From: Pseudomonadota bacterium
Lineage (GTDB): Bacteria; Desulfobacterota; Desulfobacteria; Desulfobacterales; JBDRRP01
Reading direction: 5' to 3'
Length of the DNA stretch: 20,000 bases
Assembly: GCA_043825735.1 (NCBI GenBank)
Contig: JBDRRP010000009.1
Location: 106,686 to 126,685 of the forward strand
Shown: positions 1-20,000 of the stretch, piece by piece
How positions within the stretch are numbered: position 1 is the first letter of the stretch
How the letters are laid out: each line of letters begins with the position of its first letter
Program-made: the position numbers and the translations under genes
Notes under the pieces: generated by a model
Seen by the model: only the letters and a program-made list of their open reading frames with translations
Database searches by the model: none
Told to the model about the DNA's origin: nothing

Positions 1-2
1 GC

Positions 3-836
3 ATCATCGGCTCCCTGTTCGGATTCGAGGGCTTCGTAAACATCCCCGAAGGGGAGGCGCGCGGCGTGATTCACCTACGCAGCGACGCCCGCCAGACGCG
101 GCAATTGGATTTCGAAATCCGCTGCGATGATTTCGATGTGAGCTTTTACGACACCGGCCAGCCCAAAGAATACCGTTCGGATCTGACGCTGCTTAAAAAC
201 GGCGTGCCGGTATTCCAGAAGCGCATTGTGGTCAACGATCCGATCCGTTTCGAAGGCGTCAACCTTTTCCAGTCCAGCTACGGCCAGATTCCCGGCGATA
301 CCTTGGTTCTTGGCTTTACCAGCAATGAGACCGGAATGACCTACCGGGAAAAGGTCCAGGTGGGTGGTGAGGTGACGCTCCAGGAGAATCTTGGCACATT
401 TCGCCTGATCGGGTTCAACGAGGAGGCGAATTTCAAGGGACACCCTATCGGACCGGCGTTCACCGGTGAAATCAGTTCGCCAGGGGCGGACCCTCAAGCG
501 GTGTTGCTCCCGGTGCGGTTTCCCGGCTTTGACCGGATGCGCCAGGGGGCTGTCACCGTATCGATCGTCGAGCAGGGGGAGCGCTACTATACCGGACTTC
601 AGGTGACGCGGGATCCCGGGGTGTGGGTCGTTTACGCAGGGTTTGTCATGATGATTCTGGGCTGCGTGGTGACCTTTTTCATGTCTCACCAGCAGATGTG
701 CATTGCCATCACCGACACCGAAGATGGGGTGGAGGTCATGGTGGGCGGCATTTCCAATAAAAACCCATTCGGCATCTATCGGAAAGTGGAGCGGATCGTT
801 GAAGCACTCGACCGCGATCCGGCAGCATCGGTATGA
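3..836 (+). CDS. resB: Cytochrome c biogenesis protein ResB/Ccs1 (System II), 5' end outside window
   Basis: Frame is open from position 3 (IIGSLFGFEGFVNIPEG...). Contains ResB-like motifs 'EYRSDLTL', 'IVVNDPIRFEGVNLFQSSYG' and C-terminal 'YTGLQVTRDPGVWVVYAGF' plus TM helix; directly upstream of ccsA/resC. Confidence 0.9.
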   Translation: MIGSLFGFEGFVNIPEGEARGVIHLRSDARQTRQLDFEIRCDDFDVSFYDTGQPKEYRSDLTLLKNGVPVFQKRIVVNDPIRFEGVNLFQSSYGQIPGDTLVLGFTSNETGMTYREKVQVGGEVTLQENLGTFRLIGFNEEANFKGHPIGPAFTGEISSPGADPQAVLLPVRFPGFDRMRQGAVTVSIVEQGERYYTGLQVTRDPGVWVVYAGFVMMILGCVVTFFMSHQQMCIAITDTEDGVEVMVGGISNKNPFGIYRKVERIVEALDRDPAASV

Positions 837-888
837 TAGAAGCCGGCATTTCGGGGTCGTTTGACCGCCGGGACGAGGCAGCAAGACC

Positions 889-1734
889 ATGAACAGCTCA
901 CTGATATTGTCCGTCGTCACTTTCATTTACGGGGCCGCCGCGTTTTTGTACATTGCCATGTGGGTGTTCAAGAAACCGGTCATCGGAAAGGTTGCCACAT
1001 GGACATCCGTGGCCGCTGTTGCCGGTAATGCCGCCGGGTTGCTGTTGCGGTGGTCCGAATCGTACACGATGGGCATCGGTCACGCCCCGCTTTCAAACCT
1101 CTATGAATCACTGTCGTTTTTCGCGTTCACCATCGCCACCATTTATATGATCGTAGAAATACGACTGCGCACCCGTATCATGGGGGCATTTACCATGCCG
1201 CTCGCGTTTCTCGCCATGGCATACGCATCGCTGTCTCCCAATATCAGCGATCGGATTCAGCCGCTCATTCCCGCGCTTAAAAGCAACTGGCTCATCGCTC
1301 ACGTCATGACCTGCTTTGTCGGGTATTCCGCCTTCGCCATCGCCTTCGGCATCAGTTGGATGTATCTGGCCAAACTGCGCTATCAGGACACTCAAAACGG
1401 CCTTTTCGGGAGACTCCCGGTCTCCGGCCTCCTCGATGAGCTGAATTACCAGTTGGTGGTTTTCGGGTTTTTGTTTCTCACCGCAGGGATCATCACCGGT
1501 GCCGTCTGGGCCAATTCCGCCTGGGGGCGCTACTGGGGCTGGGACCCCAAGGAGACCTGGTCGCTGATCACCTGGTTCGTCTACGCAACGCTCTTGCACG
1601 CAAAGCTCATGCGCGGCTGGAGCGGGCGACGTGTCGCCTACCTCACCATTCTCGGATTCATGGCTGTTTTGTTTACCTATTTCGGCGTCAATCTTCTCCC
1701 CGGACTGCACAGTTACGGCGCTATCGCCAGATGA
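889..1734 (+). CDS. ccsA: Cytochrome c biogenesis heme-handling membrane protein CcsA/ResC
   Basis: Multi-TM protein with WWD signature 'WANSAWGRYWGWDPKETW', plus 'GHAPLSNLYES', 'PALKSNWLIAHV' and C-terminal 'GLHSYG'. Confidence 0.95.
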   Translation: MNSSLILSVVTFIYGAAAFLYIAMWVFKKPVIGKVATWTSVAAVAGNAAGLLLRWSESYTMGIGHAPLSNLYESLSFFAFTIATIYMIVEIRLRTRIMGAFTMPLAFLAMAYASLSPNISDRIQPLIPALKSNWLIAHVMTCFVGYSAFAIAFGISWMYLAKLRYQDTQNGLFGRLPVSGLLDELNYQLVVFGFLFLTAGIITGAVWANSAWGRYWGWDPKETWSLITWFVYATLLHAKLMRGWSGRRVAYLTILGFMAVLFTYFGVNLLPGLHSYGAIAR

Positions 1735-1737
1735 TTT

Positions 1738-1772
1738 CCCCCTTGACAAAAGGGGGCACCTCACGGTAATGA
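1738..1772 (+). promoter_or_regulatory. Putative sigma70-type promoter for the qrc operon, overlapping a short inverted repeat
   Basis: Perfect TTGACA at 1743-1748 and a weak -10 (GGTAAT/TAATGA) at about 1765-1772. The -35 overlaps the left arm and loop of CCCCCTT(1738-1744)/AAGGGGG(1750-1756). Confidence 0.45.
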
Positions 1773-1964
1773 ACCGCAAATTATTTTCCCGTCAAACGGC
1801 GCATCCCCAGGGTTCTGAGAGAAAATAGGGGGCAGTAACCTCTCAAAGACCAGTGTTCACGGGGAGAGGCCTTTTGTCTTTCCACCCACACCGCGGGTGG
1901 AAGGGCTTTCAATTCGGATTTTTAGAAGCCGAAACCACCATCTTATCACCGTGACGGAGTGCCC

Positions 1965-2627
1965 ATGAGTACCGCAGACGAAAAAGCGCATGCCGAGCCC
2001 GCGGATGCCGCCGATGACGCCGGTGGCCCCATCATCCTGTTTTTTCTCCTAGGACTTGCCCTCAGCATGGTGCTGGGGTGGGTCATTTTCCCCAAGTTGC
2101 TTTACTCCCAGAAGACACAGCCCGTCGATTTTAACCACAAGCTCCATGTGGGAGAGGTCGATGACGGGTGTCAGAGCTGTCATTATATCCGGGAGGACGG
2201 CACTTTTTCCGGCGTTCCTAAACTGGATAATTGCCTCAATTGCCACGAGGATCTCATCGGAGAGACGGAAGAAGAAGAAAAGTTTCACTCCGATTTCGTA
2301 GCTAAAGGTCGGGAGGTCCCCTGGTTGATCTATTCACGCCAACCCGACTGCGTGTTCTTCTCTCATGTTGCACACGTGAAGATGGGGAAAATGGATTGTG
2401 TTTCCTGCCACGGCGAGATCGGCGAATCCGAGCACACGCGCGTTTACGAAGAGAATCGTATCACCGGGGTCAGTCGGGACATCTGGGGCCGTAACATTGC
2501 AGGTATGAAGAAGTACTCCTGGGATAGCATGAAGATGGCTGACTGCTCGGAATGCCACGTGGCCAACAATGTCAAGCAAAACAGTGTTCAAACCCACAAG
2601 GGCGCCTGTTTCGTGTGCCACAAGTAG
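1965..2627 (+). CDS. qrcA: Menaquinone reductase multiheme cytochrome c subunit QrcA (membrane-anchored, five heme motifs)
   Basis: N-terminal TM anchor; five CxxCH motifs (CQSCH, CLNCH, CVSCH, CSECH, CFVCH); 'QPVDFNHKLH' and 'YSRQPDCVFFSH'. GGAG RBS at 1956-1959 favours the ATG at 1965. Confidence 0.92.
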   Translation: MSTADEKAHAEPADAADDAGGPIILFFLLGLALSMVLGWVIFPKLLYSQKTQPVDFNHKLHVGEVDDGCQSCHYIREDGTFSGVPKLDNCLNCHEDLIGETEEEEKFHSDFVAKGREVPWLIYSRQPDCVFFSHVAHVKMGKMDCVSCHGEIGESEHTRVYEENRITGVSRDIWGRNIAGMKKYSWDSMKMADCSECHVANNVKQNSVQTHKGACFVCHK

Positions 2628-2704
2628 CCCGGATTCGCAGTTGATGAACGAACTGATCGGCCGATTGCCGAAATTCATAAGAGGTTAACCTGAGGGGTAC
2701 TTCA

Positions 2705-4867
2705 ATGAAAATAGACAGAAGAAGTTTCTTGTCATTTGTGATCGGCGGTGCGGCGGGAACCGCCCTTTCCCCCCTGCCCTGGAAACTGACGGACGACAGC
2801 TCTATTTGGTCTCAAAACTGGCCCTGGACGCCGGTGCCTCAGGATGGCGAATATACAGTTACCAACACGGTGTGCACCCTTTGCCCCGGGGGCTGCGGTA
2901 TCTCTGTGAGAAAAGTCGATGACCGTGCCGTCAAGATCGAAGGCATCCCCGGTCATCCCATCAACGACGGCGGCATCTGCATTCTCGGCCTCTCCGGTCT
3001 GCAACTGCTCTACGGGCCGACCCGAATCAGCGCACCGATGAAGCGCGTGGGCGTGCGGGGGGGCGGTGAGTGGCAGGAGATTTCCTGGGAAGAGGCCATT
3101 CAAAGCCTGGCAGAAAAGCTGACCGACATTCGCAGTGGCGGCAATCCGCACCATGTGGCCTGCATGGCCGGCTCCGGCCGGGGTACCACCTACCGTCTGA
3201 TGGACCGGTTTCTGCAGGCCTACGGATCCCCCAATTTCATACGCATACCCAGCCTGGATGACTCCCTCGAACTGGCCATTTACCGCACAATGGGCAATGT
3301 CGCCACAGCGGGTTTCGATGTCGAAAACGCCGACTTTGTCGTCAGCTTCGGCGCCGGCCTCATCGAAGGCTGGGGCTCACCGGTGCGGATGTTCCGCGCC
3401 AAGAGTCAGTGGACGGATTCCGGCGCGCGGTTGGTTCAGATCGATTCGCGCCTGTCCATCACGGCCGCCAAATCAGACAAATGGGTGCCCATCAATCCGG
3501 GCACGGAAATGGCCCTGGCCCTGGGTCTGGCCCATGTCATTTTGAAGGAGGCGCTCTACCGCTTCGATCCGACCCGTTTTGATGACGCCAGTTTTAACGC
3601 CTTTCAGCGCAATGTGCTCGCCAATTACGGCCCGGAAAAGGTCGCAGCCGTAACCGGAACCGACCCGTCCACCATTATTTCCCTGGCCAGAGCCTTTGCC
3701 CGGGCCAAGCGACCGCTGGCCCTTTGCGGCAGGGGGCAAGGCCGTACGCCCATTGCGGTCGGAGAAGCTATGGCGGTGCTTGCCCTCAACGCCCTGGTGG
3801 GTGGCCTCGGCCGCGAAGGCGGCATGGTCCCCGTGCCGGACATGGATTACATCCAGTGGCCGGACCCGGAAATGGACGCCGTGGCGTCGGCCGGTCAGCA
3901 GGCCGGTCGCATCGACGGTGCCGATACCGATGCCCGGTGCATTGCCCATCGGATTTCCAAGGGAACTTACGGCCTTGAGGTCTTGATGGTCGCCGGTGCC
4001 AACCCGCTGTATTCCCTGCCCGACACGGCGGCAATGAAGCGTGCGCTGGCAGACATCCCCTTGATCGTGAGTTTTTCCTCCTACATGGATGAGACCGCCG
4101 CGTTTGCGGATCTGCTGCTTCCCAATCATCACTATCTTGAACGCTTTGAAGATGTTCCCACCCCGGCAGGGTTTCCCCGTCAGATGCTGTCACTGGCCAA
4201 ACCGGTGGTGGCGCCCCTGTACAACACACGGCACACTGGCGATGTCATGATCGGCCTGGCCAACGCCATGGGTGAGCCCATCGCGGGCGCCTTTCCCTGG
4301 GGCGATTATCAGAGCTGCCTTGCTGAAACACTCGGTGATGCCTTCGATACACTTCTTGAATCGGTCACCATGGTCGAAGAGGGCCTTCCCGAGATGGCTA
4401 TTGAAACCGATTCCGGCCACATCGAACTGCCGAGCGGAGCGTTCACAGCGGTGGCGGCAGCCGGTGATGCCAAACAGTTCCCCCTGATTTTGCTCCCCTA
4501 CGATTCCATGCGACTGGCCAGCGGTTACATCGGAGATCCACCCTTCATGGTAAAGACTGTCGAAGACACCGTGCTCAAGGGACAAGACGTTTTCGTGGAC
4601 ATCAATCCGCAGACGGCCGGCAAGCTTGGTTTCAAGGACGGCGCCCGCGCCACCCTGACCACCCCCGTTGGCAAGGCTCCTGTGCGGATCCACCTGTCCG
4701 AGGGGATCATGCCCGGTGTGGTGGCCATGCCGCGCGGGTTGGGTCATACGGCCTATGACGATTACCTGGCCGGCAAAGGCCAGAACTTCAATGATCTGAT
4801 CGGCCCGGTCGAGGACCCGTCTTCCGGCCTCGATGCTGCCTGGGGAATCCGCGCGCAGCTCAGCTAA
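2705..4867 (+). CDS. qrcB: Menaquinone reductase molybdopterin-oxidoreductase-like subunit QrcB
   Basis: Twin-arginine signal 'DRRSFL'; 'PWKLTDDSSIWSQNWPW' N-terminal motif; Fe-S motif CTLCPGGC...C; DMSO-reductase-family features; lies between qrcA and qrcC. Confidence 0.92.
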   Translation: MKIDRRSFLSFVIGGAAGTALSPLPWKLTDDSSIWSQNWPWTPVPQDGEYTVTNTVCTLCPGGCGISVRKVDDRAVKIEGIPGHPINDGGICILGLSGLQLLYGPTRISAPMKRVGVRGGGEWQEISWEEAIQSLAEKLTDIRSGGNPHHVACMAGSGRGTTYRLMDRFLQAYGSPNFIRIPSLDDSLELAIYRTMGNVATAGFDVENADFVVSFGAGLIEGWGSPVRMFRAKSQWTDSGARLVQIDSRLSITAAKSDKWVPINPGTEMALALGLAHVILKEALYRFDPTRFDDASFNAFQRNVLANYGPEKVAAVTGTDPSTIISLARAFARAKRPLALCGRGQGRTPIAVGEAMAVLALNALVGGLGREGGMVPVPDMDYIQWPDPEMDAVASAGQQAGRIDGADTDARCIAHRISKGTYGLEVLMVAGANPLYSLPDTAAMKRALADIPLIVSFSSYMDETAAFADLLLPNHHYLERFEDVPTPAGFPRQMLSLAKPVVAPLYNTRHTGDVMIGLANAMGEPIAGAFPWGDYQSCLAETLGDAFDTLLESVTMVEEGLPEMAIETDSGHIELPSGAFTAVAAAGDAKQFPLILLPYDSMRLASGYIGDPPFMVKTVEDTVLKGQDVFVDINPQTAGKLGFKDGARATLTTPVGKAPVRIHLSEGIMPGVVAMPRGLGHTAYDDYLAGKGQNFNDLIGPVEDPSSGLDAAWGIRAQLS

Positions 4868-4891
4868 GATTACATCTGACAAGGGGTTTCG

Positions 4892-5707
4892 ATGAAAAAA
4901 GGACACTCAAACGCCAAGAAGTACGGGATGGTCATCGATCTGGACAAGTGTACCGGCTGCGGCGCCTGCATGGTGGCATGCATGTCGGAAAACAATGTGT
5001 CGTTCAAGAAAGATGAATCAGACAAGTTGACCAGTATCACCTGGATGAAAGTTTTTCGGATCGGCAACGGCAAGCACTTTCCGGACGCCGACTATATCTT
5101 TCTTCCAAGACCGTGCATGCACTGTGAGGGCAGTCACGGACATTCACCGTGTGTCTCCGTATGCCCGGCCACTGCTACCGATTACAGCCAGGAGACCGGG
5201 CATGTCAGCCAGATCTACACCCGGTGCTTTGGCTGCCGCTACTGCATGGGGGCCTGCCCTTACCATGCCCGGTACTTCAACTGGTACGATCCGGTCTGGC
5301 CCGAGGGGATGGAACGCTATCTCAGCCCCAACGTGTCGCCGCGTATGCGCGGTATCGTCGAAAAGTGCAGCTTCTGTTTTCACCGCTACCAGCTGGCCAT
5401 GGAAAAGGCATTTGTCGAAGAACGCAGAGAACTCGAAGAAGGCGAATACCAGACGGCCTGCACTCAGGCTTGTCCGGCGGGCGCTATCACTTTCGGCGAT
5501 CTTAACAACCCCGACCACGCGGTGCACCAGATCGCGCAGCCCGATGCGGCCCACGGCGGCCGCCCCGGGAATCCGAAGGCGTTTCGTTTGCTGGAGGAAC
5601 TGGGGACCAACCCAAAAGTCTATTATTTGTCCAGCCGAGACTGGGTACTGAAAATGGGCGCCGATTTCATCGGAAAGAAGGGCGGCGCTGCTGGCGGTGG
5701 CCACTGA
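4892..5707 (+). CDS. qrcC: Menaquinone reductase iron-sulfur subunit QrcC (four-cluster, NrfC-like)
   Basis: Four Cys groups: CTGCGACMVAC, CMHC...PCVSVCP, CFGCRYCMGACP, CSFC...ACTQACP; C-terminal 'LGTNPKVYYL'. Confidence 0.93.
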   Translation: MKKGHSNAKKYGMVIDLDKCTGCGACMVACMSENNVSFKKDESDKLTSITWMKVFRIGNGKHFPDADYIFLPRPCMHCEGSHGHSPCVSVCPATATDYSQETGHVSQIYTRCFGCRYCMGACPYHARYFNWYDPVWPEGMERYLSPNVSPRMRGIVEKCSFCFHRYQLAMEKAFVEERRELEEGEYQTACTQACPAGAITFGDLNNPDHAVHQIAQPDAAHGGRPGNPKAFRLLEELGTNPKVYYLSSRDWVLKMGADFIGKKGGAAGGGH

Positions 5708-5770
5708 TAAGGCACCGACTCATGGTGATACCGACAACCGCAACCGCACAGAATTAGGAGCACAGCACTT

Positions 5771-7063
5771 ATGGATTCTGCATTAATTCCCAAGGGAGTC
5801 AAACGATGCCCCACCTGGCAGTTTGCGCTGTGGATTGGCGCCGTGGGGGCCGTTCTGCTGTGGGGTGTCTATGCCATGCTGCTCTGCTGGTTCAAGGGCC
5901 TCAACCAGACCAACATGAACGACTACTACGGCTTCGCCCTGTGGATCTGGGCCGATCTGGCCGTCATCGCACTGGGCGGCGGCGCGTTTTTTTCGGGGCT
6001 TTTGAAGTATATCATCGGAAAAGACGATCTCAAGCACATCATCAATTTCGCCGTTCTGATCGGGTTCATCTGTTACAGTTCGGCACTGCTCATCCTGGCC
6101 ATTGACATCGGTCAGCCGCTCCGGGGGTGGTTCATCTTCTGGCATGCCAATGTGCACTCCATGCTTACCGAGGTGGCATTCTGCCTGAGCTGCTACTTTG
6201 GTGTGCTGACCATCGAGTACATCCCGCTGATTCTGGAAAACCGGCAGGTCGACAAGATCCCTTTTTTCCACAACCTCAGCCACAACATGCACGAAGTCAT
6301 GGCTGTTTTCGCCGCCACCGGCGCATTCCTGAGCTTTTTCCATCAGGGATCCCTCGGCGGCGTGGCCGGTGTGCTCTTCGGAAGGCCCTTTGCCTGGCGT
6401 GAACACTTCTTTATCTGGCCCACCACCTTTTTCCTCTTCACCTGGTCGGCTGCGGCCTACGGTCCCTGCTTTACCATTGCACTCGTGAAGTTGACCGAAA
6501 AGATTACGGGCAAAAAGCTCGTCAAAGACACCGCCGTTCATCTGCTGGCCAAGATTTCGGGCTGGATGATCCTCACCTACAGTATCGCCAAGTCGGTCGA
6601 CACCCTCTACTGGGCCACACAGACCGATGTCATGGCGTTTTACGCCAACAACCCGCTGTACAAGATCCCGATGCTCTTTTTCGAAATCGTCATCTGTGGT
6701 TTTGTCCCGGGCATCATGCTGATCACCGGCAAGGTGCGGCAGATGGAAAAACTGCTGGTGACGGCAACCGTGCTGGGCATCATCGGCGTCAGCCTCAACC
6801 GTTGGGTTATGGTGCTTCAGGTCATGGCTGTGCCCATCATGCCCTTTGACCAGTGGGCCATGTACATCCCGAGCTGGCAGGAAATCGCGACCACTGTCTT
6901 GCCGGTCGCTTATGGCGTGATCCTGGTCTCTTTGTCCTACCGGTACCTACCGGTGTTTCCGGATGAAGCCGAATTGAACCCCATCGCGACTGCAGCGCCC
7001 GCTGCCGGGGACGCGTCTGAAGACGCCGCCACCGGTGCCGATCTGCAGCCGGCCGAAGCCTAA
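5771..7063 (+). CDS. qrcD: Menaquinone reductase integral membrane subunit QrcD (NrfD/PsrC family)
   Basis: Polytopic membrane protein with 'GLNQTNMND', 'DIGQPLRGWFIFWHANVHSMLTEV', 'FLSFFHQGSLGG' and 'YIPSWQE'; AGGAG RBS upstream. Confidence 0.93.
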   Translation: MDSALIPKGVKRCPTWQFALWIGAVGAVLLWGVYAMLLCWFKGLNQTNMNDYYGFALWIWADLAVIALGGGAFFSGLLKYIIGKDDLKHIINFAVLIGFICYSSALLILAIDIGQPLRGWFIFWHANVHSMLTEVAFCLSCYFGVLTIEYIPLILENRQVDKIPFFHNLSHNMHEVMAVFAATGAFLSFFHQGSLGGVAGVLFGRPFAWREHFFIWPTTFFLFTWSAAAYGPCFTIALVKLTEKITGKKLVKDTAVHLLAKISGWMILTYSIAKSVDTLYWATQTDVMAFYANNPLYKIPMLFFEIVICGFVPGIMLITGKVRQMEKLLVTATVLGIIGVSLNRWVMVLQVMAVPIMPFDQWAMYIPSWQEIATTVLPVAYGVILVSLSYRYLPVFPDEAELNPIATAAPAAGDASEDAATGADLQPAEA

Positions 7064-7083
7064 ACCGCACAAGGAGGATTCGC

Positions 7084-7245
7084 ATGTTTCCCTTTAATTT
7101 TGAATGGATCTGGGACATGTCCCATCTCATATTCATGGGCGGACTGTGGTATGCCATCTCCATCCTTGGCATGGGAATGACCTACTGCATCCTCAAGGCC
7201 GGATGGGACGCCTCGCAAGGGCACGGCGGCGGCCACCACCATTAG
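7084..7245 (+). CDS. Small single-TM protein, 53 aa, His-rich C-terminus; candidate Qrc-associated subunit
   Basis: Manual translation: MFPFNFEWIWDMSHLIFMGGLWYAISILGMGMTYCILKAGWDASQGHGGGHHH*. AAGGAGG RBS at 7071-7077 with 6-nt spacing; starts 20 nt after the qrcD stop and ends just before the terminator. Absent from the ORF track, presumably below its length cutoff. Confidence 0.85.
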   Translation: MFPFNFEWIWDMSHLIFMGGLWYAISILGMGMTYCILKAGWDASQGHGGGHHH

Positions 7246-7271
7246 CCCCAGCTGCCTGTCATGACCAAACG

Positions 7272-7306
7272 GCGCCGCCCCAGCGATTTGGGCGGCGCTT
7301 TTTTTT
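7272..7306 (+). terminator. Rho-independent terminator of the qrc operon
   Basis: GCGCCGCCC(7272-7280) / GGGCGGCGC(7290-7298) 9-bp GC stem followed by T8. Confidence 0.9.
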
Positions 7307-7320
7307 GAAGGCCGTAGCGC

Positions 7321-8574
7321 ATGGATCGGATTGTTATCGAAGGCGGGCGGCCGTTGAACGGCATCGCCGTGGTCGGCGGCTCCAAGAACGCGGCGCTGCC
7401 CATTCTGGTGGCGGCGCTGCTGGTGGATGGTGAGGTGACATTTGCCAATGTTCCCCGCCTGCACGATATTCGAAGCACCTGTGATCTTCTGGCCCATCTG
7501 GGCTGCCGGATATCGGTGGCCGGCGATCGTGTCAGCATCGATGCCGCCGGTCTGCACTGCCACGAAGCCCCCTATGACCTGGTGAGAAAGATGCGGGCCT
7601 CCATTCTGGTTCTGGGGCCCTTGCTGGCACGGTTGAAGCGTGCCAGGGTATCGCTGCCGGGGGGGTGTGCCATCGGTGCCCGGCCCATCAACCTTCACCT
7701 TGAAGGGATGAAGCGGCTGGGGGCCGCCATCGAGCTGCAACATGGTTATGTGGTGGCCTCCGCCAAACACCTCACCGGCGGCGACGTTTATTTCGATACG
7801 GCAACGGTGGGAGGGACCGAAAACCTCATGATGGCAGCCGTGCTGGCGGAAGGGGTCACGGTGCTCAAAAATGCCGCCAGGGAGCCGGAGATCAGTGCGC
7901 TTGCCGATGCATTGAACCAGATGGGCGCAGACGTCAGCGGGGCCGGCACATCGACCATCACCATCCGTGGCGTTGACCGTTTGAGGCCTGCCGAGATTCG
8001 CATCATTCCGGACCGCATCGAGTGCGGTACCCTGATGGTCGCTGCCGCCCTGACCGGTGGTGATGTGACCGTAGTGAACTGCGTGCCCGCGCATCTGGAC
8101 GCAGTGACCGAGAAATTGCGGGCCATGGGGGCATCGGTGACAACGGGAACCGAGGATATCCGGGTACAAGTACGCGGCGGCCTGCACCCGGCTGATATCC
8201 GGACCCTTCCTTTTCCGGGATTTCCCACCGACATGCAGGCCCAGTTCATGGTCCTGGCGTCGATCGCCGATGGCCAGAGCATCATCACGGAAACCATTTT
8301 CGAGAACCGCTTTATCCATGTCAGCGAACTGCGCCGGATGGGCGCCGATATCACTGTTACCGGAAACACCGCCATGGTCCGCGGCGTTAAGACCCTGTCT
8401 GGGGCTCCGGTCATGGCCTCGGATTTGAGGGCCAGCGCCTCCTTGATTCTGGCCGGCCTGGTCGCTGCCGGCCAGACCGTGGTCAGCCGGGTCTACCATC
8501 TTGACCGCGGATATGAGAAACTCGAAGAAAAACTGTCCAAGCTGGGTGCGATCATTCGCAGAGAGAAAGCATGA
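7321..8574 (+). CDS. murA: UDP-N-acetylglucosamine 1-carboxyvinyltransferase
   Basis: Motifs 'GSKNAALP', '[18 protein letters not shown]', '[12 protein letters not shown]' (active-site Cys retained), '[11 protein letters not shown]', 'ETIFENRF', 'YHLDRGYE'; 417 aa. Confidence 0.98.
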
Positions 8575-8626
8575 ACAGCGCTTGCTCAATACTCAATTTG
8601 ATTTTACCCCCTGGCACTGCGTTGGA

Positions 8627-8710
8627 ACCACGAAGACCACGAAGTGCACGAAGAAAAACCAAGGCAATAGCAAGTTAAAAAAACTTCATGTCCTTCGTGA
8701 ACTTCGTGGT
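8627..8710. repeat. Palindromic element of 9-bp-periodic CACGAAG x3 / CTTC(G/A)TG x3 arms
   Basis: ACCACGAAGACCACGAAGTGCACGAAG (8627-8653), 30-bp A-rich spacer, then CTTCATGTCCTTCGTGAACTTCGTGGT (8684-8710). Confidence 0.85.
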
Positions 8711-8946
8711 GCGTAAAAAAGAGGGTTTTGAAGCATCGACACGCTGACGATAGTTTTGTTCATAACCTGAAAGAATAATGGCTGCGCCGCCTGAGGCGGC
8801 GCCCCTATCTGTTGTCGTGCAGGACTTTCCGGGCCGGATCGCCGCGCCCCGCGGCTGCGTGTAACCCCTTCCTCCGGCTTCGTGCAAAAACCCTGCGGCG
8901 GGGTCCACCCCCCGGTGGTCCACCCCCGCGCCTGCCACGCCGTCTC

Positions 8947-11490
8947 ATGGTTGTCAGAAGCCGGAACCGGCCAGTGCGACATCGCCCCCTCATTGCCCTC
9001 TGTTTGGCCTTTATGGCCGGAATTTTCTCCGGTGTGCACCTCACTGCGAGGATGCCGCTGACAGTGGCGCTCTCAGGTGCTGCCGTTGCAGCGGCCGCGG
9101 CGGTGTTTACCGGTTGTGACCGAAGACTCGTCCGGACCTCCGTTTTAGTTTTGATATGGCTGGCGGGGATGACATCCATCCAGCCGTGGGTCCACCCGGC
9201 ATTTGGGCCGGATCACATCCTGCGGCAGGTGGATACCGGCTGGCCGGTGGTTTGCGCAACGGTGATCGGTCAGCCCCGGTACGGGGTTCAGCGCGTCAGT
9301 GTGATTGTCGCGGCGACAGCCCGGCAGACCGCTGCCGGGTGGACGCCCGCAACCGGTCGGGTTCGTGTCACCGTCGGTGGTGCACCGGTGCCGTCCATCA
9401 ACATCGGTGACCGGGTGCGATTCAGCGGACGCCTGGCGCCGATCGGCGGATTTCGCAATCCCGGGGGGTTCGATTTCGCAAGGCACATGGCGTTTCGGGG
9501 GGTATGGGTTCGCTGCTGGGTGCCGGTTGAGCGGTTCCATATCCGGATACCGGCTACCGAGGCCGCTGGCTGGTGGCATCCTGACAGCTGGAGACCAAAG
9601 ATCGCTCAATGGATGGCCGATCGGGTGAATGGTGATGCGCTGGCGCTGCTGCAATCGTTAATCATTGGCGAGCGGCGACATCTCACTCCACGGCTCAGGG
9701 ACACGTTCAACCGGCTCGGCATCAGCCACCTATTGGCCATTTCAGGCCTTCATATCGGCATTATCGCACTGGTGAGCTATTGGACCGCCCGGTGGCTCAT
9801 GGTGCGACTGCCCGTTCTGGTGTGGCGGGGATGGGTTGAGCGGGCCGCCACCATGGCGACCCTGCCGCCACTGATAGCGTATGCACTCCTTGCGGGCATG
9901 TCTTCGGCCACGCAGCGGGCACTGGTCATGGCGCTTGTTATCGCGGTGGGTATCATCGCAGGGCGCCGCCACGATCTGTTCAACACGCTGGCTGCGGCAG
10001 CCGTTTTGATCCTGGTATTGACCCCCCCGGCCTTATTTGAGCTTTCCTTTCAGTTTTCTTTCATGGCGGTGGGGGGCCTCCTTGCCGGCATGCCCCTGGT
10101 AAGGCCGGCAACGGCGTTTCAGCCAGCTGAAGCGGCGTCTTTGAGAGTTCGGCTGACGCGGTGGGTAAAGACCAGCATCATCCTTTCCCTGCTGGCCAAC
10201 CTGGCTACCGTGCCGCTGTCCATGTTCTATTTCCAGCAGGTATCGCTGGTGGGGTGCCTGACAAACCTGATCTTCATTCCGCTGTTCGGTTTTCTGGTCA
10301 TTCCCCTGGCGCTGGCCGCCGCCCTCATGATGGTACTGATTCCGCCGCTGGGCACGGTGTTGCTTTCCTTGGCCGCCGGTATTGTAAACGCCGGCCTGGC
10401 GGTGGCCGAAACCATCGCCGGCGTCCCGTTCATTGCCGTGGCCACAGTGGTGCCCACCCTGTTTGAGATGGGGCTTTATTACGCCTGCGGCGGGTGGATT
10501 TGTTATGGCCTGGCCCGCAATCAGAACTGCGCCGGGCAGCGAGGCACCCTCGCGGGTGCAGGTAACGCCCAAGGAAATTTTGGGAAGCTGCGGTGGGTCG
10601 GCGTGCTCATGGCGGGCCTCATGCTTTTCGGGGCCGATGGGCTGTACTGGATGCACCGCCGGTTCTGGCACGAGGACCTCAGGATCACATTTCTGGATGT
10701 GGGGCAGGGCAGTGCCGCCGTCGTCGCCTTTCCCGGCGGCGAGACGATGCTGATAGACGGCGGCGGCTCAGCCATGCCCGGAGCCTTTGATGTTGGCGCC
10801 GGGGTGGTGGCCCCGTTTTTAAGGCGGGAACGGATCTTCACCATCGATACGCTGGTGCTGACCCATGCCAACAGTGATCACCTCAACGGTCTTCTCGCCA
10901 TCGCAGAGCAGTTCAGGATCGGCGCCTGCTGGAGCAATGGGGAGCCGGCATCGACGGCGGGCTATCGCCGGTTCATAACGATACTGAAGAAAAAGAATAT
11001 CGTTTGCCCGGAATTCAGGGCAATCTTCGGGATTCACCATAGCGGCGGCGCAGAGATCTCGGTACTGTATCCGCCGCCGGATTTCAGACAGCGGCGATTG
11101 GCGGTGGCCGGGAGCGGTCTAAACGATGACTCATTGGTGATCAGGATCGCCCAGGATGGGTGTTCGGTACTGCTCACCGGTGATATTACGGCGCCGGCAG
11201 AGGCGGCGCTGGTGGCGCTTCAGGGAAAACGGGTGGCGGCCGATATCCTTCAATCACCCCATCACGGCAGCCGCAGTTCAAGCTCACCGGTGCTCATCGA
11301 TGCCGTTCGCCCGGCGGCTGTGGTGATCTCGGCCGGGTGGCGGAACCGGTTCGGGTTTCCGCACCCGGAGGTGATCAAGCGATACCGCCGTGCCGGCGCG
11401 GTGCTGTGGCGTATCGACACCGGCGGCGCCGTGTCGCTGTCGATGGCCGGCGGGCAGTGGCGCTGCCGGCAGGCGTCTTTGACGCGCTGA
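8947..11490 (+). CDS. comEC: DNA internalization-related competence protein ComEC/Rec2
   Basis: DUF4131/OB region 'GFRNPGGFDF', Competence domain 'GISHLLAISGLHIG' and 'SFQFSF', metallo-beta-lactamase domain 'TFLDVGQG...LIDGG...THANSDH...NDDSLV...LLTGD...HHGS...NRFGFPHP'. Start is uncertain: the ORF is open from 8812, but ATG 8947 is preferred. Confidence 0.93.
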   Translation: MVVRSRNRPVRHRPLIALCLAFMAGIFSGVHLTARMPLTVALSGAAVAAAAAVFTGCDRRLVRTSVLVLIWLAGMTSIQPWVHPAFGPDHILRQVDTGWPVVCATVIGQPRYGVQRVSVIVAATARQTAAGWTPATGRVRVTVGGAPVPSINIGDRVRFSGRLAPIGGFRNPGGFDFARHMAFRGVWVRCWVPVERFHIRIPATEAAGWWHPDSWRPKIAQWMADRVNGDALALLQSLIIGERRHLTPRLRDTFNRLGISHLLAISGLHIGIIALVSYWTARWLMVRLPVLVWRGWVERAATMATLPPLIAYALLAGMSSATQRALVMALVIAVGIIAGRRHDLFNTLAAAAVLILVLTPPALFELSFQFSFMAVGGLLAGMPLVRPATAFQPAEAASLRVRLTRWVKTSIILSLLANLATVPLSMFYFQQVSLVGCLTNLIFIPLFGFLVIPLALAAALMMVLIPPLGTVLLSLAAGIVNAGLAVAETIAGVPFIAVATVVPTLFEMGLYYACGGWICYGLARNQNCAGQRGTLAGAGNAQGNFGKLRWVGVLMAGLMLFGADGLYWMHRRFWHEDLRITFLDVGQGSAAVVAFPGGETMLIDGGGSAMPGAFDVGAGVVAPFLRRERIFTIDTLVLTHANSDHLNGLLAIAEQFRIGACWSNGEPASTAGYRRFITILKKKNIVCPEFRAIFGIHHSGGAEISVLYPPPDFRQRRLAVAGSGLNDDSLVIRIAQDGCSVLLTGDITAPAEAALVALQGKRVAADILQSPHHGSRSSSSPVLIDAVRPAAVVISAGWRNRFGFPHPEVIKRYRRAGAVLWRIDTGGAVSLSMAGGQWRCRQASLTR

Positions 11491-11500
11491 CGGGGAAGGC

Positions 11501-14296
11501 TCAGGCATCGGGCGGCGCGGCCAGGGCTTTCTTGACTTTTGAAGCCAGGGTCTCCAGATCGAACGGTTTCTGGATAAACCCACTGCAACCGCGCTGCATG
11601 ATCGTCTCTGCCTGCCCCTGGGCGCTGTAACCGCTGGACAGCAGAACGGGCAGATCGGGGGCAATTTGCCGGATCCGGTCAAAGGTGGCGCTGCCGCTCA
11701 TGTCCGGCATGATCATGTCCAGGATGACGAGATCGATAGGCCGGGCAGGATCGGTGCAGTACTGGATCGCCTCCAGGCCGCTGGCGGCTGTCAACACCTG
11801 ATAACCGAGCGATGAGAGCATGTCACCGGTCACCTGTGCCACGATCGCTTCATCATCCACCAGCAAAATGGTCCCGGCGCCTTTGACGTCGTTGTTTATG
11901 GCGGGCAGCGCGTCGATGTCGGATGGGCCGGGGGCCGCGGCGGGAAACCGGACGATAAACGTGGTGCCGCGGCCAGGCCGGGAGGCCACATCGACACGGC
12001 CGCCGTGGGCCGTCACCACGCCATATACCGAAGCCAGACCGAGTCCGGTGCCGCGCCCCATTTCCTTGGTGGTGAAAAAGGGATCAAAAATTCGGGTCAG
12101 CATGTCGGCATCCATACCGACACCGGTGTCTGAAATCCGCAGCACCACCGCCTCCCCCAACTCCGGGTCCGTCACGGTGGCGGCTGTCTGCAGCAACAAG
12201 CGGCCGCCATCGGGCATGGCGTCTACGGCATTGATGCACAGGTTGAACAACACCTGCTCAATCTGGGTGATGTCTGCCGTGATGGCGGGAAGATCGGGCT
12301 CCAAGACCATTTCAATGGTCACGGCCTTGTGGGTGCGGGCAATGGTGTCGCCCACATCGCGAACGGCCCGGTTGAGATCGACAGCGCTCGGTGCATACGC
12401 CCCCTTGCGGGCATAACCGAGCAGTTGTGCGGTCAGCCCTGCCGCGTTTTCAACGCTTTCTTCGATGCGCTCCAGGCGCTGGTAAAACGGGTGCCCATGG
12501 GAGAGTTCGCTTTTGACGAGCGCGGCGTTGCCGCTGATGCTCATGAGCAGGTTGTTGAAGTCGTGGGCAATGCCGCCGGCCAGGGTGCCCAGCGCTTCCA
12601 TTTTCTGGGCCTGATGGAGTTTGGCCTCAAGGGCTGATTTTTCCTGTTCGGTCCTTTTTTGGGCATCGATGTCGCGCAGTACCGTCACGCGGACCGGCCG
12701 ACCCTGGTATTCGCTCATCCGGCCGCAGATCTCCGCGTGGAATGTGGTGCCGTCCTTTCGTTGTGCGATGGCTTCATAGGGTAATTCATAGCCGCTGAGC
12801 ATGTTGGTCCAGGCCAGTTCCTTGGATTCCGGGGCGATGATGTCGTTGACGAAGATGCCGATCAATTCGTCGTAAGTATACCCGAACATGAGGCAGGCGG
12901 TGCGGTTGGTGTCAGTGCAGTAGCCGTTTTCGGAAATGAAGATGGCCTCGAAGGTGGCATCGGAAAGCGCCCGGTATCGCTCCTCGTTCTCGCGGCGGGC
13001 CGCTTCGGCTTCTTTGCGGGTCTGGACCTCCTGGGTCAGTTCGTCATTGACCTGCTGGAGAGACGCCGTGCGCTCGGCCACCCGCAGTTCCAGATTTTCC
13101 CGTATGGTTGTCAGCGCTTTTTCCACCTGGGCACGCCTGACAATGGCCACGCTCAGCCATGCCACCAGCACGGCGAGGATGATGATGATACCTCCGACCA
13201 TCCAGACCATGCGGCGGTAGGCTTCATAAAAGGAAAACGGACGGTTCAACACGACGCTGCCCACCGGCAGGCGCGACAGCGCGATACCATGGCGCTGCAG
13301 CTGCAGGTAGTCGAAGAGCATCACCGTGGGGGTGCGCGTGACGATGGGAATCGCTTCGGGGGGCGTTCCCTCCAGAATGCGCCGCATCATGAGGGCCGCT
13401 TGTTCGGCCATGAGGACTTCACTGATGACGCTGCCGCCGACGGCCCCGTGGCCGACATCGATTTTCTTATAGGTGTAAATGGGCAGCGGGGTCGCGGTGG
13501 AGATCCGTTTCAATACCGCAGTGCCGGTGCCGTATTGATCGCCCTTGCGGTCTTTGATGAAATTCATGTACAGGACCACGGTGGTGGGTGGCCGTGCGGC
13601 CAACTCAGCGGCCATGGCATCGTAGCTTTCGTCGGTGGAGATGGTCAGCCGCAGTGGCGGGGGGTTGGCTGCGATCGATTTTTCAAAATCGGCCAGGCGC
13701 GTCAAGGAAGCCGGTGTACGGTCGCTGATGACGTAGAGATCCGTCGCCGCCGGGTGCAGGCGCCGGATCAATTCAATCGTGCCGGTGAAGTCCGGTGATT
13801 CCGCCACGCCGGTGATGCGGCCTTGCCCGTTGAGTCGCTGGGGGGTGAAATCGTTCGGTGCGCAGAAGACAACGGGTGCATCCGGAAAGAGAGCCTCCCG
13901 GTTATCCAGGATGAAATCGAGGGCGATGTCGTCGGTGGTGAGCACGCCGTCGAAAGCGGCACCGGCAAATTTTGTCTTGTAAAATGAGACGGTTGCCGCC
14001 AGACGCGCATTGACGGGATAGCGGAGGCTGTCGAGATATTCCACCGTCAGCTCAATCGGAACAGGGCTGTCGGCAATACCGCGTTCGATGCCTTCGGTCA
14101 GGCCTCGGGACCAGGGCAGCGTATCGTGGAATGAGTGGACTACCAGCAGATGGCGCGCAGTCACGGCGGGGGCCCCGGCCTCAGCGGCCATCGCCGCAAC
14201 CAGTGGCTGCAGGGCCAAGACCACAGCCAAAAACCACCATCGCCGTGCACGCCACCACATATTGAACACGTTTTTCGCCATCTTATTAACCACCAC
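11501..14296 (-). CDS. Hybrid sensor histidine kinase/response regulator (periplasmic substrate-binding-like domain, TM, coiled coil, PAS, HisKA, HATPase, REC)
   Basis: N-terminal signal/TM; periplasmic domain starting 'LLVVHSFH..PWS'; H-box '[21 protein letters not shown]'; N-box 'EQVLFNLCINAVDAMP'; G-box '[19 protein letters not shown]'; REC 'ILLVDDE...LVILDMIMP...FIQKPF'. Exact start uncertain. Confidence 0.93.
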   Translation of the reverse strand: MVVNKMAKNVFNMWWRARRWWFLAVVLALQPLVAAMAAEAGAPAVTARHLLVVHSFHDTLPWSRGLTEGIERGIADSPVPIELTVEYLDSLRYPVNARLAATVSFYKTKFAGAAFDGVLTTDDIALDFILDNREALFPDAPVVFCAPNDFTPQRLNGQGRITGVAESPDFTGTIELIRRLHPAATDLYVISDRTPASLTRLADFEKSIAANPPPLRLTISTDESYDAMAAELAARPPTTVVLYMNFIKDRKGDQYGTGTAVLKRISTATPLPIYTYKKIDVGHGAVGGSVISEVLMAEQAALMMRRILEGTPPEAIPIVTRTPTVMLFDYLQLQRHGIALSRLPVGSVVLNRPFSFYEAYRRMVWMVGGIIIILAVLVAWLSVAIVRRAQVEKALTTIRENLELRVAERTASLQQVNDELTQEVQTRKEAEAARRENEERYRALSDATFEAIFISENGYCTDTNRTACLMFGYTYDELIGIFVNDIIAPESKELAWTNMLSGYELPYEAIAQRKDGTTFHAEICGRMSEYQGRPVRVTVLRDIDAQKRTEQEKSALEAKLHQAQKMEALGTLAGGIAHDFNNLLMSISGNAALVKSELSHGHPFYQRLERIEESVENAAGLTAQLLGYARKGAYAPSAVDLNRAVRDVGDTIARTHKAVTIEMVLEPDLPAITADITQIEQVLFNLCINAVDAMPDGGRLLLQTAATVTDPELGEAVVLRISDTGVGMDADMLTRIFDPFFTTKEMGRGTGLGLASVYGVVTAHGGRVDVASRPGRGTTFIVRFPAAAPGPSDIDALPAINNDVKGAGTILLVDDEAIVAQVTGDMLSSLGYQVLTAASGLEAIQYCTDPARPIDLVILDMIMPDMSGSATFDRIRQIAPDLPVLLSSGYSAQGQAETIMQRGCSGFIQKPFDLETLASKVKKALAAPPDA

Positions 14297-14455
14297 TAAA
14301 CAAAGCTTTCGCGCCCTTTGCTATCATCGGCCATTTTTGCCGGTTGTTCAATGAAACAGGCATTTTTTTTCGGGTGACCCTTTCGTTGAGCCATTTTGGC
14401 GCACGCCGATAGCGTGGGCCAGGCTCTGTGAAACGGCGCACGGTGGATCTATCGC

Positions 14456-15301
14456 ATGACAATACGGACCCTACCGGGGGCACCCCAAGGCGGCCGTCGG
14501 TCCGGATATCATCGGCAGACTGCGCTGGAGCAGGTTTATGCCACTTACCACCGGCGATCATATGTGGTGCCGGACCCGCTGGCGTTTCTATACGACTACC
14601 CGGACTTGGCCGATAGGGAAATCGTCGGACTGATCGCATCGGCCCTGGCCTATGGCAAAGTGGCCCGGATTATGGTGAGTGTGGGCGATGTGTTGCGGCG
14701 CATGGGGCCATCCCCGGCGGATTATGTCGATCATACGCCGCCGGAGCGCATGCGCCGCCACATGGTCGGGTTCGTCCACCGGTTTGCCGATGCCGCTGCC
14801 ATGGCGGCCCTTTTGGGTGCTGTCAGGTCGGTGCGATGCGAGTGCGGCGGACTGAATACCTGCTTTCACGGCGCAATCGCGCCCGAGGACGACACCGTGA
14901 TTCCGGCGCTGGGCCGCTTTGTCGATTTTCTCCAGCACTTTGGCGCCGGAGGGCATCTGCTGCCCCATCCGGAAAAGGGCAGCGCCTGCAAGCGGCTGCA
15001 CCTGTTTTTGCGGTGGATGGTGCGCTGCGACGACGTGGACCCCGGCGGGTGGGACGCCGTGGCGCCCGCCATGCTCATCATTCCCCTGGATGTGCACATG
15101 CACCGTATCGGACGGGCGCTGGGGTTCACCCGGCGGCGCGCCGCCGACCGGCGTACCGCCCTTGAAGTCACCGCCGGCTTTCGCGCGATCGTTCCCGAAG
15201 ATCCGGTCAAATATGATTTTTCCCTCACCCGGCTGGGCATCCGGCCCGAGTGCGATCTGGACGCGTTTCTGAGCGGGCTGACAGAGTGCGGTCGGCAATA
15301 G
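14456..15301 (+). CDS. TIGR02757/DUF2400 family protein (HhH-GPD-like, putative DNA repair)
   Basis: 'DREIVGLIASALAYG', 'SACKRLHLFLRWMVR', 'LIIPLDVH' and 'DPVKYDFSL' are characteristic of this family. Confidence 0.88.
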   Translation: MTIRTLPGAPQGGRRSGYHRQTALEQVYATYHRRSYVVPDPLAFLYDYPDLADREIVGLIASALAYGKVARIMVSVGDVLRRMGPSPADYVDHTPPERMRRHMVGFVHRFADAAAMAALLGAVRSVRCECGGLNTCFHGAIAPEDDTVIPALGRFVDFLQHFGAGGHLLPHPEKGSACKRLHLFLRWMVRCDDVDPGGWDAVAPAMLIIPLDVHMHRIGRALGFTRRRAADRRTALEVTAGFRAIVPEDPVKYDFSLTRLGIRPECDLDAFLSGLTECGRQ

Positions 15302-15303
15302 TG

Positions 15304-15447
15304 AGTGCCCGTCCATAAACGGCATCTTTTGGCCCCCGGCGGCGTTCTCACTCGTCTTCAATCCTCGAAATAGCAGGCTATTCCTCCGGTTGCAGACTCG
15401 TTCGGGCCTTGCCGGGAACCAAAATCTACCATTTCTGGACGGACACT
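15304..15447. mobile_element. MITE-like/REP-like element with terminal inverted repeats and nested hairpins
   Basis: Left AGTGCCCGTCCATAAA (15304-15319) vs reverse complement of right end AGTGTCCGTCCAGAAA (14/16). Internal pairings: TTTTGGCCCCCGGC/GCCGGGAACCAAAA, GTCTTCAATC/GGTTGCAGAC, AATAGC-AG-GCTATT. No coding capacity. Confidence 0.7.
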
Positions 15448-15708
15448 ATTTAATTGCACCGGTGACCGGGAAACCACGATGAGATCGCTATTTCATGGAT
15501 GACTTTCTCGGAAGCGGCATCGGTCAGCCGGATGCGCACGTCCCTGAAAAGGTTTTGACAGCAGGCACCCAAGTTTGCATGCAGAAGAATAACCGTTCTA
15601 CTGCTCAAAATCCGCAGATATTCAGAATATCGGCGAATCTGGCAAACATTCTGCGGTCTGCATGACCAAGCACCACCGACGGATCTCAACAGAAATACCT
15701 CTTGGGAT

Positions 15709-15801
15709 GATAATTGGGATTGGGTGGGGGTCATCCCAATTATCTCGGTTTAGTGCGAGAAAGTTTGAATGTTAAGATGTCCCCAATCCCCCCCCCCCCC
15801 C
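15709..15801. repeat. Palindromic/REP-like cluster plus C14 homopolymer
   Basis: Perfect 12-bp IR GATAATTGGGAT(15709-15720)/ATCCCAATTATC(15733-15744); GGGGTCA (15727-15733) facing TGTCCCC (15778-15784); run of 14 C at 15788-15801. Confidence 0.7.
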
Positions 15802-15839
15802 GACTGGAGCTTCATGGAGAACCGAATTGAATTTTGGCG

Positions 15840-15881
15840 TTGCCATTGTGTATGCAAGATGTATGATGAGCATACTGCACA
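15840..15881 (+). promoter_or_regulatory. Putative sigma70 promoter of vapBC with overlapping operator palindrome
   Basis: TTGCCA (15840-15845), 16 bp, TATGAT (15862-15867). The inverted repeat GTATG-N5-CATAC (15861-15875) covers the -10, as is typical of type II TA autorepression. Confidence 0.6.
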
Positions 15882-15896
15882 CCTTTGGAGGGCGCC

Positions 15897-16100
15897 ATGC
15901 GAACCAATATTGAAATTGACGACGAATTGTTGGCCCAAGCGTTTTCGGTTAGCCGCTTACGAACCAAAAAAGAGCTGATTCATGAAGCCCTCAAGGAGTT
16001 TATTCGTCTTAAAAAACGTAAGGACCTCACTGAATTAGCTGGTTTTATTCAATTTCACGAAAACTATGATTATAAACAGCTCAGGGAAACGAGGGGATAA
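15897..16100 (+). CDS. vapB: Type II toxin-antitoxin antitoxin, VapB family (67 aa)
   Basis: 'MRTNIEIDDELL...TKKELIHEALKEFIR' is a typical VapB (DUF2191-like) N-terminus; GGAGGG RBS at 15887-15892; upstream of a PIN-domain gene. Confidence 0.9.
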   Translation: MRTNIEIDDELLAQAFSVSRLRTKKELIHEALKEFIRLKKRKDLTELAGFIQFHENYDYKQLRETRG

Positions 16101-16419
16101 AATCATCGTCTTTAGCCGGTTTATTCAACTTGAACTGCTTCAAGGCGCTAAAGACGAGCTTGAGTGGCAACGACTCGACGAGTACCTGGCCGACCAATAC
16201 TATCTTGAAGCAACGGAGAACACATGGCGGAATGCCGCGCGGCTCTATTTTGAACTCAGAAGAGCGGGCACAACGGTAAGAAGTCCGATTGACTGCTGCA
16301 TCGCCTGCATCGCCATGGAGTCCCAGGCGATGCTGTTACACCGGGATCGTGATTTCGAATCGATCGCCAAAATCACGCCATTGGACAGCGAATACTTCGA
16401 TCCATCGCCTGCATCGTAA
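16093..16419 (+). pseudogene. vapC: PIN-domain VapC toxin, N-terminally truncated
   Basis: Retains 'ELLQGA', 'AARLYFELRRAGTTVRSPIDCCIA' and 'LLHRDRDFESIA', but lacks the N-terminal strand with the first catalytic Asp (hhhDTS motif) and has no start codon at or after the vapB stop. Confidence 0.75.
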
Positions 16420-16478
16420 GATACTTTCACAGAACCGATAGACGATATAACCGCATGCGAAAAAGACCGAGGAAGGTT

Positions 16479-16591
16479 AGAAACGCCCTTAAAAATTAAA
16501 CTTTATTGTGAACATTATATTTTAACGGATAAAGGGACGCCCTTAAAATTTAAATTTGGTGACATAAACTTTAAATTTTAAGGGCGTTTCT
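16479..16591. repeat. AT-rich element with 27-bp terminal inverted repeats and an internal third copy
   Basis: AGAAACGCCCTTAAAAATTAAACTTTA (16479-16505) matches the reverse complement of 16565-16591 with 2 mismatches. Internal ACGCCCTTAAAATTTAAA (16537-16554) is a perfect complement of 16570-16587. Confidence 0.85.
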
Positions 16592-16683
16592 TAAAACCCA
16601 TAAAACCTGGGGTTCTGGGTCATCCGAAACGGCGGGCAATGACGGCCATGACGATGTGGTTATCGAAATTCTAAAAAGACGGC

Positions 16684-16923
16684 TCAGGCGGCCCGGCGAC
16701 AACGATCAAGCACTGGGCGAAGGCGTCTGTACAAGCCAGGCAGGCGTCGCTGAAGCCACGCCATCCCTCGGGCGTAAGCGTTGGTTTTGCACGTTAGCAG
16801 GGCAACGCCGGTGCCGATGCAAATCAACCCCAGAGGAACGGGAAGGACGTAAAGCGGGATACCGACGATGATGCATAGCACCCCCGCTGTAATCCGAAGG
16901 CCGCGTCCAAATGTTTTGCGCAT
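16684..16923 (-). CDS. Small membrane protein (PGPGW/DUF454-like), 79 aa
   Basis: MRKTFGRGLRITAGVLCIIVGIPLYVLPVPLGLICIGTGVALL...: basic N-terminus, hydrophobic hairpin with a P-x-P-x-G turn, basic amphipathic tail; GGAGG 13 nt upstream on the minus strand. Confidence 0.7.
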   Translation of the reverse strand: MRKTFGRGLRITAGVLCIIVGIPLYVLPVPLGLICIGTGVALLTCKTNAYARGMAWLQRRLPGLYRRLRPVLDRCRRAA

Positions 16924-17048
16924 CGCTTTGATTGAACCTCCATCTGCGTTCCATACGCACGGCAAACGCCTATTGGAAGGATAATCGCAGGCGATTGTTC
17001 GGAGAAGATGAGCCAGGACGGCCTCCGATAATGACTGTGTCAGCGCAG

Positions 17049-17082
17049 AAAAACCAAAGGGGTCAAAAAACCAAAGGGGTCA
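17049..17082 (+). repeat. Perfect 17-bp tandem duplication AAAAACCAAAGGGGTCA x2
   Basis: Copies read directly at 17049-17065 and 17066-17082. Confidence 0.9.
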
Positions 17083-17343
17083 CCTACACATTAACATTTT
17101 ATCATCGGGGATCTGATCGTGATTCAACTGAAGGGCAAGATATCTCTTTGTGACATTTTTGCGGCATAAATTACACTCTACGCCTATCATTGGTCTGTGT
17201 CGTTATCCGGTATTCGCCTGGGAATGTCTGACTCATTCCAACAGTGCCGTTTTCATTTTCACCGTGCCTTTGAATCACCTATGACTTTCGCCCCTCCTCG
17301 CACCGCACTTGCCGATGCCGCCGATGCCGCTACACCCATTTTC

Positions 17344-17370
17344 TAATGTTTTTTAGTGTTTGGCCGATAT
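17344..17370 (+). promoter_or_regulatory. Putative sigma28 (FliA) promoter
   Basis: TAAT(17344-17347)-N15-GCCGATAT(17363-17370) vs consensus TAAA-N15-GCCGATAA; 65 nt upstream of the HDOD ATG. Confidence 0.65.
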
Positions 17371-17435
17371 CCCCAATAAATTTGACATAATTCTATTTCA
17401 TCCAAGACGATCGGTTTTAGTGGGGAACTGCACAG

Positions 17436-18314
17436 ATGCCATCTCATACCATTCCCAGCGGATTATTGTTTAAGATTTTGCACTGGGTCAACACTTCTGA
17501 GATTTCGACCATTAAAAGCGTGGTCGCTAGCATCGTCGAGGTCATCAACGACCCGAACTCAAATGCCCGGGATCTAAAGAACATCGTCGAAATCGACCCG
17601 CCGTTGACGGCGCGTGTGCTGAAAATGGCCAATTCGGCCTATTACAGCCCCCGATGCCCTATCGGGGACATTCTTCAAGCGGTCATTTTTATCGGCTTCG
17701 ACGCGCTTAAAGAGCTTGTCGTCAGTCAGAAGGTCTGCCTCTTATTTAAAAACACCGAAATTTTCGAAGGCTACTCAAGGACATCCTTGTGGAAACACAG
17801 CATTGCCGTAGCACTTTTGGCCAAAATGATCTGCAGGCGCGAATTTGGCGATAAGGGGCAGGTCGCTTATGTGGCCGGCCTTCTTCATGAAATCGGAATC
17901 ATTATCGAAGAGCAGATGCTCCAGTCCGAATTTCACAGCACCCTTTCGTTTTCACGGGAAAAGAGGATCAATCTGTTTCAGGCCGAACAGAAATTGCTCG
18001 GCATCAACCACGCAGCCATCGGAAAGGCGGTCGTGGAGGACTGGAGTCTCCCTCCGGCGCTGGCGGCTGTCATCGGATACCATCACCACCCGGAGTCTGC
18101 ACCTCTCGACCATCGCGATCTGATCGCCATCGTCTATGTGGCGGACACCATCTGCCAGCGAAACCAGATCGGGTACAGCGATGCCCCTCACACCGAGTTA
18201 GGAACATTTAACCGTTGTCTGAGGCATCTTAACATTACACAGGATTCATTGGACCTGATCCTGCCCGATGTCATCAACAGCGTCGATGAGATGGAGCGCC
18301 AGGGACTATTCTGA
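17436..18314 (+). CDS. HDOD domain-containing signalling protein
   Basis: 'DPPLTARVLKMANSAYY', 'AVIFIGF', 'LWKHSIAVA', 'AYVAGLLHEIG', 'EQKLLGINHAAIG..VVEDWSLP', 'IGYHHHP'. Confidence 0.93.
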   Translation: MPSHTIPSGLLFKILHWVNTSEISTIKSVVASIVEVINDPNSNARDLKNIVEIDPPLTARVLKMANSAYYSPRCPIGDILQAVIFIGFDALKELVVSQKVCLLFKNTEIFEGYSRTSLWKHSIAVALLAKMICRREFGDKGQVAYVAGLLHEIGIIIEEQMLQSEFHSTLSFSREKRINLFQAEQKLLGINHAAIGKAVVEDWSLPPALAAVIGYHHHPESAPLDHRDLIAIVYVADTICQRNQIGYSDAPHTELGTFNRCLRHLNITQDSLDLILPDVINSVDEMERQGLF

Positions 18315-18315
18315 T

Positions 18316-20000
18316 ATGGGCACGCAATCAAAAAACATGTCTGACAAGAATCGTATCGCCTGTCTGGAGACCAGGATCCGGCACCTGTCCAATGAGCTTC
18401 GACTGACAAAAGAGGAGTATGAAACCTCGCAGCAAAGCCTGTTCGATATTTTTTCGAATATGGAGCGTCAAGTTCAGGAACGAACCCGTGATATCAAGGC
18501 ATTGAAGAAGGTGCTGGAACTAAAGGGCCGTGAGCTTCAGCTCATGCTCGATTCGGCGCCGGGGATGATTTTTTATAAAGATGTCGCGCAGCGGTATATC
18601 CGCGTAAACTGGAAGTTTGCCGAATGCTTGGGCATTCCCATCCCCCAGGTGTCAGGTAAAACCCATGGCGAGCTGTTTCCAGATGGTACGGCGGAAATCC
18701 TATCGGGCGACAGCGAGGTCATTAGCACGGGCGAACCTGTTTTGAACCGCACCGGCATAGTGAAAACCGTGCAGGGCCAGATGCCTGTGCTAGTCAACAT
18801 GATCCCGCACAAAGACATTGATGGCAATGTTATCGGGATAGTGGGCTTTACGACCGATCTCACCGATTTGCGGCGCGCCGAAGAGGAAAAGGAAAACCTT
18901 ATATCCCGTATCGCCCGGGCGGAGAAAATGGAGTCAATCGGGACGCTGGCCGGCGGCATCGCCCACGATTTCAACAATCTGCTATTCGCCATCCAGGGCA
19001 ACGTCTCCTTGATTCAGCTCGCTGTTGAAAGCAAGTCGATAGAGGCCGGGTATTTGGACAGTATTGCGGAACTGGTCCAAAGCGGCGCCAGCCTGACCCG
19101 ACAACTGTTAGGTTTCGCACGCGCCGGCAAATACGAAGCCAAACCCACCGATCTGAACCGGACCGTGAAAGTCATTTTGGAAATGTTCTCAAGAACGCGA
19201 AAAGACATCACCATCCACAAGGATTTTGAGCAAGGCAACTGCATCGCAAACATCGATCGCGGACAGATAGAACAGGTGATGCTCAATATATTCGTCAACG
19301 CCTCCCATGCCATGCCCGGTGGTGGCACAATTTTTGTGTCGACCCACAAGGGGGTGCTCATCTCCGGGGATGACGCCCCCAAGGCCGCAGGCGGTCAACA
19401 ATTTGTCGAAATCCGCATCCGCGACACCGGCATCGGCATAGACGAATCGACGCGAAAACGCATCTTTGAGCCGTTTTTTACAACCAAAACCCGGGGCAGA
19501 GGCACGGGGCTGGGGCTGGCATCGGCCTATGGCATCATCAAGAACCACCGTGGCCTGATCCGTGTTGAAAGCGTTCCCGGCAGTGGGTCGACGTTCGCCG
19601 TCTTTTTGCCGGAAAGCGAGGTGACCGAATGCGCCGGGGAAGCGGCACAAATAAGGGGCGTCGTGTCCGGCAGTGGGAGGATTTTGCTGGTGGACGATGA
19701 AGCCTCGGTCCGGGAGGTGGCAGAGGCGATGATCAAACAGCTCGGTTACAGCGTACAGGCAGTAAAAGACGGTAAAGAGGCGCTAAGAATCTATCAACTG
19801 GAAAGCGGTAATTTCGACTTGATAATTTTAGACATGATCATGCCGGGGATGAGTGGCAACGATGTGTACAAGGCGATAAAGGCCATCAATCCGAGCGCAC
19901 GGGTGTTGCTTTCCAGCGGCTACAGCCTGGACTCTCAGGCCCAGGACATCATGGCACAAGGCTGCGGTGGATTCATCCAAAAGCCCTTTGATCTGAGCAG
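18316..20000 (+). CDS. Cytoplasmic hybrid histidine kinase (coiled coil, PAS, HisKA, HATPase, REC), 3' end outside window
   Basis: Manual translation of frame 1 from ATG 18316 (alternative 18337): PAS '[13 protein letters not shown]', H-box '[22 protein letters not shown]', '[16 protein letters not shown]', '[24 protein letters not shown]', REC 'ILLVDDE...LIILDMIMP...GFIQKPFD'. Absent from the ORF track, presumably because no stop lies within the window. Confidence 0.93.

Follow-up and report, generated by a model that had tools for sequence, protein, structure and literature searches.

In sulfate reducers, electrons from periplasmic H2 and formate enter the menaquinone pool at Qrc, which constitutes half of the redox loop by which sulfate respiration is considered to conserve energy. 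Short hydrophobic peptides that were found late, such as CydX of cytochrome bd, CcoM and CcoQ of the cbb3 oxidase, and subunit IIa of the ba3 oxidases, are encoded in or near the operon of a large membrane enzyme, which they stabilize or tune. Qrc itself has been purified and reconstituted in active form; it is described with four subunits, and growth of a qrcABCD deletion strain was restored by qrcABCD alone (PMC13059093). When the purified complex was analysed by mass spectrometry, the spectra were searched against reviewed UniProt entries only (PMC6303296). In Alternative Complex III (ACIII), ActD has two transmembrane helices (TMHs), contacts TMH4 and TMH5 of ActC, and has a beta-alpha-beta motif at either end, the two making up a sheet on the cytoplasmic side; ActG, encoded in the act clusters, is an accessory subunit with no cofactor and a single predicted TMH; and ActH, previously annotated as hypothetical, was recognized only when the structure was solved (PMC5928083). 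Here we describe a 53-residue membrane protein encoded by the last gene of a qrcABCD operon, which is probably an unrecognized fifth component of Qrc.

The window, by which we mean the whole stretch of 20,000 nucleotides analysed, carries four genes on the + strand whose products all exceed the NCBIfam equivalog cut-offs for QrcA to QrcD, and the initial annotation of the neighbours as qrcABCD was thereby borne out. The qrcA gene (1959..2627), encoding the multihaem cytochrome c subunit, matched NF041781 with 253.4 bits (cut-off 180) in addition to the Pfam cytochrome c3/c7 families; qrcB (2705..4867), encoding the molybdopterin-binding-like subunit, matched NF041783 with 583.4 bits (cut-off 440); qrcC (4892..5707), encoding the 4Fe-4S subunit, matched NF041782 with 429.6 bits (cut-off 400); and qrcD (5771..7063), encoding the NrfD-type membrane subunit, matched NF041784 with 652.3 bits (cut-off 570). 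The hydropathy profile of QrcD contains 10 hydrophobic segments, with TMH4 at approximately residues 128-155 and TMH5 at approximately 173-192. The qrcD ORF ends at position 7063, and after a gap of 20 nt the ORF of the candidate "QrcE" begins (7084..7245, + strand, stop codon included), which encodes 53 amino acids and is preceded by a Shine-Dalgarno sequence, AAGGAGG (7071..7077, + strand), 6 nt upstream of the ATG. Our reading of the ORF, its translation and its ribosome-binding site agrees with that of the initial annotation, and a GGAGG-type motif was also seen upstream of the ATG in most of the orthologous loci compared.

In the gap that separates qrcD from the small ORF, a consensus scan detected neither promoter-like nor terminator-like sites. 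Downstream of the ORF, RNA folding of the segment 7246-7312 gave a 10-bp G+C stem (7271-7280 paired with 7290-7299) closed by a 9-nt loop (−27 kcal/mol, z −2.2) and followed by T8 at 7299-7306, which agrees with the GC-stem/T8 terminator that the initial annotation had placed there. This G+C-rich hairpin directly 5′ of U8 (7271..7306, + strand) has the features of an intrinsic (Rho-independent) terminator, marks the end of the qrc unit, and stands between the small gene and murA; the consensus terminator scan left the 7271-7299 hairpin out because its loop of 9 nt exceeds the scan maximum of 8. Of 37 orthologous loci, 26 have a terminator-like hairpin (−10 kcal/mol or lower, then a T-run) 3′ of the small gene. 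The five genes thus lie on the same strand, with no terminator before the small gene and one after it, as is expected of a single qrc transcription unit. RNA-library contigs of close relatives span the 3′ end of qrcD together with the ORF (X2, 6814-7141; X3, 6943-7230; X4, 6860-7257); the segment 7258-7420 was not covered by contigs of the four runs compared, from which we draw no inference. The word shares of the runs reached at most 0.19, and no habitat is proposed on that basis.

The ORF is a real gene under purifying selection. An intact homologue was present in 35 of 41 related genomes (E ≤ 3e-10, no stops), none of the strong matches contained an in-frame stop or other frame disruption, and the alternative frames are closed in most orthologues. 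Among 25 orthologues the majority-base fraction was 0.83, 0.91 and 0.60 at the first, second and third codon positions, and the median dN/dS over the 143 unsaturated pairs of 300 was 0.127, well in line with the ratio below 1 that the initial annotation had put forward as a check. The protein is conserved across orders in which the surrounding DNA is completely different. It had been supposed that the gene was hidden and lost to gene callers, and this did not hold, as many public records carry it as a called ORF, always under the name "hypothetical protein". The gene is thus present in databases yet has no name in Pfam, NCBIfam, solved structures or the literature searched. Neither Pfam nor NCBIfam contained a family matching the window protein, so that no characterized family assignment contradicts its novelty, and in a Pfam scan of all 63 family members at most three touched any family, as noise at E ≥ 0.018. 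A search of PDB sequences gave a best E of 1.4 with the family profile and no match with QrcD, and no Qrc chain was present. The Atlas neighbours of the small protein are all named "hypothetical protein". Literature searches found no paper naming the small protein ("QrcE" yields just the electrochemical term QRCE), none, among the papers listed, mentioning qrcD together with small-protein terms, and none on DVU0691.

Residues 1-14 of the protein (7084..7125, + strand) make up an aromatic and acidic motif that ends in His14, residues 15-37 (7126..7194, + strand) form a single hydrophobic stretch of 23 residues that corresponds to one TMH, and residues 38-53 (7195..7242, + strand) comprise Lys38 and a Gly/His-rich tail with the sequence GHGGGHHH, in agreement with the aromatic N-terminus, the hydrophobic stretch and the tail of the initial annotation. 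In 60 close homologues M1, P3, F4, F6, E7, W8, W10, D11 and H14 are invariant and K38 is nearly so, and H14 remains at least 90% conserved in the phylum-wide alignment. The tail is more variable; two or more His residues occur within the last eight positions in 47 of 63 family members and none in 8 of 63, so that the tail cannot be essential to the core role of the family. The conserved core is the N-terminal motif with the helix, not the His tail. The protein would have its N-terminus in the periplasm and its tail in the cytoplasm. The initial annotation had also pointed to a similar tail of QrcC, and the QrcC C-terminus does read GGAAGGGH; however, the QrcC tail is periplasmic, whereas the prediction puts that of the small protein in the cytoplasm, and the resemblance is therefore probably incidental.

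We examined 401 genomes of the phylum, scoring QrcD as present at E ≤ 1e-30 and the small gene by a family profile, A2. QrcD was present in 88 of the 401 genomes, and the profile matched 87, once in each genome and with a weakest E of 5.5e-11. All 87 belong to the 88 that have QrcD, and none of the 313 QrcD-negative genomes had a match to the profile; the phyletic distribution of the small gene therefore matches that of Qrc. The sole QrcD-positive genome in which the profile found nothing is 66% complete, and its qrcD match starts 120 nt from a contig end that falls on the side where the small gene would stand. DsrA was above its cut-off in 201 of the 401 genomes, so that both QrcD and the small gene are missing from 113 or more genomes that have DsrA. 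Concordant absences were seen inside otherwise positive groups (0/2 in f41, genus g111 of f84, and genus g112 of f85), and in f61 11 of 12 genomes were positive for QrcD and likewise for the small gene. Within the order to which the window belongs, five genomes had no profile match, and their best QrcD score was 121 bits (cut-off 570). Genomes that are related do not count as independent observations, and the counts given here should be read with the few independent concordant gains and losses in mind, of which about six were seen.

In 40 of the 87 genomes the small gene is the next one after qrcD on the same strand, the median gap being about 21 nt, and it adjoined the 3′ end of qrcD in all 20 loci of the first search; the conserved synteny that had been named as a check was thus found, and the block qrcD-ORF-murA is syntenic across the whole order (17/18 loci). 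In the remaining 47 genomes the small gene is unlinked to qrc and lies in unrelated housekeeping contexts, yet it still co-occurs with QrcD. The two Desulfovibrionaceae members checked likewise have an unlinked copy; none of the 38+14 QrcD sequences compared matches the residue numbers published for QrcD of N. vulgaris Hildenborough. Neighbours of unlinked copies include PhoH/TatC, phosphoglucomutase, an SDR with a methyltransferase, YqeY and a periplasmic binding protein, and one unlinked copy (L060) adjoins a class III cytochrome c gene. No alternative neighbour recurred among the unlinked copies, so that no other candidate partner emerged. We conclude that the small gene tracks QrcD across the phylum whether linked to it or not.

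A profile search of 1.84 billion representatives recovered 173 members of the family, among which were long forms of 264-288 residues that start with the module of the small protein (residues 1-46) and continue with a linker containing four Cys and a domain resembling GCV_H. In all 21 metagenome loci with enough upstream DNA, the long form directly follows qrcA-, qrcB-, qrcC- and qrcD-like genes, and the QrcD-like protein of one of these loci (L181) scored 592.7 bits against the cut-off of 570; a longer relative thus takes the equivalent operon position in another lineage. The PF01597 (GCV_H) domain was matched in 13 of 17 long forms scanned (226-288 residues), with E values from 3e-10 to 5e-5. 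The long-form lineage comes from peat and soil metagenomes, and a soluble paralogue is encoded before its qrcA. We also searched for longer proteins that might join QrcD to the small protein, and no fusion was found, which is weak evidence. In P0398 (470 residues) an Arg-rich stretch connects a QrcD-like part to the N-terminus of the long form, and we therefore take it for a frame-fused gene call rather than a natural fusion. P0190 (407 residues) shares a 90% cluster with a small homologue but has an unrelated sequence.

A model of the complex of QrcD with the small protein, built from our own 38-row alignments, scored 0.61 (0.63, 0.54 and 0.61 in separate runs), and the best of three control models scored 0.00. 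The score mark is reached by 116 of 157 solved complexes versus 2 of 215 mismatched pairs; since structures of ACIII with ActC and ActD have been solved, the pass may partly reflect likeness to them. The pLDDT of the partner was at least 66, and at least 82% of the contacts were shared among runs. The predicted interface on QrcD comprises residues 126-148 and 164-187 (within 126-187), that is, TMH4 and TMH5, and consists of a long helix-to-helix packing over the whole membrane span on the most conserved face of these helices, with the TMH of the small protein making the main contact. In the model, residues 13-14 of the small protein touch QrcD residues 126-129, and residues 35-46 touch the cytoplasmic loop at 164-173. 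Complex prediction with QrcD, which the initial annotation had listed among its checks, therefore points to a contact between the two proteins.

The proposal that Qrc has an overlooked small membrane protein associated with it, whether as a subunit or as an assembly factor, is thus supported by five lines of evidence, namely co-occurrence with QrcD, operon position in 40 genomes, purifying selection, the complex model, and the long form. We consider it most likely that the protein works with Qrc as an accessory subunit bound to QrcD. A transient assembly or insertion factor for QrcD or the QrcCD module, absent from the mature complex, would account equally well for the co-occurrence, the linkage and the predicted contact, and assembly factors are common among the small single-pass proteins that respiratory operons encode. 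Such a role appears unlikely, as the predicted packing is of a sort typical of a stable subunit, and a cytoplasmic domain of about 225 residues on the anchor of the long form suits a permanent tether better than a passing helper. The active four-subunit preparation (PMC13059093) also fits an assembly factor; however, the published gels and mass spectrometry could not have shown the peptide. The four-subunit reports and the complementation by qrcABCD weigh little against a fifth component, since gels readily miss a hydrophobic peptide of about 6 kDa, the gene is unlinked in the two Desulfovibrionaceae members checked and may have stayed in the chromosome, and the mass-spectrometry database was limited to reviewed UniProt entries.

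It is quite improbable that the protein belongs to the physiology of Qrc, the periplasmic oxidation of H2 or formate via cytochrome c3, but acts outside the complex, for instance as a Ni- or Zn-handling peptide through its His-rich tail or in partnership with a different membrane protein. Metal-binding proteins often have His-rich tails, more than half of the copies (47 of 87) are unlinked to qrc, and one of these lies beside the class III cytochrome c gene, all of which would suit such a role. In contrast, the unlinked copies share no recurrent neighbour, the conserved core of the family excludes the tail, several orders have the gene placed after qrcD and ahead of the operon terminator (as does another lineage with the long form), and the QrcD model passes with all three controls at 0.00. 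That the ORF is a chance reading frame in the 3′ UTR of qrcD or in the murA leader is the least credible of the alternatives and may be set aside as extremely improbable. The ORF is short, and synteny within the order is uninformative because the entire block with murA is retained there; however, variation is concentrated at third codon positions, dN/dS is 0.13, strong matches lack stops and other frames are mostly closed, the protein persists in wholly different DNA contexts, and a terminator separates the ORF from murA. A chance ORF or an RNA element was accordingly ruled out by the codon-position pattern, dN/dS and cross-order protein conservation.

If the small protein is an accessory subunit bound to QrcD, its N-terminal motif up to His14 would be placed at the periplasmic surface of the membrane, and its helix would pack on TMH4 and TMH5 of QrcD at the position that ActD occupies on ActC. 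S130 and Y142 of this QrcD, the quinone-site Ser and the proton-path Tyr respectively, lie on TMH4, and the small protein may stabilize or tune this quinone-site and proton-path bundle. Lys38 and the His-rich tail would be located on the cytoplasmic side beside the His-containing TMH4-5 loop of QrcD, where one could speculate that the tail aids proton collection. A joint reading in four parts, headed by the proposal that Qrc is a five-component complex wherever it is present, goes further and is offered tentatively, its parts being less likely to hold together than to fail in one point or another. According to this reading, the helix would lie at the ActD position next to the quinone-site Ser and proton-path Tyr; the invariant FEW-WD-x-x-H motif in the periplasm would contribute to the form of the quinone entry where QrcC meets QrcD; the cytoplasmic His cluster and the His-rich TMH4-5 loop would together form a proton-collecting antenna, serving the uptake of protons from the cytoplasm through which Qrc is electrogenic; and in the second lineage the anchor would tether a cytoplasmic 4-Cys and GcvH-like module. 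This tethered module could be a cytoplasmic partner, in which case Qrc would be a transmembrane link and not just a periplasm-to-quinone device.

Arguments about the mechanism of Qrc now draw on homology models of QrcCD and on mutants in a helix bundle, and the small protein is predicted to lie on that very bundle. An experimental system, with Strep-tagged Qrc and proteoliposome assays for electrons and protons, is already in place. If a fifth component does sit there, the models, the interpretation of the mutants, reconstitution and stoichiometry would all need to include it. The long form suggests in addition that Qrc-type complexes outside the Desulfobacterota bear an overlooked cytoplasmic module. 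The gene also provides an example of a small protein listed as hypothetical in databases whose partner can be named from the phyletic pattern alone.

Comparison with known systems places the small protein nearest, in position, to ActD of ACIII, the complex most closely related to Qrc. Both are cofactor-free small membrane proteins, and the small Qrc protein is predicted to lie on TMH4 and TMH5 of QrcD, the equivalent helices to those contacted by ActD, a likeness of position that comes from the model. Unlike ActD, the window protein has one TMH, 53 residues and no Pfam match, which does not support membership in the ActD family. ActH is a precedent for unnoticed subunits in this family of complexes; ActG and ActH are compared with the small Qrc protein by description, and the latter accompanies QrcD in 87 of 88 genomes. 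With CydX, CcoM, CcoQ and subunit IIa the protein has no sequence relationship, the enzyme and the motif being different. The resemblance to GcvH and the lipoate-binding fold concerns the long form only, through its match to PF01597, and the GCV_H domain is entirely absent from the window protein. Among the papers listed for qrcABCD in combination with GcvH or glycine cleavage, none mentions qrcABCD. The long forms reached at most 41 bits against GcvH equivalog cut-offs of 116-117, and no conserved Lys column stood out by eye in their alignment. Unlike GcvH, the domain of the long form is joined to a membrane anchor and a linker with four Cys, and the lipoyl-lysine is apparently not conserved.

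The qrc genes of the window were assigned with NCBIfam equivalog models, the products scoring 253 (QrcA), 583 (QrcB), 430 (QrcC) and 652 bits (QrcD) against curated cut-offs of 180, 440, 400 and 570. An ORF of 53 codons (7084-7245, + strand) lies between the qrcD stop codon (7061-7063, +) and murA (7321-8574, +), which is followed by comEC; the gap to qrcD is 20 nt, and an AAGGAGG motif (7071-7077, +) stands 6 nt 5' of the ATG. The product begins with an aromatic/acidic segment of 14 residues whose last is His14, continues with 23 hydrophobic residues, and ends with Lys38 and a Gly/His-rich tail; the C-terminal end of QrcC is ...GGAAGGGH. On re-reading the DNA, we found everything that the initial annotation had described here (ORF, Shine-Dalgarno sequence, gap, motifs, hairpin with T8, QrcC tail) to be correct. 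Between qrcD and the small gene, a consensus scan detected no site resembling a promoter or a terminator. RNA folding of 7246-7312 (+) gave a G+C stem of 10 bp and, after it, U8 (−27 kcal/mol, z −2.2), a hairpin that the consensus scan skips solely because of its 9-base loop. Hairpins of −10 kcal/mol or lower with a T-run were present within 140 nt 3' of the small gene in 26 of 37 loci where it is linked to qrcD, which places the end of the qrc unit after the small gene. The junction of qrcD with the small gene is spanned by Logan contigs that were assembled from sediment metatranscriptomes and stem from relatives at 90-99% identity (X2, 6814-7141; X3, 6943-7230; X4, 6860-7257; and X1, 6839-7092, with two differences). 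Contigs of this kind cannot establish one continuous transcript, and DNA may be present in RNA libraries; we regard them as a weak hint of co-transcription and as no proof of translation. Upstream, the System II cytochrome c biogenesis genes resB (3-836, +) and ccsA (889-1734, +) adjoin qrcA, with a terminator-like hairpin (1876-1906) intervening. The window QrcD carries an Ala/Asp/Glu/Pro-rich C-terminal extension (6983-7060, residues about 405-430) and has 430 residues, versus about 410-413 in most orthologues and 432-444 in a few relatives.

Intact, stop-free tblastn matches to the small peptide (E of 3e-10 or better) were obtained in 35 of 41 genomes, the window genome and 40 relatives. 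In the protein database, called homologues (52-79 aa) form 59 clusters, none with a Pfam domain or a name beyond "hypothetical protein"; the ORF had been thought hidden from gene callers, but callers do find it, and only a name is missing. M1, P3, F4, F6, E7, W8, W10, D11, H14, G19, G20, L21 and G31 are invariant in 60 aligned homologues. Across 25 orthologues from within the order, majority-base fractions were 0.83, 0.91 and 0.60 for the first, second and third codon positions, and median pN was 0.17 versus a pS of 0.75; dN/dS, expected by the initial annotation to fall below 1, had a median of 0.127 and a maximum of 0.42 over those pairs whose pS was unsaturated (143 of 300). Most loci have an ATG start and a GGAGG-type motif 5' of the gene. 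Because of the intact homologues, the codon-position pattern, dN/dS and the conserved starts, we conclude from these comparisons that the ORF is a protein-coding sequence under purifying selection, and that it is no gene at all seems to us barely credible. The minus strand bears a 509-aa ORF (7060-8589) overlapping murA and the small gene; its frame over the small gene is open in only 12 of 25 orthologues, and we regard it as a shadow ORF due to G+C-rich sequence. At least two His occur among the last eight residues in 47 of 63 family members, 50 end in His, and eight lack the His tail; as the tail is not universal, any role of it would be secondary to the motif and helix. In one cluster (P0238, containing the homologue of locus L047), a JGI record labels a 52-aa member "energy-converting hydrogenase Eha subunit G", which is probably an automatic mislabel since the other named members are "hypothetical protein".

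All 20 loci of the first search had the small gene immediately 3' of qrcD and in the same orientation, the synteny that the initial annotation had asked to be tested; murA came next in 17 of the 18 sufficiently long loci, from different families of the window's order (Desulfobacterales, judging by the names of related records), so the whole block is syntenic within the order and synteny with qrcD there proves little. The order qrcD-small gene-murA is kept (L001-L020; window 5771-8574) despite the terminator between the qrc unit and murA. We therefore attach more weight to the phylum, sampled with 401 genomes, of which 88 contain QrcD (matching the window protein at E of 1e-30 or better). A profile of close homologues detected the small gene in 72 genomes; a second profile, built from 63 sequences of all clades then found, recovered 15 of the 16 QrcD-positive genomes missed by the first, and over the full sample matched 87 genomes, once each, with a weakest E of 5.5e-11. 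A script comparing both tables showed that these 87 are a subset of the 88, and the second profile found no small gene in the 313 QrcD-negative genomes. The lone QrcD genome without a match (G044) is 66% complete, and its qrcD match begins 120 nt from the contig end on the downstream side. DsrA exceeded the cut-off in 201 genomes, at least 113 of which lack both QrcD and the small gene, indicating that the latter is no mere signature of sulfate reducers. Concordant absences were seen in family f41 of the window's order (neither gene in two genomes, DsrA in both), in genera g111 and g112 within the otherwise positive families f84 and f85, and in 1 of 12 genomes of f61; in five genomes of the window's order the profile found no match, and QrcD scored at most 121 bits versus the cut-off of 570. 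Related genomes are not independent, and the data amount to roughly six independent concordant switches and not to 401 data points.

Of the 87 genomes, 40 have the small gene immediately after qrcD in the same orientation, the two matches being separated by −12 to 428 nt (median about 21). In 4 others the two genes share a contig at a distance of 80-497 kb, and in the remaining 43 they are on different contigs. The linked type occurs in Desulfobacterales and Desulfarculaceae, and the unlinked type in Syntrophobacterales (Desulfosoma, Desulfoferrobacter, Syntrophobacteraceae), Candidatus Desulfofervidus and Desulfovibrionaceae, e.g. Humidesulfovibrio. No recurrent neighbour was found in the 5-kb flanks of nine representative unlinked copies, which adjoin PhoH and TatC, phosphoglucomutase, an SDR and a methyltransferase, YqeY, or a periplasmic binding protein; a class III cytochrome c gene lies beside one of the nine. 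That the small gene accompanies QrcD even outside the operon is the strongest argument for a functional tie. In Desulfovibrionaceae, the family in which Qrc biochemistry was done, the gene was outside the operon in both members checked, which may explain why it was overlooked. The Syntrophobacterales form (64-70 aa, 243 called proteins) has an N-terminal extension preceded by the ribosome-binding site. This conserved extension of about 17 residues ahead of the shared motif (L055-L059, L064-L067) contains Lys and Arg, which is at odds with an N-terminus that simply faces the periplasm.

When 1.84 billion representatives were searched with the profile, 173 family members scored at E of 1e-3 or better (71 at 1e-10 or better), mostly of 44-110 aa. 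A long form of 264-288 aa (P0334, P0336, P0343 and others), with some proteins of 203, 226 and 323 aa, carries the small-protein module at residues 1-46, then a basic segment, a linker holding four conserved Cys and finally a GCV_H-like domain. PF01597 was detected in 13 of 17 scanned long forms of 226-288 aa (E 3e-10 to 5e-5), at scores far below the GcvH equivalog cut-offs. Scanning metagenome contigs with a motif of this domain gave at least 600 stretches; 587 of the 600 listed encode a relative, and 80 loci were kept and searched with the window QrcA-D by tblastn. Of these, 21 loci offered roughly 6.4 kb or more of DNA 5' of the match, and in every one a co-oriented series of qrcA-, qrcB-, qrcC- and qrcD-like genes, arranged as in the window, immediately precedes the long form (in L181, L196, L200, L201, L214 and others the match falls at about 8001-8830); QrcD identity is about 49%. 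By the NCBIfam models, the QrcD-like (592.7 bits) and QrcA-like (213.6) proteins of L181 exceed the cut-offs of 570 and 180, and the QrcC-like (346.6) and QrcB-like (149.5) proteins fall under those of 400 and 440. In another lineage, the long form is probably the sign of a Qrc variant that has a cytoplasmic module. Since this second lineage keeps a fifth gene in the same place with the same membrane module, there anchoring a cytoplasmic domain, it provides independent support that the module belongs to Qrc, and suggests that the 53-residue protein is the anchor-only version. At one locus only, L181, a further gene (2725-3606, +) immediately precedes the qrcA-like gene; its soluble, Cys-rich product of 294 aa contains a GcvH-like domain and is distantly paralogous to the cytoplasmic part of the long form (23% identity, E 5e-8). 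A search for longer homologues revealed no natural fusion to QrcD, which speaks weakly against a Qrc subunit.

Modelling with QrcD had been suggested by the initial annotation, and a predicted contact was obtained. Folded from alignments of 38 rows each from the same loci (A3 for QrcD, A4 for the small protein), the complex scored 0.61 (runs 0.63, 0.54 and 0.61) versus 0.00 for the best of three controls, with a partner pLDDT of at least 66 and at least 82% of contacts common to the runs. In the calibration, which used alignments unlike A3 and A4, 116 of 157 solved complexes attained this mark, as did 2 of 215 mismatched pairs; ACIII structures are solved, and part of the pass may reflect likeness. 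Contacts span the entire helix, pairing small-protein residues 13-14 with QrcD 126-129, 24-32 with 141-148 and 179-187, and 34-46 with 164-173. Hydropathy gives QrcD ten hydrophobic segments, TMH4 being 128-155 and TMH5 173-192. The functional residues of N. vulgaris QrcD, D70, Y110, D120, S138 (quinone site), Y150, R358 and E413 (proton path) (PMC13059093), correspond, we infer, to window D62, Y102, D112, S130 and Y142 (offset 8) and R344 and E399 (offset 14), all seven invariant in A3. Together, mapping and contacts predict a helix on TMH4, which bears the quinone-site Ser and proton-path Tyr. The modelled orientation, N-terminus out and C-terminus in, agrees with the nearly invariant Lys38 and the strongly basic stretch after the long-form helix.

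We consider it likely that the small protein is an accessory subunit whose helix would bind QrcD TMH4/5 and stabilise or tune the bundle holding the quinone site and proton path. An assembly factor would make the same QrcD contact, only transiently, and is a distinctly less probable reading. An independent membrane protein of the same physiology as Qrc could lie apart from qrc, as many copies do; it is quite improbable, given that the unlinked copies share no recurrent neighbour and that the long form follows qrcD-like genes. For the accessory subunit, we speculate that the cytoplasmic His cluster, beside a QrcD TMH4-5 loop containing H167, H171 and H174, might collect protons for cytoplasmic uptake and, equally speculatively, that the periplasmic aromatic motif might line the quinone entry. 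Against a fifth subunit stands the published account of Qrc, about 230 kDa in size, as having four; Strep-tagged rQrcABCD showed "all four subunits" on a gel and was active in liposomes, qrcABCD in trans complemented a qrc deletion, and cytoplasmic proton uptake was shown for Qrc, with published proteoliposome assays (PMC13059093). None of the gel, liposome activity and complementation excludes an extra 6-kDa hydrophobic peptide, because it would readily escape notice on a gel and an unlinked copy would stay in the chromosome. Mass spectrometric identification of pure Qrc searched "uniprot-desulfovibrio-filtered-reviewed.fasta" (PMC6303296, supplementary file 4), a set of reviewed entries in which no uncharacterised protein could be present.

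The novelty supposed by the initial annotation held up: the small protein had no match among Pfam or NCBIfam families, no solved structure in a PDB sequence search, and no named Atlas cluster. Within the literature searched, "QrcE" turned up only as an electrochemical abbreviation and DVU0691 not at all, and none of the papers listed linked qrcD to a small protein or qrcABCD to GcvH; the available text of the G20 fitness paper gives Dde_2932-2935 alone. The predicted site on QrcD would be the place of ActD, the small membrane subunit that contacts TMH4/5 of ActC in Alternative Complex III (PMC5928083). A Pfam comparison gave no sequence relation between the two, and ActD differs from the small protein in its two helices and in the beta-alpha-beta motifs at its termini. 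Respiratory complexes are known to have small accessory subunits, and the small protein would be a new, unnamed member of that class, attached to a complex believed complete.
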